Assembly: GCA_964194865.1 (NCBI GenBank)
Contig: CAXMOC010000141.1
Location: 8,370-72,369 of the forward strand
DNA from: an uncultured Opitutales bacterium
GTDB taxonomy: Bacteria; Myxococcota_A; UBA9160; SMWR01
DNA length: 64,000 nt
Direction: 5' to 3'
Shown here: one piece after another, positions 1 to 64,000 of the stretch
How positions within the stretch are numbered: position 1 is the stretch's first letter
Layout of the letters: the number at the start of each line of letters is the position of its first letter
Made by a program: the position numbers and the translations under genes
The notes under the pieces: model-generated
The model's database searches: none
What the model was told of the DNA's origin: nothing
The model's input: only the letters and a program-made list of their open reading frames with translations

Positions 1-10
1 GACTGCCGCC

Positions 11-1369
11 ATGGCGATTTCCAATCCGTCCCACTGCATTGCCGTCATCGGGGGCGCCGTAGCCGGCGCCGAGGTCGCGGGCACACTGGCCAACGCAGGC
101 TGCGAGGTCGTCGTCTTCGAGCAGAACGACCGCCCCTACGGCAAGATCGAGGATGGCCTGCCGCGCTGGCACAAGGCGCTGCGCAACAAGGAGTACCGCG
201 CGATCGATGAGCGGCTATCCCAGTCCGGCGTCCACTTCGTTCCGCGGACGCGGATCGGCGAAGACCTCGCCTTCAGCGAGCTGGCCCAAGACTGGGGGTT
301 TACGGGGGTCGTCCTCGCCAACGGCGCGTGGCGCGACCGCGAGTTACCCGTCGAGGGCGCGGACGCCTACCTCGATCGTGGGTTGATCTACCAGAACCCC
401 TTCGTCATCTGGTTCAACCACATGAACGAAGCTGCTTACGACGGAGCCCGGTTCGTACCCTTGGACGGCGCGATCGTGGTCGGCGGCGGGCTCGCCTCCA
501 TCGACGTTGCCAAGATCCTGATGCTCGAGACTACGCGGTCGGCGTTGGCCGAGCGCGGGATCGAAGTCGAGATGATCGAGCTCGAGGTGAAGGGCATCCC
601 CAAAATTCTCCAGCGCCACGATCTGACCTTCGAAGATCTCGGGCTGGAGGGCTGCACAATTTTCTACCGGCGCCGCGAGGAAGACATGCCGCTGGTGGAG
701 ATTCCCGACGACGCTACACCCGAACGCGAAGCCAAGGTGCGCAACAGCCGAACCAAGCTGCTCGCGAAGGCGACCGAGAAGTACCGCTTCAAGATCGAGG
801 CACTGTGCATGCCCGATGGTCTGATCGTCGAAGGCGACCGGCTCGTTGGCCTACGCTTTCGCCGCACGCGCGCAGAAGGGGGCAAGCTGATTCCCACGGA
901 TGAAACCTTCGAAGCGCGCGGCCCCTACGTGATCAGCTCGATCGGGAGCATTCCGATGCCCATCGAGGGAATCGATACTCGCGGCGAGCTGTTTCGCTTC
1001 ATCGATTGGGACCTGGGCCGCCTCGAGGGGTATCCGACGGTGTTCTCTGCGGGAAACATCGTCACCGGCAAGGGGAACATCATCGCTTCGCGTAAGCACG
1101 CCAGGCACGTGACCGAAGCGATGGTCGAGTCTTTTCTCGGGCTGGGCGAAGGCGGCCACGCGGGCGAAGAGGGTTTGGCCGAGGCCTCGCGTGCGGACCG
1201 CACGCAGGCGGCGGCGGAGATCGCGTCGGCGATCATTGCGCAACCGCCGGTTCGCGGCGATGCGCTCGAAGCGGTTCGCACCCGCGTCGCCGAGCGCCAG
1301 CGCGCGGTCGGTTACGACAGCGACTACAAGAGCTGGATCGAGCGCGTCACCCCCGCCGACCTCGAGTAG
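11..1369 (+). CDS. FAD-dependent oxidoreductase, ferredoxin-NADP+ reductase/adrenodoxin reductase (FprA)-like
   Basis: N-terminal Rossmann IAVIGGAVAG...VVVFE, PYGKIEDG, second nucleotide motif VVGGGLASIDVAK, late FSAGN motif. Confidence 0.7.
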   Translation: MAISNPSHCIAVIGGAVAGAEVAGTLANAGCEVVVFEQNDRPYGKIEDGLPRWHKALRNKEYRAIDERLSQSGVHFVPRTRIGEDLAFSELAQDWGFTGVVLANGAWRDRELPVEGADAYLDRGLIYQNPFVIWFNHMNEAAYDGARFVPLDGAIVVGGGLASIDVAKILMLETTRSALAERGIEVEMIELEVKGIPKILQRHDLTFEDLGLEGCTIFYRRREEDMPLVEIPDDATPEREAKVRNSRTKLLAKATEKYRFKIEALCMPDGLIVEGDRLVGLRFRRTRAEGGKLIPTDETFEARGPYVISSIGSIPMPIEGIDTRGELFRFIDWDLGRLEGYPTVFSAGNIVTGKGNIIASRKHARHVTEAMVESFLGLGEGGHAGEEGLAEASRADRTQAAAEIASAIIAQPPVRGDALEAVRTRVAERQRAVGYDSDYKSWIERVTPADLE

Positions 1370-1382
1370 CTGCGGGCGCCAC

Positions 1383-3281
1383 CTACTCTTCGTCCTCCAT
1401 GAAGGCTCGGAGCACGCGGCTGCGGCTGGGGTGGCGCAGCTTGCGCAGCGCCTTCGCCTCGATCTGTCGAATTCGCTCGCGGGTGACCGCGAAGTCGTGA
1501 CCCACTTCTTCGAGCGTGTGGTTGGTCTTCTCGCCAATACCGAAGCGCATCTTCAAGACTTGCTCTTCGCGGGGGCCCAGGGTGGCCAACACCCTGCGGG
1601 TGCTCTCCGCCAGGTTGCTGTTCAGAATCGCCTCATGCGGACTCATCGCATTCTTGTCCTCGATGAAGTCGCCCAGGTGGCTGGCGTCTTCTTCACCCAC
1701 GGGCGCCTCGAGGCTGACGGGCTCTTTGGCGATCTTCAACACCATCCTGATCTTCTCAACCGGAAGCTCCATCTCCACGCCGAGTTCTTCGGGGGTGGGC
1801 TCACGGCCGAGCATCTGGACCAGGTGCCGGGTGGTCCGAACCAGCTTGTTGATCGTCTCGATCATGTGAACGGGGATGCGAATCGTTCGGGCCTGATCCG
1901 CAATGGCGCGCGTGATCGCCTGCCGAATCCACCAGGTGGCGTAGGTCGAGAACTTGTAGCCGCGTTGGTACTCGAACTTGTCCACCGCCTTCATCAGGCC
2001 GATGTTGCCCTCCTGAATCAGATCCAGGAACTGCAGCCCCCGGTTCGAATACTTCTTCGCGATCGACACCACCAGCCGCAGATTCGCCTCGACCAGCTCG
2101 CTCTTGGCCTGCTGGGCGCGCTCCGTGGCAGCTGCGAGCTTGTCGAGAGCGGTGCGGATCTCGAGGCGCGACATGCGCGTTTCGCTCTCGATGCGTTTGA
2201 TCGATTTGTCGATCTCGGTGAGCTTCGCCAACACCTCGGCAACCGTGGCGGGGTCACCGCCGAGCTGCTCGAGCGCGGCGCGTCCACGGTTGCTGCGACG
2301 CGTGGAGAGCGTCGCCAGCTCCTGAAACTGCTCGGGCGAAACCGAAAAGGCCTTGGTGAGCTTGCGCGCTTCGGATCGAGCCCGCCAGATCGTGGGGCCG
2401 TATTCCTTGAACGCGACAATTACCGCTTCCCCACAGGCCTTCGAGAAGCGGGTGTCGCGGAGGTGCTCGGCCATTCGTACGTACAGGCCGTCGATCTCTT
2501 CGTGAAGGCGCTTGCGGGCTGATTCGCTGGTGCGGGTGTTGGCGATCGCCGGCAGCTTCTTGGCGGCCTGTGCTTCGAGGCGGCGAATGCGGTTCATCTT
2601 GAGGAAAAGGTCCTTGCGCCGCTCTTCGGGGGGGACGACAGGCTCCGTAGCATCGATGCCGTCGACCACCCGCTTGAGACTGATCTCGTTTCGCTTGAGC
2701 TTCTCCCCAATCTCAAGGATGGCTCGTGAACCGTACGGCGTAGCGATCACCGCGAGCGTACGGTCGTAGAGGCCCGCCTCGATGCGCTTGGCGATCTCCA
2801 CCTCACCCTCCCGGGTGAGCAACGAAACCTGACCCATCTCTCGGAGATAAACCCGGACCGGATCGTTGCTGCCCGAGTCATCGTCGGCACTTCGATTGGT
2901 GCTGGTCGGGCGCGTGCGGCCGGGCTCGAGTGCCCCGGCGGCTACCACCGCCACACCCTCCTCGCCGAAGATCGCTTTGATCGCCTCGATCCGACCCGCC
3001 TCGAGGGTTTCGGCGCCGAGGGCGTCGGCGACCTCTTCGACCGTCAAGAAGCCTTGGCGCCGTCCCTGGGCGAGGAGCTTGCTGAGAAGCTCGCGCGTGA
3101 GCTCTCGACCGCGGGCGTGGGCACCGGAGCTGCTCGCGGAGGGGTCTTCCCCTGCGGCTACGGCGCTGGAGGGGTTGGTCCGTGTGACGGCTTCTTGCCC
3201 TGCGACCGAGGCGCTGGTCTTCTTATGGCGGCGCTGTCGGGCGCCGGGCGCTTCGCTGCTACCAGAAACATTCGGGGCCAT
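1383..3281 (-). CDS. rpoD: RNA polymerase primary sigma factor sigma70
   Basis: Region 1.2 [11 protein letters not shown], region 2 [12 protein letters not shown]...[17 protein letters not shown]...[13 protein letters not shown], region 4 [25 protein letters not shown] before ATG; follows dnaG. Confidence 0.98.
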
Positions 3282-3321
3282 GGGGGGGCTCCTCGATTCG
3301 GATTGGCCTCGGCCTACCGGG

Positions 3322-5082
3322 TCACGTTGGATGTCCTATTCGGGGGTGGTTTGGAACCGACGGCTGCTCGCGCAAACGCCGCTTCGCCTCGAGCACGGAC
3401 CGCCAATCGTCGCCGGCCTCTCGCAGCTGCTGGGTCAGCTCTCGTTCCTGCTGGACGCGCTGCCGCTTTCGAAGCCACGCCAGGCTGTCGTCGAGCACGC
3501 GCGCCGCAGTGCTGGCGTCGAGCTCCAGCTCGCTGGCGGATAGCTCGCGCAAGAGCCTACTGGCCTCTTCTCCCAGCGTTTCGCAGAGCTGCTCGACATC
3601 GACGCTGTCGCGGTCCGGCACGGCGAAGAGAGCGCGGGCGATCTCCGCCGTCGAGCCGCCCGGCAGCAGGCAGAGCAGCTCGTCGCGCGACACCTCTCTT
3701 GCGAGCGCAGGGAACTCGACCAAGCTGCGCACCAGCTGTGCCGCAATCCGATCTTCCGGGCCCCGCTTGCGGGGCTTCACGGGGACGGCGTCGCGCGGAT
3801 CCTGGCCGCGACGCTGGGCTCGTACTGCAGCTTCGACGTGCCTGGGCTCCGCTCCGACGGCCAGCGCCAGCTGTTGTGTGAACCCGCCCAGCTCCACGGC
3901 GCCAGGCACCAGAGCCAGCAGCGGCACGACTTCAGCCACGGCATCGGCCGTCTTCCAAGCGGTGTCGTGGCCCCGAGCAGCAGCCCGCGCGATCACGCAC
4001 TCCAACGCGGGCGGGGCCGAGCCCACCAGTTTCTGCAGAGCAGCCGCACCCTCGCGGATGAGGTAGCTGTCCGGGTCGTCACCCGCCGGAAGCTCGGCTG
4101 CACGAACCCGCAGCCCTTCGGGCAAGAGGATCTCGAGCGCTTTCTCCATTGCGCGGTGGCCAGCCTGGTCGCCGTCGAATAGCAACACCACCTCACGTGT
4201 GCGACGTCGCAGATCGCGCACGTGGTCCGCGGTAAGGGCGGTGCCGCAAGTCGCCACCGTGGCTCCCACTCCGGCCTGGTCCAACGCGATGCGATCGAAG
4301 TAGCCCTCGACGACGACTGCCCGCTCGGCGGTTCGAATCGGCCCCAACGCGTCGGGATAGCCGTAGAGCGCCTCCCGCTTGCGAAAGATGCGACTCTCCG
4401 GCGTGTTGAGGTACTTGGCGTCCTGGTCGTCCGCGATGGCGCGGCCGCCGAAGCCGATCACGCGACCGCGAACGTCGCAAATCGGAAAAGTGACGCGATT
4501 GCGGAAGCGATCGTAGTGTCCACCGGATCGCCGTTCGGCGAGCAGCCCCGCCTCCGCGCCCTGCTCACCCGAGATCCCGGCCGCCGCCAGCGCCGCCACC
4601 ACCGCATCCCAGCGATCTGGCGCGTAGCCGAGCTGGAATTTCTCGATCGTCGCAGCGTCCAGACCGCGCTCTTCCAGGTAGCTGAGCCCCGGATTACCAG
4701 GGGCCGCCAGCGCCTTGCGATACTCGGCTTGGGCAACCTCGTTGGCCCGGTAGAGCGGCTCGGACCGGTCGGTTCCGCCACCACCGGATTCGGGCACCTC
4801 GACCCCACACTCCCGGGCCAGCGCGCGCACGGCCTCCGGGAAGGTGAGGTTCTCCACGTGCATCAGGAAGCTGAAGACGTTGCCACCTTCCTGACACCCA
4901 AAGCAGTAGAAGCTCTGGCGCTCGGAGTTGACGTTGAACGAAGGGGTTTTCTCGGTGTGAAACGGACACAGGCCCAGGTGGTTGCGCCCGGACTTCTTCA
5001 GTGTGATGTGGCGGCCAACGAAATCGACGATGTCGATGCGATCTCGGACTTCTTCGATGATCTCGTCGGCAATCCGACCCAA
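3322..5082 (-). CDS. dnaG: DNA primase
   Basis: CHC2 zinc finger CPFH...CFGC, KYLNTPE, Toprim VVEGYFD and FDGDQAG; TTG start. Confidence 0.97.
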
Positions 5083-5096
5083 AAGCCGCCTCTGCT

Positions 5097-5294
5097 TCAG
5101 CGCGCCATACGTCTGATCTTCTTCAGGGCGCGTTTGCGAGCCGCCGCCGCCTTCTTTTTCTTGCGGACGCTCGGCTTGTCGTAGTACTCGCGTCGCTTCA
5201 GCTCACTCAAGATCCCAGCCTTCTCGCACTGCTTCTTGAAGCGCTTCATGGCGACTTCGAAAGGCTCGTTGTCTCGGACCTTGATCACGGGCAT
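5097..5294 (-). CDS. rpsU: 30S ribosomal protein S21
   Basis: [31 protein letters not shown]; canonical rpsU-dnaG-rpoD order. Confidence 0.97.
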
Positions 5295-5441
5295 GGCTAG
5301 CTAGCTCTCCGGCTACGCGCGTGCCGCGGTGTTGTCGCGGTCCGCAGTTGGGGTGGTCGCAAACTGCTCTGTGTGTCGAAACTCATGTGAGAACGGCGCT
5401 CCCCGAACGGCTTGATGCTCCCCAGATTCGGCAAAAACTGT

Positions 5442-5460
5442 TGAAACTCAGCTAGTTTCA
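5442..5460. promoter_or_regulatory. Palindrome TGAAACT-N5-AGTTTCA in the rpsU leader (operator or RNA hairpin)
   Basis: Perfect 7-bp arms just downstream of the predicted rpsU promoter. Confidence 0.4.
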
Positions 5461-5481
5461 CCGGTAGCCGCCGCGGACGGC

Positions 5482-5510
5482 AAATTAGCGCAGGCCCCAT
5501 TTGGCATCAA
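5482..5510 (-). promoter_or_regulatory. Predicted sigma70 promoter of rpsU-dnaG-rpoD
   Basis: TTGATG-N17-TAATTT on the minus strand. Confidence 0.6.
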
Positions 5511-6295
5511 CCAGCGCCCCCGGAAGGAGGCCGGATGGGGGTTCCCAGCTCCAGGAGTCGGCGTTTCACCTCAGGCACGGTGGTCTGGTGGAAGTGGAAG
5601 ATGGAGGCCGCCAGGGCGGCCTGGCAGTGCCCCCCTTCGGGCCCGTCATCCAGCGCCCGGGCCAGATCCTCGGCGCTGCCGCCTCCTCCCGAGGCGATTA
5701 CCGGGATGGAAACCGCATCGGCTACGGCGCGCAGCATCGCCAGGTCGTAGCCGCTCTGGGTGCCGTCGCGATCCATGCTGGTGAGCAGAATCTCCCCAGC
5801 CCCCTTTTCCGCCATCCGGGCCGCCCAATCGACGGTGTCGATTCCGGTCGGGCGCCGCCCTCCGTGGGTGCAGACCTCCCAGCCCCCACCCTCCCGAGCC
5901 CTGGCGTCGATCGCGACCACCAGATTGGCGCTGCCGATCTTGACCGCCGCATCGGCCACCAGCTCGGGGTTCTCGACGGCCGCCGTCATGATCGAGACCT
6001 TGTCGGCTCCAGCATTGAGCAGATCGCGGATGTCGTCGACCGAGCGCACGCCGCCTCCGACGGTCAGTGGCATGAAGATGGTCTCGGCGGTCCGAGTCAC
6101 CACATCGAGCAAGATGCCGCGCCCCTCGTGGCTGGCCGTGATGTCGAGAAAAGTGATCTCATCCGCCTCCTGAGCGTCGTAGAGCTGGGCGACCTCCACC
6201 GGATCGCCGGCATCGACGTGATCGACGTACTTCACACCTTTGACGACACGGCCTTTGTCGACGTCCAGGCAGGGAATGATCCGCTTCAGCAGCAC
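5507..6295 (-). CDS. hisF: Imidazole glycerol phosphate synthase cyclase subunit
   Basis: KRIIPCLDV...[33 protein letters not shown]. Confidence 0.97.
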
Positions 6296-7035
6296 GAGAG
6301 TGTCTCGAGGACTCGGCCGATATCGACGGCGCCCGTATACACGGCCGTCCCGACGATGGCACCCGCGATGGCTCCACCAGAGTAGGTTGCGGCCCGTCGA
6401 ACATCTTCTTCGGAGCTGATGCCGCCCGAGGCGATCACGGGCAACTCCACCGCCTGGGCGAGCCGCGCCGTCGCCTCGAGATTCGGGCCCGCGAGCATTC
6501 CATCACGCGCGATGTCGGTGTAGATGATGGCCGCTACGCCGGCATCCTGGAAGCGGCTGGCGAGATCGGCGGCGCTGGTCTCGCTCTCGTCGAGCCAACC
6601 TTCGACCGCCACCCGCCCATCTCGGGCGTCGATGCCGACGGCAATGCGGGCTGGGAATCGACGCGCGGCGTCGCGGACCAGCTCTGGGTCGCGCAGCGCC
6701 ACGGTTCCCAAAATGGCGCGGTCCACTCCGGCGGCCAACACCTCTTCGATCGCAGCGATGGTCCGCAACCCGCCGCCCAGCTCCACGGGTACCGCGCCCG
6801 CCCCTTCGACGATCCCGCGAATCGTTTTCGTGTTGCGGCGACGTCCATCCCGGGCGCCGTCCAGATCGACGACGTGCAGACGTTGGATCGGATGTTTGGT
6901 GAAGCGCGCCACGACCGCGACGGGGTCGTCATCAAAGACCGTGGCCCGGTCGTAACGCCCCTGTGTGAGCTGCACGCAGCGCCCATCGAGCACATCGATG
7001 GCGGGTATGAACTCAAACTTCGTCACGATGGGCAC
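6286..7035 (-). CDS. hisA: Phosphoribosylformimino-AICAR isomerase
   Basis: [36 protein letters not shown]. Confidence 0.96.
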
Positions 7036-7037
7036 TT

Positions 7038-7682
7038 CTAACGGGAGAGAGGCAAGCTAGCCGCGGCAGAGTCGGCACCCCATTTGGCTAGCTCGGCGGC
7101 CGTCAGCCAGCGTGTGCCCCCGCCGGGGTAACGCGGCGCGTTGAACACGTTCTCGGAGAGTGCTCTCTGGGTCTCGTCGAACTTCGAGGTCCACACCCGG
7201 CGGGGCGTGGGCGCGGTGTAGATCGAAATTTCAAAAGCCACGCTGGCCGCTCGAGAAGAGCCGTACTTCTCGCCCCCACGTTCCCGGTAACGCGACACCT
7301 GGCCCAGCATGACCGCCGTGGCTCCAAATTTGTGCGCTGCGAGCTCGGCGGCCGCTCTGGGATCCAGGCGCGGGGCGGGTATCCCCTGACCCACAAAGGC
7401 GATCTCCAGATCGCTCGGCGCTACGACCCGAATGCCGCGTCGGGCCAGGGCTTCCGTCATAAAGCGAGCGACCAATTCGGCGGCGGCAGCCGGCGAAACT
7501 CCCTCCGAGGAGTACTTCGCCAGCGTCTCCTTGGGGTAGAAGGGCACGACTGCGACCTTGTCGAGTGTACCCGGAGGAATACGCATGGTCGTGTTCTGGA
7601 CGACTGGCGCCGGTCTGACGGCATCACAGCCGAGCAGTCCGAACGCCACAATCAGGCCGACACAGCTCGAGCTTTTCAACAT
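7038..7682 (-). CDS. Putative lipoprotein, possibly LpoB/CsgG/GNA1162-like fold
   Basis: ATG at 7682 overlaps the hisH end; signal MLKSSSCVGLIVAFGLLG-C with lipobox; KVAVVPF...AVMLGQVSRYRER...VWTS pattern. Confidence 0.65.
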   Translation of the reverse strand: MLKSSSCVGLIVAFGLLGCDAVRPAPVVQNTTMRIPPGTLDKVAVVPFYPKETLAKYSSEGVSPAAAAELVARFMTEALARRGIRVVAPSDLEIAFVGQGIPAPRLDPRAAAELAAHKFGATAVMLGQVSRYRERGGEKYGSSRAASVAFEISIYTAPTPRRVWTSKFDETQRALSENVFNAPRYPGGGTRWLTAAELAKWGADSAAASLPLSR

Positions 7683-8317
7683 TCGTCGATCCAATACGCG
7701 AAAGCGTCTAGCAAGCGATGGCCGGCGGCCTGACTCTTCTCGGGGTGAAACTGCACTGCGAACATGTCCTCTCGACCCACCGCCGCCGCAAACTCGCCCC
7801 CATAGTCGGTTCGGCCCAGGACGTCGGCCGAACGGCCGGGCACAGCGCGGTAGGAGTGGACGAAGTAAAAGCAGTCCTCGGCGGGAAGCTTGGAGAGCAT
7901 GGGGTGCTCGCCGCTGAATTTCACGGCATTCCAACCAATGTGCGGCACCCGCAGGCGAACCCCGTCGTCTCCCTGGGCGTCGAAGCGTTCCACGCGCCCC
8001 GGAAGAACCGAGAGGCCGCGCGTTATGCCGTGCTCATCACCCTCTTCGAACAGCACCTGGAGCCCCAAGCAAAGGCCGAGGTAAGGGCGCCGGGCCGTCA
8101 GCGTGTCGCAGACGGCGTCCGCCAGCCCCGATGACTTCAAGCTCGATATCGCGTCGGCGAAGGCACCCACCCCTGGCAGCACGACGGCATCTGCCCCCCG
8201 CACGGCGGACGGGTCCGGGGTGATGAAGGGCGCCAAGCCAGACCGTTCCAGCGCCTTGGAGACACTACGGAGGTTTCCCGACCCGTAGTCGATGACGGCG
8301 ATTCGGGGGGAGGACAT
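7676..8317 (-). CDS. hisH: Imidazole glycerol phosphate synthase glutaminase subunit
   Basis: IDYGSGNLRSV, LPGVGAF, GLCLGLQ, PHIGWN, QFHPEKS. Confidence 0.97.
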   Translation of the reverse strand: MSSPRIAVIDYGSGNLRSVSKALERSGLAPFITPDPSAVRGADAVVLPGVGAFADAISSLKSSGLADAVCDTLTARRPYLGLCLGLQVLFEEGDEHGITRGLSVLPGRVERFDAQGDDGVRLRVPHIGWNAVKFSGEHPMLSKLPAEDCFYFVHSYRAVPGRSADVLGRTDYGGEFAAAVGREDMFAVQFHPEKSQAAGHRLLDAFAYWIDEC

Positions 8318-8327
8318 GACTGTGGGA

Positions 8328-8927
8328 TTACAGCGCGCCTTTCACAGTAGGCAAGCCCTGCATCCGCGGATCGCGCTCCACTGCCGCACGTAGCGCCCGG
8401 GCAAGCCCCTTGAAGACCGCCTCGACCACGTGATGTGGGTTCTTCCCGTAGCGAAGCTCTACGTGCAGGTCGATGCCGGAATTCTGCGAGAAGGCGTAGA
8501 GGAAGTCCTCAGTGAGTGAGGCGTCGAAGTTGCCGATGCGCGTGTTGGCCAGATCGACGCGGTAAACGAGATAGGGCCTGTTCGAGACGTCGAGGGCCAC
8601 CTCCACCTTCGATTCCGCCATCGGCAACACGATCGCCCCATAGCGGCGAATTCCCGCCGCCGAGCCGAGCGCCTCCCGCAGCGCCTGCCCCAGCGTGATC
8701 CCCACATCTTCGACGGTGTGATGCGTATCGACTTCGAGGTCGCCCTTGGCCGCAATGCGCAGATCGAAGGAGCCATGGCGCGCGAAGGATTCGAGCATGT
8801 GGTCGAAGAACGGGACCCCCGTCTGGATCTCGTACTCCCCCTTCCCGTCTAGATCGAGCTGGACGTTGATCTCGGTTTCCTTGGTCTTGCGCTCCACCGA
8901 GGCGGAACGCGCCTGCGCGTCGCTCAT
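8328..8927 (-). CDS. hisB: Imidazoleglycerol-phosphate dehydratase (monofunctional)
   Basis: RKTKETEI, FFDHML, DTHHTVED, NPHHVVEAVFK. Confidence 0.97.
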   Translation of the reverse strand: MSDAQARSASVERKTKETEINVQLDLDGKGEYEIQTGVPFFDHMLESFARHGSFDLRIAAKGDLEVDTHHTVEDVGITLGQALREALGSAAGIRRYGAIVLPMAESKVEVALDVSNRPYLVYRVDLANTRIGNFDASLTEDFLYAFSQNSGIDLHVELRYGKNPHHVVEAVFKGLARALRAAVERDPRMQGLPTVKGAL

Positions 8928-10303
8928 GCTTCGATCTCCGCGTCGCGCGCTGCCTCGCGCTCACGCCGGGCTCGTCGGATCTTCTGCAACCGCAGGTCCA
9001 CGGACGTCGCATGGCCGCCGAGACCCTCCAACGCGGAGAGTCGAATCGCGTCCGCTCCCAGCTCGCGAAGCTTCGGAGGCTCGAAGCGCGTGACGCTCAT
9101 GCGCGTGAGGAAGTCGTCCACTCCTAATGGGGAGAAGAAGCGGGCCGTTCCTCCGGTGGGCAACACGTGGTTGGGCCCGGCAATGTAGTCACCTACCGCC
9201 ACAGGTGTGTAGTGGCCGAGGAAGAGCGCACCGGCGTTCTTCACCTGCTTGGAGAGGCCATCTGCATCGTCGACCGCGAGCACCAGGTGCTCGGGCGCGT
9301 AGCGATTCGCCAGGTCGATACACTCGTTGAGGTCCTTCGCCTGAATGATGGCGCTGCACTGGGCGAGTGATTTCTTGGCGATCTTGGCACGCTCAAGCGT
9401 CTTGAGCTGCTTGCTGATCTGATCCTGCACCCGGGTAGCAATCGACTTGGCGGTCGTGATCAGCACGGCGCTCGCCAGCTCGTCGTGCTCCGCCTGGGAG
9501 ATCATGTCGGCGGCGAGCCACGCGGGTGTCGCGCTGCGATCGGCGATCAACAGAACTTCGCTGGGTCCGGCTTCGCTGTCGATCCCCACGTCTCCGAACA
9601 CCATCCGCTTGGCGGTCGCCACGTACAGGTTGCCCGGCCCGACAATCTTGTCGACGCGGGGGATAGTCTCCGTCCCGTAGGCCATCGCCGCGATGGCGTG
9701 GGCTCCCCCCATCTTGAAGATGCGATGAACCCCGGCGACTTTGGCCGCGATCAAGACCTCTGGCCGCAAGCTGCCGTCGGGCTGCGCCGGAGTGGCCATG
9801 ATGATCTCCGGCACCTCGACTACCGAGGCCGGGACGGCATTCATGATCACGGTCGAGGGGTAGATGGCCTTGCCCCCAGGCACGTAGATACCCACCCGCT
9901 CGAGCGGGCGCACGCGATGGCCGAAGGTTCCGCCACCCTCCTCGCGAAACTCCCAGCTGGATGGAATGCGCTTGCGGTGGAAGTCGCGCACGCGCATGGC
10001 GGCCTTGCCCAGGGCCGCGCGATCGGCCCCGTCTATTGCCTCGGCGCCGGCTTCCCATTCTTCGTTTCCAACTTCGAGGTCTTCGACGCTTTCGAGCTTG
10101 GTCTTGTCGAATTTCCGCACGCAGGCCAGGAGCTCTTCGTCCCCGCCTTCTCTCACACGATCGACGATCTTTCGAACCGTCTTCTCGACGTTCTCCCCGT
10201 CGACTTGGCGACGATCGCTCAAACGCGCAAACGCGCGCTCGAAATCCGCGGCATCGGTGCGCAAGATCGGAACGATGCCCTTCGCAGTGGATCGACTCGC
10301 CAT
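8924..10303 (-). CDS. hisD: Histidinol dehydrogenase
   Basis: GIYVPGG, DKIVGPGN, AGPSE, QAEHD, APEHL, GPNHVLPT. Confidence 0.97.
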   Translation of the reverse strand: MASRSTAKGIVPILRTDAADFERAFARLSDRRQVDGENVEKTVRKIVDRVREGGDEELLACVRKFDKTKLESVEDLEVGNEEWEAGAEAIDGADRAALGKAAMRVRDFHRKRIPSSWEFREEGGGTFGHRVRPLERVGIYVPGGKAIYPSTVIMNAVPASVVEVPEIIMATPAQPDGSLRPEVLIAAKVAGVHRIFKMGGAHAIAAMAYGTETIPRVDKIVGPGNLYVATAKRMVFGDVGIDSEAGPSEVLLIADRSATPAWLAADMISQAEHDELASAVLITTAKSIATRVQDQISKQLKTLERAKIAKKSLAQCSAIIQAKDLNECIDLANRYAPEHLVLAVDDADGLSKQVKNAGALFLGHYTPVAVGDYIAGPNHVLPTGGTARFFSPLGVDDFLTRMSVTRFEPPKLRELGADAIRLSALEGLGGHATSVDLRLQKIRRARREREAARDAEIEA

Positions 10304-10305
10304 GG

Positions 10306-11559
10306 TCAGCTCTCCCGCCGAATGTCGGCGCCGAGACCGCGGAGTTTCTCCTCGATGCGTTCGTAGCCGCGGTCGATGTGATAGACGCGATTCACCACCG
10401 TGTCACCTCTAGCCGCCAGGGCAGCCACGATGAGCCCGGCCGATGCCCGTAGATCCGTTGCCATCACGGGAGCTCCCATCAGGCGCGGGACACCCCGAAT
10501 GTGGGCGGATCGACCCGAAAGAGAAATGTCGGCCCCCATCCGCTGGAGCTCCGATACGTGCATGAAGCGGTTCTCGAAGACCCGCTCGATCACGGTACTT
10601 TCACCCATCGCCAGCGTCAGGACCGCCATCAGCTGGGCCTGCATGTCTGTGGGATAACCCGGAAACGGGGCCGTGACGACCCTCACCGCCTGCAGCGCGC
10701 AGGTCGATCGCGCCCGGATGCCGCTGGCGTCCACTTCGATCTCCGCCCCCGCCTCCCGGAACATGGCCAGTGTGGACTCGAGCAACGCGGGCTCGACGCC
10801 CGTCACCCGAACGTCGCCGCCGGTGATCATCCCGGCAGCGAGCAGGGTACCGGCCTCGATCCGATCTCCCGCAACCGGGTGTTCGATTCCAGCCAGCGAC
10901 TCGACCCCTTGAATCACGATTCGCTCGGTACCCGCTCCGAAGACCTCGGCCCCCATTGCATTGAGCACCTCGGCGAGCTCCACGACTTCTGGTTCGCGGG
11001 CAGCGTTTTCGATCACCGTCTCTCCGCGCGCCAGACTCGCCGCCATCATCACGTTCTGTGTGCCGTTGACGGTTACGAAGTCGAAGGCCACCCGGCCGCC
11101 GCGCAGGCCCGCCGTCGCGGCCTCCACATAGCCGTGGTCCAGGCGGATCTTCCCGCCCAGGGCTTCCAACCCCTTGAGATGTTGATCGACGGGGCGCACA
11201 CCGATCGCGCAGCCGCCCGGCTCGGAGACGCGAGCTGTGCCGAAGCGGGCGAGCAGGGGGCCCAGCACCAGGAACGAGGCGCGCATCTTGCGAACGAGGT
11301 CGTAGGGCGCTTGCTGGTGATGGACGCCGCTCGCGTCGATACGCAGGGTGTGCGCGTCGGTCCAGCCGGCGTCGGCACCCAGCGCCCGCAGGATCTCGAT
11401 CATCGTGTCGACGTCGCGGAGCCGCGGAGCATTGCGCAGTGTCACGGTGCCGTCGGGCAGCAAGGCGGCCGCCATCAAGGCGAGGGTCGAGTTCTTCGAC
11501 CCCGACACCGCGACGTCACCGGCGAGTCGCGCTTCTCCGCGCACTACGATTCGATCCAT
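10306..11559 (-). CDS. murA: UDP-N-acetylglucosamine 1-carboxyvinyltransferase
   Basis: [32 protein letters not shown] (catalytic Cys present), PTDMQAQ, HIDRGYE. Confidence 0.98.
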
Positions 11560-12626
11560 CAGTCAGTCTCTTCGGGGGGGAGGGAGTCCAGCGCCGACAC
11601 GACGCGGGCGCGCCGGGCGAGGTCGCGATGGACCCTGATCTCCCGCAATCCTACGTCGCGGCACCATTGTGCCACGGGTTCCGCCTGCGCGGGGGCCAGC
11701 TCCACTGCAAATCCGCCACTGGGAGCGAGAACCTCAGCGAGGCCGGCGATCAGCGCGCGGAGCACGGCCAGGCCGTCCGGCCCGGCAAAGAGCGCCATAT
11801 CGGGCTCGTGGGCCAGCTCCGGAGCGAGCGTCGACCGCTCCGATTCGGCCAGATAAGGCGGATTGGAGACCACCAGATCGAAGCGCTCGCCCTGGACCGG
11901 CTCGAACAGGCTCCCCTCGATCAATCGAATCCGATCCGCCAAGCCCAACGCCTGGGCGTTTCGGGCGGCAACTGCGAGCGCGGCGGCCGAAACATCGGTG
12001 GCGGTCACCTGGGCATCCTCCCGCTCGCTTGCGATGGCCAGTGCGACTGCCCCAGAACCCGTTCCGACATCGAGCACCCTCTTTCCCCCGGTGTTCGCTG
12101 GCAGCAGACCGAGTGCGGCCGAGACCAGCGTTTCGGTATCGGGTCGCGGCACCAGCACGTCCTCGGTCACCTCGAGGGACAGCGACCAGAACTCCTTGCG
12201 GCCGGTCAGCTGGGCGACCGGCACGCGCTGATCCGCTCGGCGCTTCACGAGGTCCCGAAACACGCCGCGCTCTGCCTCAGTAGCGGGCTGGTCGAAGTCG
12301 AGATAGAGGCGCATTCGATCCACACCGAGCGCGCCGGCCAGCAGGCACTCCGCATCGAGGCGGGGATTCTCGATGCCTCGAGCTGCGAAGTGATCGGTGG
12401 TCCAGCGCAGGAGCTCCAGGAGCGTCCAGTCCTTTTTTTCTTCGCTCGCGTTTCGCTCGCTGCGCGGCCGCGGAGCGGCCTTGCTGGAGGGAGGTTGAGG
12501 CTCGGTGCCGGGGCGGGGGGCTGTCTTGGCTTCGGCGGGCTGGGGTTCGCTGGGGTCGGCTCGACCCGGGTTCGCGGGTTTGGATTTGGGAATTTGTGCG
12601 CTGTCGGCGCTCGGGGGGAGGGTCAT
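11559..12626 (-). CDS. prmC: Release factor glutamine methyltransferase with ~65-aa Pro-rich N-terminal extension
   Basis: [27 protein letters not shown] overlap with the prfA stop. Confidence 0.95.
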
Positions 12627-13696
12627 GCTTCGGCTTTCAGGGCGGCTTCGGCGAGTTTGGCGTGGATGGCGTCCAGAATTTCGTCCAGGTCGCCCTCGAT
12701 GATCGCGAGCAGACGGTGCATCGTGATGCCCGCCCGGTGATCCGTGACCCGCGTCTGCGGATAGTTGTAGGTGCGAATCTTCTCCGAGCGCTCGCCAGTC
12801 CCCACCTGGGCGCGGCGCTCGCCGGCGCGCTCATCGGCCTCCGCTTGGCGCTTCATATCGAACAGCCGCGAACGCAGAACAGTGAACGCCTTGGCCTTGT
12901 TCTTGTGTTGCGATTTCTCGTCCTGGCACTGAACGACGAGGCCCGTTGGCACGTGGGTGATGCGAATCGCAGAGTCAGTCGTATTGACGCTCTGGCCTCC
13001 AGGGCCCGAAGAGCGAAAACGATCGATCCGTAGATCGGCCGGATCGATCTCGATGTCGATTTCCTCGGCCTCGGGCAACACCGCCACCGTCACCGTGGAG
13101 GTATGGATGCGGCCCTGAGACTCGGTGGCGGGAACCCGCTGAACCCGATGCACCCCACGCTCGTGCTGAAGCCGGCCGAAGGCCGATTTCCCTTCGATGT
13201 TGACGATCACTTCGCGGATACCGCCGCCATCTGTCTGGGAGAGCGAAAGCGGCTCGATCTTCCAGCCACGGGCTTCGGCGTAGCGCGAATACATGCGAAA
13301 GAGATCCGCGGCGAAGAGTGCAGCCTCGTCTCCACCGGTTCCCGCCCGAATCTCCAGGATCGCGTTCTTCTCCGCGTTGGGATCCTTGGGCGCGAGCAGC
13401 AGCCGTATCTCCTGTTCGGCGGCTTTCCGTCGCTCTTCGAGCTCGGCCAGCTCGGTCTCGGCGAGCTCGCGTACCTCGAGGTCCGCGTCGGCGAGCATGC
13501 CGCTCGCATCTTCGATCTCACGCAGGGTTCGGCGGTAGACCGCCGCGGCTTCAGCGGCTGGCCGAACCTGGGAGAGTTCCTTGGCGACGGCCGCGTACTC
13601 GGCCGGCTTGCTCGCAACTGAGGGGTCCGCGAGCCTCTCCTCGAGGCGGCTCGCCTTGGCCTCGAAGACCGAAATTCTTTCTAGCAGGTCGGACAT
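12623..13696 (-). CDS. prfA: Peptide chain release factor 1
   Basis: GGQ motif, PAT anticodon tripeptide (RVPATE), [11 protein letters not shown]; upstream of prmC. Confidence 0.97.
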
Positions 13697-13790
13697 CGCC
13701 CATCCCGTCCAGAGTGCAAGGTAGCACTGCGGTGGCCGCCCGATCGGGCCGTGCGGGGGAGAGCGTCCGGATCGAAACGCCCGGGTCGTT

Positions 13791-15236
13791 TCAGGAGTTC
13801 ATCGAGGCGAGGAACTCCTCGTTGGATTCTGTCGCCTTCACCTTCTCCAGCAGAAATTCCATCGAATCGACCGGATTGAGAGGTGCTAGTACCTTGCGCA
13901 GGATGTGCATTCGATTGAGAGTCGTCTCGGGAAGCAACAATTCCTCGCGTCGCGTCGCGGAGCGATTGATGTCGATGGCGGGGTAGGTGCGCCGATCCGA
14001 GAGCTTGCGGTCGAGCACGATCTCGCTGTTACCAGTGCCCTTGAACTCCTCGAAGATCACCTCGTCCATCCGAGACCCCGTATCGATCAGGGCCGTGCCG
14101 ATGATGGTCAGACTACCGCCCTCCTCCACGTTGCGCGCCGCGCCGAAGAAGCGCTTCGGCTTGTGGAGAGCGTTGGAGTCGACGCCACCGGAGAGGATCT
14201 TTCCGGAATGAGGAACCACGGTGTTGTGCGCACGCGCCAGACGCGTGATCGAATCGAGCAAGATGACGACGTCGCGCTTGTGCTCCGTCATCCGGCGCGC
14301 CTTCTCGATCACCATGTCCGCAACCTGAACGTGGCGAGTGGCCGGCTCATCGAAGGTCGACGAAATGACCTCGGCCTTCACGTTGCGCGCCATGTCCGTC
14401 ACTTCCTCGGGTCGCTCGTCGATCAGCAGGACGATCAGCACGACCTCTGGGTGATTCTCGGCGATCGCATTGGCGATGTCCTTGAGAATCATCGTCTTGC
14501 CGGCCTTGGGCGGAGACGTGATCAGGGCGCGTTGACCCTTACCAATCGGCGCGATCAAGTCGATGATTCGCGTCGTCAACCCACCACTGGCGGCCTCGAG
14601 ATTGAACTTGTCCTCGGGATAGAGCGGCGTGAGGTTGTCGAATAGGATCTTGTGCCTGGCCGCTTCGGGCGACTCGAGATTGATGGAGTTGACCTTGAGC
14701 AGCGCGAAGTAGCGCTCGCCCTCCTTGGGGGGGCGGATCTGTCCCAGCACCGTGTCGCCTGTCCGCAGACTGAACCTGCGAATCTGGGATGGTGAGACGT
14801 AGACATCATCAGGGCCCGCGAGGTAGTTCTGGTCCGGCGCCCGCAAGAAACCGAAGCCGTCGGGCAGCGTCTCGAGCACGCCTTCCGCGTAGATCTTGCC
14901 CTTGTTCTCGGTCTGGGCTTTCAGGATCTCGAAGATCAGGTCCTGCTTGCGGAGACCCGCCGCATTCTCGACCGTGAGCGTCTCACCCAAGCCGACCAGG
15001 TCTTCCATGGGCTTGGACTTCAAGTCCATCACGTTCATTCGCTCGGTTTCGCCGTCGTCGTCCTCGAGCTCTTCTTCGAAGACCTCGTCGTCCGGATACT
15101 CGGGCATCCGGGGGCGACGGTGATCGCGGGGTGCAGCGTTGCCGTTGACGCCGTTGCCTCCACGAGATCGGCGGGACCGACCTCGGCGCGAGCGTCCCTG
15201 GGAAGAGCTGGTATCGCCGGAGCGGTGATTACTCAC
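13791..15236 (-). CDS. rho: Transcription termination factor Rho with N-terminal low-complexity extension (start uncertain)
   Basis: [14 protein letters not shown], Walker [33 protein letters not shown]. Confidence 0.98.
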
Positions 15237-15686
15237 AAGATCTTCTCTCTTAGATATAGGTTGCGTTTCTGTTCTCTGTCGATCGTTTGGTTTGAATTCG
15301 CCGTGAAGGCAGTTGGAAGGAGGCGGGGGACGCTCAACGTTGTCGAGGGGTATGATGGGTCGCGGGTTGTACCAGCCTGCGACCAGCCTTTGCCCGGCAC
15401 ACCGGGCCTCGGTCCTCCGGAGAGTTGAGATGGGTTCGGCTGTGGCTTCTTGATCGGCTGCCCACGCCTATGAGTTGAAGGTTAGTTTGATCGAAACCGT
15501 GTAGCTCGGAGCTCGCGTTCCGGGCCTTTGCGCTACCTCTGCTTTCAATCCCGCCAGAAACCGCCAAGAATCAAATGGTTTGGGAGGGAAAGAGATCGGA
15601 GTCCTTCAGGACAACCCGGTTGCCGATTCCGTCACTTCTGTAGGGAAGTGAATTCACCGCGGCTGAAGAGAAGGGGAAACGAATCC

Positions 15687-15715
15687 AGCGTAAGGCCACT
15701 GATTTGAGGTGTCAA
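15687..15715 (-). promoter_or_regulatory. Predicted sigma70 promoter of rho
   Basis: TTGACA-N17-TACGCT on the minus strand, ~450 nt upstream of rho. Confidence 0.65.
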
Positions 15716-16377
15716 CCCTGCACCTTGGCAGCAATGAAGTGGCTCAATCTCCCGGCCGCTGATCCGTCACGCCTGAATGAGTGGAAGCGGTCGGGCTGGC
15801 ATGCCGTGCAGGCGTCCGGAATCGAACCGATGCGAGCGTCGGGGAGGCCTGCGGTTCTCAGCGCGTCCCGTGCCAGCAAGCCGAGATCGAGCAAAACGTG
15901 ACCCACTCGCGTCGCGCGCGAAGCGGCTGGCAGCGCATCGGAAAATCGCTCGGCGAGGGCGTCCAGTACTGGCGCGTCGACCTCGTAACAACAAGACCCG
16001 ATGTGGGGACCGATCACCGCGCAAACCGATTGGGGAGCCCGCCAAGGCAGCGCGGCCACGGCGGCGCCGATCACGCCCCCGGCGAGGCCTCGCCAACCCG
16101 CGTGAACCGCAGCGACGGCGCGCCCTGCTTCGACCGCGATCAGGATGGGGACGCAGTCCGCAGTCAGCACGCCGATCCGCACCCCGCCGCGGTCGGAGAC
16201 GATCGCGTCCGCTTCGGGAGACGGTTGCTCGAAGCACTGTTGCGCGGTGACAACCGCAACACCGTGCACCTGCCTGGGGCGGTAGACTGCGAGGGGTGGC
16301 GCATCCCGGTGCCCGAAGCCGTGTTCCACGCCCTGTTCGGACAGCAGGGGGTGGCGCAGGCTGCGGTCGGGGCTCAA
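15712..16377 (-). CDS. pgeF: YfiH/PgeF family (laccase-domain / purine nucleoside phosphorylase) protein
   Basis: QVHG, ADAIVS, TADCVPILI, HAGWRG, GPHIGSCCYEV, CTAC...FHSFRR; downstream of rluD. Confidence 0.9.
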   Translation of the reverse strand: MSPDRSLRHPLLSEQGVEHGFGHRDAPPLAVYRPRQVHGVAVVTAQQCFEQPSPEADAIVSDRGGVRIGVLTADCVPILIAVEAGRAVAAVHAGWRGLAGGVIGAAVAALPWRAPQSVCAVIGPHIGSCCYEVDAPVLDALAERFSDALPAASRATRVGHVLLDLGLLARDALRTAGLPDARIGSIPDACTACQPDRFHSFRRDGSAAGRLSHFIAAKVQG

Positions 16378-17309
16378 CTCTCCGAAACCTCGCTGAGCTC
16401 GAGGCTCGAGACGAGCGCCGCGAGATCTTCGGGAAGCGGCGCTTCGAAGCGCATGCTTCGAAGATCTCGGGGGTGGCTGAAACCGAGCACGGCCGCGTGG
16501 AGAGCCGGGCGGCCGAGATCCTGCTCACGGCGACGGACTCGCCCGTAGATCAGATCTCCCACGATCGGTAGACCGACGGATGCCAGATGAACCCGGATCT
16601 GATGGGTGCGACCGGTTTCCGGAAACACGTCCAACAGCGCGCGTTGGCTCTTGGAGAAGCGCCGCCCTATGCGCCAGGCAGTCGACGCCTCGCGAGCCGC
16701 CGTCGACCGCACAGACATGCGCTTGCGATCCTTCGGGTGGCGTCCGATCGGCCGGTCGATCCGGCCTGAATCCGCCCGCGGCGATCCGCGAACGAGGGCC
16801 CAGTAGACGCGTTCGATCGTATGCTCGTGAAATTGCTCGGCCAGATGTCGATGCGCAGCGTCGTGCTTCGCAGCGACCAATACGCCCGAGGTTCCCTGAT
16901 CCAGGCGGTGAACGATCCCCGGTCGCTCGACTCCGCCGATGCCGGCGAGATCATCACAATGATGAAGCAGCGCGTTGACGAGCGTTCCGCTCGAGTGGCC
17001 GGGCGCCGGGTGAACCACCATCCCTGCGGGCTTGTCGATCACGATCAGATCATCGTCCTCGTGGAGCACCTCCAGGGCAATCGCCTCGGGCTTCAGCTCG
17101 GAAGAACGAAGCTCCGGCGGGGTCGCTTCGAGCTCGTCGCCGAGCCGCACCGGCTGACTGGCTCGGCAAGTCTTCGCGTTAAGCCTGACGCGGCCTTCAT
17201 CGATCCAGCGCCGGGCCTGGGAGCGCGAGATCCCGGCAACCGCAGCGAGCGCACTGTCGAGTCGCTCGTCGGCCTCGGTCTGGCTGATGACAAAACGGCT
17301 GGGAGTCAT
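16374..17309 (-). CDS. rluD: RluA-family 23S rRNA pseudouridine synthase with S4 domain
   Basis: RLDSALA S4 domain, DKPAGMVVHP, GIVHRLDQGTSG, TGRTHQIRVH. Confidence 0.9.
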   Translation of the reverse strand: MTPSRFVISQTEADERLDSALAAVAGISRSQARRWIDEGRVRLNAKTCRASQPVRLGDELEATPPELRSSELKPEAIALEVLHEDDDLIVIDKPAGMVVHPAPGHSSGTLVNALLHHCDDLAGIGGVERPGIVHRLDQGTSGVLVAAKHDAAHRHLAEQFHEHTIERVYWALVRGSPRADSGRIDRPIGRHPKDRKRMSVRSTAAREASTAWRIGRRFSKSQRALLDVFPETGRTHQIRVHLASVGLPIVGDLIYGRVRRREQDLGRPALHAAVLGFSHPRDLRSMRFEAPLPEDLAALVSSLELSEVSES

Positions 17310-17349
17310 CGCGTGGCCCGAACCAGTATGCGCCTCTCGGCGCTGGGTT

Positions 17350-17988
17350 TCAGTGGCTCTCGAAGAACCTGCCCTTGCGACGCTCTTCGCGGCGCGCGTC
17401 GAAGCGTCTCATGTAGCTCGTCGCCACGCGGCGCGAATCGAGCCCGAGACAACTCGCGTACGCGCCCACGAACCCGCGCACGTAGACCGGGGCCGGCAGA
17501 TCCGGAAAGCGCTCCTCCTCGATGAAGAGCAGGTAGGTGGTGTTGATCTTGGTGACCGCGGCGATGTCTTCCACCTCTAGTCCGCAGCGCATGCGATAGC
17601 GACGCAGACGCGCGCCGTCGAAGTCACCACCGGTGCCGTCGTCGAGCTCGGCGAAGTTGATCGGAAGAGGCGTGCGCTCGGCAACCTCCGGCAGCGGCGA
17701 GGAATCCGCAAGCGCGACTGCCGGCCCGGCCACTTCGGAGTTCGATTCGACTCCGACGCTGGCATCGTATTCGCTTCTCGACTGTTCGTCCGACAACACC
17801 CGATAAGCCGCCTCGATTCGCTCTCTCAATGCGGCGGCGTCACCCTCGGCGAAGACCGAGTAGCCCGCGAGGGATTCATCCGCATAGGTGGTGAGAGACA
17901 GCCGGTAGGCGCGCTCGATCTCCTGATCACTGGCTTCGGGGTGCGTTTCCAGAATCTCGTAGTGGTTCTGTTCCGAAAGCGACTTCAA
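17350..17988 (-). CDS. DnaJ-like domain (no HPD) plus RodZ-type HTH protein
   Basis: NHYEILETHPEASDQEIERAYR J-like start; C-terminal GARLRRYR...IAAVTKI...IEEERFPDLPAPVYVRGF; TTG overlaps the upstream TGA. Confidence 0.75.
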   Translation of the reverse strand: MKSLSEQNHYEILETHPEASDQEIERAYRLSLTTYADESLAGYSVFAEGDAAALRERIEAAYRVLSDEQSRSEYDASVGVESNSEVAGPAVALADSSPLPEVAERTPLPINFAELDDGTGGDFDGARLRRYRMRCGLEVEDIAAVTKINTTYLLFIEEERFPDLPAPVYVRGFVGAYASCLGLDSRRVATSYMRRFDARREERRKGRFFESH

Positions 17989-18971
17989 GCCGAGTCCTCG
18001 CGGGTGGCCGAATTCCCCGCGAGGAGCTTGCGAGCGATCCTCGCGAGGTAGATCGCAGCGTCCGATTGGGGATGCAAGTCGACCAGAGGGCGACGCACGC
18101 GAACGCTTTCCCTCGCCGCGTCATCGTTGTTCACATAACCGAGATACTCGGCATCGATTCCGAAGTACTTTCGACAGACGCTTCGAATCGAGAAGCCCAG
18201 CTTGATCTCTTCCGCAGTGCGAACCCCATTGATGATCAGTCTCGGCCGAAACGCCCGCATGGTCTCGACGAAGCGCGCGCCCTCGGCGCTGTCGAGTGAC
18301 TGGATCTCGCGCAGAAGATCCAACGGCGTGCGGATGCCGCGCTCGTTGCGCTGGTCCATGGCCGTCGTGACGATCTTTCGCACGTCATGGGAGACCATTG
18401 CCAACCGCAGGCGGCGATAGAAGGCAGCGCGGATGAACGAGTACGCGTTCTCGACAGAGGTGGGCTCGGGCGCGATGACGACCACGCCATCCTCGCCGAT
18501 CATGAAGTAATCCATCACGGCCGCGTGGGTGCCGGCTCCGAGGTCGATGAACACGAAGTCGGCGTCCAGGTTACGCAGTGAACGCAGGAAGCGTATCCGC
18601 CGTGAATGGTTGGGCTGTGGTGTCGCCAGGTTGCCGTCGGTCGCCGCGATCAGCTGAAGGTTGGCGATCGGTGTCTCGAGGATCAGCTTCTGGAGATCCT
18701 CCTCGCGCTGGGCAACGAAGTCCGCCAGGCTGATTCGAGGCTTCGGAACCCCGAGGCAGGTGTGCAGGTTCGCACCCTCGAGGTCACCGTCGACCGCCAC
18801 CACCCGAGAACCCGCCCGGGCGAGCGAAGCGGCCAGGTTGGCGACCACGAAGCTCTTGCCGACCCCTCCCTTGCCGCCGCCCACGGGAATCAGACGTACG
18901 GAGCGGTCAGCCTGTTCGGCTTGGAGCCTGGCTGCGGCGCGGTTCGACGTTTCGCTCGAGTCCGCGATCAC
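17985..18971 (-). CDS. MinD/FlhG(FleN)-like P-loop ATPase
   Basis: Deviant Walker A GGGKGGVGKS, VDGDLEGANLH, IDLGAG, PEPTSVENAY; GTG at 18971 chosen because the longer ORF overlaps the HNH gene. Confidence 0.85.
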   Translation of the reverse strand: MIADSSETSNRAAARLQAEQADRSVRLIPVGGGKGGVGKSFVVANLAASLARAGSRVVAVDGDLEGANLHTCLGVPKPRISLADFVAQREEDLQKLILETPIANLQLIAATDGNLATPQPNHSRRIRFLRSLRNLDADFVFIDLGAGTHAAVMDYFMIGEDGVVVIAPEPTSVENAYSFIRAAFYRRLRLAMVSHDVRKIVTTAMDQRNERGIRTPLDLLREIQSLDSAEGARFVETMRAFRPRLIINGVRTAEEIKLGFSIRSVCRKYFGIDAEYLGYVNNDDAARESVRVRRPLVDLHPQSDAAIYLARIARKLLAGNSATREDSA

Positions 18972-18994
18972 ACACCTCGCCCGCGCCGAGCGCT

Positions 18995-19591
18995 CTAGTC
19001 GGAACGCCGCGCGGTCCGGTTGTTTCCCTCTACGATACTCAAGAAGGGCCGCCACTCGTTGTAGCGCACACTCAGGCCGATGTGGTTCATGAGTGGCGTC
19101 CAGCGCGGCTTGGACGGAACGCGCTTGAGTCGGAGCCGAGCCTGCTGGGGAGTCCGGCCTCCCTTGCGCCGGTTGCAGTCGACGCAGCTGCACACCACGT
19201 TCTCCCAGGTGGTCCGCCCACCGAGCGAGCGTGGAATCACGTGATCGAGGTTGAGCTGTGAGCGCTGTGGGCGTTCACCGCAGTACTGACAGGTGAACTT
19301 GTCGCGCGCGAAGATGTTGGTTCGGCTGTAGCGGACGTGTCTTTTGGGGACCCGGTCGAAGCCCGGGAGCAAGATCACTCTTGGTACCGAGAGCGAGCCA
19401 CTCGGCGTACCCACCGAAGCCTCGTCGCTGGGAATTCGGCGCCGCCGCCAGCTCTCGAAGTCGAAAGTCTCGTACTCGGGGCTCACCACCTTGGCCAGGT
19501 CGAGGTAGACCAGTGCAAACGCCCGCCGAGCATTCGTCACATGGATCGGCAGGTAGGAGCGGTTGAGTACGAGTACGCTCGAATTCAGCAC
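18995..19591 (-). CDS. HNH endonuclease (McrA-like)
   Basis: VLVLNRSYLP N-terminus, RDKFTCQYCG...LDHVIPRSLGG...WENVVCSCVDCNRRKG; GTG start at 19591. Confidence 0.9.
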   Translation of the reverse strand: MLNSSVLVLNRSYLPIHVTNARRAFALVYLDLAKVVSPEYETFDFESWRRRRIPSDEASVGTPSGSLSVPRVILLPGFDRVPKRHVRYSRTNIFARDKFTCQYCGERPQRSQLNLDHVIPRSLGGRTTWENVVCSCVDCNRRKGGRTPQQARLRLKRVPSKPRWTPLMNHIGLSVRYNEWRPFLSIVEGNNRTARRSD

Positions 19592-19610
19592 GTTATTTCG
19601 GCCACTTATC

Positions 19611-21047
19611 CTACGAGAAGCTCCCATCGCGTTCAACGCGGGCGTCCGCTAGGGCCTGCACGAAGGCGGCCTCGAGAGCGTCTTCGTCTCCCTCGAGCAA
19701 AGTTCGGACGTCGAGCACCAACGCCTCGTCCCGAAGCCGGGCGATCACCGGCACGGGGGCTCCGCGCAGCCGCTCGGCGAACCTTTCAGCGCCCGTTTCG
19801 GGCCGTACATCAACTACCCAGCCCTGGAGCTGAAAGCCCGGCAAGGAGCCACCGCCCACGAAGGCGCCGTCCGGCCTGGCCTCCACGCCAACGCCGTCAC
19901 CACAGACCTTCCGCAGCCGCGCTGCGAGCGCTCGAGCGCGGGCTTCGAGCTGGCTGGGGGGCTCCAGCAGCTGGCGCAGCACCGGGATCTCGCTCTCGGC
20001 GCGGCCGTCGAGATAGCACGAGAGCGTCCAATCCAAGGCCGCCAGGCTCAGCTTGTCGAGCCGTAGAGCGCGTGCCAGAGGATTTCGTCTCATCGCCTCG
20101 ACGATCTCGCTCGTTCCCAGGGCAATGCCCGCCTGGGGCCCACCGAGGAGCTTGTCGCCGGAGAAGCAGACCACGTCGGCCCCGAGCTTCAGACGACCCG
20201 GCGCGAAGGCCTCGGGGGGAATGCCCCTCGAAGTCAGATCGACCAAGGTGGCGCTGCCGAGATCCTCGACCACCGGCAACGCTCTCCGGCGCGCGAGGGC
20301 CGAGAGCTCCGAAAGCGACGCCTCGGCCACGAAGCCCTTGAGTTCGAAATTGCTGCGATGCACCTTCAGCAGCAGCGCCGTACGAGGACCGATGGCGCGC
20401 TCGTAATCCTCCAGATGGGTGCGGTTGGTGGTCCCTACCTCCACCAGATCCACGCCAGCACGTTCCATGATGTCGGGGACCCGAAACGAGCCGCCGATCT
20501 CCACCAACTCGCCCCGGGAGACGATGGCCTCGCGACCTCGCGCGAGGGTGTCGAGTGCCAACATGAGCGCAGCCGCGTTGTTGTTGACGGCCAGGGCGGC
20601 GGGCGCTTCGCTCAGCAGCATCAGCTTCTCGCGAATCGCCGCCTGGCGATCGCCTCGGCGTCCCGTAGAGAGATCGAGCTCCAGATCGCCGTAGCTGCCG
20701 GCGACGGCCGCGATCGCCGCGACCGCGCCGGGCGCCAGGGGGGCTCGCCCGAGATTAGTGTGCAGGGGAATTCCGGTGGCGTTGATCACCCGGCGGGGGC
20801 TACTCGCACACAGCAGACGGGCGATCTTGCCCGCGCGCCGAGCAAGCGCTTGGAGCAGCTGGCTTTCGACAGCCGGAAGCCTCTCCGGAGCTGCAGCCAG
20901 GCTCTCGCGAGCTTCTGCGAGAGCGATTCGGGACGCTTCGATCGCCGCCCATGCGGGCAGACCCTGTTGCGACAGGGCTTCGACAACCCGATCGACCGCG
21001 GGTAAAGCCCTGCGGGGATCGGCCTTGACCTCCGAGCTCGGATCCAT
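19611..21047 (-). CDS. selA: L-seryl-tRNA(Sec) selenium transferase
   Basis: VINATGIPLHTNLGRAP, VNNNAAA, SRGELVEIGGSFR, EVGTTNRTH, PLP lysine FSGDKLLGGPQAG. Confidence 0.95.
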   Translation of the reverse strand: MDPSSEVKADPRRALPAVDRVVEALSQQGLPAWAAIEASRIALAEARESLAAAPERLPAVESQLLQALARRAGKIARLLCASSPRRVINATGIPLHTNLGRAPLAPGAVAAIAAVAGSYGDLELDLSTGRRGDRQAAIREKLMLLSEAPAALAVNNNAAALMLALDTLARGREAIVSRGELVEIGGSFRVPDIMERAGVDLVEVGTTNRTHLEDYERAIGPRTALLLKVHRSNFELKGFVAEASLSELSALARRRALPVVEDLGSATLVDLTSRGIPPEAFAPGRLKLGADVVCFSGDKLLGGPQAGIALGTSEIVEAMRRNPLARALRLDKLSLAALDWTLSCYLDGRAESEIPVLRQLLEPPSQLEARARALAARLRKVCGDGVGVEARPDGAFVGGGSLPGFQLQGWVVDVRPETGAERFAERLRGAPVPVIARLRDEALVLDVRTLLEGDEDALEAAFVQALADARVERDGSFS

Positions 21048-21468
21048 GACCCTCCCAACCAGTATTTTCTTGGTGCGGTCCTGTCCGGACGCGCTCCTGG
21101 GGTAGCAACGTCATTGTTGCTGAAATTCAGCCGCCGGGTACAGCCGGTGTCGAATTTCCGAGATTCCGAGGGCTGCCGGGCGGGCGACCGTTGAGCCGGA
21201 CGGGCGGCGGGGCGCTGCGCGGGGCTCGAATTCAGTCGCGTGGCTGCACCGTTCTGAGATCACTTCCTGTGCGAGCGAAAAATAATCATGAATAAATTCG
21301 GGAGCTTGAACGCTGTTCCCGCCCAGCGCCGGCCCACGGCTCGGCGCCCCAGCTAGCCCCGCCACCACTCCACGCCGGGGGGCGTGGGGGGAAGACAGCT
21401 CGAGAGCAATATCCGAGCTCGCCAAAGCGGCGGGGGCGTTCATTTCGCGCCCCTCGCGGGTTTGGGGC

Positions 21469-23448
21469 ATGACCAACGAAATCCTGATCAACGCGACCAC
21501 GGGCGAAACCCGCGTCGGCGTCATCGAGCGCAACACGTTCACCGAGCTGCACATCGAGCGCGATTCCGAGCGCAACGTGGCGGGGACCATCACCAAGGGA
21601 CGCGTCACACGCGTACTGCCGGGAATGCAGGCGGCCTTCGTCGACATCGGTCTGGAGAAAGCGGCCTTCCTTTACGCGGGCGACTACGTCGACGAGTCGG
21701 CACCGCTGGACGAATCCAGAACCCGCTCCAGGGCCGGACGCGGGCGCAACGGCGGCAACCGCCAGCAGCCACCCAACATCGACACGCTGCTCAAAGAGGG
21801 CCAGGAGATCGTCGTCCAGGTGGCCAAGGAGCCGATCGGCACCAAGGGCGCGCGCATCACCTCTCACATCTCGATTGCGGGCAGGCATCTGGTGGTTACG
21901 CCCCTCTCGCAGCGAGTGGGCGTGTCTCGCCGGATCGAATCCGACAAAGAGCGCCGTAGATTGCGCGAGATCGTCTCGCGTGTTCGACCCGGCGAGCTCG
22001 GCTTCATCATCCGCACTGCCGGCCAGGGCGCCAGCGAGGCCGATCTGGAAGCCGACGTGAAGTATCTGGCGGCGGTGTGGACCGACATCGAGGAGAAGCG
22101 AGCATCGGCAGATGCCCCGTCGGACCTCTACACGGAGCTTTCGCTGCCCATTCGGGTGATCCGTGACTTCGTCAACACCAAGACCAAGCGAATCGTGATC
22201 GACGACCGCGGCGTGTTCGACCAGATGAACGACTTCCTCACACGCTTCGTGGCAGATCCCAAGCCCCGGCTCGACCACTACGACGGCGCGCTTCCCATCT
22301 TCGACCACTTCAAGATCGAGTCGTCGATCGATGCCAATCTCGGCAAGAAGATTTGGCTCAAATCGGGCGGCTACCTGATCGTCGACCAGAGCGAAGCCCT
22401 CACGGCCATCGACGTGAACACAGGACGCTTCGTTGGCAAGCGCGACCTGGAGGACACAGTCCTTCGGACGAATCTCGAGGCGGTCAAGGAAGTCGTCTAC
22501 CAGCTCCGGTTCCGGAACATCGGCGGAATCATCATCATCGACCTGATCGACATGGAGAGTGCGGAGAATCGCGAGAACGTCTATCGCGCCCTGAAGGAAG
22601 CCCTCCGTCAGGACAAGGCGAAGACGAACATTCTCAAGATCTCCGAGCTCGGGCTCGTCGAGATGACCCGAAAGCGGACCCGCGAAAATCTCGTCCAGCA
22701 GCTCTGCGAGCCCTGTGCGTACTGCGAGGGACGCGGATATCTGCTCTCCAGCGAGAGCATGGCGTACAAGGTGTTGCGCGAGATTCGCAAGGACCTCCCG
22801 CGCTTCTGCGGCCGGACGATCGCAATCAGCGTCAACCCACGGGTCGCGGAGATCCTGCTCTCTCGGGCCCACAAGGCGTGGACCAAGCTCGGCGAAGAGC
22901 TCGGGCGCGAAATCGAGATCCGTGGACGCCCCGGTCTGCACCAGGAGCAGTTCGAGGTGACGGCGCTGGACGACGGCCCCCCGGTATCGCTGCCGCTCCA
23001 GTGGCTCGATGACCCGAAAGAAACGGAGCCGAGCGAGACACCGGAGGCCGAGGCCTCGAGCGGCCTCGAGCCGCCGGCCGCCGCAGAAACTCCGGGAGCC
23101 CGCGCACCCGAAGCGCCCGAAGCCGAGACGCCGCCGTCTGTGGCGACCCCGGCCCAAACAGAACCAGAGCCGGTCGGAGCGGCGGAAACCTCCGCTGCCG
23201 AGCCGGAGACCGTCACGCCGGAACCGCAGGACGTCAGCGACCGCCCTGCCGGCCCCCAGGAAGCCGGAGAATCCGCGGGAGCAACACCCGAGGGGGCAGC
23301 GGAGGCCGAGGTCGAGGCGGGACCCGAGAAACAGCCCCGCGAGGCGGTTCCAGGCATTCAGGCGATCGGAGCCGGGGTGGCGGAAATGGTTGACGTAGAG
23401 GCGGAAACCCCGATACTGCCTCCTCCCTCGAAAGCGGAGGAGTCGTGA
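21469..23448 (+). CDS. rne: Ribonuclease E/G family, with acidic Pro/Ala/Glu-rich C-terminal tail
   Basis: S1 RVLPGMQAAFVDIG, KEPIGTKGAR, TAIDVNTG, RNIGGIIIIDLIDM, Zn-link CAYCEGRG. Confidence 0.9.
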   Translation: MTNEILINATTGETRVGVIERNTFTELHIERDSERNVAGTITKGRVTRVLPGMQAAFVDIGLEKAAFLYAGDYVDESAPLDESRTRSRAGRGRNGGNRQQPPNIDTLLKEGQEIVVQVAKEPIGTKGARITSHISIAGRHLVVTPLSQRVGVSRRIESDKERRRLREIVSRVRPGELGFIIRTAGQGASEADLEADVKYLAAVWTDIEEKRASADAPSDLYTELSLPIRVIRDFVNTKTKRIVIDDRGVFDQMNDFLTRFVADPKPRLDHYDGALPIFDHFKIESSIDANLGKKIWLKSGGYLIVDQSEALTAIDVNTGRFVGKRDLEDTVLRTNLEAVKEVVYQLRFRNIGGIIIIDLIDMESAENRENVYRALKEALRQDKAKTNILKISELGLVEMTRKRTRENLVQQLCEPCAYCEGRGYLLSSESMAYKVLREIRKDLPRFCGRTIAISVNPRVAEILLSRAHKAWTKLGEELGREIEIRGRPGLHQEQFEVTALDDGPPVSLPLQWLDDPKETEPSETPEAEASSGLEPPAAAETPGARAPEAPEAETPPSVATPAQTEPEPVGAAETSAAEPETVTPEPQDVSDRPAGPQEAGESAGATPEGAAEAEVEAGPEKQPREAVPGIQAIGAGVAEMVDVEAETPILPPPSKAEES

Positions 23449-23759
23449 TGTACGCCGTCGTTCGGACGGGAGGGAAGCAGCTTCGTGTCGAGCCGGGAGC
23501 CGCGGTTCGGGTGGAGAAGCTCGACGGCTCGGTGGGTGATTCCATCGAGCTCTCCGAAGTTCTGCTCGTGGGCGGAGGTGAGCAGGCCAGGATCGGTACA
23601 CCGCTGATCGAGGGCGCGAAGGTGGTTGGGACGATCACCGCCCAGGCGCGCGGAAAGAAGCTCATTATCTTCAAGATGAAGCGGCGCAAGGGCTATCGCC
23701 GAAAGTCCGGGCACCGGCAGTCGTACACCGAGATCCGAGTGGACAAGATCGAGGCCTGA
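23448..23759 (+). CDS. rplU: 50S ribosomal protein L21
   Basis: MYAVVRTGGKQ...GHRQSYT. Confidence 0.97.
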   Translation: MYAVVRTGGKQLRVEPGAAVRVEKLDGSVGDSIELSEVLLVGGGEQARIGTPLIEGAKVVGTITAQARGKKLIIFKMKRRKGYRRKSGHRQSYTEIRVDKIEA

Positions 23760-23762
23760 GCC

Positions 23763-24017
23763 ATGGCACACAAAAAAGGGCAGGGAAGTTCACGCAACGG
23801 CCGCGACAGCCAGGGGCAGCGGCGCGGGATGAAGGTGTTCGGGGGTCAGACCGTGACCGCGGGCGCAATCCTGGTGCGCCAACTCGGCACGCGGATCCAC
23901 CCAGGGCGCAACGTGGGTCTTGGTCGCGACTACACACTATTCGCCCTCAGCAACGGCGTAGTCCACTACGGCAAATCGCGCGGCCGCGTAGTGGCGCGGA
24001 TCGACGCGAGCTCCTAG
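23763..24017 (+). CDS. rpmA: 50S ribosomal protein L27
   Basis: [16 protein letters not shown]...GRDYTLFAL. Confidence 0.98.
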
Positions 24018-24090
24018 GAGCACGACCTCCTAGCACCCACGCTCCGCGAACATCCGCCTCTGCGGGCTCGCGGAGGACGGTCTTGAACCG

Positions 24091-25146
24091 ATGAATCCCG
24101 GCGAATCGTTCATCGACGAGGTGACGATCTCCGTTCGCGCTGGTGACGGCGGTGACGGTTGTGTCAGCATGCGGCGCGAAAAGTTTGTGCCGCGTGGGGG
24201 CCCCAACGGCGGAGACGGCGGCAACGGCGGCGACATCGTGATCACCGCCGACCGCGGCCTCTCGACGCTGCAGGATCGGCGCATGCGCCGCGTGATTCGC
24301 TCAGAGTCGGGCGACAAGGGTGGCGGTTCCAACCGCACGGGTCGCGGGGGGCGCATGGAGGCGATCCGGGTGCCCGTCGGAACGATCGTTTTCGACTGCA
24401 GCGGCGACGACGAGGCGCTGCTCGCCGATCTCTGTGCAGATGGAGATGAGGTGCTGATCGCGCACGGCGGGCGGGGCGGCCGCGGCAATGCCCGGTTCGC
24501 CAAAGCGACGCGCCAGACACCCGACTTCGCCGAGCGCGGACAGCCCGGCCAACTACGCGAGCTGCGCCTTTCGCTCAAGCTGCTCGCGGACGTCGGGCTG
24601 GTGGGGTTCCCGAACGCCGGCAAGTCTACGCTATTGCGCCGCATCTCGGCCGCCAAGCCGCGCGTCGCCGCCTACCCGTTCACCACCCTGACGCCGTCTC
24701 TGGGTGTCGTCGAGGTAGGCGATCGCCGCATCGTCGCGGCGGACATACCGGGCCTGATCGAGGGTGCCAGCGGCGGAGTCGGTCTGGGGCACCGGTTCTT
24801 GCGCCACATCGAACGAACCCGGGTGCTCGTGCACCTGTTGGATGCCGGAAGTCTCGTCCTCGAGTCCGCAGATCTCCTGCAGCGCTACGGGGCAATCCGG
24901 CACGAGCTCGGCGCCTACCAGCCCGAGCTGTTGGAACGCGAAGAGCTCGTCGTCTTGAGCAAGATCGATCTGGTTCCGGATCCGAGGGTCCTCGAGTCCG
25001 TGGAGGCCGAGCTGCGCGGCCGCGGCCTTCGGGTCCTGCGAGTCTCCGCGGCCACCGGTGCCGGCGTCAATGCCCTGCAGCAGGCAATGCTGCAATCCGT
25101 CGACGCCGCTGACGCCGCGCCGCAATCGGACGAGGGCGTGGCATGA
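24091..25146 (+). CDS. obgE: GTPase ObgE/CgtA
   Basis: Gly-rich Obg fold, GFPNAGKS, YPFTT, DIPG, SKID. Confidence 0.97.
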   Translation: MNPGESFIDEVTISVRAGDGGDGCVSMRREKFVPRGGPNGGDGGNGGDIVITADRGLSTLQDRRMRRVIRSESGDKGGGSNRTGRGGRMEAIRVPVGTIVFDCSGDDEALLADLCADGDEVLIAHGGRGGRGNARFAKATRQTPDFAERGQPGQLRELRLSLKLLADVGLVGFPNAGKSTLLRRISAAKPRVAAYPFTTLTPSLGVVEVGDRRIVAADIPGLIEGASGGVGLGHRFLRHIERTRVLVHLLDAGSLVLESADLLQRYGAIRHELGAYQPELLEREELVVLSKIDLVPDPRVLESVEAELRGRGLRVLRVSAATGAGVNALQQAMLQSVDAADAAPQSDEGVA

Positions 25147-26291
25147 ATGCGACCCATGACAACGCGCGCGATGCGGCGGCCAATGCTCGCCGCATCGTGG
25201 TGAAGATCGGCAGTAGCGTGCTCACGCGAAGCGGCTCGCTGGAGCCGCGCGTCTTCGGCGCGATCTCCCGGCAGGTGGTAGCGCTGTGCGATGCGGGGCG
25301 GGAGGTGGTGATCGTTTCATCGGGAGCCATCGCGATCGGCAGCCGCGAGCTCGGTTGGAGTCAGCCGGGGCGGACGATTCCCGAGAAGCAGGCAGCGGCG
25401 GCTGTCGGACAGATCGGACTCGTCGAACTCTACCGCCGGCGCTTCGCGCGACGCGGACGCCGTGTCGGCCAGATTCTGGTCACCCGGGAGGGGCTCGAGA
25501 ACCGCGAGCGATTCCTCAACGCCCGACACACGCTCTTGGAGCTTCTGCGCATCGGAGCCGTCCCGATCGTCAACGAGAACGACACGGTCTCGACCGAGGA
25601 GATTCGCTTCGGAGACAACGACAATCTCTCAGCGACCGTCGTCAACCTCGTGGGAGCAGATCTGCTCGTGATCCTCACGGATGTCGACGGCCTGTATCGC
25701 GAGCCCCCCGGCGCCGATTCCAAACCGCCCCTCTTCGACGTGGTAGAGCGTGTTACCAAAGAGGTCGACCAGGCTGCAGGGGGGTCGGATCACGCCTTCG
25801 GGCGGGGAGGGATGCGAACCAAGCTGGAAGCCGCGCAGGTCGCAGCCCGCTGCGGCGCGGCGACGGTGCTGTGCAACGGTCGCCGTCGGGACATCCTGCT
25901 GCGCGTCGCCGCCGGCGAGCCCGTAGGTACTCTCTTCACCACCGGCAACCGCCTGGCGAGCCGCAAGCATTGGCTGGCGTTTACCAACCGGACCCGCGGC
26001 GAGCTGGTCATCGACGAGGGGGCGGTCAAAGCGATCGGCCGCCAGGGCAAGAGCTTGTTGGCGGTGGGAATCACCGAAGTGAAGGGCCCATTCCGGATGG
26101 GAGACTCGGTCTCCTGCGTCGACGAACGCGGCCGCGAGGTTGCGCGAGGACTCGTCGCGTACTCATCGGATGCGGTGGAACGCATCGCCCGACGTCCGAC
26201 GCGCCAGATCGCCCAGATGCTAGGATACTCCAACGGCGACGAGGTCATTCACCGAGACGACCTCGTGTTACTCGAGGATTCCTCCGGCTGA
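25143..26291 (+). CDS. proB: Glutamate 5-kinase with PUA domain
   Basis: VVKIGSS, SSGAIA, NENDTVS, FGDNDNL, GGMRTKL. Confidence 0.97.
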   Translation: MNATHDNARDAAANARRIVVKIGSSVLTRSGSLEPRVFGAISRQVVALCDAGREVVIVSSGAIAIGSRELGWSQPGRTIPEKQAAAAVGQIGLVELYRRRFARRGRRVGQILVTREGLENRERFLNARHTLLELLRIGAVPIVNENDTVSTEEIRFGDNDNLSATVVNLVGADLLVILTDVDGLYREPPGADSKPPLFDVVERVTKEVDQAAGGSDHAFGRGGMRTKLEAAQVAARCGAATVLCNGRRRDILLRVAAGEPVGTLFTTGNRLASRKHWLAFTNRTRGELVIDEGAVKAIGRQGKSLLAVGITEVKGPFRMGDSVSCVDERGREVARGLVAYSSDAVERIARRPTRQIAQMLGYSNGDEVIHRDDLVLLEDSSG

Positions 26292-26314
26292 ACCCTTCTC
26301 GAGGATGCGGCGAA

Positions 26315-27571
26315 ATGAGCCTTCAAGAGCAGGTCGTCGAGCTGGCGCGTATGGCGTGCGTCGCTTCCGAACGCGTCGCCGAGCTTTCCACCCGCGAGAA
26401 GAACGAGTGGTTGCTGCGCTGCGCCGATCGTCTCGAAGGGGCTCGGCCCGACATCATCATCGCCAACCAGGTGGATCTCGAAGGCGCCGCGCGCAACGGT
26501 ACGGCCGAGCCGCTGCGGAAGCGTCTGGAGCTTTCCGACGGGAAGTGGCGCGACATGATTTCGGGCTTGCGCGAAGTTGCGGCACTGCCGGATCCGGTGG
26601 GACGGGTGGAATCCACGACCGTGCGACCCAACGGGCTCGAGGTCGGCCGTATGCGGATCCCCCTCGGCGTGATCGGAATCATCTACGAGTCGCGGCCGAA
26701 CGTGACGGTGGATGCCGCGGCCCTGTGTGTGAAGGCCGGCAACGCGGTAGTGCTGCGGGGCGGGTCCGAAGCGATCGAGACGAACCGTGCCCTGGCCGCA
26801 GAGCTGCGGGCCGCGGCACGGGAAACGGCGGTCCCCGAAGCTGCCGTTGCGCTGATTCCGCACACCGACCGGGCTGCGATCGATACCCTGCTTCAGCTCG
26901 ACGAATACGTCGACCTCATCATTCCCCGCGGCGGTCCTGGCCTGATTCGGAAAGTCACGGAAAGCTCTCGGATACCCGTCATCAAGCATGACGCTGGAGT
27001 GTGTCATATCTTCATCGACGCCAGCGCCAACGCCGAGATGGCAGTGCGAATTGCAGTCGATTCGAAGGTCTCGCAGATGGCCGTGTGCAACGGTTTGGAG
27101 ACCCTGCTCGTCCACCGCGATGCAGCCACCCGGGTCATGCCAGAGGTTCTCAAAGCTCTGCACGAAGAAGGCGTCGAGCTGCGCGGCTGCCCCACCACCT
27201 GCGAAATCTTCGGCGATGCGCTGGCTGTTGCCGAAAGTGACTGGAGCGAGGAATACCTGGCCCCGGTGTTGGCCGTGCGCGTGGTCGACGACCTGGATGC
27301 TGCGATCGAGCACATCCGTCGCTACGGGTCGGATCACACGGAGGTGATCGTCACGGACGACTACCGAAGCTCCCAGCAGTTTCTACGCCGCGTCAACTCC
27401 TCGACGGTCGGGGTCAACTGCTCCACCGCCTTCGCCGACGGCTACCGGTTGGGGCTCGGCGCGGAGATCGGCATCTCGACGTCGAAGCTCCACGCCTACG
27501 GCCCGATGGGCCTCGAGGGATTGACGACCCTCAAGTTCGTGCTCCGCGGAGATGGTCAGCTTCGCGAATGA
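26315..27571 (+). CDS. proA: Glutamate-5-semialdehyde dehydrogenase
   Basis: ATG at 26315 inside the longer ORF; GIIYESRPNVT, IPRGG, CNGLET, GAEIGISTSKLHAYGPMG. Confidence 0.97.
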   Translation: MSLQEQVVELARMACVASERVAELSTREKNEWLLRCADRLEGARPDIIIANQVDLEGAARNGTAEPLRKRLELSDGKWRDMISGLREVAALPDPVGRVESTTVRPNGLEVGRMRIPLGVIGIIYESRPNVTVDAAALCVKAGNAVVLRGGSEAIETNRALAAELRAAARETAVPEAAVALIPHTDRAAIDTLLQLDEYVDLIIPRGGPGLIRKVTESSRIPVIKHDAGVCHIFIDASANAEMAVRIAVDSKVSQMAVCNGLETLLVHRDAATRVMPEVLKALHEEGVELRGCPTTCEIFGDALAVAESDWSEEYLAPVLAVRVVDDLDAAIEHIRRYGSDHTEVIVTDDYRSSQQFLRRVNSSTVGVNCSTAFADGYRLGLGAEIGISTSKLHAYGPMGLEGLTTLKFVLRGDGQLRE

Positions 27572-28260
27572 CCGAGACACGCGCGCGAATCGGAATCCTC
27601 GGTGGAACCTTCAATCCGATCCACATCGGCCATCTGCGCGCCGCCGAAGAGGTCGTAGAGGCGCTCGATCTCGAGCGGATGGTCTTCGTGCCCTCGGCCG
27701 ATCCCCCCCACAAGACCGATGCTCCTGGCGACCCCATCGTCTCGGCCGAGCAGCGCCTCGAGTGGGTCGAGCTGGCGATTCGCGACAACCCGCGCTTCGA
27801 GGTCGACCCGCTGGAGATTTCGCGCGGTGGCGCGTCCTACTCGGTGGAGACGCTTCGAATCTTCGCGGAGCGAATCGCACCCGAGAAGCCGGTGTTCACG
27901 ATTGGTCAGGATGTCTTCGTCGAGATCGACTCCTGGTTCGACCCCGAGCGATTGTTCGAGCTGGCTCACGTCGCGGTGATCACGCGCCCGCCCGTTGCGT
28001 TGGTGTCGTTGGCCGATTGGCTGCCCCGCTGTATCCGTGGAGTCGTCAAGCCGGCACAGGGCGGTTTGTCTGCAACTCACGCCAGCGCGGGCACCTGGAT
28101 CCAGCTGGTCGACATTCCCGCGCTCGATATCTCTTCGTCGGACATCCGACGCCGAGCGCGCGAGGGCCGCTCGCTGCGCTATCTACTACCGCCGTCCGTC
28201 ATGGAATCCATCGAGAAAGGTCGAACCTATCGCGCGCTCGACGGAAAGGATCGAAATTGA
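27568..28260 (+). CDS. nadD: Nicotinate-nucleotide adenylyltransferase
   Basis: GGTFNPIHIGH (HxGH), PPHK, ISSSDIR. Confidence 0.95.
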   Translation: MTETRARIGILGGTFNPIHIGHLRAAEEVVEALDLERMVFVPSADPPHKTDAPGDPIVSAEQRLEWVELAIRDNPRFEVDPLEISRGGASYSVETLRIFAERIAPEKPVFTIGQDVFVEIDSWFDPERLFELAHVAVITRPPVALVSLADWLPRCIRGVVKPAQGGLSATHASAGTWIQLVDIPALDISSSDIRRRAREGRSLRYLLPPSVMESIEKGRTYRALDGKDRN

Positions 28261-28631
28261 GTGAGCCCGATCGCCTGGCCAGGGCTGCGTCGATCGTCGA
28301 GGCCGCCGAGAAGCGCCAGGCAGAGCGCATCGTCTGCCTGGATGTCCGCGAGCTCTCGTCCTTTACGGATACCTTCGTAATTGCCACCGGCACTTCGGAT
28401 CGGCACGTGCGTTCGATCGCCGAGGCGATCGAAGCCGCGCTCAAGAATGGCGGCGAACCAGCGCTGGGAAGCGAGGGCTACGATGAGGCTAGCTGGCTGC
28501 TGATCGACTGCGGCGACACCATCGTTCACGTCTTCCAGCAGGAAACACGCGATCGCTACGATCTCGAGCGGCTGTGGAGTGATGCGGCGGGTCTCGATCT
28601 GGCACCCGAGGCGCGGAGCGCCGGCCGGTGA
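28257..28631 (+). CDS. rsfS: Ribosome silencing factor
   Basis: TTG overlaps the nadD stop; FVIATGTSDRHV, WLLIDCGDTIVHVF...YDLERLW. Confidence 0.93.
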   Translation: MSEPDRLARAASIVEAAEKRQAERIVCLDVRELSSFTDTFVIATGTSDRHVRSIAEAIEAALKNGGEPALGSEGYDEASWLLIDCGDTIVHVFQQETRDRYDLERLWSDAAGLDLAPEARSAGR

Positions 28632-30163
28632 ACGGCCCCGTCGTACTGGTCGTACTCGACGGCTTCGGAATCGGCGATGGTGGCGCCGCCGATGCGACCT
28701 CCATTGCCCACACGCCCTTCTTCGCCCGCGCCCGCGCCGACTACCCCAGCGCCCAACTCGAAACCTCGGGCGAGTCGGTCGGGCTGCCGCCTGGACAGAT
28801 GGGGAATTCCGAGGTCGGGCACATGACGATGGGCGCCGGTCGGATCGTGCCGCAGGAGCTGACCCGGATCACGCAGGCGCTGGAGAGCGGGGAACTCGAG
28901 AGCAACGACGCCATTCAATCGGCCCTGGCGGCACTCCAGGCGAGCGGCGGCAATCTCCATCTCATGGGGCTGGTCTCCGATGGTGGTGTTCACAGCCAGA
29001 TCGAGCACCTCGAGAAGCTGCTCGATTTCCTGGCAGGCCGCGGCATCCAACCGGCCGTGCACGCTTTCCTGGACGGCCGCGACACTCCCCCGAAATCTGG
29101 CCGCGAGTACCTGCGCAAGCTGGTCTCTCACCTCGACCGCAGCGGCGGCCGAGTGGCGACGGTGAGTGGCCGCTACTACGCGATGGACCGCGACAGCCGT
29201 TGGGAGCGCATCTCCGAGGCCTATCACGCGATCGTCTGTGGCGAGGGCGCGATGGCCTCCAATCCGGACGCCGCCGTCGAGGCCGCCTACATGCGAGGCG
29301 AAACCGACGAGTTCGTGAAGCCCACCGTCGTCGATGGCGGCGCTCCGCTCCGCGACGGGGACGCGGTGATCTTCTTCAACTTTCGCGCGGATCGGGCACG
29401 CCAGCTGACCAACGCGTTGACCACCGCCCGGCCCGAGCACTTCGAGGGCAAGCTCGATCGCCGCCGCGTGGCTGCGCTGGCCGCCTTCGTGTGTTTCACG
29501 GTGTATGACGCGAAGTTCGATCTGGCCGTCGCGTTTCGGTCGGAGGTTCCCCCCAACAGCCTGGGCGAAATCGTCGCGAAGGCGGGCCTCGATCAACTCC
29601 GCATCGCCGAAACCGAAAAGTACGCCCACGTGACCTTCTTCTTCAACGGCGGCCAGGAGACGCCATTCACCGGTGAAGATCGCGCGCTGATTCCTTCGCC
29701 ACGCGACGTCGCCACCTACGATCACAAGCCCGAGATGAGCGCCTTCGCTCTGACCGACGAGGTGTTGCGACGTGTCTCGAGCCAGAAATACGCGTTCATC
29801 CTGATCAACTACGCGAACCCGGACATGGTGGGTCACACCGGAGTGTTGGACGCCGCAGTCAAGGCGGTCGAGACCGTAGACCGCGGTCTGGAGCGCCTGG
29901 CCGAAGCGGTACTGGCGCACGCCGGAGCACTACTGATCACCGCGGACCATGGAAATTGCGAACTGATGCTGGACCCCGAGAGCGGACAACCTCACACCGC
30001 CCACACGACGAACCCCGTACCCATCTTCTGGATCGAGGCCGGGGCGGTCGGCCACCAGCTGCGGGACGGAGGGCTCGCGGATCTGGCGCCGACGCTTCTC
30101 GAGTTGTTGGGTCTCTCGAAACCCCAGGAAATGAGCGGCCGCAGTCTGATCGTTCGCGGCTGA
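28628..30163 (+). CDS. gpmI: 2,3-bisphosphoglycerate-independent phosphoglycerate mutase
   Basis: VLDGFG, GNSEVGH, DGRDTPP, ETEKYAHVT, PDMVGH, TADHGN. Confidence 0.97.
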   Translation: MNGPVVLVVLDGFGIGDGGAADATSIAHTPFFARARADYPSAQLETSGESVGLPPGQMGNSEVGHMTMGAGRIVPQELTRITQALESGELESNDAIQSALAALQASGGNLHLMGLVSDGGVHSQIEHLEKLLDFLAGRGIQPAVHAFLDGRDTPPKSGREYLRKLVSHLDRSGGRVATVSGRYYAMDRDSRWERISEAYHAIVCGEGAMASNPDAAVEAAYMRGETDEFVKPTVVDGGAPLRDGDAVIFFNFRADRARQLTNALTTARPEHFEGKLDRRRVAALAAFVCFTVYDAKFDLAVAFRSEVPPNSLGEIVAKAGLDQLRIAETEKYAHVTFFFNGGQETPFTGEDRALIPSPRDVATYDHKPEMSAFALTDEVLRRVSSQKYAFILINYANPDMVGHTGVLDAAVKAVETVDRGLERLAEAVLAHAGALLITADHGNCELMLDPESGQPHTAHTTNPVPIFWIEAGAVGHQLRDGGLADLAPTLLELLGLSKPQEMSGRSLIVRG

Positions 30164-30200
30164 CGACTCTCAACCAACACCGGTCCCGTGGAGCGACAGC

Positions 30201-30986
30201 GTGCCGCGCCCGTTCACGCGAACTCCGCTTCGGCGCGCTCGCGCAGCGCGCTGGCTGCGGGACCTCTCAAAGGGGGCCCTCGACCTCGCGTTACCGGCTA
30301 CTTGCGCGTCGTGCGGGGTCGCGGTTGATGCCGAGACGTCGCTGTGCCCTCCGTGCGACCGCCGGCTGGAGCGCATCGCGCCCGAGCGCTGTCGGCTCTG
30401 CCAGGAAGCCGGCCCGGCGCGGGGCATCCTGTGCGCCGCCTGTGAGCTCTCGGTATCGCCGCTCTCCGCCTGCGTGGCCGCGGTGCGCTTCGCTGGAGAA
30501 ACCGAAGCCTGGATCCACCGGTTCAAATATCCTCGTGCCGGCCTGCGTGGACTCGACCCGGCGCCGCTCGCGGTGGTCGCGACGCTCCTGCGCGAGGCCT
30601 CGAGGCGCGCTCCAGGCGGGCGGCCCGACCTGGTGGTCCCCGTGCCCTTGCACCCCAAGCGGCTCCGAGCGCGCGGCTTCAACCCCGCCGCACTGCTCGC
30701 CAGATCCCTGGCGTCTCAGCTCCAGCTTCCTCGCGACCTGGTAGCGCTTCGACGGATTCGCGATACGCCGAGTCAGACCGGGTTGGGGCGGCGCGAGCGG
30801 CGCCGCAACCTGCGGGGAGCATTCCGCGTCCGGCGGGGACACCGCGTGCCCGAGCGGGTCTGGCTCGTCGACGACGTCGTGACGACGGGCAGCACCCTTT
30901 CCGAGGCCGCCTTCGCGCTGCGACGCGCTGGCGCCGAAACAGTCATCGGAATCTGCGCGGCGCGACGGTTGCGATTGGAGCCCTGA
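30201..30986 (+). CDS. comF: ComF family protein (double zinc ribbon plus PRTase)
   Basis: CASC/CPPC/CRLC/CAAC, VPVPLH...RGFN, LVDDVVTTGST. Confidence 0.88.
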   Translation: MPRPFTRTPLRRARAARWLRDLSKGALDLALPATCASCGVAVDAETSLCPPCDRRLERIAPERCRLCQEAGPARGILCAACELSVSPLSACVAAVRFAGETEAWIHRFKYPRAGLRGLDPAPLAVVATLLREASRRAPGGRPDLVVPVPLHPKRLRARGFNPAALLARSLASQLQLPRDLVALRRIRDTPSQTGLGRRERRRNLRGAFRVRRGHRVPERVWLVDDVVTTGSTLSEAAFALRRAGAETVIGICAARRLRLEP

Positions 30987-31035
30987 GGCGCCCCTCTTGA
31001 AGCGGCGGCCCTTGAAGCGCCGACCAGGAGGCGGC

Positions 31036-32106
31036 TCAATCCTTTCCGTGCGCAATGGTTTCGCGGATCACCTGGCGGAGTCGATCGGGGTCTACCGGCT
31101 TCTTGAACAGCACCCCCTTCAACCCCTTGAGCCGGCTTCGCTTGATGATGTGATCCTTGTCGTAGTGGAAGGCGGTCATCATCAAGACGGGCAGCTCCGG
31201 AAAGCGCTCCCGTACGACGCTATAGAGCTCGTAGCCGTCCATCTCCGGCATCACCACGTCGGTCAGGACCAGATCAAACTTCGATGTCTCGATTCTCCTG
31301 AGGGCCTGAATGCCGTTGGAAGCGGTGTCGACCACACAGCCATCCGTGGAGAGAATCTCCTCGACCGAGCGGCAGATTCCCATGTCGTCGTCCACGACGA
31401 GCACGCGGACATCCTTGAGTCCGGGGTCTTCGCTGGGTTTCGGGCGAGGTCCGCGGAGGTCGATCATTCGCGCAGGGCCGATGTACTTCATCGTCTCGTA
31501 GCTTTCGGTCTCCACCATTTCACCGAGTCGACTCAGAATTTCCGAGACGCGGGTGATCTCCCGCCGCATCCCGTGGAGCCGCTCGCACTCCACGGAGCTG
31601 TCTCGGTCTCCGGCCAGCTCGGCGATCTCGCGCTCGAGTAGCTCGACCTGGTTCAAGATCACGCCGAGGGGATTGTTGATCTCGTGCGAGAGGCCCACAG
31701 CCACCTCGCCGAGCGTTGCCAGCTGGTCCTTCCGAAGGATCTCGCGCAGGTCCTTGGCAAAACCAATCGTGCCGTCGGGCTCGCCGGACTCGTCGTAGGT
31801 GATCGTTGCCGACATCGCCACGGGGATGCGCGAACCTGCCTTGGAGAAGAATGTCGTCTGGAACGTCTCGACGATGCCGACGCCGCCGAAATCGGGGCCG
31901 CGCATCGCCGCCATCACACGCTTCGCTTCGGACACGTCGGGATAGACGGTGACGACGAAGCGGTCCAGGATCTCGTCCTGGCCGTACCCCAGGCTGCGGC
32001 TCGCCCCGTCGTTGTAGAAGATGATGTTGCCCTTGCGGTTCGTGGCAATGACAATCTCGGTCGATCGGGCGATCAGCCCCTCGAGCTTCTCCTTCGAAAG
32101 CGACAT
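31036..32106 (-). CDS. PAS-HisKA-receiver protein lacking the HATPase domain
   Basis: N-terminal PAS, H-box SHEINNPL, short linker, REC (LVVDDD...LTDVVMP...MTA...KKP). Confidence 0.85.
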   Translation of the reverse strand: MSLSKEKLEGLIARSTEIVIATNRKGNIIFYNDGASRSLGYGQDEILDRFVVTVYPDVSEAKRVMAAMRGPDFGGVGIVETFQTTFFSKAGSRIPVAMSATITYDESGEPDGTIGFAKDLREILRKDQLATLGEVAVGLSHEINNPLGVILNQVELLEREIAELAGDRDSSVECERLHGMRREITRVSEILSRLGEMVETESYETMKYIGPARMIDLRGPRPKPSEDPGLKDVRVLVVDDDMGICRSVEEILSTDGCVVDTASNGIQALRRIETSKFDLVLTDVVMPEMDGYELYSVVRERFPELPVLMMTAFHYDKDHIIKRSRLKGLKGVLFKKPVDPDRLRQVIRETIAHGKD

Positions 32107-32196
32107 GCGGAAAAAGCCTAAGTCGGCCGTCCCCGGCGGGCAAGAGCGCCGGAAATCCGGGGCCGGGCTGGAGCGCGCAGGTTCCCTTTCGGCCGA

Positions 32197-33330
32197 TCAC
32201 CCGCCCAGCAAGGCCAGCAGAACGCCGGCGGCCACCGCCGAGCCGATCACGCCCGCGACATTCGGCGCCATCGCGTGCATGATCAGGAAGTTGCTGGGAT
32301 CCTCCCGTTGAGCCGTGATCATCGCGACTCGCGCCGCCATGGGCACGGCCGAAACCCCTGCCGCGCCGAGAATCGGGTTGATGGGCCGTCGGGACAACCG
32401 GTTCATCAGCTTCGCGAACAGCACACCCGAAGCGGTGGCCACGGAAAAGGCGATCAACCCGAGCGCGAAGATCTGAAGCGACTCCTGGGTCAGGAAGCGC
32501 TCCGCCGTCGCCCCGGCGCCTACACAGATTCCGAGCAGGATCGTCACGGAGTCGATGAATGCGGTCTTGGCCGTGTTGGCCAAGCGGTCGGTCACCCCGG
32601 ATTCCTTCAACAGGTTTCCGAAAAAGAGCATCCCCAGCAATGTGGTCGCCTTGGGCGCGAACATCGTACACAACACGAACGCCACCACCGGGAAGGCGAT
32701 CCGCTCGACCTTCGACACTTCGCGAGGCGCCGGCATCTTGATGAGCCGCTCCTTCTTCGTCGTCAGCGCTCGGACGATGGGCGGCTGGATGATCGGAACC
32801 AGAGCCATGTAACCGTAGGCAGCAACTGCCACCGCCGGTAGGAGATGGGGGGCCAGACGTGCGGTGATGAAGATCGTGGTGGGACCGTCGGCGCCGCCGA
32901 TGATTCCAATGGCACCTGCCTCGTTGGGCGCGAAACCCATCGCGAGCGCGCCCCAATAGGTGGCGAAGATTCCCACCTGGGCGGCCGCGCCCAACAGGAT
33001 CAGCCGCGGCTGCGAAAGCATTGCGGAAAAATCCGTCATCGCCCCGACGCCGAGAAAGATCAACGCGGGAAAGATCTCGTGCTTCACACCGAAATACAGG
33101 TAGTGGATCGCACCCTCGGTGGCTGGAGACGCCTCTGACAGCGGTACGTTGCCCATCAGCATTCCAAAACCGATCGGCACCAACAGCAGGGGCTCGAACT
33201 TCCGCACGATGCCGAGGATGATGAGGGTCAGGCCGACCCCCATCATCGCCAGATTCAGGAACGCTCCAGGGTTCTCGATGAGGTGACCGACTCCGGTCGT
33301 CGCGAAGAACTCGGCGAGTCCGCTGGGCAT
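32197..33330 (-). CDS. Na+-translocating decarboxylase beta subunit (OadB/MmdB/GcdB family)
   Basis: FEPLLLVPIGFG, IGIIGGADGPT, GVSAVPMAARV, NVAGVIGSAVAAG. Confidence 0.95.
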   Translation of the reverse strand: MPSGLAEFFATTGVGHLIENPGAFLNLAMMGVGLTLIILGIVRKFEPLLLVPIGFGMLMGNVPLSEASPATEGAIHYLYFGVKHEIFPALIFLGVGAMTDFSAMLSQPRLILLGAAAQVGIFATYWGALAMGFAPNEAGAIGIIGGADGPTTIFITARLAPHLLPAVAVAAYGYMALVPIIQPPIVRALTTKKERLIKMPAPREVSKVERIAFPVVAFVLCTMFAPKATTLLGMLFFGNLLKESGVTDRLANTAKTAFIDSVTILLGICVGAGATAERFLTQESLQIFALGLIAFSVATASGVLFAKLMNRLSRRPINPILGAAGVSAVPMAARVAMITAQREDPSNFLIMHAMAPNVAGVIGSAVAAGVLLALLGG

Positions 33331-33343
33331 GCGAACGCCGCCC

Positions 33344-33790
33344 TCAGCCGATCGACATCAGAAGCTGGCCCGCAGCCGCTTCTGAGCCCTCGCTCACGGC
33401 AATCTCCACGACTTTGCCGGAGATCGGAGCCACGATGTCGTTCTCCATCTTCATCGCCTCGAGCTTCAGCACCACCTGATTGGCCGAGACGGTATCGCCG
33501 ACCTTGACATCGATGGCGACGACCTTGCCCGGAATCGGTGCGACGACGGAACCCTGGCCGGCTGCGGGCGCTGCAGCGGGGGCGGGAGTGGAGCTGGGAG
33601 GAGCCATCGGCGCGGGGATCGCGAGCGCTGCGGAGGGGGCTGAGGCCTGGGGCGCCGGGCTCGTTTCGCCTCCCACGTACTCCACAGAGAAGTCTTGATC
33701 TTCGACTGTCACCGTTGCGCCACCGGTTGCGCTGTCGATCACAGTGACGCTGTACTCCTGGCCTTGACTCTTGACTCGGTAGGTCGCCAT
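33344..33790 (-). CDS. Biotin carboxyl carrier protein (MmdC-like)
   Basis: Ala/Pro linker, APIPGKV, biotin site LEAMKMEN. Confidence 0.93.
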   Translation of the reverse strand: MATYRVKSQGQEYSVTVIDSATGGATVTVEDQDFSVEYVGGETSPAPQASAPSAALAIPAPMAPPSSTPAPAAAPAAGQGSVVAPIPGKVVAIDVKVGDTVSANQVVLKLEAMKMENDIVAPISGKVVEIAVSEGSEAAAGQLLMSIG

Positions 33791-33805
33791 TGTCCGTCCC
33801 AATCC

Positions 33806-34141
33806 CTAGCGGCCGCGAAACGGCGCGGTTTGCCGCAACCGCCCGGCGCTCGACCAGGCCGATGCCGGCGTCGGCGAGCTGACGCTCGCCTGACGCTGTC
33901 GATGAAACGAGTAGGCGGCCAGCGCCACGCGGAGAAGATCTGGCGGCTCGCTCGGCTGCGGAGAAACACCGGAATCGATCTGCTCGGCTTCAGCTTCGCT
34001 CGGGATCGGCTGTACACCCTGACGCCAAGCCGCGATGCGGGTCATCAACATCACGACGATGACCAGCGAAACCAGCGCGGAGAAGACGGTTCCGATGCCG
34101 ATGAGAGTCATCGGAAGTCCGCCCGTCAGTGATACATCCAC
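33806..34141 (-). CDS. OadG/MmdD family small membrane subunit of Na+ decarboxylase
   Basis: Single TM GIGTVFSALVSLVIVV, VALAAY, C-terminal SAWSSAGR; upstream of BCCP and beta subunit. Confidence 0.8.
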   Translation of the reverse strand: MDVSLTGGLPMTLIGIGTVFSALVSLVIVVMLMTRIAAWRQGVQPIPSEAEAEQIDSGVSPQPSEPPDLLRVALAAYSFHRQRQASVSSPTPASAWSSAGRLRQTAPFRGR

Positions 34142-34347
34142 TCGAGCGACTCCATGGCGTTCTCAGTGCACACGGCGTACCCGACGCGACCCGCCGCGGT
34201 CGGAAAGCCTCGAAGGGCGTTGACGCCTTCCGATGAAACGGGGGATGGGTGTACCCCAAACGCCGCCCCCCGCGCAAGCGACCCGTCGACGGCCGGCTCG
34301 GCGCCTGCTTCGATCGCGGTCGGGTTCTCCGGGGGGGCGGGGGGGGC

Positions 34348-35559
34348 TCAATCGAACCCCTGCTCCGACAGCCAGCGTTCCGCGTCGATCGCGGCCATGC
34401 AGCCGGTTCCCGCCGCGCTGACTGCCTGTCGATAGACCGGATCCATGGCGTCGCCGCACGCAAACACACCTTCGAGCTGGGTGCGGCTGGTGCCGGGAGC
34501 AACGGAGATGTAGCCCACCGGATCGAGCTCGAGCTGGCCCCGTACCAGCTCGGTGTTGGGTTGATGCCCAATCGCGATGAATGCCGCTTCGACGGGAATC
34601 TCACGCAGCTCGGCAGTCACCACATCTCGGATGCGCACTCCCGTGACGAAGTCTTGACCCAGGATTTCGTCGACGACCGAGTTCCAGGCGAATTCGATTT
34701 TCTCGTGTCCCAGCGCCCGCTGCTGCATGATCTTCGAAGCGCGCAATGCATCGCGCCGATGGATGATCGACACCTTCGTCGCGAAGCGCGTGAGGAAGAG
34801 CGCCTCCTCGAGGGCCGTGTCGCCCCCTCCCACGACGGCCATGGGCTTGCCGCGAAACAGCGCTCCGTCGCAGGTCGCGCAGGCCGAGACGCCCTTGTTC
34901 ATCAGGCGCTGTTCGGATTCGATCTCCAACCACTTCGCCGACGCGCCCATGGCCAGAATCACACTGTCGGCTGTAAAGCTCCGCTCGGCGGTCCGGACTC
35001 GAAACGGGCGGGCCGAGAAGTCGACCTCGGTGGCGTCTTCCATCAAGATCCTGGTTCCGAAGCGCTCCGCTTGCTTCTGAAACAGCTCCATCATCTCCGG
35101 GCCAGTCACACCTTCGGGAAAGCCGGGATAATTCTCGACGTCGGTGGTCAGCATCAGCTGGCCGCCGAACTGAAGGCCCGCCAGCACCAGCGGCTCGAGC
35201 TCTGCCCGAGCGGCGTAGATCGCGGCGGTGTAACCCGCCGGACCGCTCCCTACCACGATCACCCGACGATGTTCCGACTCCTCTCCCTGCTTGGCTTCTC
35301 GCTGTCCCTCGCGCCCGAGCAACGGATCGAGTTCGCCGGCCTCTTCCAACGCGGCCAACTCGTCGAAGCCACCGACGTGTGAGTCACCGATGAAGATCTG
35401 GGGCACGGTCATTCGACCGCTGCGCGCGATCATCTCGTCGCGGCGGCCGGCCTCCGTCTCGATGTTGATTTCCTGCCACTCGACTCCTTTGGACTGGAGG
35501 AGCTGCTTCGCCATGGTGCAGAACGGGCAGACGCTCTTCGAATACATGACGATTGCCAT
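34348..35559 (-). CDS. trxB: Glutaredoxin (GrxC-like)-thioredoxin reductase fusion
   Basis: N-terminal CPFC, TVPQIFI, HVGGFDEL; then GSGPAG, GGQL, CATCDG, GGGDTA, HRRD, GD; no stop between the domains. Confidence 0.92.
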   Translation of the reverse strand: MAIVMYSKSVCPFCTMAKQLLQSKGVEWQEINIETEAGRRDEMIARSGRMTVPQIFIGDSHVGGFDELAALEEAGELDPLLGREGQREAKQGEESEHRRVIVVGSGPAGYTAAIYAARAELEPLVLAGLQFGGQLMLTTDVENYPGFPEGVTGPEMMELFQKQAERFGTRILMEDATEVDFSARPFRVRTAERSFTADSVILAMGASAKWLEIESEQRLMNKGVSACATCDGALFRGKPMAVVGGGDTALEEALFLTRFATKVSIIHRRDALRASKIMQQRALGHEKIEFAWNSVVDEILGQDFVTGVRIRDVVTAELREIPVEAAFIAIGHQPNTELVRGQLELDPVGYISVAPGTSRTQLEGVFACGDAMDPVYRQAVSAAGTGCMAAIDAERWLSEQGFD

Positions 35560-35635
35560 CGAGCGGTACCTCCTGGAGGCGGCAACTGTACCGATTGGAG
35601 GTTCCGCTGGCACCGTTGAGAGGGGCCGGGATCCG

Positions 35636-37294
35636 CTAGAGCGGTTCAGTGATCGGAATGTCCTCCCACATCAGCTGCAGGAAGGTCCCGATGAAGAAGG
35701 AGAGAAACGTCATCATGAATACGGCGGTGGGAAACAGATAGAAGGGCTCGACCCCGATGATCTTGGGAAGCTCACCGATGAAGGTTGGGAGCGTTCCGCG
35801 CAGCGCCTCGATGCCGACGGCACTGGCCTCGTCGCTCCAGTTTCGCGCTGCCATGAAACCGCCGACGAGGCCAGTCATGATCAATCCGATCCCGAAGGCC
35901 TGAAGCAGCCCCAACAGGAAGATCTGGCGCGCTCTCGCGAATGCCGCGCCGCCCTCTCCGAGGCGCCTCTGCACCTCCACGAAGAGGTAGAGCAAGGTGA
36001 GAAAGCCCATCAGCAGCGCGATGCTCGAGAGCATCATCCACGAGCGCTGGGCGAGGTCCCATACCTCGTCGACGAAGAAGATCGGCAGGTAGCCGACGAT
36101 GATGCCGGCCGCGATCCGCGGAACGAGGGCGTGGAAGAAGGTAAGGTCGCGCTGTAGACAGAATCGGTACAGCATGAACCACAGCACCACCGCGTAGCCG
36201 ATGATCAGCTCGAGGCTACCGATCGCGTCGAAGAGTCGGGGCTGCGATTGGTAGCCGAAGATCGCTGCGATGAAGGGTGACGCCAGCAGCCCGAGCGCAA
36301 GCAGGTAGTTGCGCGTCTTGTGACGGGAGAGCACTGTGTCGCCATCGTCCTGTCCTCGAGCCATGTGATCTGCGTGATTGATCACCATCGCGGCGTGAAA
36401 CACGTCGTATTGCCGAAGGAACCAGGACTCGAGCTTTTTCAGCACCCGAAGGCAGTCTCGATTCTTCATCCGGCGCAGGAAGGGAGTGAGCTCTCGTCCA
36501 CGGCTGATTGGGGAAATCGGGCCGAGCCCAATCGCTCGGAGCACCTCGGACTCGCGATCCTCGAAGGGAGTCTCCTCGACTTCGAACGCCCGGTTGTCTT
36601 CGTCGAGGCAGACATCCTCGAGCCAACGGTGAAACGCGCGCTCGGACAGGCGCAAGAGGCAGCGATCCACAGCGCCCTGCTCGCCGCTCTCGAGGGTGTA
36701 GAAGAAGCCGGCCTCGGATAGATCGTCGGCGGGATCAACGGCGTCCACCCGGCCGGCCATGTAATCCTCGAGATAGGCGGGCGTGACGCGGCGTCCCACC
36801 AGAGCGAACAAGCTCCTCCAGGTGAGCTTGCGTAGCAGGAGCTTCGCCAGTCGGGTGCCGGATCGTTCCTCCCGTTCCTGGGAACCGGCGAAACGGACGA
36901 AGATCTGACTGATCAGCGCCACCTCTTCGTAAATCCGCGTCAGGGCGGTGTCGGCAACCTTCTGCTCGGATTCCAGCCGATCGATCACCCGTTCCAGGTA
37001 ACGCGGCAGGCTCACGATCAGACGCGACACGAGCAGGTCGACATCTCTTCGATTCGCCTTCGATGCCAGCAGGTCGGGCTTGCGGGCCAGATCGTCGAAT
37101 TGCAGGTAGAGCTCGGCAGGATCGTGACGCCCTGGATCGAAGGAGAACGTCTCGGGAAAGATCCGTGCGAAGCCATCACCCGAGTCGCGCTCGAAGCGAA
37201 CCTCGCGGGCGTGAAACGCGTAGGTGAATCGGAAGGTGAGCTGCAGTCGTTCGATCCGCAGCTCGAGGCGTTCGAGGCCCGTGGCAGCGCTCAC
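35636..37294 (-). CDS. Hypothetical protein: ~330-aa soluble N-terminal region plus ~6 C-terminal TM helices
   Basis: Long ORF filling the gap between genes, 7 nt from the upstream stop; hydrophobic stretches in the C-terminal third. Confidence 0.75.
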   Translation of the reverse strand: MSAATGLERLELRIERLQLTFRFTYAFHAREVRFERDSGDGFARIFPETFSFDPGRHDPAELYLQFDDLARKPDLLASKANRRDVDLLVSRLIVSLPRYLERVIDRLESEQKVADTALTRIYEEVALISQIFVRFAGSQEREERSGTRLAKLLLRKLTWRSLFALVGRRVTPAYLEDYMAGRVDAVDPADDLSEAGFFYTLESGEQGAVDRCLLRLSERAFHRWLEDVCLDEDNRAFEVEETPFEDRESEVLRAIGLGPISPISRGRELTPFLRRMKNRDCLRVLKKLESWFLRQYDVFHAAMVINHADHMARGQDDGDTVLSRHKTRNYLLALGLLASPFIAAIFGYQSQPRLFDAIGSLELIIGYAVVLWFMLYRFCLQRDLTFFHALVPRIAAGIIVGYLPIFFVDEVWDLAQRSWMMLSSIALLMGFLTLLYLFVEVQRRLGEGGAAFARARQIFLLGLLQAFGIGLIMTGLVGGFMAARNWSDEASAVGIEALRGTLPTFIGELPKIIGVEPFYLFPTAVFMMTFLSFFIGTFLQLMWEDIPITEPL

Positions 37295-37301
37295 GAAGGC
37301 C

Positions 37302-38456
37302 TCAAAGAACCCGCTGCTTCAAGTTCTCGCCAGACTCGTAGTAGTGCTCGACGCGCTTGAGCAGCTCTCGTACCCGACCGGGTATCTCGTCGCCCAGGGG
37401 CCAACGCGCCAATGCCACGCGCATGCGATCTTGCAACAGCTGGGCGTCGGGAAAATCTTCCCCCGCCACCGCATCGTCGACGTCGAGCCAATTCTGGGTC
37501 GCCGTCAAGGTCCTCGACAGACGGTCGGCGAGCTCGCTCATGCCCGGCGAATCGACAGGCGAGGTCGCCATCTGCTCACCGAGACCTCGCAACTGTTCGA
37601 GAGCCGCTTCCAGCGACTCGCGGAGGTCACCCTCGGTTTCGACGATTCCCCAGACGATTTCGTCGAAGCTACGGCGCAGCGGCTCATGGGAAATTTCTCT
37701 CAGCTGAAGCATGCGACCGATGGTCTCGCCGGATTCGGCCACCAGACCCCGGGTGGTGACTCGCAACCGGTAGACCTGATCCCCGTTGCGGGTCTCGACC
37801 TCGTCGTAGAGGAGGTCGCCGTCGGCATCGCTGGAAATGTTCAGAGCGGCGGCCGCTACCGCATCCAAACCGTGTGCGGCCAGCACCTCGGAGAGGGGAC
37901 GGCCCCGGATCACACGGGGAAGGGCGAGGTAGTCGCGAACTGGACGGCTCGCGGCCTGGATGATGCCGTCGGCATCCACCGCCAGCGTTCCGGTATCCAG
38001 CTGGTCCATCACCGACTCGAGGTAGAAGTTGGCGTGCTTCAAATCCCTGAGCAGGCGCTCGTTCTCGACGGTTAGCTCGTAGTGCTCCACGGCTCGCTTC
38101 ATCACCTGCTTGAGCTGAGAGGGCTCCCAGGGCTTCGTGATGTACGCGTAGACGTGACCATCGTTGATCGCCGGGATGATCGCGTCCATGTCCGTGAATC
38201 CCGTGAGGATGATCCGCACGGTCGTCGGGTGACGCTGACACACTTCTGTGAGAAACTCGACGCCGCTCATCTGGGGCATGCGCTGGTCGGTCAGAACGAC
38301 TGCGACCGGTTGCTGCTCGTCCAGGAGGTCGAGCGCACGCCGCGCATCGCTGGAGGTAAGAACCTCGTACTCTTCCTCGAAGGTAAAGGTCATCGTCTCG
38401 AGGATTGCTTCCTCGTCGTCGACAACCAGGATTCGAGGCAACGGATTCTTCGTCAT
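37302..38456 (-). CDS. Response regulator REC-PAS with unrecognised helical C-terminal domain
   Basis: ILVVDDEE...LTDQRMP...LTG...TKPW; coiled linker; PAS (TLAVDADG); ATG at 38456 just after the DUF1232 stop. Confidence 0.8.
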   Translation of the reverse strand: MTKNPLPRILVVDDEEAILETMTFTFEEEYEVLTSSDARRALDLLDEQQPVAVVLTDQRMPQMSGVEFLTEVCQRHPTTVRIILTGFTDMDAIIPAINDGHVYAYITKPWEPSQLKQVMKRAVEHYELTVENERLLRDLKHANFYLESVMDQLDTGTLAVDADGIIQAASRPVRDYLALPRVIRGRPLSEVLAAHGLDAVAAAALNISSDADGDLLYDEVETRNGDQVYRLRVTTRGLVAESGETIGRMLQLREISHEPLRRSFDEIVWGIVETEGDLRESLEAALEQLRGLGEQMATSPVDSPGMSELADRLSRTLTATQNWLDVDDAVAGEDFPDAQLLQDRMRVALARWPLGDEIPGRVRELLKRVEHYYESGENLKQRVL

Positions 38457-38484
38457 CGCGTCGTCGAGGGCGGTCGCGTCACTC

Positions 38485-39054
38485 CTACCAGCCGCCGCGA
38501 CCGGCCGCCTGCTTCTTTTCGGCCTCCTTGGCCTCACGTTTGGCGATTTCACCCCGGATCTTCTTGCGATCGTTCTCGAGCCTGCGGTTCAACCGCTCCC
38601 GGCCCGGGTCCGCCCAGGGGCGCTGCTCGGAGATGTCACGCGACTTCTTGAACTTGCGGTAGCCCCAGAGTTCGTGGCGAAACTCTTCCTCGATGAACTT
38701 CACCATGATGGCATCGTCGAGAAAACCAAGACCCGGAACGTGGTCGGGGATCAGATCTTCTGGATTCGAGAAATATGCGACGCCGGCGAGCACCTCGTTC
38801 CGAACCCTCTGGGGTGCCGCGTATTCGTCGTCGACGATCAAATCCGTGAGGTCTTCCAATACGGCGATCGCCTCGAGGACGAATTGGGGAGTCTTCTTGG
38901 ACTCCCGGACCTGCGCAACGATCCCGCGCGCGTCGTTGACGATCGTCTCTGGGTCCTGAAGCTTCGCCCCCTGCTTCGCCTTTCGATACAGGTTGCGAAA
39001 ATAGTTGGCGTCATCCTCATCCAGGGTGAAGCTGACCTTGAACTTCGCCGACAT
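38485..39054 (-). CDS. YkvA/DUF1232 family protein
   Basis: YFSNPEDLIPDHVPGLGFLDD motif. Confidence 0.85.
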   Translation of the reverse strand: MSAKFKVSFTLDEDDANYFRNLYRKAKQGAKLQDPETIVNDARGIVAQVRESKKTPQFVLEAIAVLEDLTDLIVDDEYAAPQRVRNEVLAGVAYFSNPEDLIPDHVPGLGFLDDAIMVKFIEEEFRHELWGYRKFKKSRDISEQRPWADPGRERLNRRLENDRKKIRGEIAKREAKEAEKKQAAGRGGW

Positions 39055-39120
39055 CGGATCGAACCTCCGAACACCTCGGGGCGTACGGCTGGAGCCGGAT
39101 ACGCCGGGGGTTCGACTGTA

Positions 39121-40473
39121 TCAATACCGCGCGTACTCGATCAAGCGAGTGAAGGATCGATCCCACTCGCCCTCCCAGCGTTCGAGGACAACCCGGCCAG
39201 GGCTCCTGCCGGTAGCAAGCTGCTCGAAGATCGGTTCGAGAAACGGGCTCTCGTCGGGCGAGCCGGGTCCGGAATGACCGATGCGTCGGAGGCCACCCCG
39301 GGCGATCTCGGCGAGCTCGCGGGCAAGCTCGAGGATCGGCTGGCCCGCATAGTCAGCCATCAGGCCCTCCCGAGCCACCGCCGCGCTTGCCGACTCACGC
39401 TGCTCGGCGGTGGTCGATCCGACGAGATTCCAGGCGCTCGCCCGTGCGGCGGCATCGTAGAGGATCCCCTTCCAGACCGCCGGCAGCGAGCAGGTGAGGC
39501 CGGGGGGCACCGCATCGGCACCGCGAACTTCAATGAAGTGCTTGATGCGAACGTCCGGGAAGAGAGTCGTGAGGTGGCGATCGAAATCCGCGAGAGTCGG
39601 GCGTACCTCAGCGTGGCCTCGCTCGAGGAACTGCCGAAACGTCAGACCGTCGGCGGCCTCGTAGCGATCATCGCGCACGACGAAGAACATGGGAATGTCG
39701 AGCGCCCACTCGACGTAGCGCCGGTAGCCGAAGTCCGAGTCGAAGGCGATGGGCAACATCCCGCAACGGTCCGGATCCGTATCGGACCAGGCGTGAAGCC
39801 GCCGGGACAGAAAGCCATTGGCCTTTCCCTCCGACAGGCTGGAGTTGGCAAAGATGGCCGAGACGATCGGAGAAATTGTCAGAGCGATGCGCACCTTCTC
39901 GACCATGTCCGTCTCGGACTCGTAGTCGAGGTTCGCCTGAACGGTGGCCGTCGCGAACATCATGATCAGCGCCTGGGAGCCCCGGGTCGGCAGGTAGCGC
40001 CGCATGATCCGGTAGCGCTGCTTGGGCATGCTCGGTAGCTGCGCGACCGAGTGGATGGGGTGGATCCCGAGTCCCAGCCACACGATGCCGAAGGGCGCCG
40101 ACGCCCGCCGGACGAGATCAAGATGGTCGTGAAACTCCTGGTGGGTCTCGTGAATCGTCCGCAGCGGGGCTCCCGAGAGTTCCAATTGCCCGCCCGGCTC
40201 GAGGGTGATGCTGGCGCCGTCCTTGTGCAGCGCGATGATGTTTCCGTCCTCCAGAACAGGCTCCCAGTCGCCGAGCTCGGCCATGCTCTCGAGCAGGGCC
40301 GCGATACCGCGTTCACCCTCGTAACCCACCGGGCTTCGATCAACTGTGTGAAGTCCGATCTTTTCGTGCTCGGTCCCGACCTTCCAAAGAGCGGGAGGCT
40401 TCTCGCCCGAACGCAGATACGCGACGAGATCGTCGATTGACTCGACGGGAGCCAGCGGCTCCTCGGAAGCCAT
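39121..40473 (-). CDS. gshA: Glutamate-cysteine ligase (GCS2, plant/alphaproteobacterial type)
   Basis: VGTEHEK, TLEPGGQLELSG, MPKQRY, TVQANLD, HLTTLFPDVRIKHFIEVRGAD. Confidence 0.92.
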   Translation of the reverse strand: MASEEPLAPVESIDDLVAYLRSGEKPPALWKVGTEHEKIGLHTVDRSPVGYEGERGIAALLESMAELGDWEPVLEDGNIIALHKDGASITLEPGGQLELSGAPLRTIHETHQEFHDHLDLVRRASAPFGIVWLGLGIHPIHSVAQLPSMPKQRYRIMRRYLPTRGSQALIMMFATATVQANLDYESETDMVEKVRIALTISPIVSAIFANSSLSEGKANGFLSRRLHAWSDTDPDRCGMLPIAFDSDFGYRRYVEWALDIPMFFVVRDDRYEAADGLTFRQFLERGHAEVRPTLADFDRHLTTLFPDVRIKHFIEVRGADAVPPGLTCSLPAVWKGILYDAAARASAWNLVGSTTAEQRESASAAVAREGLMADYAGQPILELARELAEIARGGLRRIGHSGPGSPDESPFLEPIFEQLATGRSPGRVVLERWEGEWDRSFTRLIEYARY

Positions 40474-40531
40474 CAGGTTGCCTCGCCCCCTAGCAACGCG
40501 GGCGGCTCGAATTCGGACGGGACGGATCGAA

Positions 40532-40984
40532 TCACGGGCTGGCCGCCTCTTCCAGAAACGCTTCTAGAAACGCCGCCAGGGCGCTGGTGATGGAGGCCTG
40601 CGAAGCGAACGGGAAGCTCTGGCACGGTCCTTCCGCCTTGCCGGTTCGAAACGGTCCGACCAGGGTGATCTCCCCTCGACTCTTGGCGATCACGATGGCC
40701 TTGTGGCGGCCGCGCGTGAGGTCGAACTCCACCGCCCGCAGATGCTTCTCGTCGACGCGCGCCTCGCCCAAATCGATCCGTAGGTGAGGGGCTCCGGCGC
40801 GCTCGGCAGCCCGGTGAAAGCCATCCAGCGCGCTGGCGATCCGTTCACGCAGCGAGTCGAGCTGTTCTCGCGCTGCCCGGAGATCGGCGCTGTGAGCCGA
40901 CTCCCTGGCCCCGAGCGTCTGGCCGAGCTTGGCCAGCCGGGAATCGAGGTCTGACGCGGAATTCGACGAGGGGGGTTGAGCCAC
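40532..40984 (-). CDS. Hypothetical protein
   Basis: 150-aa ORF filling the gap, co-oriented with neighbours. Confidence 0.6.
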   Translation of the reverse strand: MAQPPSSNSASDLDSRLAKLGQTLGARESAHSADLRAAREQLDSLRERIASALDGFHRAAERAGAPHLRIDLGEARVDEKHLRAVEFDLTRGRHKAIVIAKSRGEITLVGPFRTGKAEGPCQSFPFASQASITSALAAFLEAFLEEAASP

Positions 40985-41094
40985 GGGGGTGGAACTTACC
41001 GGCGGCCGGCGCGGTGGACCACAGGGACCGCCCCGGGGCGGCGGCCGAGCCTGCGAGGACGGATGCGTCAGGGCGGGGGCGGAGTCGGGCTTGG

Positions 41095-42519
41095 CTACAG
41101 GGCTTCGTCGCTGGCGACGAAGTTGCCGGAGTCCAGCTGGGCGAGCATCACGTCACGATGGGCTCGGAAGCTGTCCTGGGCCTCGGACGGCAGCGGCGGG
41201 CCTTCGGGGCTCGGTATCCGCGCCGGATTCACATATTTTCCGTTCTTGGCAACTCGAAAACACACGTGCGGTCCCGTCGCCAACCCGGTGCTTCCGACGT
41301 AGCCGATCACCTGTTTCTGGTCGACTGGCTGTCCGGCGCGCAGTCCGCTCGCGTAGCGGGAGAGGTGCGCGTAGTACGACACATAGCCGTTGGGGTGGCG
41401 GATCTTGACGAGGTTCCCGAACCCGCCGGTCCAGGACTTGTGAATGACCTCACCCCCGGAAACCGCATAGACTGGGGTCCCCGAAGGGGCGGCGTAGTCG
41501 ATCCCGTGGTGGGGACGAGTGATCTTGAGGATGGGGTGGCGGCGCGCGGAGGAGTAGCGCGAGCTGACGCGTGCATAGCGCAACGGGGCCATCAGGAACT
41601 GGCGCTCGACCGAGCTGCCGTCGGGTCGGTAGTAGCCACCGTGGCCTTCTTCGGCTTCGAAGTACACGGCGGTGTGCTCTCCCGCCTCCCCGCCGTAACG
41701 AGCCGCCAGGATGCGGCCGGGACGCACGAAGCGCTCCTCCCCACCTTCATCGATCCGGTACAGCTGCTCGTAGAGGATGCGAAACTCGTCGCCCGGCCTG
41801 ACCATTCGCGAGAAGTCGACGTCGTAGGCGAAGACGTCGGCGAAGTCACCGGCAAGCTGGGCTTCTGCACCGAGGTCGGTGATCGCTCCGTAGAGGCTGG
41901 AGGTGATGATCCCCGCGACGATCACGTTCCGGGGCCGAAGCTGAGCTTCGTCCCTGGCGACGCTGTAGCCACCCTCACGATCGCGTCGCAGCGTGTAGCG
42001 GACGATCGCCGAGGTCCGGTAGTCGAACGCTGCGAGCTCACCGTCGCCATCCTGAACCAGTCGGTAGCTGTGTCCGGGCTGCGATCGACGGAAGTCGAAG
42101 TGGCCGCCCAACTCTCGTACGATGCGGTCGACGACACCGGCACTGACGCCCTGCTCTCCCATAGAGCGCGCGAGCGTCTCGCCCCGGCGAAGCTCTCCTT
42201 CTACGATCCGCGTCTCTGCGACGGTGGGCGCCGGCGAATCGCTCTGGACCTGCATCGAGGCAGGCGGGGCGACCGCCTCCAAACTGGACGATTCGGCGAG
42301 GATCGGCGCCTCGTCAACGACCGTCGGCAGCGGCTCCAGAACCCCAGGGGGCCGTGAGGCGGAAGCTCCAAACCCCTCGTCACCCGTGGGATCCGCAGCG
42401 CTCGAAGAACCGATTGCCGACAGCGCAACCAGCCCGCCCAACGCCGCACACACTCCTACACCGAGAAGTGAGACCAGCGCAATCGGTCGCCGGTTGGACG
42501 AAGTTCGGCCCGAACGCAT
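41095..42519 (-). CDS. M23 family peptidoglycan DD-endopeptidase (MepM-like)
   Basis: N-terminal TM, RRHPILK...HHGIDYAA, YAHLS, GSTGLATGPHV; start uncertain. Confidence 0.9.
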   Translation of the reverse strand: MRSGRTSSNRRPIALVSLLGVGVCAALGGLVALSAIGSSSAADPTGDEGFGASASRPPGVLEPLPTVVDEAPILAESSSLEAVAPPASMQVQSDSPAPTVAETRIVEGELRRGETLARSMGEQGVSAGVVDRIVRELGGHFDFRRSQPGHSYRLVQDGDGELAAFDYRTSAIVRYTLRRDREGGYSVARDEAQLRPRNVIVAGIITSSLYGAITDLGAEAQLAGDFADVFAYDVDFSRMVRPGDEFRILYEQLYRIDEGGEERFVRPGRILAARYGGEAGEHTAVYFEAEEGHGGYYRPDGSSVERQFLMAPLRYARVSSRYSSARRHPILKITRPHHGIDYAAPSGTPVYAVSGGEVIHKSWTGGFGNLVKIRHPNGYVSYYAHLSRYASGLRAGQPVDQKQVIGYVGSTGLATGPHVCFRVAKNGKYVNPARIPSPEGPPLPSEAQDSFRAHRDVMLAQLDSGNFVASDEAL

Positions 42520-42642
42520 TGAGTTCGACAACCCCCCTAATACCGTGACGCGGTGCGTATAGTTAGCTTTCGGCGCGCGATCGCGCACGGTAAATACTTC
42601 TTTTGGCTTGTGGGACAGCACAGAGATGACACAGGTCGCGAT

Positions 42643-44190
42643 ATGAGTGCAAACCCCCTCAGTCCCGAGATGCGCGGATCAGGCCGGCACCGAGCCTCAA
42701 GTGTTCAGTCTAGAAGGCTTTTCCGGCGCCGAGCGAGCGGTGTCGGCGCTCCGCTCGCAGCTCTTCTCCGAGGGGCTGTGGGTTTCTTGCTCCTGCCGTG
42801 GCCGCTGGCGTGTGCGGTTTCCGGAGGCGCGGGGCTGCTCGGCGACGACCCGGCGGCCTCCATGGAGGAGCGCGCCGCGCGGCTGCTCTCCAGCGCAATC
42901 CGGATCAAGACCGCGAATCCGCCCGGCGACGAGAAGCCACTGGCCGAGTACTTCGCCCAGGTGCTCGCCTCGGCCGGGCTCGAGGCGCAGGTCGTCGATA
43001 CGCCGCCGGGCAACTCCACCCTCGGGCGGGCGGCCGCCTGGGGAGTTGTGCGCGGACGCGGTGAGCGCCGACCGATCGTGCTGCTCTCGCATCTCGACGT
43101 AGTTCCCGCCGAGCCCGAGGACTGGCAGCACGATCCTTTCGGGGGGGTCCGCGACGGAGACGCCATAATCGGTCGCGGGGCGCTGGACGCGAAGGGCGTC
43201 TCGGTCGTGCACCTGCTGACGCTGTTGAGTCTCGCGCGGCGCGAGCACCCCTTGCGTCGAGACGTCGTCTTCCTGGCGACTCCCGACGAGGAGAGCGGGG
43301 GCCTGGACGGTGCCGGCTACATCGCGCGCGAGCGATCCGACCTGCTGGGCGGCGCCGAGTATCTGCTCACCGAGGGCGGAAGCATCCTGGCCCGAGGTCG
43401 CGACGAGCCGGCCCTCTGGCGGATTGGCGTCGTGGAGAAGGGGCCCTGCTGGCTGCGCGTCGCGTCCCACGGAACCGCCGGACACAGTTCCGTACCACCC
43501 CGCGACGCAGCGGTTCCCCGCCTGATTGCGGCTCTCGAACGCGTGAGCCAGATCGAGTCGCCGATTCGCGTTGTCCCCGAAGTCGCGCGCATGTACCGGG
43601 CCCTGGCGCCGCTGGCGGCGGCGGAAGACGCGGTGGGCTACGCGGATCTCGCGCACCACCTCGCGGCGGATCCGGAGTTTCGCGACCGCTTCATGACCAT
43701 CCCGTTTCAGGCGGCACTGGTAAGCAACACCATGACCACCACGGTACTCGAGGGCAGCTCGCGCACCAATGTGGTTCCCGCGGAGGCCGTCGCCCACCTC
43801 GACGCTCGGCTGCTACCCGGAGAGAGCTGCGAGCTGTTCGCCGATGAGGTTCGAGCGGCGATAGCAGATTCGGGTATTACGGTCGAACCCCTGCTCGCTT
43901 TCGACTCGCGCAGCTCCCCCACCGATACCGCCCTCTATCGCGCCATCGAGGCGATCGCCGCGCGCTCGGAACCGCCGGGGCTCGCGGTTGCGAGCGTGAC
44001 GATCGGCTTCACCGACGCCCACTATTTCCGAGACCTGGGGGTGACCTCCTACGGATTCACACCACGCGCCTTGCGGAGCGGAGACTTACGGGGCGTACAC
44101 GGCCACGACGAGCGCGCCGCCCTTGGGCCGCTGGCCGAAGCCGTGGCGACCCTCATCGAGATTCTCGAAGAACTCGATCGCCGCGACTGA
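42643..44190 (+). CDS. M20/M25/M40 family metallohydrolase (start uncertain)
   Basis: SHLDVVP, GRGALDAKG, DEESGG, GHSS, HGHDE; possible signal/lipobox PLAC. Confidence 0.85.
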   Translation: MSANPLSPEMRGSGRHRASSVQSRRLFRRRASGVGAPLAALLRGAVGFLLLPWPLACAVSGGAGLLGDDPAASMEERAARLLSSAIRIKTANPPGDEKPLAEYFAQVLASAGLEAQVVDTPPGNSTLGRAAAWGVVRGRGERRPIVLLSHLDVVPAEPEDWQHDPFGGVRDGDAIIGRGALDAKGVSVVHLLTLLSLARREHPLRRDVVFLATPDEESGGLDGAGYIARERSDLLGGAEYLLTEGGSILARGRDEPALWRIGVVEKGPCWLRVASHGTAGHSSVPPRDAAVPRLIAALERVSQIESPIRVVPEVARMYRALAPLAAAEDAVGYADLAHHLAADPEFRDRFMTIPFQAALVSNTMTTTVLEGSSRTNVVPAEAVAHLDARLLPGESCELFADEVRAAIADSGITVEPLLAFDSRSSPTDTALYRAIEAIAARSEPPGLAVASVTIGFTDAHYFRDLGVTSYGFTPRALRSGDLRGVHGHDERAALGPLAEAVATLIEILEELDRRD

Positions 44191-44234
44191 GCCGAGGCGC
44201 CCGGCGGCGCCCGATCCAGAACGCCCGTTCCAGA

Positions 44235-45578
44235 CTATTGGGATTCCTGGATGGCCTTGTGGAGAGCTTCGAAGAGAGGCTCGACCTCGTCGACTTCGAG
44301 ACAGGAGAAAGCGATCCGGAGATCCGTCGGCCCCACCGCGATGACTCCGATCCCATACTGGTCCAGCAGGCGGAGACGCACCTTCTCGGCGTCTACTCCC
44401 CTCGCGCGGACGCACATGAAGTAGCCGCTGTTGAAGGGGTACACGTCCCAGCTTTCCTTGAAGCGCGGCGCTCGGGCGACGGCGTAGACCTTCTCCGCCC
44501 GGGTCGACAACGTCTCCAGCTTCTCGAGGCGTTCGTCTACGAGCGACTCCGATTGGAGGGCCTTGAGGACGAGCGATTGAGAGAGCTGTGAAGTATTCGA
44601 GATCCCGCCGCGGATCGCGCCCCGCAGCTTGGCATCGAGCACCGCCGCTACCTCGTCGGCGTTGTCCGCGCTCCCCGGCCCAAGGGTCAAGAATCCACAG
44701 CGCAGGCCCCATACGAACAGCTCCTTGGTCGCGCCGTCGAGTTTGATGGCCAGTAGATTCGGGTGCCGATTCGCCAGCATGCCAAACAGCGACTCGGTCA
44801 GGCTCGGCGCGCCTAGGTGGTAGAAGAGCCCGAAGTACGCGTCGTCGATGACTGCAACCACCCGCGTTCCGGCCTCCGCACAGGCCACCAGAGCCGCGAC
44901 CATCTTCTGAGCTTCCGCGGGAGTGGGCATGTAGCCGGTGGGATTGTTCGGGAAGTTGAGCAGCACGATCAGCTTGTCGCGTCCTGCAGCGTTCTCCTCC
45001 AACGCCTGTGCGAAGCCGTCCGTGTTGAAGCCCTCGCCGTCGAAGAACTGAAACGTATTGATTTCGGCGCCGAGGCGAACCTCGTAGGCCAGACGATAAT
45101 TTCCCCACAGCTTGTCGGGCATCAGGATGCGATCGCCCGGATCGACGAACAGATCCCCCACGAGTGCGATTCCATGGGTAATGGCCGCGGTGACGACGGG
45201 TAGCCCCACCCGCTTGTCGCGCAGAGACGGGTTCTCGGCCAGTAGCTTCCGGAGCCAGCACTCGCGCAGCTCGGGCTGGCCGGCCGGTGGGGCGTAGTTG
45301 AATGCTTCGGCCGCATCGACGTCGACGAGGTATCGGGCGATGGAGGCCAGGTGCATCGGCTCCTCGCCCTCGGTCGCGATCCCGATCGTCGCGTTGAGGT
45401 GGGTCGCCTTCTGCTTGGCCTCCGCGCTCTGCGAGAGGATACCCTTGGGAAAGTAGAGCCGTCGGCCCAAGGACGAGAGCATCGCCGATACTTCGGGAGC
45501 AGCGGCGTCTAGCCTGGTGTTGAGGTCGCGGGCGAGCGGATTCAGATCGGCTTCGGATTGGCTTCGGTTCTGGCTCAT
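44235..45578 (-). CDS. PLP-dependent aminotransferase class I/II
   Basis: NATIG, NFPNNPTGY, DDAY, PLP lysine DGATKE...GLRCG, LRIAFS. Confidence 0.88.
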   Translation of the reverse strand: MSQNRSQSEADLNPLARDLNTRLDAAAPEVSAMLSSLGRRLYFPKGILSQSAEAKQKATHLNATIGIATEGEEPMHLASIARYLVDVDAAEAFNYAPPAGQPELRECWLRKLLAENPSLRDKRVGLPVVTAAITHGIALVGDLFVDPGDRILMPDKLWGNYRLAYEVRLGAEINTFQFFDGEGFNTDGFAQALEENAAGRDKLIVLLNFPNNPTGYMPTPAEAQKMVAALVACAEAGTRVVAVIDDAYFGLFYHLGAPSLTESLFGMLANRHPNLLAIKLDGATKELFVWGLRCGFLTLGPGSADNADEVAAVLDAKLRGAIRGGISNTSQLSQSLVLKALQSESLVDERLEKLETLSTRAEKVYAVARAPRFKESWDVYPFNSGYFMCVRARGVDAEKVRLRLLDQYGIGVIAVGPTDLRIAFSCLEVDEVEPLFEALHKAIQESQ

Positions 45579-45610
45579 CGAGAGATCCTGCGAGGCGCGC
45601 TCGCCGGAAT

Positions 45611-46156
45611 CTACAATCGACGCTGCAGGACGTCCATCCAAGGGTCGAAGCCGAGCGCCCGCCAGAAGCTCCCCCCCTCGGCATTTTCCGCCGCGACCCG
45701 AATTTCGCAGCGCGCCAGGCCGCGCTCGGCCAACCAGCTCAGGCAGTCTTCGACCAGCGCCCGGCCGATTCCGCGACGACGCTGGCCTGGGCTCACGATC
45801 AGCTCGGTGATCTCCGCTCGCTGGGTCTCGACCATGATTCGGGGAGCGCGATCGACGCGCACCGAGCAGAAGCCGGCGAGACCCGTTTCACCCTCACACA
45901 CCAACAGGGCCGCGTCAGCATCCCGAAGGGTCGCCTCCAGCAGCCGACGGACTTCGGAATCGGCGCCAGCGCGGAGCGCGAAAGCCGAATCGAGGCCCGC
46001 GTGATGCTCGTTGAGCGCGAGCCAGAGGGACACCAAGGCGTCGAGGTCGCGGGGGACCGCTCGACGAATACGCTGGCGTTCAGTCGACGTAGCCGAGGGC
46101 TTCCAGGGCGCGGCGTCCCCGATCGTTGGCCTTTTCGTTCGGCGTCTTCCCGTCAC
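45611..46156 (-). CDS. GNAT family N-acetyltransferase (start uncertain)
   Basis: IRRA...DL, acetyl-CoA motif VSPGQRRRGIGRALV, N...FWRALGF. Confidence 0.85.
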   Translation of the reverse strand: MTGRRRTKRPTIGDAAPWKPSATSTERQRIRRAVPRDLDALVSLWLALNEHHAGLDSAFALRAGADSEVRRLLEATLRDADAALLVCEGETGLAGFCSVRVDRAPRIMVETQRAEITELIVSPGQRRRGIGRALVEDCLSWLAERGLARCEIRVAAENAEGGSFWRALGFDPWMDVLQRRL

Positions 46157-46817
46157 TCTTGAGGCCCTCGGTCGCCGACGAGCGCGTCATCTTGAAGGTT
46201 CCATGCCGGCTGCCATCGCGCTCGAACGATCCGCTCATGCTGCCATCTTCGGACCCGATCACCGTCGTGGTATAGAGCGTCACCCCGTCGAGGTCTTCCG
46301 AGCGCTCGGAGCCGAGCACGTCTTCCCGCCGGAAGATCGGCCCCGTGTCGCCGGAGTCGATGTTCCAATGCTCGACGTAGCTGATCACCGAAGCCGAGGC
46401 GGCCGTATTCCTCGAGAACGACGCCCAGTTGCCATCCGAGTTCTTCAGCGTCTTGGATTTCATTCCCCGTTCGTTGACGGCGAGGCCATCCTTGATGTCT
46501 GCGAGCTGGCTCGGGCTGGGCTCCCAGAACTCCAGGACGCGGGAGCTGCGGCCAAGGGATCGATCGAAGCGGCCCGACTGGTCGTCGAAGACGACGATGG
46601 GGTAATCGGTCCAGCGCAGGCGGCTGCCCGTCTTCTCGAACACCCAGACCCGATCCTCCCAACGCTCGCGCTCGGGATGGGGTGCGTTGTCGTCCTTGTA
46701 ATGGACCAGTACGTGCCAGGTGCCCGCGAGGTCCGGCGAATCGCCTGAAACTGCCACTGGAGCAAACAGCGCGCTCGCCGCCAGCAGGCCCAGGGTGACG
46801 AGAAGTCGGGCGCTCAA
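46080..46817 (-). CDS. Hypothetical exported protein
   Basis: TTG overlapping the thyX TGA with GAGGTGGAG SD; signal peptide MSARLLVTLGLLAASALFAPVAVSG; beta-rich body. Confidence 0.7.
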   Translation of the reverse strand: MSARLLVTLGLLAASALFAPVAVSGDSPDLAGTWHVLVHYKDDNAPHPERERWEDRVWVFEKTGSRLRWTDYPIVVFDDQSGRFDRSLGRSSRVLEFWEPSPSQLADIKDGLAVNERGMKSKTLKNSDGNWASFSRNTAASASVISYVEHWNIDSGDTGPIFRREDVLGSERSEDLDGVTLYTTTVIGSEDGSMSGSFERDGSRHGTFKMTRSSATEGLKSDGKTPNEKANDRGRRALEALGYVD

Positions 46818-48349
46818 ATGGTTCGCTCCACCTCGGGAAAGGTTCTCCATACCGTTACTCCACAGAAGTGCGATCCCTCGGTGCAGCGCGGGCGGACGAC
46901 TCCGGTGCGCACGAAGCACGGTGGACCGACGTGTCGGATCAGACTTGGGTGAACGGCGCCCACTTGCTCGATCTCGTCCATTGAAGCGTTCCAGATCTCG
47001 CGTTGCGCGTTGAGGCAGGTTCGCATCGTCCACTTATGGATCAAGTCGAGCAAGCTGCCAGACTCGACGAAGCGAATCGCCACGGCGTTGGGAAGTGCGT
47101 AGAGCGCCAGCTCGGGCTCGACACCTGCGCCCAGCAGCTGTTCGCGCGCGTGCCAGGCCGCGCCGACGGCCTCGGTGAACAGGGCGTGGCAGCCGGGATC
47201 GTCGCGAATCAGCTCCGGCTCGACGACGTCCACCGTCGCCGGAACCGTTCGCGAAAGCAGCGGGCGGGAGCCGGGCACGGTGCGGTGGCGTTGATCCTGG
47301 GAATCCGCGGTGTGTGAGAGCTTCTTTCTGAAGGTGTAGTGCGCGTGGGTCAGGGCGCGCATGATGGGCGCGTGGGTCGAAATGTTCAGCGTATCGACCC
47401 GATAGGAGTTCTGAGACGGATCGAGCACCAGCTCCAGCGCGGCGTCATCCTCCAGCTCATAACGACCCAGCACGTGGCGAACCGCGTCGGCGACCACTTC
47501 CGGACCCCGGGCGCTGTAGTCGATCAGGCGGGAGCAGCGACCGTCGAGAAATTTGTCGAAGGACTCTGTGCCGGCGGGGTCGCCAACTCCGGGCTCCGCG
47601 AGTTGCCGCTCGACCACCTCGTCCGCTTCTCGCGCCGGCTCGCCGACGCGAGCGAAGAAGTCGGGATCGATGCGTTCGACCTCGGCAACCATCCGCCCCA
47701 CCACGTCGGCTGCCTCGCGCGGAACGTCGCTGGCCGACACCATCCGGCGCAGGCGGTGGAGCACGATCCCCGAGACGGTGTAGACCATCGCCGTGTGGCA
47801 GGCGATCGGGATCACGTAGCGAGCAGTCTCGATCGCGCGCTTCTCCGCTTCACGCGCGATGCTCTTGCCAAAGGCAGTCGATTTGCGCGCCGACAGACGC
47901 CACAGGTCCGAGAGGATTCGATACGTCAAGGGTGTCAGACGTTCGGTCAGCTCACGGTAGGCTTGCCAGGAACGCTCGATGGAAGCCTCGAGTATCTCGC
48001 GCGCCCGACCCTCGAGCTTGGGGGGAACGTGTGCGGTCACCTCGTCGAGCTTCACGTAGCGTTGGCTCTGCTGCTCCGTGTTGTAGAACGGAAATCCATG
48101 CAGAAACGACCACACGAGCTGGCGGGAGATACCCGAGAGTGCAAACTCGAATGTGGCGTGCTGATACACCGTGTGGTGACCACCGTCGTAAGTCAGAGGA
48201 CCGATGCTTTGACGTTGGCGCTCGGTGATTTCTTCGGGGTCGATGACCCTGGACGAGTAACAGGTGCGCGCCGCCGAGATGGCGTCGTCGTAGGGACGAT
48301 CGAACCAGCTGCGCAGGCGGACATCCGGTCCGCGATCGATGATTGCCAC
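46814..48349 (-). CDS. thyX: FAD-dependent thymidylate synthase with two tandem ThyX domains
   Basis: AARTCYS, GHHTVYQH...F...GISR, EQQSQRY, ARYVIP; second repeat LTHAHYTF, QRHR, YALPNA, RTCLNAQREI. Confidence 0.85.
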   Translation of the reverse strand: MAIIDRGPDVRLRSWFDRPYDDAISAARTCYSSRVIDPEEITERQRQSIGPLTYDGGHHTVYQHATFEFALSGISRQLVWSFLHGFPFYNTEQQSQRYVKLDEVTAHVPPKLEGRAREILEASIERSWQAYRELTERLTPLTYRILSDLWRLSARKSTAFGKSIAREAEKRAIETARYVIPIACHTAMVYTVSGIVLHRLRRMVSASDVPREAADVVGRMVAEVERIDPDFFARVGEPAREADEVVERQLAEPGVGDPAGTESFDKFLDGRCSRLIDYSARGPEVVADAVRHVLGRYELEDDAALELVLDPSQNSYRVDTLNISTHAPIMRALTHAHYTFRKKLSHTADSQDQRHRTVPGSRPLLSRTVPATVDVVEPELIRDDPGCHALFTEAVGAAWHAREQLLGAGVEPELALYALPNAVAIRFVESGSLLDLIHKWTMRTCLNAQREIWNASMDEIEQVGAVHPSLIRHVGPPCFVRTGVVRPRCTEGSHFCGVTVWRTFPEVERTI

Positions 48350-48400
48350 AAGCCCCCCGGGACAGGTCTACTCTGACAGAGACCCTCCCCTGCAGCAACG

Positions 48401-48437
48401 TTTCCAAAGATGGGAAATTGTTTTCCCAATCTGAAAG
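48401..48437. promoter_or_regulatory. Tandem imperfect palindromes TTTCC-N7-GGAAA and TTTTC-N7-GAAAG (candidate upstream activator sites)
   Basis: AT-rich sites 20 bp apart, ~110-150 bp upstream of a sigma54 promoter. Confidence 0.5.
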
Positions 48438-48547
48438 CTGCCAGCCGGCCCTCGACTGCCGGGCCGCTTTCGTATTCTGAAGGGAATCAAAAGCGATCCC
48501 GATAGCTTGGAGGGAAAGCTGCCTCTACGATGCACGCCGTCCACGGT

Positions 48548-48562
48548 TGGCACGGCGCTTGC
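48548..48562 (+). promoter_or_regulatory. sigma54 (-24/-12) promoter
   Basis: TGGCACG-GCGC-TTGC matches the TGGCACG-N4-TTGC consensus; intergenic, upstream of 48688. Confidence 0.8.
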
Positions 48563-48687
48563 CGTGAGGAGCGCGGGGGGTTGCATCGGCGGGGCACATC
48601 CGCACGCGGGCCGCGAAGCGGCGACTCGGCCTCCCCAGAGAGGCACCGGGAGCGCCACCGCTCAACAGGGAGCCGAGCAGGCGTTCG

Positions 48688-50607
48688 ATGATCACACTCT
48701 GGATCGTCCACCGCGATTCGCGAATGCGCTCGGCACTGGCCCGGGTAGCGGCAGCCCCCGAGAGCGCAATCTCGGGCCCTCCGGGGGATCCGCTGTTTCT
48801 GACGGCGCCCGCGGCGGACGTCGTGGTGTTGGGCCTGGCCGGCGATCTCGAGGCCGAGCTGGAGTTCGCACACCAGACCGCCTCCCGCCTGCGCGACGCC
48901 CGCTGGATCCTCGTGCCCGAGCGCCGCGACTCGGCGGCCGTGCAAGCGCTCTTCGACTCCATCGACGCGACGATCCTGAGCTATCCGCCCGACGCACGCA
49001 CGCTGCGCGCAGAGATCCACGCCACGGACCTGCGCGGTACCGGCGGACGCCTGGCCCTCTCGGAGCGGCCGTCGCGCGATCTACTCGCCGAGCGCTTCGC
49101 CCGTTGGTTCGCGGACCTCGAGCTACCCGAGTTAATGCGCGCCCTCGACCCGCGTCTGTGGGACGTGCCGTTGTTGATTGCCGGCGAAACGGGAACCGGG
49201 CGCGGCTTGATGGCCCAGTACGTTCACGTCTTCGGGCCCGGGGCAGCGGGCGAGCTCGCGCACGTCGTCTGCCAAGCCGGGATGTCGGCCGCCGACCTGG
49301 ATCGGGCGCTGAGCGAGGCAGCTCGAGAGGCAACAGCAGCGCGTACGGTCTGGTTGGAGGACGTCGATTCGCTTCCCCTCGCCAGCCAGCGGCGACTGGC
49401 GCGCTGGCTCGAGCTGGGCCCGCCGGCCGGAATGCGGCGGACGCGGATCGGACGCTGGATCGGAACGATTTCAGACGCCCCGGAGTTGGGCCCGCAAGGC
49501 AGCCTGGACCCGGGTCTGCGCGATCGCCTGAGCGGAATCTCTCTGCGAATCCCGCCGCTGCGCCAGCGCACCCAGCTGATCGCCCCGCTCGCCAACCAGA
49601 CCGCGCTGGCCTGGTGTAGCGCCCACCGAGAGCTACCGCGCCGCTTTGGAGAAGACGCGATCACGGTGCTCGAGGAGTATCCCTGGCCCGGCAACCTGCA
49701 AGAGTTCGAGGCGGTCGTGCTGCAGACGCTCGTCGCAGGCTCGGCCGACCCGATTCGCGCCGACGATCTTCAGTACGACGGGACGGCCTTCGCGCCCCTC
49801 GACGCCAACGCATTCGGCGTGTTGATCGACTCGGACGAGGCTGCGGCCAGCAATCCGGCGGCGGTACCCGCAACGGCGGTCGAACGCAGCGCAGATGCCG
49901 CGCAACCGGCCGAGACCGGCCGGCCCAAAGCCGCGCCCACGACAGCGCCGCTCCGGGACAGCCCCCTGCAGCCGTTGGCAGCCGCGATCGCTCACGAGGT
50001 GCGCAACCCACTTTCGACGATCCGGACCTTCGCCGAGCTGCTACCCGAACGCTACGACGATCCCGAATTCCGCTCTCGGTTCAGTGAGCTGGTCGGGCAG
50101 GATGCTCTGCGGATCGAATCCGTCGTGGCCCGACTGGTGGAGCTGGCAGCGCTCGGCCGCGAACCGCCGAGCCCCGTGGACATCTCGGCTCTGCTGGACG
50201 AGCTGCTCGACACGCATCGGGAGCTCATCCACAGCCGTGGCCTGCTGGTTCTCAGGGAGCTCGACGCGCAGCCCCCCCACGCCTTGGGCGACGCCGGACA
50301 GTTGGGCTTCGCGCTCGAGTCCTTGCTGGCCAGATCGCTGCGGCTCGCGCCGGAGGGGGGCGAGGTCTACATCGCTTCTCGGCATCACCGCACGGGCTTG
50401 CGCGGCGGACCGGCGATCCGGGTCCTGGTTCGCTTCGGTGAGCGAGGCCAGCTGGCGTCACGGCCGCGCGTAGCTGGTACCTCGGCGGCGGAGAACGCGA
50501 TGGAGTTCGCGATCGCTCAGGCGATCATTCGCGCCCAGGGCGGGAGCTTCGCGATCGACGCGGGGGAAGGGGGCGAGACGGTGGTACTGCTAGACATCCC
50601 CGCTTGA
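48688..50607 (+). CDS. Chimeric signalling protein: pseudo-receiver, degenerate sigma54-type AAA+, HisKA, degenerate HATPase
   Basis: GETGTGR, WLEDVD, IPPLRQR, YPWPGNLQE (AAA+); AHEVRNPL (H-box); N/G boxes eroded. Confidence 0.8.
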   Translation: MITLWIVHRDSRMRSALARVAAAPESAISGPPGDPLFLTAPAADVVVLGLAGDLEAELEFAHQTASRLRDARWILVPERRDSAAVQALFDSIDATILSYPPDARTLRAEIHATDLRGTGGRLALSERPSRDLLAERFARWFADLELPELMRALDPRLWDVPLLIAGETGTGRGLMAQYVHVFGPGAAGELAHVVCQAGMSAADLDRALSEAAREATAARTVWLEDVDSLPLASQRRLARWLELGPPAGMRRTRIGRWIGTISDAPELGPQGSLDPGLRDRLSGISLRIPPLRQRTQLIAPLANQTALAWCSAHRELPRRFGEDAITVLEEYPWPGNLQEFEAVVLQTLVAGSADPIRADDLQYDGTAFAPLDANAFGVLIDSDEAAASNPAAVPATAVERSADAAQPAETGRPKAAPTTAPLRDSPLQPLAAAIAHEVRNPLSTIRTFAELLPERYDDPEFRSRFSELVGQDALRIESVVARLVELAALGREPPSPVDISALLDELLDTHRELIHSRGLLVLRELDAQPPHALGDAGQLGFALESLLARSLRLAPEGGEVYIASRHHRTGLRGGPAIRVLVRFGERGQLASRPRVAGTSAAENAMEFAIAQAIIRAQGGSFAIDAGEGGETVVLLDIPA

Positions 50608-50632
50608 GCTCCGTCTGATAGTCTCCCGGCCA

Positions 50633-52009
50633 ATGGCCCGCCTGCTGGTGGTGGACGACGAGCCGGGCGTGCGCGAATCGCTGCGCATGCTCTTCAAGGA
50701 CGATTGCGAAGTCGTCACCGCCGCCTCGGTGGACGAGGCGACGCAGCTTCTCGCCAGCTCGCAGCCCGATCTGATGCTGCTGGATCTAGTGATGCCAGGC
50801 CGTGGCGGATTGGATCTCCTCGCCGACGTCTCCGAGCTGCTCGATCCCCCGCTGGTGGTGGTGCTGACGGCCACCCGGACGGTGGCCACCGCGGTGGAGG
50901 CCATGAAACGGGGCGCGGTCGATTACGTCACCAAGCCCTTCGAGGTGGAGGCACTGCGCCTCAAGGTTCGACAGCTGCTGGAACGGCGAGCACTCGAGCG
51001 CGAAGTCATCCAGCTGCGGGCCCAGGTGGACGACCGCGAGCGGCTGGGCGGGCTGGTCGGCCGCAGTCCACCGATGCAGCAGCTGTTTCACAAGATTCGT
51101 CGGGTCGCCAGCTCCAAGGCCACCGTCTTGCTCCGCGGCGAGAGCGGGAGCGGCAAGGAGCTGGCCGCCCGGGCCATCCACGACCTTGGCGACCGCGCCG
51201 ACGAAGCCTATGTGGCGGTCAATTGTGCTGCGATTCCCGACAACCTGATCGAGAGCGAGCTGTTCGGCCACGAGCGCGGAGCGTTCACGGATGCACGCGA
51301 GCGCAGGATCGGAAAGTTCGAGGCGGCCTCCGGCGGGACGCTTTTTCTCGACGAGGTCGGCGAGTTGGCGGTCTCCGTCCAGGCCAAGCTGCTGCGTGCC
51401 CTTCAAGAGCTGCAGATCGAGCGGCTGGGAGGATCCGCTCCGATCCAGGTGGATGTGCGCGTAATCGCCGCGACGAATCGCGATCTCGAGAGCGACGTAT
51501 CGAACGGCCGCTTTCGCTCCGACCTCTTCTACCGCATCAACGTGGTCCCGATCGAGCTGCCCTCCCTCGCTGCTAGGCGCGAAGACATCGCGCGGCTGGC
51601 GGACCATTTCCTGGCCCAAGCGCGCTCCCAGGCCAACCGCGGCCCCAGCAGCGTCTCTCGCGAGGCGATCACCCTGCTGGAGCGCTACTCCTGGCCCGGC
51701 AACGTCCGCGAGCTGGAGAACGCCATCGAGCACGGCGTCGCCCTCGCGGAGGGCGAGGTACTCGGCATCGACGACCTGCCTCCCGCAATCGCTCGCGCGG
51801 GAGCCGTAGAGACCCTGCGCGACGCGGTTCGGGCGGGCAGCCTGGGCTTCGAGGAGGCGGTGGGCAACTTCGAGCGCCAGCTGATCGTGGAGACCCTCGA
51901 ACGCTGCGACTGGAACCAAACCCGCGCGGCCGAGCAGCTGCAAACCACTCGGCGCGCCTTGAAGCTCAAAATGGACCGCTACAGCCTCGGTAAGCCCGGC
52001 GAAGACTAG
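50633..52009 (+). CDS. NtrC-family sigma54-dependent response regulator
   Basis: REC LVVDDE...[44 protein letters not shown], Fis-type HTH NQTRAA. Confidence 0.95.
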
Positions 52010-52040
52010 ACCCCGTCTGAGCGCCGTCCGCCCGAGCTGG

Positions 52041-52124
52041 GTGTTCTCATTCGAACACTAAAATTTATCTAACTAAATCAAACAAATAGATCGATAATTG
52101 CGTATCGACGTTCCATTCGGAACG
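52041..52124. promoter_or_regulatory. Palindromic candidate enhancer sites flanking an AT-rich tract
   Basis: GTGTTC-N6-GAACAC (52041-52058), TCGATA-N6-TATCGA (52091-52108), CGTTC-N6-GAACG (52109-52124). Confidence 0.55.
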
Positions 52125-52182
52125 AATCTGCATCGCTGCCGGTCCGTCACCAGAGTCAGCGCCTTCTCTGATTCTAAAGCAA

Positions 52183-52195
52183 TTTCAAGTGGTTA
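52183..52195 (+). promoter_or_regulatory. IHF-like binding site
   Basis: TTTCAAGTGGTTA, one mismatch to WATCAA-N4-TTR, between the enhancer sites and the sigma54 promoter. Confidence 0.45.
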
Positions 52196-52222
52196 CACGC
52201 CTGAGCCAGCTCCGGGCGGAGC

Positions 52223-52237
52223 TGGCACGTCACTTGC
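52223..52237 (+). promoter_or_regulatory. sigma54 (-24/-12) promoter
   Basis: TGGCACG-TCAC-TTGC matches consensus, ~45 nt upstream of the HD-GYP GTG. Confidence 0.82.
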
Positions 52238-52280
52238 GATGACAGGGCGGCTGAAGGCCGACGGATTCGGGGGGGATCCA

Positions 52281-53483
52281 GTGAGTTACGGAGAAACCAA
52301 GATCTTGATCGTGGACGACGAGCAGGGGCCGCGCGACTCGCTGCGGATGATCCTCTCCCCGGAGCATCACGTACTCCAGGCGAGCAGCGGAATCGAGGCC
52401 ATCGAGTGCTTGAGACGCGAGCCGGTAGATCTGATGACATTGGATCTGCACATGCCCGGAATGAACGGCCAGCAGCTGCTGCGGACCGTGCGAAACGAGT
52501 TCCCCCAGGTCGAGATCGTCATCATCACCGGCTGTGGATCGGTGGAGAGCGCCGCCGAAGGCATTCGATTCGGCGTCTGTGACTATCTCCAGAAGCCCTT
52601 CGACGTGGTCCAGGTCAGCGCGGCCGTCGAGCGTGCGCTCGCCCGCCAGCGGGCGCGGGGGCGCCTGACCTCCTTCCTGGAACAGCTCGGTGAGGCGGTG
52701 GGCCGCGAACGCGACGCCTTGGCGATTCTCGACGACGTTCATCGCAGCGGCAAGGTTCGCGCGCGGGTCAGCGGGCTGTTCGAGGAGTGCGGCGGGCGCG
52801 CGGAGCTGTCGACCGGGGCGCTCGATCGTCCCCGCACCAGCGAGTTTCTCGAAGTGCTGGCAGAGACCATCGAGATCAAGGATCGCTACATGCGCGGGCA
52901 CGCTCGGCGGGTGGCGTTCTACGCCAGCCTGATGGCCGAGCGCTTGTCGCTCGCCTCCGAGGAGCTCGAATCCGTCCGCTTCGCGGCGTTTCTTCACGAC
53001 CTGGGCAAGGTGGGTGTTCCGACGGACCTGCTGCTGCGAGCTGGAGCGCTCGACCCGAGCGAGCGCAGCCTGGTGGAGCAACATCCCGAGATCGGCCAAC
53101 GGCTGCTCGAGCCCCTCGCCATTCCCTCGGCGATTTCGTCGGCGGTCCGACACCACCACGAGTGGTGGGACGGAACCGGTTATCCGGATGGACTCTCGGG
53201 CGAGAAGATCCCCCTGGCCGCGCGGATCATCGGCGTGGTCGACGCCTTCGACGCCATGAGCTCGGACCGGCCTTATCGCCGGGCGCTGGATCGCGCGCTG
53301 GTCAGCGACGAGCTGCGGCGTTTCAGCGGCATCCAGTTCGATCCTGTCATCGCGAAGGAGTTTCTCAGCGTGCTCGAATCGGGCGCGTGTGACGTCGATC
53401 CCGAAACCGTGGCGGACGCAGTCGCAGATGTGCGCAGCCCCGCCCCCTCGAACCGCCCCGCGGCGGGCATAGGAGTTGGATGA
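52281..53483 (+). CDS. Response regulator with HD-GYP phosphodiesterase domain
   Basis: REC ILIVDDE...LDLHMP...QKPF; GHARRV, HDLGK, HHEWWDGTGYPDGL, DAFDAM, RPYR; GTG start downstream of the promoter. Confidence 0.93.
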   Translation: MSYGETKILIVDDEQGPRDSLRMILSPEHHVLQASSGIEAIECLRREPVDLMTLDLHMPGMNGQQLLRTVRNEFPQVEIVIITGCGSVESAAEGIRFGVCDYLQKPFDVVQVSAAVERALARQRARGRLTSFLEQLGEAVGRERDALAILDDVHRSGKVRARVSGLFEECGGRAELSTGALDRPRTSEFLEVLAETIEIKDRYMRGHARRVAFYASLMAERLSLASEELESVRFAAFLHDLGKVGVPTDLLLRAGALDPSERSLVEQHPEIGQRLLEPLAIPSAISSAVRHHHEWWDGTGYPDGLSGEKIPLAARIIGVVDAFDAMSSDRPYRRALDRALVSDELRRFSGIQFDPVIAKEFLSVLESGACDVDPETVADAVADVRSPAPSNRPAAGIGVG

Positions 53484-53884
53484 TGGCTAGCGCGTTGAAG
53501 GTCGATTCGAATCACAGGGGACTCACTGAGCCGCGCCTGGCCCCGGCATTCTCGACGATCCGCCGAGAGCCCCGGACCAACGAGGTGCGAAGCGCCGAGT
53601 ACACGCCCTTCCCGCGAGTCTCCAGCGACCAGAATCCCCGACTGGGATTTACCCGCGACATATCCGCCTTGGGGATGTGTCTGGGCGTCGACAGGCCCGA
53701 GCCGATCGGCTCGCTGCTGCGCGTCGAGGTTCGTCGGATCGATGGGGCATCGATGGGAGCGACCGTCGGCCGCGTGGTGTGGTGCTCGTCCGCCCATGCC
53801 GGCCGCTTCTGGCTGGGGCTCGACCTGATGTGCGAGATCAACGCCCCGCGCATCGGCGTCCGGGCATCCGCCAGCGAGACCTAG
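53480..53884 (+). CDS. PilZ domain protein
   Basis: RxxxR (RREPR) and DxSxxG (DISALG) motifs, GRVVW...GL; overlaps the HD-GYP stop. Confidence 0.8.
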   Translation: MMASALKVDSNHRGLTEPRLAPAFSTIRREPRTNEVRSAEYTPFPRVSSDQNPRLGFTRDISALGMCLGVDRPEPIGSLLRVEVRRIDGASMGATVGRVVWCSSAHAGRFWLGLDLMCEINAPRIGVRASASET

Positions 53885-53910
53885 GGACAGCTTTTCAACC
53901 CGGGGGGGTA

Positions 53911-53956
53911 GCCTGCGGGGAGGTCTTCGGCGTGGCTTCGAAGGCCCCCCGCAGGC
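53911..53956. other. GC-rich stem-loop between pilZ and tat genes
   Basis: GCCTGCGGGG...CCCCGCAGGC perfect 10-bp arms plus inner pairing; no U-tract. Confidence 0.5.
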
Positions 53957-54001
53957 ATCATGGGTGACTGCTAGCGTTCCCAAGAACCTCGCGGGGCCCC
54001 C

Positions 54002-54265
54002 ATGTTTGGCATCGGGATGACAGAGCTATTGATTGTCCTGGTGGTCGGACTCCTTGTGATCGGGCCCAAGAAGCTGCCGGAGCTCGCCCGCACCCTGGGG
54101 CGCGGGCTCGCTGAGTTCCGCCGCGCGTCTACCGAGATGCGTCGCGAATTTCTCGATGTAGCCGAGTCGACACGGATCGATCCGCCCGCGGAGGATCCGC
54201 CCGCGGAGAGTCCGCCTGCGAAGGGCGAACCCGGCGACGAGACCTCGGGCTCCGACCTTGGATGA
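54002..54265 (+). CDS. tatB: Twin-arginine translocase TatA/TatB family subunit (TatB-like)
   Basis: MFGIGMTELLIVLVVGLLVIGPKKLPELARTLG; upstream of tatC. Confidence 0.85.
   Translation: MFGIGMTELLIVLVVGLLVIGPKKLPELARTLGRGLAEFRRASTEMRREFLDVAESTRIDPPAEDPPAESPPAKGEPGDETSGSDLG
54179..54223 (+). repeat. 15-bp tandem repeat x3 in the tatB tail (DPPAE DPPAE SPPAK)
   Basis: gatccgcccgcggag twice exact plus one degenerate copy. Confidence 0.8.
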
Positions 54266-55013
54266 CGAGAGGCTCCCGCTCACCTCGCACCTGAGCGAGC
54301 TGAGAACCCGCATCTTTCGCATCCTCGGCGCCTGGATCGTGGGTGCGCTAGTGGCCTGGAACTTCAGCGAGCCCATCTTCGCCTACCTGCTCGAGCCGGC
54401 GGTGGCCGCCTTGGGGCCGGGCGAGCAGACACTCCAGGCCATCGCACCCACCGAGATCTTCTTCACCTATCTCAAGTGCGCGGCGCTCGCCGGATTCGTC
54501 CTCGCGCTACCCGTGATCTTCTGGCAGATCTGGTCCTTTGTGGCGCCGGGTCTGTACGCGACCGAGAAGAACGCCATCATTCCGTTCGTGACCGTCTCGA
54601 CCCTGCTCTTCAGCGGGGGCGCGTTCTTCGGTCACACGATCGTCTTTCCGCTGATGTTCCAGTTCTTCACTCAGTTCGACAGCCAGTTCGTCGAGTCCGC
54701 CTGGACGATGCGGGAAGTCTTCAATCTCACCACCCGCCTGTTCCTCGCTTTCGGCGTTGCATTCGAGCTTCCCGTAGCCGTCTTCTTCCTCTCGATCGCC
54801 GGCATCGTCGACGCCCCCACCCTACTCCGGGGAACTCCCTACGCCGTTCTGGCCGTGTTCGTCACTGCGGCGATCCTGACTCCGCCAGACTGGGTCAGTC
54901 AGATCTTCCTCGCCGTCCCAATGGTCGGCCTCTACCTGCTAGGCGTCGGTGTCGCTTACCTCTTCAGTGCAACTCGCTCCCGCAAATCCACTCGCAAGGA
55001 AGCCACCCGCTAG
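54258..55013 (+). CDS. tatC: Twin-arginine translocase TatC
   Basis: HLSELRTR, PTEIFFTYLK, FVAPGLY, FGVAFELP, LTPPD. Confidence 0.95.
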   Translation: MDDERLPLTSHLSELRTRIFRILGAWIVGALVAWNFSEPIFAYLLEPAVAALGPGEQTLQAIAPTEIFFTYLKCAALAGFVLALPVIFWQIWSFVAPGLYATEKNAIIPFVTVSTLLFSGGAFFGHTIVFPLMFQFFTQFDSQFVESAWTMREVFNLTTRLFLAFGVAFELPVAVFFLSIAGIVDAPTLLRGTPYAVLAVFVTAAILTPPDWVSQIFLAVPMVGLYLLGVGVAYLFSATRSRKSTRKEATR

Positions 55014-55205
55014 CTCCCGCCCCGCCCTGTCCTCGCCGCAAAGACCCTGGGTCTTGCCCTCTACCGCCAAGCAACAGGCCTCGCCCAACACCTCACATTC
55101 GACATCTTCCACCCCCTCCCAACCGAGTTCTCACTCGAAGAAATCGACACTCTCGACGATCTCGCCACCGAACTCTTCGCGGTTTGAACACCGCATAACA
55201 CCGAC

Positions 55206-55362
55206 CGCGAGCCGGCCCTGGGTGGAGGTGGGAAGGAACTCAGCGCAGCGAGGAAACGAGGCTCCGTAACCTCACGGCTCCGTGTTCCCCCGAAGCACCA
55301 TCGCGGCCACCAAAGTCCCACGCGAGCCATTCCGCCCCACCTCCACCCAGGGCCGGCTCGCG
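55206..55362. repeat. 157-bp element bounded by perfect 27-bp inverted repeats (MITE/REP-like)
   Basis: cgcgagccggccctgggtggaggtggg at 55206-55232; exact reverse complement at 55336-55362. Confidence 0.8.
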
Positions 55363-55377
55363 CGCGCTACCTCGCAC

Positions 55378-56334
55378 CTAAATCCGAGCCAACCGCTCCA
55401 CGATCGCATTCTCCGCCGCCACCGAGTCGACCCGCATCGCCACCCGCATCTCGGCGCCAATCCCCACATCGGAAGCCACTTCCAGTGTGCGCAGCACGCC
55501 GCTCTCGATGGTGGGAACCACGCGCAGCTGTTCGAAGCCGAGACAGCGGTCGTCGATCAGGGCGAGCACGGTCAGCGGGTCGTGTAGAAAGGCCGCGTTG
55601 TCGTCGGCAAGCGTCCCCCCGAGCCCCGTGAAGATGCGCCGCTGCACCGGCTCCCAGACCCTGACCTGATCCGCCAGCACCCGCGCCACGGGTCCCGCAG
55701 CGTCCAGCTCCTCGAGTCGCGAGCTGCGCAGCCAGGTTGCCAGCGTCACATCGGCCGGGATCAAGGTGGTTCGGAAACCCGCACCCAGAACCGCCACCGA
55801 GGCTTCTGGATCCGAACAGAGGTTGTAATCGATGCCGGGCGCGCACAGGTGATCGCCGAGCCGAACCTCGCGCAGATGGCCGCCCATGATCGTGATCCCA
55901 GCCACCCGCCCTGGCAGCTTGGAGTCGAGCGCGAGGGCGCGCGCCAGATTGGTCATAGGGCCGACGAGCACGATCTCAAGGCCCTCGACCTCCCTGGCCG
56001 CGCGAACGATGCGCTCGGGGCCAGGTTCGTCGAGGAGCTTCGCGGTCGAACCGTCCACCACACAGTCGGCCTCATGGCCGAACGCGCCGAAGCGGCGCGC
56101 CCCGCGCAGCAGAGGTTTGCGCTCGCCAGCACAGACCTCCACCTCGGAACGGCCGGCCAGGCCGAGTAGTCCGGCTGCGATTCGCGCTCGCAGCTGTGTA
56201 TCGCCGGCAACCGTCGTCACCGCGGCCAGCTCCAACTCCTCGGGTGAGGCGAGGATCAGGCCCAAGGCGAGAGCGTCGTCGACATCGCTTCCGATGTCCG
56301 TGTCGAACAAGATCTGGCGCCGGGCCTCAGCCAT
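55378..56334 (-). CDS. Nucleoside hydrolase (IUNH family)
   Basis: DTDIGSDVDDALAL, GPMTNLA, MGG, YNLCSDPEA, LHDPL. Confidence 0.9.
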   Translation of the reverse strand: MAEARRQILFDTDIGSDVDDALALGLILASPEELELAAVTTVAGDTQLRARIAAGLLGLAGRSEVEVCAGERKPLLRGARRFGAFGHEADCVVDGSTAKLLDEPGPERIVRAAREVEGLEIVLVGPMTNLARALALDSKLPGRVAGITIMGGHLREVRLGDHLCAPGIDYNLCSDPEASVAVLGAGFRTTLIPADVTLATWLRSSRLEELDAAGPVARVLADQVRVWEPVQRRIFTGLGGTLADDNAAFLHDPLTVLALIDDRCLGFEQLRVVPTIESGVLRTLEVASDVGIGAEMRVAMRVDSVAAENAIVERLARI

Positions 56335-58021
56335 CGGTCTTGGCTCGAACCTGGAATCGACGGGCGAGTCCGTCGAGGATCACGTCGAAGCGCGCTCCTT
56401 TGGAGCTTACGAGCGCTTCATACTGGCGCCCTTCGACGATTACCGAAAGGCTCTCGGTTTCACCGGCTGTGTCGAATCGCGCGGTCCGGTCCTGGGTCGA
56501 TATCTCATAGCCGGTGGAAACCCTGCGAATAGTGAGCTTGGCCGCCTCACTCCCTTTTGCGACGACTTCATATTCGGCAGCAGGCACATCGTCCACGTCC
56601 GTCGGATTCGCCTGGCGGTAGACGGCGATCGCGGCGACGCCGGCGGCGATGAAACCGGACGCCTCCCCAGAGGCGGCCTCGTCTGAACCCAGCTCTGCCG
56701 CGACGAAGTCGGTGCGGTAGCTGCCAGCGACGAAAGCCGGCGACCCCACGACCCGGCGGTGGAAGGGAATGGTCGTCGCGATGCCCTGCACCGCGAACTC
56801 GCGGAGCGCGCCGCCCAGCCGCGCAATCGCCTCTTCTCGATCCACCCCCCAACAGATGAGCTTGGCCACCAGGGGGTCGTAGTGGGTCGAGATCGAATCT
56901 CCTTGGGCGACGCCGCTGTCGACGCGCACACCGAAGCCCCCCGGCGGTCGATAGACCCCGACACGTCCCGGTGACGGGGCGAAGCCCCTGGCCGGATCTT
57001 CCGCGTAGATGCGGGCTTCGATCGCGTGGCCCCGAATTACCACGTCTTCCTGGGCAATCGACAGGGGCTCCCCGGCGGCGATGAGAATCATCTGCTTCAC
57101 CAGGTCGATGCCCGTCACGGCCTCGGTGACCGCGTGCTCGACCTGAATCCGCGTGTTCATCTCGAGGAAGTAGAATTCGCCCCTCTCATCCACCAGGAAT
57201 TCGCAGGTCCCGGCGCCGCGGTAACCGATCGATTCGGCCGCCGTCAGCGCGGCTCGTCCCATCGCCTCGCGCAGCTCGGCGCCCACACGGTTGGCGGGGG
57301 CCTCCTCGAGCAGCTTCTGGTGGCGGCGCTGGATAGAGCACTCGCGTTCTCCGAGGTGGACCGTATTGCCATGGGCGTCCGCGAGAATCTGAACCTCGAT
57401 GTGACGCGGCGCCTCCATGACCTTCTCGAAGTAGATCGCATCGTCCCCGAAAGCGGATTTCGACTCGCCACGCACGCGCTCCAGAGCCTTGGGAAGCTCC
57501 GCGGGGGAGCGGACCAGCCGCATTCCCTTGCCACCACCGCCCGCACTCGCCTTGACCATCACGGGGTATCCGATCTGCTCCGCCCAGCGCTCCGCCTCGG
57601 CGTCCGATTTGATCTCGACGCTACCGGGCACGACCGCAACGCCGGCCGCATCCATCAGGCGTCGCGCGCCGAGCTTGGTTCCCATGGCGCGGATCGCGTC
57701 GGAACCGGGGCCGATGAACACGATTCCCGCGGCTTCGCACCGGTCGGCGAAATCCGCATCTTCCGCGAGGAATCCGTAGCCGGGATGAATCGCCTCGGCG
57801 CCGGCCCGCCTGGCGATCTCGACGATCGACTCGCCCCGCAGATAGGAATCTCGGGCCGGAGAAGGCCCGCAGAGATGCGCTTCGTCCGCGAGCCGGACGT
57901 GCAAGGCGGCGCGATCGGCCTCGGAATAGATGGCGACGGTCGGGATCGAGAGCTCACGACAGGCGCGAATCACGCGGACCGCAATCTCGCCCCGGTTCGC
58001 AATCAGGACCTTCCGGAACAC
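56327..58021 (-). CDS. Biotin carboxylase (AccC/PccA-like) without a biotinyl domain
   Basis: LIANRGEIA, HPGYGFL, GGGGKGMR, ECSIQRRHQK, EMNTRIQVEH; no AMKM motif. Confidence 0.92.
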   Translation of the reverse strand: MFRKVLIANRGEIAVRVIRACRELSIPTVAIYSEADRAALHVRLADEAHLCGPSPARDSYLRGESIVEIARRAGAEAIHPGYGFLAEDADFADRCEAAGIVFIGPGSDAIRAMGTKLGARRLMDAAGVAVVPGSVEIKSDAEAERWAEQIGYPVMVKASAGGGGKGMRLVRSPAELPKALERVRGESKSAFGDDAIYFEKVMEAPRHIEVQILADAHGNTVHLGERECSIQRRHQKLLEEAPANRVGAELREAMGRAALTAAESIGYRGAGTCEFLVDERGEFYFLEMNTRIQVEHAVTEAVTGIDLVKQMILIAAGEPLSIAQEDVVIRGHAIEARIYAEDPARGFAPSPGRVGVYRPPGGFGVRVDSGVAQGDSISTHYDPLVAKLICWGVDREEAIARLGGALREFAVQGIATTIPFHRRVVGSPAFVAGSYRTDFVAAELGSDEAASGEASGFIAAGVAAIAVYRQANPTDVDDVPAAEYEVVAKGSEAAKLTIRRVSTGYEISTQDRTARFDTAGETESLSVIVEGRQYEALVSSKGARFDVILDGLARRFQVRAKTDG

Positions 58022-58050
58022 GGACGCAATCTAGCAGGATGCGCTGACCG

Positions 58051-59601
58051 CTAGAGCGGAATATTTCCGTGCTTCTTCGGCGGATTCGAGTCTCGCTTGT
58101 TGACCAGCATCTCCAGCGCTGAGATGATCCGCGGCCGCGTCTCCTCGGGCTGGATCACAGCGTCGATGTAGCCGAGCTCGGCGGCTTTGTAGGGGCTGGC
58201 GAAGGCCTCCCGGTACTCGTCGCTCAGCTCTTGCCGGCGCGCCTCGGGATCTTCCGCGCCTTGCAGCTCCTTGCGGAACACGATGTTCACCGCACCGTCG
58301 GGGCCCATCACCGCGATCTCTGCGGTTGGATACGCGTAGTTGATGTCGGATCGAATGTGCTTGCTGTTCATCACGACATACGCGCCGCCGTAGGCCTTGC
58401 GAGTGACCACGGTAATGCGGGGAACGGTGGCTTCGCAGAAGGCGTAAAGGAGCTTGGCGCCGTGCTTGATGATCCCGCCGTGCTCTTGATCCACACCCGG
58501 CAGAAAGCCCGGTACGTCGACGAGGGTGACCAGCGGAATGTTGAAGGAATCGCAGAAGCGGACGAAGCGCGCCGCCTTCTTCGAAGCATCGATGTCCAGT
58601 ACGCCCGCGAGGTAAGCGGGCTGGTTGGCGACGATACCCACCGAGCGTCCCCCGAACCGGCAGAAGCCGACGAGGATATTGCGCGCGTTGAGCGGCGCGA
58701 CCTCGAAGAAGATCCCATCGTCGACGATGAGCCGAATCAGCTCCTTCATGTCGTACGGGTTGTTCGGTTTGTCGGGAACCAGCGTGCGAAGCTCCGGCGC
58801 CATGCGATCACTGGCGTCGCCCGTGGCCACGAAAGGCGGATCCTCGTGGTTGTTCTGGGGAATGAATGACAACAGCGACCGAATCGTCTGGATGCACTCT
58901 TCTTCGCTCTCCACCGCGAAGTCCGCGACGCCACTCTTGGAAGCGTGCGTGGCGGCACCGCCGAGAGCTTCGGCCGACACCTCCTCGCGCGTCACCGTCT
59001 TGATCACGTCCGGCCCGGTGATGAACATGTTGCTGGTTCCCTTCACCATGATGATGAAGTCCGTCATGGCCGGGGAGTAGACGGCGCCGCCCGCGCAGGG
59101 CCCCATGATCGCCGAAATCTGCGGCACCACTCCCGAGGCCAACACGTTGCGCAAGAAGACATCACCGTAGCCGCCGAGCGAAACCACGCCCTCTTGAATC
59201 CGGGCACCTGCTCCGTCGTTCAATCCGATCACCGGTGCCCCGACCTTGGCGGCCAGATCCATCACCTTGCAAATCTTCTCCGCGAAGGCTCCCGACAAGC
59301 TGCCGCCAAAGACGGTGAAATCCTGCGCGAAGACGAAGACCTGGCGCCCACCGACCTTCCCGTAACCGGTCACGACCCCGTCGCCGAGCGACCGGGTGTT
59401 CTGCATACCGAAGTCCGTGCAGCGGTGGGTCACGAAGGCGTCCAGCTCGACGAAGCTTCCAGGATCGAAGAGCTTGTCGATGCGCTCGCGCGCCGTGAGC
59501 TTGCCAGCCGCGTGCTGACGCTTGACGCGCTCTTCACCGCCCCCCACCAGGGCGGTCTCGTTCATTTGCTCGAGCTTCTTGATCTTCGCTTCAATCGACA
59601 T
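58051..59601 (-). CDS. Acyl-CoA carboxyltransferase (PccB/MmdA family)
   Basis: [57 protein letters not shown]. Confidence 0.95.
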
Positions 59602-59632
59602 GCGGTTTCGCTCGCGACGCTCCAGAAATCGA

Positions 59633-60913
59633 TCAGGCGCCGGCTAGATCACCAATGATCTGCTCGAGCCTGAGCGTGTATTGGACGAGATCGATCTTCT
59701 CCCGAGCCACGCCGGAATCCATGGCAGCCTTGGCGACGGCCGGGGCGACGAAGAGCAGGACCCTGGGGTCAAAGGGCTTCGGGATGATGTACTTGGGTCC
59801 GAATTCGAACTCTTCGCCGGGGTAGGCGTCCCGAACGGCGGAGGGAACCTCCTCGGTACGGCGTGTGACCTCCACCAAGGCCATCACGGCTGCCCGCTTC
59901 ATGGGCTCGTTGATCGCCCGGGCGCGAACATCCAGAGCGCCCCGAAAAATGAAGGGGAATCCCAGCACGTTGTTGACCTGGTTGGGGAAGTCGGATCGGC
60001 CGGTGGCGATGATGGCATCCGCGCGAACGGCCTCGACTTCGGCTGGGTCGATCTCGGGATCGGGATTCGCCATCGCGAACACGATGGGCTTAGGGGCCAT
60101 TCGACCCACCATCTCCCGGGTCACCACGCCGGCCTGGGAGAGGCCGACAAAGACGTCAGCCCCGTCCATGGCATCTGCCAGGGTTCGCCTGGAGGTTTGT
60201 GTCGCGAACTCTGCCTTTTGTGGGTTCATCCCCTCGCTGCGTCCATCGTGGATCACGCCACGGCTGTCACATACGAGCAGGTTTCCCGGCCGAATGCCCA
60301 GGTCCCGGTAGAGTCGCGCGCAGGCGATGCCCGAGGCACCGGCGCCCGAGAAGACCACCCTTGTGTCGGTAATATCGCGCCCCGTGATCTCGAGTGCGTT
60401 CAGGAGAGCAGCCGCCGAGATGATCGCCGTCCCGTGTTGGTCGTCGTGAAAGACCGGAATGTCGAGGGTTTCGGCCAGGCGACGCTCGATCTCGAAGCAC
60501 TCGGGCGCCCGGATGTCCTCGAGGTTGATGCCGCCGAAGCTCGGAGAGATGATCTGGATGGTCCGGACGATTTCGTCGACGTCGAGGCTGTCGATCTCGA
60601 TGTCGAATACATCGATGTCAGCGAAGCGTTTGAAGAGGACCGCCTTGCCCTCCATCACGGGTTTTCCGGCCAGCGGCCCGATGTTCCCCAGCCCCAGCAC
60701 GGCGGATCCGTTGGAGATCACGGCGACGAGGTTGCCCTTCGCGGTGTAGGTAAAAACGGCGTCAGGGTTCTTTGCGATCTCGCGGCAGGGCTCGGCCACC
60801 CCGGGGCTGTAGGCCAGGGATAGATCGTCTTGGGTCACGGTGGATTTGGTGGGCGTGACCTCGATCTTTCCCGGCCGTCCCTCGGAGTGGTAGGCGAGGG
60901 CCTCGTTACGCAT
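59633..60913 (-). CDS. Malic enzyme (MaeB-type ME domain, no PTA domain)
   Basis: ALAYH...[53 protein letters not shown]. Confidence 0.92.
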
Positions 60914-61115
60914 GACCAAGCTGATCCCCAAGGCGGTTCACCGAGGCCCGGCTTGGCCTCGAAATTGGCAAGCGGCCGAGTCTATCAGATCCGCTGGCCC
61001 CACGGCAGAGGGCAAAAGTAGCGCTGGTTCGCAGACTTCGGCCGGATTGGACGGCCGCGGCACAGCTCTGGGCGACTGTGGCGCGGCTAGACGGACCCAG
61101 AAGCGAGGCGTTCGG

Positions 61116-61913
61116 TCAGCGGGGCCCGTAGCCCAGGTCACTCGAAAGACTCGCCGCCGCAGCGCTCACCCGGGGGACGACGTGTCGCATCAGGTGATCG
61201 ACTCCCAGGCGAGACGAAGGCCCGGAGATCGAGAGTGCAGCCACCACGAGACCACTGCGATCGTAGACCGGCGCGCCCACACAGCTGAGGCCGACCTCGC
61301 ACTCCTCGACATCCAGCGCGAAACCCTGCCCCGCGACCGTGCGGATATGCTCGAAGAACTTCAGCGGATCTACGATCGTGGCCGCCGTTCGCTGGGCGAG
61401 CGGTCGACCCTCCACGATGGTCTCGTCATAGAGCTGACGGCATTCGTTCGTTCCCAACCCGAGCAAGACCTTGCCGAGCGCCGTGCAATGCACCGGCAAG
61501 CGCTGGCCCACGCGGGAAGGGGCCAGGATCGCCTGTTGCGAAACCACTGCATCTACGTGCACGACCTCGAAGGACGTCATCAGCGCCAGGTGCGCGGTCT
61601 CTTCCACGGACCGGGAAAGTTCCCGCAAGGTCGGGCGGGCTCGGTCGAGCAGCGGGTGACTCCGACTGAACGCTTCGCCCAGGTCCAGGCAGCGACTCCC
61701 GAGTCGATAGCGCTCGTTGACCGCGCTCTGTTCGATGTAACCGTGCTGCTCCAACGTGGCGAGCAGTCGAAACACGTTGTTCTTGTGGAGGGCCAGCCGC
61801 TTCGCCAGCTCGGTGACTCCAAGCTCGCTGGTTGCGCGAAACTCCTCGAGGAGACGCAGGGCGTTGATGACGGTCGAGATCGCGTAGTCGCCCTTGGGTT
61901 TCTTCGGCGGCAT
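61116..61913 (-). CDS. IclR family transcriptional regulator
   Basis: HTH GVTELAKRLALHKNNVFRLLATL, ETAHL, HCTALGK, GFALDVEE, AALSISGP. Confidence 0.93.
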   Translation of the reverse strand: MPPKKPKGDYAISTVINALRLLEEFRATSELGVTELAKRLALHKNNVFRLLATLEQHGYIEQSAVNERYRLGSRCLDLGEAFSRSHPLLDRARPTLRELSRSVEETAHLALMTSFEVVHVDAVVSQQAILAPSRVGQRLPVHCTALGKVLLGLGTNECRQLYDETIVEGRPLAQRTAATIVDPLKFFEHIRTVAGQGFALDVEECEVGLSCVGAPVYDRSGLVVAALSISGPSSRLGVDHLMRHVVPRVSAAAASLSSDLGYGPR

Positions 61914-62057
61914 GGGTCTACAACCCCTCAACCCCCCGAAGGCCAACCGCTTTCCGCCGACGGAACTCGACGGGCCGCGACCTCTCGCGGGCATCTCGAC
62001 CTGGGGGGGAGGAGGGTCGACACGCCCGATCAATCTGAGAACTGACCTACTCCTAAA

Positions 62058-62085
62058 GCTGGCTTCCAACCGCTGGCTTTCAACC
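62058..62085. repeat. 14-bp tandem direct repeat upstream of the IclR gene
   Basis: gctggcttccaacc / gctggctttcaacc. Confidence 0.6.
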
Positions 62086-62325
62086 CTGGTGTTTGAGAAT
62101 CGAACTGCTGTGCGCCGGGGCGCCGAACCGAATTGATGCCGCTCCGACGGTCAATAGAACAAGTCAGCTTCTATCGTATGGATCCAACCGTTGTCAACTG
62201 GATTTCCATCAACTTTCGACGGAAAGAGTCAACAGAAACCTTCTTGTGTTTACCTTAGGCTCGCAGCCTGCCGACGGTGAAGACGATTTCGGAATCGTAT
62301 CACGCGCGGCGCGGAGGGAGAAAAA

Positions 62326-62844
62326 TTACGCGTTGGGCTCGCCTTCGCTTGCGGATGCGCGTTGTTCACCTTCGCTGGCGAGCAGCTCCAACACGAGTAG
62401 GCCGACGCCGAGGACGATCGCAGAATCCGCAACGTTGAAATCGGGCCACGCATATCCCCCCCAGAGACGAAAGTGTAGGAAGTCGACCACTTCCTGGCGG
62501 AAGATGCGATCGGACAGATTCCCGAGTGCACCACCCAAAATCAAGCCGAGTGCGAGAGCGGCAAGCCGATCCCCGGGGGAGAGCTTTCGGTAGAAGGAGA
62601 TGATGATGCCGACAGCGATCAACGCGACGAAGATGAAGAAGGGAAGACGAAATGCTTGTGGTGCGTCTGCAAACAGACCGAACGCAGCGCCGCTGTTTCG
62701 GACATGCGTGAGATAGAAGAAGCCGTCGATTACCGGAACGCGGTCCGCGTACGCAATATTCGCGCTGATGGCGATCTTGGTCGCGAGATCCGTTGCAAAG
62801 ATGACCAGAAACGCGGTGAGCGCGACGCGAAACTTTGGTTGCAT
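62326..62844 (-). CDS. lspA: Lipoprotein signal peptidase II
   Basis: DLATK, RNSGAAFG, GGALGNLSDR, VVDF, FNVADS. Confidence 0.96.
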   Translation of the reverse strand: MQPKFRVALTAFLVIFATDLATKIAISANIAYADRVPVIDGFFYLTHVRNSGAAFGLFADAPQAFRLPFFIFVALIAVGIIISFYRKLSPGDRLAALALGLILGGALGNLSDRIFRQEVVDFLHFRLWGGYAWPDFNVADSAIVLGVGLLVLELLASEGEQRASASEGEPNA

Positions 62845-62880
62845 GAGTTGGAGCAACCTATCACACGGTCCCCACAGGGG

Positions 62881-63411
62881 CTATCGAAGCTCTCGCACGT
62901 CGAGGCGAGCGTCGCCCCACACCGAGGGAGCAAGCTGCCTCGCGCGAGCGAGCAGGCGGTCGGCCTCCGTCGTGCGACCCAATTCCTGGAGCGCTCCGCC
63001 GCGCAGCCCCAGAACGTGGGGCTCAACCCGCGGGGACAGGCGACTGTCGACAGGAAGTAGTGACTGAACGCGATCGAGATTCTCGAGCGCCCGCTCGGCA
63101 TCAGCGATCGAGACGTAGTATCTGGCCAGAGCTAGATAGACGAACGGATTGCCGGGGTCGATCTGGATCGCGCGTTCGTAGCGGCCGAGTGCGCGGAGAG
63201 CAGCACCAGCTAGCTCCGCATCGAGGCCCTCGATGACCAGACGCACTGAGGCTTGTCGTCGCGAATCCCCTACATCGGTGATCTGAGAAATGCGCAGCGG
63301 AGTACCGCCCGGTGCACCGAGCGTTCCAGCGCACGCCGAAGCAAGGCCGATTGCAAGCGCGATGACGACAGGCCACGCTCCGCAGCTTCGCGCGGACGTG
63401 GCGAGGCTCAC
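62881..63411 (-). CDS. Putative TPR lipoprotein
   Basis: Hydrophobic signal ending LASAC; TPR-like YERAIQIDPGNPFVYLALARYY; overlaps the PBP stop. Confidence 0.7.
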   Translation of the reverse strand: MSLATSARSCGAWPVVIALAIGLASACAGTLGAPGGTPLRISQITDVGDSRRQASVRLVIEGLDAELAGAALRALGRYERAIQIDPGNPFVYLALARYYVSIADAERALENLDRVQSLLPVDSRLSPRVEPHVLGLRGGALQELGRTTEADRLLARARQLAPSVWGDARLDVRELR

Positions 63412-64000
63412 AGCTGTCTCCGAAGCCAGTCGAAGAAGAGCCGCTGGGTGCGCTGGAACCCCTCTTCGTCAGCACCGGCGACCGCCCCCCTCGGGCAGAC
63501 ATCGGTTGGCTCGGTCCCCTCGAGGAACAGCTCTCGTTTGCGCTCCGGACAGCCCCAGACGGCGCGGGCGCCCGTGAGCGGGTCGATGTCCACCACGCGC
63601 ACACTCTGCGGTCGGGGAAAGCGACCGTGAATCTCGCCACCCGTCAGCTCACCGACGAAGCGACGCCAGATCGGGAGTGCAACACGGCTGCTGGCGAGGC
63701 CGACGCTTCGGGGTTCGTCGAAGCCGATCCAGACGACGGCGACCAACTCGGGCGTGTAGCCAACGAACCACAAGTCGCGCTCGTCGTCACTCGTACCCGT
63801 CTTGGCTGCGATCGGGCCGCGAATTCCGGTTGCGCGGACGCCGGCCGCGGTGCCCCGATGCGCGACCCCTTGCAGCAGCGAGGTGGCGAGGTGGGCGGTT
63901 CCCTCGTCTAGTACGCGCTCGTGGTGCAGCTCCCGGCGCTCGAGGGTATTACCCTTGGGATCCACCAGATCCTCGATCGAATGCACCTGGGGTCGCACTC
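63408..64000 (-). CDS. Class A penicillin-binding protein (PBP1B-like), C-terminal part; runs off the window
   Basis: GTA, KTGT, DLWFVGYTP, VWIGFD, ALPIW, C-terminal IDPLTG...C...F..GTEP. Confidence 0.88.
   Translation of the reverse strand, partial: VRPQVHSIEDLVDPKGNTLERRELHHERVLDEGTAHLATSLLQGVAHRGTAAGVRATGIRGPIAAKTGTSDDERDLWFVGYTPELVAVVWIGFDEPRSVGLASSRVALPIWRRFVGELTGGEIHGRFPRPQSVRVVDIDPLTGARAVWGCPERKRELFLEGTEPTDVCPRGAVAGADEEGFQRTQRLFFDWLRRQL

Follow-up and report, generated by a model that had tools for sequence, protein, structure and literature searches.

The window, that is, the whole 64,000-nucleotide stretch of DNA that was analysed, contains a four-gene cassette whose features are collected in Table 1. 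Two exact matches to the sigma54 consensus TGGCAC-N5-TTGC were found in the window (48548 and 52223), while 100 shuffles gave an expectation of 0.10. In the whole genome, 19 such sites were counted, compared with 4-8 for the nine alternative spacings, and RpoN is encoded in the same genome. The first site (P1) heads the pair formed by a chimeric gene and an NtrC-type activator gene, and the second (P2) heads the REC-HD-GYP and PilZ pair, in agreement with the original prediction of two consensus sigma54 promoters, one per gene pair. The same prediction stated that there is neither an intact kinase nor a diguanylate cyclase; this is true of the cassette but not of the genome, in which we found 22 other HisKA kinase candidates and seven GGDEF matches above the cut-off. 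When synteny was surveyed, the full four-gene cassette was present in 27 of the 62 loci with sufficient downstream sequence, so the four genes, which had been expected to be conserved together, are not an obligate unit. The REC-HD-GYP gene and that of PilZ, its putative coupled receptor, are lost independently of one another, and the chimera persists at loci that lack both. The circuit extends beyond the four-gene cassette.

Table 1. Features of the cassette, with nucleotide positions in the window or residue numbers in the chimera
Feature	Location	Strand	Basis or remark
Palindromic enhancer motif A, TGGGAAA-N4-TTTCCCA, 138 nt ahead of site P1	48410..48429	.	predicted site of exopolysaccharide-locus activator
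Sigma54 -24/-12 site P1	48548..48562	+	exact consensus; found in 33/37 loci with upstream sequence
Chimera gene, 639 aa	48688..50607	+	Pfam, motif tallies (140 homologues), AlphaFold, Foldseek
Chimera pseudo-receiver	residues 1-120
Chimera Arg-rich linker	residues 124-143
Chimera degenerate sigma54-type AAA+, without GAFTGA or HTH	residues 146-365
Chimera low-confidence spacer	residues 377-424
Chimera DHp with H436-E-x-x-N440, then CA-like fold without N/G1/G2 boxes
His436 codon of chimera	49993..49995	+	His present in all 64 rows with cassette NtrC; missing from 14/25 rows lacking it
NtrC-type activator gene, 458 aa (REC D52, Walker A/B, GAFTDA, Fis HTH)	50633..52009	+	Pfam, motif tallies
Enhancer motif B, distal copy, GTTCC-N4-GGAAC	52040..52059	.
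Enhancer motif B, proximal copy	52107..52126	.
Sigma54 -24/-12 site P2	52223..52237	+	exact consensus; seen in 20/26 held-out loci with NtrC, 1/10 without
REC-HD-GYP gene, 400 aa, RxxR substrate motif	52281..53483	+	Pfam HD_5 and Response_reg, motif tallies
Stand-alone PilZ gene, 134 aa, RxxxR (RREPR) and DxSxxG (DISALG)	53480..53884	+	Pfam PilZ

Dead and conserved parts of the cassette proteins

The chimera matched sigma54-AAA (PF14532) and the AAA lid (PF25601) over the Pfam cut-off and matched HisKA as well, with no match to HATPase_c, Response_reg or HTH (HTH_8); the DHp stands in the place of the HTH. PF10090 (HPTransfase) gave no match at E values up to 0.1. When motifs were tallied over 140 homologues, all catalytic motifs were gone except the H-box. 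The receiver Asp is replaced by Gly in 136 and by Ala in 4 sequences, the Walker A Lys is Arg in 123 and remains Lys in 16, Walker B is variable and mostly E-D, and the GAFTGA loop occurs in 0/140. On the kinase side, the N-box and GxGLG are each found in 0/140 and the G1 columns hold no Asp, but H436, E437 and N440 are retained in 135, 134 and 131 of the 140, respectively. The AlphaFold model has a mean pLDDT of 87 and no predicted membrane segment, and Foldseek matched it to NtrX, NtrC1, VpsR and FleQ as well as to HK853, RetS (6dk7) and DivL (4q20). A search of the ESM Atlas with residues 1-150 returned receiver-type look-alikes only (best 0.91, 160 shared features). The fold is conserved although the catalytic motifs are dead, and the description of the gene pair behind P1 as a chimeric pseudo-enzyme with an NtrC-type activator was confirmed by the Pfam domains and the motif tallies.

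The loss of every catalytic motif save the H-box might be taken to mean that the chimera is a functionless, decaying fusion. We find this hardly credible, since the reading frame is long and conserved in 37 of 40 relatives and present in 165 of the 193 genomes of the order, 15 columns are invariant across the 140 sequences, and the gene has its own conserved promoter. The chimera was found in 35/41 genomes of this uncultured Myxococcota order and in 0/209 outside it, and is thus order-specific; no intact fusion was detected in other phyla at E values up to 1e-30 among the 209 genomes. Arginines of the linker and lid are nearly invariant (R127 in 139/140, R130 and R136 in 138 each, R139 in 134, R318 in 136). 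They occupy the part of the protein that in FleQ serves for c-di-GMP binding (PMC10723142), and the downstream genes encode c-di-GMP proteins, from which one could argue that the dead receiver-AAA+ half is a FleQ/VpsR-like c-di-GMP receptor that tunes the DHp in a feedback loop on the phosphodiesterase. This is very unlikely, because hand mapping puts the FleQ residues out of register (R144 on F137, E330 on C310, R334 on Gly/Arg 314) and R185 on position 177, a Gln in the window sequence, and because the chimera outlasts both c-di-GMP genes at some loci.

The NtrC-type activator was found in 149 of the 193 genomes. Its orthologues keep D52 and the Walker B DE in 53/53, with GAFTDA in 36/53 and GAFTGA in 14/53, and it scored 408.5 bits against the PrsR equivalog TIGR02915, below the curated cut-off of 502.6. 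The P2 unit consists, as predicted, of a REC-HD-GYP with intact motifs and an overlapping PilZ (4 nt), and RxxxR is kept in 36/40 PilZ orthologues. The REC-HD-GYP gene most likely starts at GTG 52281, because, of the two longer alternatives, 52098 precedes the -12 element of P2 and 52239 follows it by 1 nt. Among its orthologues, HD is found in 41/41, RxxR in 31/41, RxxQ in none and RTGN in one, and HHExxDGxGYP is present. In the loop KDRYMRGH, a Tyr or Phe sits four positions ahead of the first His, at what we take to be the place of PmGH E185 (third metal). The enzyme probably has a two-metal site, so its product would stop at pGpG. cGAMP, which had been raised as a possible substrate, is unlikely, since the enzyme carries RxxR rather than the RxxQ/N that is set against Rxx(K/R) in the preprints on HD-GYP substrate motifs (bioRxiv 10.1101/2021.11.05.467447, 10.1101/600031).

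Two enhancers and the candidate partners

Motif A takes a similar position in most of the 33 P1 regions, the same regions from which it was built. It was found at 7/41 intergenic sigma54-like sites compared with 0/75 wrong-spacing controls, and it is found ahead of genes for secreted and PEP-CTERM proteins as well; only one of the 15 matches to a PEP-CTERM-like pattern scored above 10 bits. An orphan activator without an adjacent kinase is encoded at an exopolysaccharide/exosortase locus (G000:C26:35540-36961), and 25/26 of its orthologues have motif A at 10 bits or above in their upstream region. Three observations count against this link. First, the activator was not found in eight genomes with P1, and in seven of these motif A scores 13 bits or higher. 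Second, P1 occurs without motif A in several activator-bearing genomes (e.g. G188, G281, G327, G386). Third, a paralogue of the activator with a similar recognition helix lies at C26:58877. Motif A was also considered as part of a divergent thyX promoter and as the published PEP-CTERM box; it persists where thyX is not at that position, and it differs from the box in length and end. Three public runs labelled as RNA shared 0.07-0.20 of words; they consisted of contigs only, which mostly covered conserved activator motifs of other organisms and say nothing about expression.

The two copies of motif B at P2 rank first and second in the whole genome. Tandem motif B of at least 12 bits was found in 26/26 held-out loci with NtrC and in 1/10 without it. 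Motif B thus belongs to P2 and decays where NtrC was not found, which indicates that NtrC likely drives P2 only; the proposal that the activator induces the phosphodiesterase and PilZ is likely correct in this respect. For P1, placed by the original prediction in the same circuit, the separate enhancer points to an activator from outside the cassette. Here and in 27/62 loci, the four genes and the two promoters lie side by side, which would suit a self-contained circuit with the cassette NtrC on both promoters. We consider such a circuit extremely unlikely, since the top score of motif B over the 33 P1 regions is 7.7 bits and that of motif A over 25 P2 regions is 8.7 bits, and P1 with motif A survives in genomes without NtrC.

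An orphan cytoplasmic GAF kinase (G000:C83) has the DHp closest to that of the chimera in the genome (69.2 vs 48.1 bits), although the kinase-core tree did not place the chimera as its sister and left the sister position unresolved. It is encoded outside the cassette, its CA domain is intact and it has similar docking residues. Among the 193 genomes, 129 have both NtrC and this kinase, 20 NtrC only, 5 the kinase only and 39 neither, and the kinase is likely the phosphate source for NtrC. The receiver of the REC-HD-GYP has a helix 1 close to that of NtrC and ranks second among receivers against the NtrC profile (34.7 vs 19.0 bits).

His436 and the role of the chimera

All 64 rows with NtrC keep His436, whereas 14 of the 25 rows without NtrC have lost it; absence of NtrC was called by a single 89-residue query against incomplete genomes. 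The losses fall on at least six separate branches, counted on a quick tree of the N-terminal part only with 3/92 rows excluded for gaps. This tracking of NtrC fits the proposal that the chimera routes or removes phosphate, and the confinement of the losses to lineages without a found NtrC suggests that it may be a brake. Of 63 rows with NtrC, 61 retain the Asn at H+4, a phosphatase residue, whereas 7 have Ala, Gln or Asp in place of the kinase-only Glu. In CrdS, the same Glu replacements yield a kinase-dead, phosphatase-active protein (PMC3510030), and RetS is a transmitter phosphatase with a degenerate HATPase and a kept HExxT (PMC5992135). Counting against a brake, the His and Glu of the chimera decay first, although the phosphatase activity of CrdS depends little on its His (PMC3510030). 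In addition, the Asn is intact in all nine rows of the NtrC-less genera g6 and g17, for which a phosphate-carrying role would fit better than a pure phosphatase.

His436 is lost in G016, G286 and G292 despite a retained REC-HD-GYP, so that receiver does not explain its retention. G381 and G382 have His and the orphan kinase but no found NtrC, G010, G023 and G024 have His but no found kinase, and since the losses of NtrC and kinase mostly coincide, the two are not separated as partners. An alternative is the opposite sign, in which His436 receives phosphate from the orphan kinase within a heterodimer and the chimera serves as co-kinase or ChpT-like relay to NtrC, with the dead receiver-AAA+ half as sensor. 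The joint decay of His and acid without NtrC and kinase (both present in 58/63 rows with NtrC, 3/25 without), the closely alike DHp domains, a gene order as in a normal kinase-regulator operon, and G381 and G382 all speak for it. We nevertheless judge it unlikely, because the orphan kinase, given its intact CA domain and comparable docking residues, needs no relay, Glu is replaced in seven NtrC-bearing rows, His is kept in the three genomes without a found kinase, and the PF10090 match is missing.

The N-terminal half of the chimera stays conserved where the DHp decays. A similar pattern appears in DivL orthologues, whose DHp-CA is often lost where DivK is missing (PMC4211667), and activator hetero-oligomers exist, namely HrpR/HrpS, FleQ/FleT and VnfA1/VnfA3 (PMC9542535). 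These points would allow a reversed flow, in which the DHp reads the state of the NtrC receiver and the dead half acts as an anti- or co-activator subunit of another sigma54 activator. This is distinctly unlikely: DivL needs no phosphorylatable His, yet His436 is invariant with NtrC, and no partner is singled out, the twelve best activators of the genome all scoring 88-113 bits with the dead AAA+ profile. A complex prediction of chimera residues 1-368 with residues 1-388 of the exopolysaccharide-locus activator scored 0.00, in a set-up whose controls did not fold, and is weighed neither for nor against any reading.

The reading that we tentatively prefer, at slightly less than an even chance, is that the fusion of dead activator and ATP-dead kinase acts as a His-dependent brake on NtrC within a predicted two-step sigma54 cascade. 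First, the exopolysaccharide-locus activator would probably bind motif A and switch on P1 together with the secreted and PEP-CTERM genes. Second, the orphan kinase would, quite probably, phosphorylate NtrC and probably also the phosphodiesterase receiver. Third, phospho-NtrC on tandem motif B would very likely switch on the phosphodiesterase and PilZ, followed by a delayed fall of c-di-GMP. Fourth, the chimera DHp would dock on the same receiver, a link we hold with good confidence, and strip its phosphate to set a threshold, a direction we favour only narrowly. Finally, and rather doubtfully, the dead receiver-AAA+ half may have a second job that outlives the loss of NtrC, with the binding of another activator as the leading candidate. 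A bolder version, which we regard as unlikely, has the three-dead-module chimera couple two sigma54 activators, by phosphate exchange with the downstream activator, shared with the live paralogous kinase, and as a dead subunit in the ring of the upstream exopolysaccharide activator. If so, the chimera would be a new type of signalling part.

The predicted cascade would run from surface-polysaccharide control to c-di-GMP breakdown. In the bolder version, the two ends of the chimera together would form an order-wide, built-in timer that ends matrix production through an induced c-di-GMP phosphodiesterase. The case would bear on the wiring of a matrix regulon to c-di-GMP turnover and on how an orphan pair of kinase and regulator has its threshold set by a dead paralogue. 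The fusion marks one bacterial order, repeated gene losses help to show which residue serves which partner, and the system, from an uncultured lineage, could be rebuilt from five soluble proteins plus a pair of short DNA sites.

Comparison with known systems

Pseudo-histidine kinases are known from few cases, namely RetS, DivL and ChpT, and ChpT has a degenerate CA. ChpT and the chimera share a DHp with His and a CA-like fold unable to bind ATP, but ChpT stands alone and receives its input from the receiver of a hybrid kinase, whereas the chimera carries a 420-residue N-terminal module and lacks a PF10090 match. In a literature search with most subscription journals outside its reach, no pseudo-histidine kinase fused to a dead sigma54 activator module was found.

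RetS of Pseudomonas aeruginosa, like the chimera, has a degenerate HATPase with an intact HExxT/N H-box, and it works against a partner kinase pathway (PMC5992135; structural match 6dk7). However, RetS senses from the membrane and has two receivers that can be phosphorylated, whereas the chimera has a dead sigma54 AAA+ N-terminal half, no predicted membrane segment and one Asp-less receiver, and thus no phosphorylatable receiver of its own as a sink. DivL of Caulobacter crescentus is likewise a pseudo-kinase whose kinase-like part decays without the partner regulator (PMC4211667; match 4q20), but it carries PAS domains and a Tyr in place of the His, while the chimera has His wherever NtrC was found. 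Known REC-HD-GYP c-di-GMP phosphodiesterases (bioRxiv 10.1101/2021.11.05.467447, 10.1101/600031) do not differ in kind from the third gene, in which the metal-binding motifs, GYP and RxxR are all present. The PrsK/PrsR/PrsT system and its PEP-CTERM box (PMC1569441) resemble motif A in that a sigma54 site with an upstream enhancer precedes genes for PEP-CTERM or exported proteins, and in that the candidate activator lies near exopolysaccharide/exosortase genes. The published motif is 17 nt long and ends in TTTACA, whereas motif A is the 18-nt palindrome, and the exopolysaccharide-locus activator, unlike the Prs system, has no adjacent kinase. Finally, HrpR/HrpS, FleQ/FleT and VnfA1/VnfA3 (PMC9542535) illustrate how an AAA+ can act through another activator, a possible role of the N-terminal half; the HrpR/HrpS type consists of activator pairs, whereas the chimera is joined to a kinase core and has no GAFTGA loop, Walker A Lys, arginine finger or HTH.

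Sigma54 promoters and their candidate activators

Two exact sigma54 consensus promoters were found in the window, compared with 0.10 expected from shuffles, and each heads a two-gene unit as the original prediction had claimed. P1 precedes the 639-aa chimera and the 458-aa NtrC activator, while P2 precedes a REC-HD-GYP phosphodiesterase and an overlapping PilZ gene. This four-gene cassette is flanked by the divergent thyX and by tatB-tatC. In the genome searched (4.45 Mb, 88% complete), which encodes RpoN, sigma54 sites with consensus spacing numbered 19, compared with 4-8 for other spacings.

Coordinates of the features (without a contig or locus handle, in the window; G, genome, G000 being that of the window; C, contig; L, locus)
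Feature	Location	Description
thyX	46814-48349 (-)	511 aa, two Thy1 stretches; adjoins the chimera in most relatives
P1	48548	exact sigma54 consensus
Chimera	48688-50607	dead receiver, dead AAA+, DHp (His436), ATP-dead CA-like part
P2	52223	exact sigma54 consensus
REC-HD-GYP	52281 (start)	best start GTG
Exopolysaccharide-locus activator	G000:C26:35540-36961	orphan activator
Its paralogue	G000:C26:58877	
ECF sigma factor pair	G000:C104:26747-28473 (L151)	sigma54 site and motif A before two tandem genes
PrsK/R/T-like unit	G000:C26:17373-23248 (L158)	CRP-family gene, PAS kinase, activator, TPR protein above the PrsT cut-off
Orphan kinase	G000:C83	GAF kinase; this copy is at a contig start
Receiver stub	G018, L031 7515-8174 (oriented)	behind P2; HD-GYP incomplete, PilZ kept
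Receiver stub	G039, L043 7356-7967	as above
Receiver stub	G031, L064 7548-8198	as above
P2 facing tatB-tatC	G038, L047 near 7145 (oriented)	both motif B copies kept; phosphodiesterase and PilZ gone
Re-fused chimera	G027:C139 (L059)	at contig end

Sequence-based footprinting of P2 revealed two copies of GTTCC-N4-GGAAC (motif B), lying some 185 and 118 nt upstream of the sigma54 site. Both are the top two motif B scores of the genome, and no other sigma54-like site of the genome has motif B above 6 bits. When loci outside the matrix-building set were examined, motif B of at least 12 bits was present in 26/26 loci with NtrC versus 1/10 without NtrC, three of these ten (G005, G016 and G020) having been in the first set. 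Since motif B tracks NtrC in these loci, the cassette NtrC likely drives P2, which is the best-supported step of the cascade, and the proposed induction of the phosphodiesterase and PilZ by the activator is likely to hold.

The footprint of P1 is a single TGGGAAA-N4-TTTCCCA (motif A) about 140-150 nt upstream, and motifs A and B each score at most 9 bits at the other's promoter. Among 41 intergenic sigma54-like sites, 7 (one being the training site) are preceded by motif A, compared with 0/75 wrong-spacing controls and 21/3000 random intergenic positions. Downstream of the six sites besides P1 are genes for one PEP-CTERM protein (just below the Pfam cut-off), four proteins with signal-peptide-like N-termini (judged by eye) and the ECF sigma factor pair, the last of which suggests a sigma54-to-ECF relay within the motif A regulon.

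The candidate driver of P1 is the exopolysaccharide-locus activator, which heads a cluster of polysaccharide-export, chain-length and ATPase genes adjoining an exosortase. Motif A lies upstream of its own gene, often as two or three copies at intervals of about 20 nt, with no sigma54 site on the same strand, and reaches at least 10 bits upstream of 25/26 orthologues versus 40/3873 upstream regions genome-wide. Binding of an activator to its own upstream region is typical autoregulation. However, this activator was not found in eight genomes with P1, motif A is missing in some genomes with the activator (found in 38/50), and the paralogue carries a similar helix. The PrsK/R/T-like unit also adjoins the exopolysaccharide cluster and is distinct from the motif A activator. 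In genus g40 (L226-L228 and L244-L246), the motif A score at P1 is low and the whole DHp region of the chimera is degenerate, while the N-terminal half is kept, as is the sigma54 site wherever upstream sequence exists.

The chimera and its modular neighbours

The chimera contains Pfam domains of a sigma54-type AAA+, an AAA+ lid and HisKA, and its AlphaFold model (mean pLDDT 87, confident) shows receiver-like, AAA+, DHp and CA-like parts, with Foldseek matches to NtrX, NtrC1, VpsR and FleQ and also to HK853, RetS and DivL. Among 140 homologues, Gly or Ala stands in place of the receiver Asp, Arg mostly replaces the Walker A Lys, and no GAFTGA, N-box or G2 box occurs, while the H-box is retained. 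Because of the established roles of the missing motifs, sigma54 activation, receiver phosphorylation and autophosphorylation cannot be expected of the chimera, judging from its sequence.

The chimera was present in 37/40 relatives. In a phylum-wide sample (E up to 1e-30), it was found in 35/41 genomes of the same order, in 0/6 other genomes of the class and in 0/203 others of the phylum, and its C-terminal part was found in 165/193 genomes of the order. The closest records come from Myxococcota, Myxococcales or Deltaproteobacteria MAGs, with a few under other labels; the order is presumably UBA9160. When the profile of the chimera was searched against 1.8 billion representatives, 509 proteins matched at E up to 1e-30; since ordinary activators may be among them, this number is an upper bound. 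A search of mostly open-access literature found no description of a dead-activator/dead-kinase fusion. The chimera is a real, order-wide pseudo-enzyme fusion, apparently undescribed.

For synteny, 92 loci were collected, and 62 were scored after 30 with less than 3.2 kb downstream were set apart. All four genes occur together in 27/62; the phosphodiesterase is absent in 9, PilZ in 8 and both in 2, while in 6 the phosphodiesterase alone is kept, in 7 only the chimera occurs, and 3 carry broken or stub genes. The four genes therefore do not form an obligate unit; the chimera is the constant part, with the other genes as modules. In G038, P2 faces tatB-tatC directly and may also drive the tat genes.

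Some loci have altered genes. In G027, the N-terminal half of the chimera continues in frame into another kinase core, whose N, G1 and F boxes are intact, and third-position GC rises from about 0.82 to 0.93 at the joint. The arrangement is either an assembly artefact or a re-fusion with a live kinase that arose naturally. What look like frameshifts in the chimera of G001 (L055) and in the NtrC of G039 (L043) are probably assembly errors; a second copy of the chimera-NtrC pair lies on a different contig of G039.

His436, NtrC and the predicted role of the chimera

The cassette NtrC was found in 149/193 genomes, and in some genera no genome yielded it (0/7, 0/3 and 0/2). Among 92 rows (two gaps and one unknown excluded), His436 was present in 64/64 with NtrC versus 11/25 without; the 64 include two relabelled rows (gene cut at the locus), one read in a second frame, one that is a second copy, and G027, where the C-terminal half belongs to another kinase. 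His and the acid are both intact in 58/63 versus 3/25 rows. A quick tree of chimera residues 1-370 places the His losses on eight branches, of which six or more are clearly separate, and His was lost in three genomes retaining the phosphodiesterase. The link of the chimera to the neighbouring activator is well supported, and the cascade around it is predicted to reach two other loci. The motifs, their conservation and their co-loss are observed; which protein binds or phosphorylates which is inferred.

The closest DHp to that of the chimera in the genome belongs to the orphan kinase (69.2 versus 48.1 bits; profile E 4e-25), which in relatives has about 400 aa, an intact ATP domain and a weak GAF match. 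The gene often beside it is presumably a penicillin-binding protein, as labelled from motifs. Both orphan kinase and NtrC occur in 129 genomes, NtrC only in 20, the kinase only in 5 and neither in 39. A kinase profile search of 57 genomes recovered it, whole or shortened, in 8 of the 20 NtrC-only genomes and in G381; matches in G004, G016 and G310 were another kinase. Helix 1 of the NtrC receiver has more residues in common with that of the phosphodiesterase receiver than with that of any other receiver, and one kinase may therefore serve both. The phosphodiesterase is predicted to convert c-di-GMP to pGpG and to be more active when phosphorylated.

The chimera had been proposed to route or remove phosphate, and the tracking of NtrC by His436 agrees with such a role, with removal favoured over routing. 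It may be a relay passing phosphate to NtrC, as the first residues to decay are His and Glu, and the NtrC-less genera g6 and g17 still have Asn. However, a relay would be needless because the live kinase has matching docking residues. Among rows with NtrC, moreover, 61/63 retain the phosphatase Asn, whereas Glu gives way in 7/63 to residues with which CrdS is active as a phosphatase only (PMC3510030). We therefore favour the chimera as a putative brake on NtrC, for which RetS is a precedent (PMC5992135).

The N-terminal half appears to have a second function, since it remains conserved where the DHp decays, and in this respect the chimera resembles DivL (PMC4211667). Because the c-di-GMP residues of FleQ (PMC10723142) are out of register in the chimera, our preferred guess is binding of another activator. 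The parts each act like known kinds, and the novelty lies in their combination.

Follow-up and report, generated by a model that had tools for sequence, protein, structure and literature searches.

Domain organization of gene X

Gene X (48688-50607, + strand) raises the question of what function is left to a protein in which a receiver, a sigma54-activator ATPase and a kinase catalytic domain are all degenerate and a phosphorylatable histidine is retained. It lies in the window, i.e., the whole stretch of 64,000 nucleotides that was analysed, and encodes 639 amino acids in one uninterrupted frame, as the earlier note had claimed; all the motifs quoted in that note are found in its sequence. 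The protein comprises a pseudo-receiver, a pseudo-AAA+ domain of the bEBP type, a linker, a DHp hairpin carrying His436 and a pseudo-catalytic domain, and its stop codon is separated by 25 nt from the start of an NtrC gene (50633). The Pfam matches in X are only Sigma54_activat, Sigma54_activat_2, AAA_lid_14 and HisKA, with none to Response_reg, HTH_8 or HATPase_c at E<=1, and no PAS domain was detected.

The AlphaFold2 model of X, obtained with 103 homologues as input (pLDDT 85), contains in order a receiver-type N-terminal domain, an AAA+ domain, a disordered segment (376-424), a DHp hairpin and a kinase catalytic fold. The AAA+ domain superposes on that of NtrC1 (3m0e; Z 19.6, rmsd 2.8, 221 aligned), indicating that a bEBP-type fold is present, and the catalytic fold on that of ThkA (3a0z; Z 17.4, rmsd 2.1, 128 aligned). 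No solved structure covering both halves of X was found, and a fixed contact between the halves was not seen in a second fold, that of a member from Desulfobacterota (pTM 0.45).

Degeneration of the individual domains

In the pseudo-receiver (residues 1-117; 48688-49038, +), the acidic pocket and the phospho-Asp are replaced, with His-Arg at positions 8-9 and Gly at position 49. This last position is Gly or Ala in 69 of the 78 NtrC-positive genomes and Gly in 44 of the 47 filled rows of the Desulfobacterota/Binatota group, where Response_reg still matches 23 of 34 members. Ahead of the AAA+ domain, alignment and model delimit an Arg/aromatic-rich, family-specific helix (residues 124-156; 49057-49155, +), in which L124, R136, D143 and P155 are invariant in 118 homologues. 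As a separate observation, this helix may hold a c-di-GMP site, given that the gene cassette carries HD and PilZ genes.

The pseudo-AAA+ domain (residues 157-372; 49156-49803, +) retains the P-loop glycines and the lid, and has lost the Walker A Lys, the Walker B Asp-Glu, the GAFTGA loop and the first Arg finger. The position of the Walker A Lys is occupied by Arg in 97 and by Lys in 17 of the 118 full-length homologues; among the 78 NtrC-positive genomes this residue is Arg in 76, and Glu replaces the Walker B Asp in 52. A GAFTGA-type loop is found in none of the 118 full-length homologues and in none of the 58 from Desulfobacterota/Binatota. The first Arg finger is absent across the family, where Asp or Glu is found instead; the second is present in this protein (R280), yet in only 7 of the 118 homologues, and the sensor-II Arg is Gln in the X of this genome. 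According to fold matches, the receiver-AAA+ fold without the sigma54-contact loop is shared with the GAFTGA-less EBPs NtrX, VpsR and Caulobacter NtrC. These proteins retain a DNA-binding HTH, whereas X carries a kinase core instead, and the place of the HTH is occupied by a disordered Ala/Pro linker (residues 373-423; 49804-49956, +; pLDDT<50).

The DHp hairpin (residues 424-490; 49957-50157, +; HisKA 4e-10) contains His436 (codon 49993-49995) and, at H+4, Asn440 (codon 50005-50007), which are present in 116 and 112, respectively, of the 118 full-length homologues. It is followed by a pseudo-catalytic domain of the GHKL fold (residues 491-639; 50158-50604, +), for which the earlier note had described erosion of the N, G1 and G2 boxes. 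The alignment bears this out: the N-box Asn of intact kinases is Arg or Lys in 77 and the G1 Asp is Phe, Tyr or His in 97 of 104 aligned homologues, and a G2 box is found in none of the 118 full-length ones, leaving X without the Mg-ATP-binding motifs of this fold. HATPase_c matches no member in sets of 34 and 9. New charged residues have appeared on the same domain, with E524, R578 and R582 conserved in 103, 103 and 104 of 104. A DHp bearing a histidine next to a catalytic fold without ATP motifs is the arrangement of dimeric histidine phosphotransferases such as ChpT and Spo0B, which are small stand-alone proteins. Nonetheless, the corresponding Pfam families (HPTransfase and Spo0B) do not match X at E<=1, nor 34 and 8 further members at E<=0.01.

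Operon and promoters

The earlier note placed X in the position of the sensor kinase. It does directly precede NtrC, but in the fuller operon of the family (HK1-X-NtrC-receiver) it stands in the middle, preceded by an intact kinase, HK1. The two genes adjoin, often overlapping, in 18 of 20 loci of the Desulfobacterota group; in this genome HK1 is found on another contig, away from X, and is truncated there by the end of the contig. HK1 has every catalytic box, a DHp near-identical to that of X and no receiver of its own. The NtrC-family activator (50633-52009, +) is intact, with a receiver carrying Asp51, a GAFTDA loop and an HTH, and is the likely target of His436. Downstream are a protein with Response_reg and HD_5 domains (REC-HD; 52281-53483, +, its start placed at the GTG after the promoter) and a PilZ-domain protein (53480-53884, +; PilZ 1.4e-6), which by synteny ends the cassette in many genomes. 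REC-HD, which belongs to the cassette in Desulfobacterota, is likely of the c-di-GMP phosphodiesterase type, and may share the kinase of NtrC because the first helices of their receivers are alike.

Exact matches to the sigma54 -24/-12 element occur twice in the window, versus 0.10 expected. The first (48548-48562, +) precedes the X-NtrC operon, and 88 of 111 loci have such an element upstream of X, versus 2 of 463 coding windows. The second (52223-52237, +) lies upstream of REC-HD, as in 25 of 40 orthologues. About 120 nt upstream of the first element there is an enhancer-like dyad of the GGGAAA-N4-TTTTCCC type (48410-48429, +), a predicted activator binding site that is the top-scoring one genome-wide. 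Its matrix matches before X in 72 of 97 loci of the same order, on which it was trained, and in 0 of 14 of the other order; before REC-HD the dyad is found in only 3 of 40 orthologues. Another activator is preceded by tandem copies (13 of 15 orthologues). The enhancer of X points to an activator other than NtrC, one controlling surface-protein genes, and a candidate sigma54 cascade would run from activator B (G000:C26:35540-36961) to X-NtrC and then to REC-HD-PilZ, tying surface-protein genes to probable c-di-GMP turnover. As for expression, no more than 0.2 of the words were recovered in any of three runs, and one RNA library contained short contigs 99% like X, which is not proof of transcription.

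The PrsK/PrsR PEP-CTERM system was considered and rejected: NtrC and activator B reach 408 and 390 bits versus a cut-off of 502.6 and HK1 138 versus 300, and the enhancer found here is a motif different from the TTTACA box.

Co-occurrence of His436, NtrC and HK1

Among 108 genomes, all of them incomplete assemblies, His436 is retained in 78 of the 79 with an NtrC orthologue and lost in 25 of the 29 without. The exceptions are four genomes with the histidine and no NtrC (G005, G011, G073 and G116) and one with NtrC and Pro at position 436 (G080). Left out of this count were a duplicate (G003, of G077), split frames (G066 and G129), contig ends (G137, G140, G100, G118 and G014) and a second copy (G132b); four genomes examined later all fit the pattern. 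The absence of NtrC was checked genome-wide in 25 of the 29, where the best matches reach 42-48% versus 54-78% for orthologues. With the DHp left out of the tree, His436 and NtrC change state 8 and 10 times, and in 6 supported independent pairs the histidine moves with NtrC 5.2 times and never in the opposite way, a phylogenetic sign test that is not significant (median p 0.0625). Asn440 is invariant where NtrC is present (78 of 78) and in Desulfobacterota/Binatota (58 of 58), as expected for the Thr/Asn of phosphatases at H+4. At H+1, Glu or Asp is found in 71 of the 78 NtrC-positive genomes and Ala, Ser or Gln in 7, with Arg or Lys in other lineages.

HK1 follows the same distribution, being found by profile search in none of 22 NtrC-less genomes and in 0 of 32 of the NtrC-less order; it was also not matched in five NtrC-positive genomes (G070, G123, G127, G149 and G150; 76-97% complete). 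The histidine tracks NtrC and not REC-HD, since it is lost in two genomes with REC-HD (G001 and G002) and retained together with NtrC in genus g32, where REC-HD is not adjacent.

The remainder of the protein behaves differently. In one order, each of the 15 genomes examined has X and lacks NtrC. In family f1, conservation before and after the loss of NtrC goes from 0.88 to 0.85 for the pseudo-receiver, from 0.87 to 0.88 for the pseudo-AAA+ domain and from 0.85 to 0.83 for the pseudo-catalytic domain, and the docking face alone relaxes, from 0.85 to 0.69. In one NtrC-less lineage (G105) the DHp is wholly deleted and the remaining domains are present, and one Desulfobacterota group has NtrC and no receiver domain in X. 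Repeated natural loss of NtrC would in this way separate two functions of X, with HK1, NtrC and activator B as candidate partners.

The complex of an X(424-639) dimer with the NtrC receiver was modelled with a score of 0.62, which may reflect recall of solved kinase-receiver complexes, versus 0.09 for the best of three controls. The docking mark is reached by 116 of 157 solved pairs and by 2 of 215 mismatched pairs; at least 93% of the contacts recur between runs, with a partner pLDDT of at least 83. The search for specificity covariation between X and NtrC met an almost invariant first helix in NtrC.

Possible function of gene X

The explanation favoured here, to which about an even chance is given, is that X is a brake on the NtrC encoded behind it, stripping the phosphoryl group that is likely placed by the paralogous HK1. 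Judged by its sequence, X is neither a canonical autokinase nor a canonical sigma54 activator, and it is clear that His436/Asn440, NtrC and HK1 are retained and lost jointly; His436 likely serves the phospho-Asp of NtrC. X and HK1 would address one and the same receiver, given that the specificity residues of the two DHps hardly differ. Removal of the phosphoryl group may occur by Asn440-assisted hydrolysis, by back-transfer to His436, or by both; in CrdS, the H+1 Glu is needed for kinase activity only and the H+4 Asn for phosphatase activity only (PMC3510030). X and NtrC would be co-transcribed from the sigma54 promoter under another activator and, therefore, fresh NtrC would come with its antagonist. 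The body formed by the pseudo-receiver, AAA+ and catalytic domains, which persists after NtrC is lost, would have a second, NtrC-independent role, most likely as a protein-binding switch or scaffold.

Several points weigh against the brake. The direction of phosphoryl flow is not readable from sequence, and the near-strict conservation of the histidine suits a phospho-His more than pure hydrolysis, given that CrdS H371A retains most of its phosphatase activity, whereas PleC requires its histidine. The nearest analogue, PhyT, was first named a phosphatase and, in the account of PMC5898713, turned out to be a phosphotransferase without phosphatase activity. The phosphatase activity described for RedE requires ADP (PMC2755868), for which X has no binding motifs.

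Transfer in the activating direction, as in PhyT and ChpT, is a possible but rather doubtful alternative, in which a kinase would phosphorylate a donor receiver (e.g., REC-HD or that of a REC-kinase), and this His436 and then NtrC. It would suit the almost invariant histidine where NtrC is present, its presence in genomes without detected HK1, the second receiver of the cassette with its matching first helix, and a dispensable H+1 Glu, replaced in one Desulfobacterota clade by Arg, which gives the HRxxN motif reported for PhyT (PMC5898713). Nonetheless, a relay is not needed for NtrC activation because HK1, with all catalytic boxes and the docking residues of X, could phosphorylate NtrC directly; moreover, HK1 lacks its own receiver, and several lineages with NtrC and His436 have no adjacent REC-HD.

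Somewhat less probable is that X mimics NifL-NifA in one chain. The pseudo-catalytic domain would bind the AAA+ domain of an activator, and its own dead AAA+ domain would fill this site in cis as a switch, so that X would be a sigma54-induced feedback inhibitor of a class-wide activator driving surface-protein genes of the PEP-CTERM-like kind; the His-DHp would be a detachable module that couples X to HK1-NtrC. If true, this would explain why the X body, promoter and enhancer outlast NtrC, the invariance of the charged residues newly gained by the catalytic fold and the deletion of the DHp alone in one lineage. NifL of Azotobacter vinelandii is described as kinase-like without kinase activity and stoichiometric with its sigma54 activator, whose AAA+ domain is bound by its DH and GHKL domains (PMC12998190), and X has both module types in one chain. 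In the same account, the GHKL domain of NifL binds ADP/ATP, PAS-FAD senses redox and the AAA+ domain is the target; these motifs are absent from X, whose histidine follows a receiver-bearing target.

A split kinase of which X is one half is improbable; X would form a heterodimer with HK1 through the DHp helices, be phosphorylated at His436 in trans by HK1 and tune its output. Adjoining genes, near-identical DHps, the joint loss of HK1, NtrC and His436, and the prevalence of Glu/Asp at H+1 would agree with it, but this acidic residue, required for ATP-dependent phosphorylation of the histidine in CrdS and homologues, is missing in several NtrC-positive lineages, and His436 is retained where HK1 was not found.

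Equally improbable is the proposal of the earlier note that the dead AAA+ domain assembles into the NtrC ring as its dedicated, dominant-negative subunit, with the kinase half (de)phosphorylating the ring. The retained AAA+ fold, P-loop glycines and lid, the co-transcription with NtrC and family profiles that rank the adjacent NtrC over other activators are in line with it. Nonetheless, the inter-subunit site is made up of the Arg fingers and sensor II, most of which are gone, and the N-terminal half is equally conserved, and X still present, once NtrC is gone. The dead AAA+ domain is thus probably not a dedicated NtrC ring subunit, to which the lineages lacking the DHp or the receiver domain of X also point. 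The observations of the earlier note stand, and its interpretation is half right: action of the histidine on the adjacent NtrC is supported by their co-loss and by the modelled docking, whereas the dedicated modulator is not.

Comparison with known systems

The closest known systems are PhyT, ChpT, RedE and NifL, and none of them has a dead activator half. Like X, PhyT (formerly PhyP) of Sphingomonas melonis is described as kinase-derived, with a conserved DHp histidine, an H+4 Asn and a degenerate ATPase domain, as encoded at the locus of its target regulator, and as a negative regulator with an additional part in phosphoryl transfer; it differs in being membrane-anchored with a periplasmic domain and in serving PhyR/SdrG (PMC5898713). 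X is soluble, of the HisKA type and directed at a sigma54 activator, and carries the pseudo-receiver and pseudo-AAA+ domains. The same source treats ChpT (Caulobacter) and Spo0B (Bacillus) as degenerate kinases (PMC5898713); unlike them, X bears an H-box of the canonical HisKA form, copied from the kinase of its operon, and is joined in one chain to a dead activator.

RedE of Myxococcus xanthus is likewise a kinase-like protein that does not autophosphorylate, belonging to a cluster of several components that include receivers and a true kinase; its histidine accepts the phosphoryl group and the regulator is dephosphorylated (PMC2755868). As described there, it has a poor HisKA, a conserved HATPase, a need for ADP and no AAA+ half (PMC2755868), and X shows the reverse erosion. 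In DivL of Caulobacter the kinase core is reused for docking or sensing, and the His-less X copies of NtrC-less lineages resemble it; the account of DivL gives Tyr in place of His and no phosphatase activity (PMC4211667), whereas X here keeps His and the H+4 Asn.

Distribution, selection and origin

X is present in 115 of 151 genomes of its class, UBA9160, and in 35 of 401 of a wider phylum sample, and also in Desulfobacterota and Binatota, the outer range being a lower bound. Outside the linker, dN/dS is 0.08-0.29 (10 NtrC-positive pairs), and it stays well below 1 in every folded domain, which holds for most NtrC-less pairs too; for the linker it is 0.17-1.22 (17 pairs). That X is a decaying fusion or an assembly artefact without function, which the earlier note had set against its own reading and which the eroded catalytic motifs and three fetched copies that look split or frameshifted (G066, G129 and the NtrC of G365/L365) might suggest, is refuted by this spread, the purifying selection and the conserved promoter, and is hardly credible.

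X is thus a widespread pseudo-enzyme architecture that combines a single live histidine with three dead domains surrounding it and is near-core in its large, uncultured class. In the ESM Atlas it corresponds to two unnamed or automatically named clusters (Myxococcota and Binatota) at 0.98, with no characterised protein matching it, and no description of the architecture was found in the open-access literature. A metagenome scan with the outer X alignment returned mainly ordinary activators (25-38%), and one profile match (G020) was rejected as such.

X would have originated from a duplicated kinase-NtrC pair, by fusion of an NtrC copy that lost its HTH to a kinase copy that lost its sensor. 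The family offers a traceable path from a kinase to a His-retaining pseudokinase and on to a His-less, then DHp-less, scaffold. In the trees (FastTree and a quick IQ-TREE run), the source activator was not separated out by the AAA+ domain; the kinase half joins X to two cassette kinases of Kiritimatiellae/Verrucomicrobia only at 89 and on long branches, and places all X copies together (99).

Results and Discussion

Gene X (48688-50607, + strand) encodes a product of 639 aa and stops 25 nt 5' of an intact NtrC-type activator gene (NtrC, 50633-52009, + strand). Pfam recognizes in X sigma54-activator AAA+ parts, the AAA+ lid and HisKA, and nothing else; none of the NCBIfam models matched at its cut-off. 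The AlphaFold2 model (103 homologues; pLDDT 85, pTM 0.59) starts with a receiver-type domain, followed by a AAA+ domain of the sigma54-activator (bEBP) type; residues 376-424 are disordered, and beyond them come a DHp hairpin and the catalytic fold of a kinase. Every motif that an earlier note had quoted is present. In the alignment with intact kinases, the N-box Asn is replaced by Arg or Lys in 77/104 copies and the G1 Asp by Phe, Tyr or His in 97/104. The G2 box occurs in 0/118 and 1/58 copies, the sigma54-contact loop GAFTGA in 0/118 and 0/58, and membership tests place X outside the autokinases, the sigma54 activators and the receivers.

A protein search with X returned 654 matches. The alignment with X took in those among the best 120 listed that reach 600 aa, 117 in all; named relatives come for the most part from Myxococcota assemblies. 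X is present in 115 of the 151 genomes of the window's class (E<=1e-40), which we take to be UBA9160, and a profile search recovered it in four of five X-negative genomes retested. A second group, from Desulfobacterota and Binatota, was found in 35/401 genomes of a phylum sample. Outside the linker, dN/dS is in the purifying range both with NtrC (0.08-0.29, 10 pairs) and without it (0.16-0.52, 7 pairs). On sequence grounds, X is a real family, and the misassembly or decaying fusion that the earlier note had envisaged is excluded. Among the Desulfobacterota, some variants (L363-L366, L369-L374) have ~515 aa and lack the pseudo-receiver; one clade carries Arg at H+1, giving HRxxN, as in PhyT. 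One genome has an extra copy with a shifted His outside the cassette (L186, G132:C38:2827-4653).

The presence of the DHp histidine, His436, follows that of NtrC. Across 108 genomes both are found in 78, neither in 25, His alone in four and NtrC alone in one; absence of NtrC was checked genome-wide in 25/29 genomes and by locus alone in the other four. On the tree of the X N-terminal half, NtrC changes state 8 times and His 10 times, and in the six supported independent pairs His goes with NtrC 5.2 times and against it never, which is not significant (median p 0.0625). HK1, an intact paralogous kinase, was detected in none of 22 NtrC-less genomes tested, a count to be read beside the 5/11 NtrC-positive genomes retested in which it was missed as well. 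Asn440 (H+4) is kept in 78/78 copies with NtrC and Glu437 (H+1) is variable. After loss of NtrC in one family, conservation of the modelled docking face falls from 0.85 to 0.69, with no drop in the receiver, AAA+ and catalytic-fold domains. The DHp is deleted from X of G105, the remainder being kept, and shortened in G032 and G050; in an NtrC-less order the His-less DHp is under constraint (dN/dS 0.04-0.27). Given the co-loss of His436 and NtrC and the retention of the other domains, X has, on this comparative record, two separable functions.

In the Desulfobacterota/Binatota group, the gene order is HK1, X, NtrC in 18 of the 20 loci fetched, a count in which two HK1 genes are cut by contig ends and the order of L368 is taken from trees; of the exceptions, L362 stands alone and L375 has no visible HK1. 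As a rule, a receiver plus HD-domain gene (REC-HD) or a receiver-kinase gene follows 3' in these outer-group loci, and a ketosynthase-like gene lies 5' of the cassette in 14/20. The FabF-like ketosynthase gene stands directly 5' of HK1-X-NtrC or of a kinase-kinase-NtrC cassette (L356-L374, L041, L025; Desulfobacterota, Kiritimatiellae/Verrucomicrobia), a position that suggests a lipid-related input. An intact GAF-PAS kinase occupies the X slot in Kiritimatiellae/Verrucomicrobia. The DHp of X is a near-copy of that of HK1, and when activators of three outer-group genomes were scored with the X profile, the adjacent NtrC scored best; across the class, NtrC orthologues reach 270 bits versus 238 for those of activator B, another sigma54 activator. 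Because of this HK1-like DHp and the profile preference for NtrC, an origin of X from a duplicated kinase-NtrC pair by internal fusion would fit, short of proof by trees.

In the window's genome, HK1 is a soluble kinase with all boxes (L136, G000:C83:288-1100), its N-terminus cut near the contig start. It was detected in 81/151 class genomes; orthologues have ~400 aa with a GAF-like N-terminal part, which some have lost (G038), and the orthologue of G083 looks eroded. HK1 is the likely phosphodonor of NtrC.

Structure prediction of X with the NtrC protein, proposed in the earlier note, gave docking of the DHp on the receiver, with a score of 0.62 for the X(424-639) dimer and 0.09 for the best control; the mark used is reached by 116/157 solved pairs and 2/215 mismatched pairs. 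Between runs, at least 93% of contacts are the same, the partner has a pLDDT of at least 83, and the modelled contacts place X 436-451 and 461-472 against NtrC helix 1. Since kinase-receiver complexes have already been solved, the model shows a likeness to these, and not binding or specificity.

The most likely reading, with about even confidence, is that X would oppose HK1 at the NtrC phospho-Asp. In Myxococcus xanthus CrdS and three homologues (PMC3510030), the acid at H+1 contributes to the kinase reaction alone and the Asn at H+4 to the phosphatase reaction alone; X conserves a CrdS-type pattern (Asn440 kept, H+1 variable) and HK1 needs no relay, which argues for a brake on NtrC-P. That HK1 needs none also counts against the main rival, an activating phosphotransfer relay, which we consider about half as probable given that PhyT, of the same design, turned out to be a phosphotransferase (PMC5898713). 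It is doubtful that X is half of a split kinase with HK1. The earlier note had proposed a dedicated modulator co-assembling with the NtrC ring; its interpretation is supported in part, in that X is neither decaying nor misassembled, has no autokinase motifs and probably acts on the adjacent NtrC through its His, but a ring subunit fits less well and is equally doubtful, given that the X body stays conserved after NtrC loss. Apart from the proposed action on NtrC-P, the retained body could, on the boldest and rather less likely view, be an AAA+-binding switch, for which NifL is the model (PMC12998190).

In its likely mode of action X resembles the His-retaining pseudokinases ChpT, Spo0B and PhyT (PMC5898713), as well as RedE (PMC2755868) and the pseudokinase DivL (PMC4211667), but it lies outside the sequence families of all of these. 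No description of its architecture was found in the open-access literature searched. The new findings are the co-loss of His, NtrC and HK1, the retention of X independently of NtrC, the parent operon and the scheme of promoter control.

The window holds only two exact sigma54 elements, before X (48548-48562) and before REC-HD (52223-52237; gene 52281-53483). The former is found in 88/111 loci against a background of 2/463, including 19/28 loci without NtrC. An enhancer-like dyad (48410-48429) is conserved ~120-170 nt upstream, also in 11/14 NtrC-less loci of the same order, with a matrix trained on these loci; before REC-HD it is rare (3/40). Tandem dyads precede activator B in 13/15 orthologues. 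This class-wide activator (L377, G000:C26:35540-36961), which adjoins a carbamoyltransferase gene, was matched in 27/38 genomes searched, NtrC-less ones among them. In the window's genome the dyad recurs before genes for secreted proteins, PEP-CTERM-like ones among them, and for an ECF sigma factor (C17:2103-2975, C149:5375-6661, C76:21672, C287:13900, C223:1-555, C104:26818-27486), four of which have a strict sigma54 element too. These genes would form a regulon, whose dyad motif is unlike the PEP-CTERM box described in PMC1569441; activator B is a candidate for the master regulator that controls surface-protein genes. We infer from these elements that X-NtrC is under the control of activator B, and that REC-HD and the PilZ gene, which ends the cassette in many genomes, may be driven by NtrC.

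In the interval that separates NtrC from the second sigma54 element lies an AT-rich tract (52040-52100) that could be a site for a DNA-bending protein. Divergent from X lies a gene for a double-domain ThyX-family protein (46814-48349, - strand; 511 aa), 60-77% identical where present and missing from the locus in many genomes. The protein encoded at 37302-38552 (- strand) consists of a receiver, a weak PAS domain and a helical tail, with no output domain recognized.
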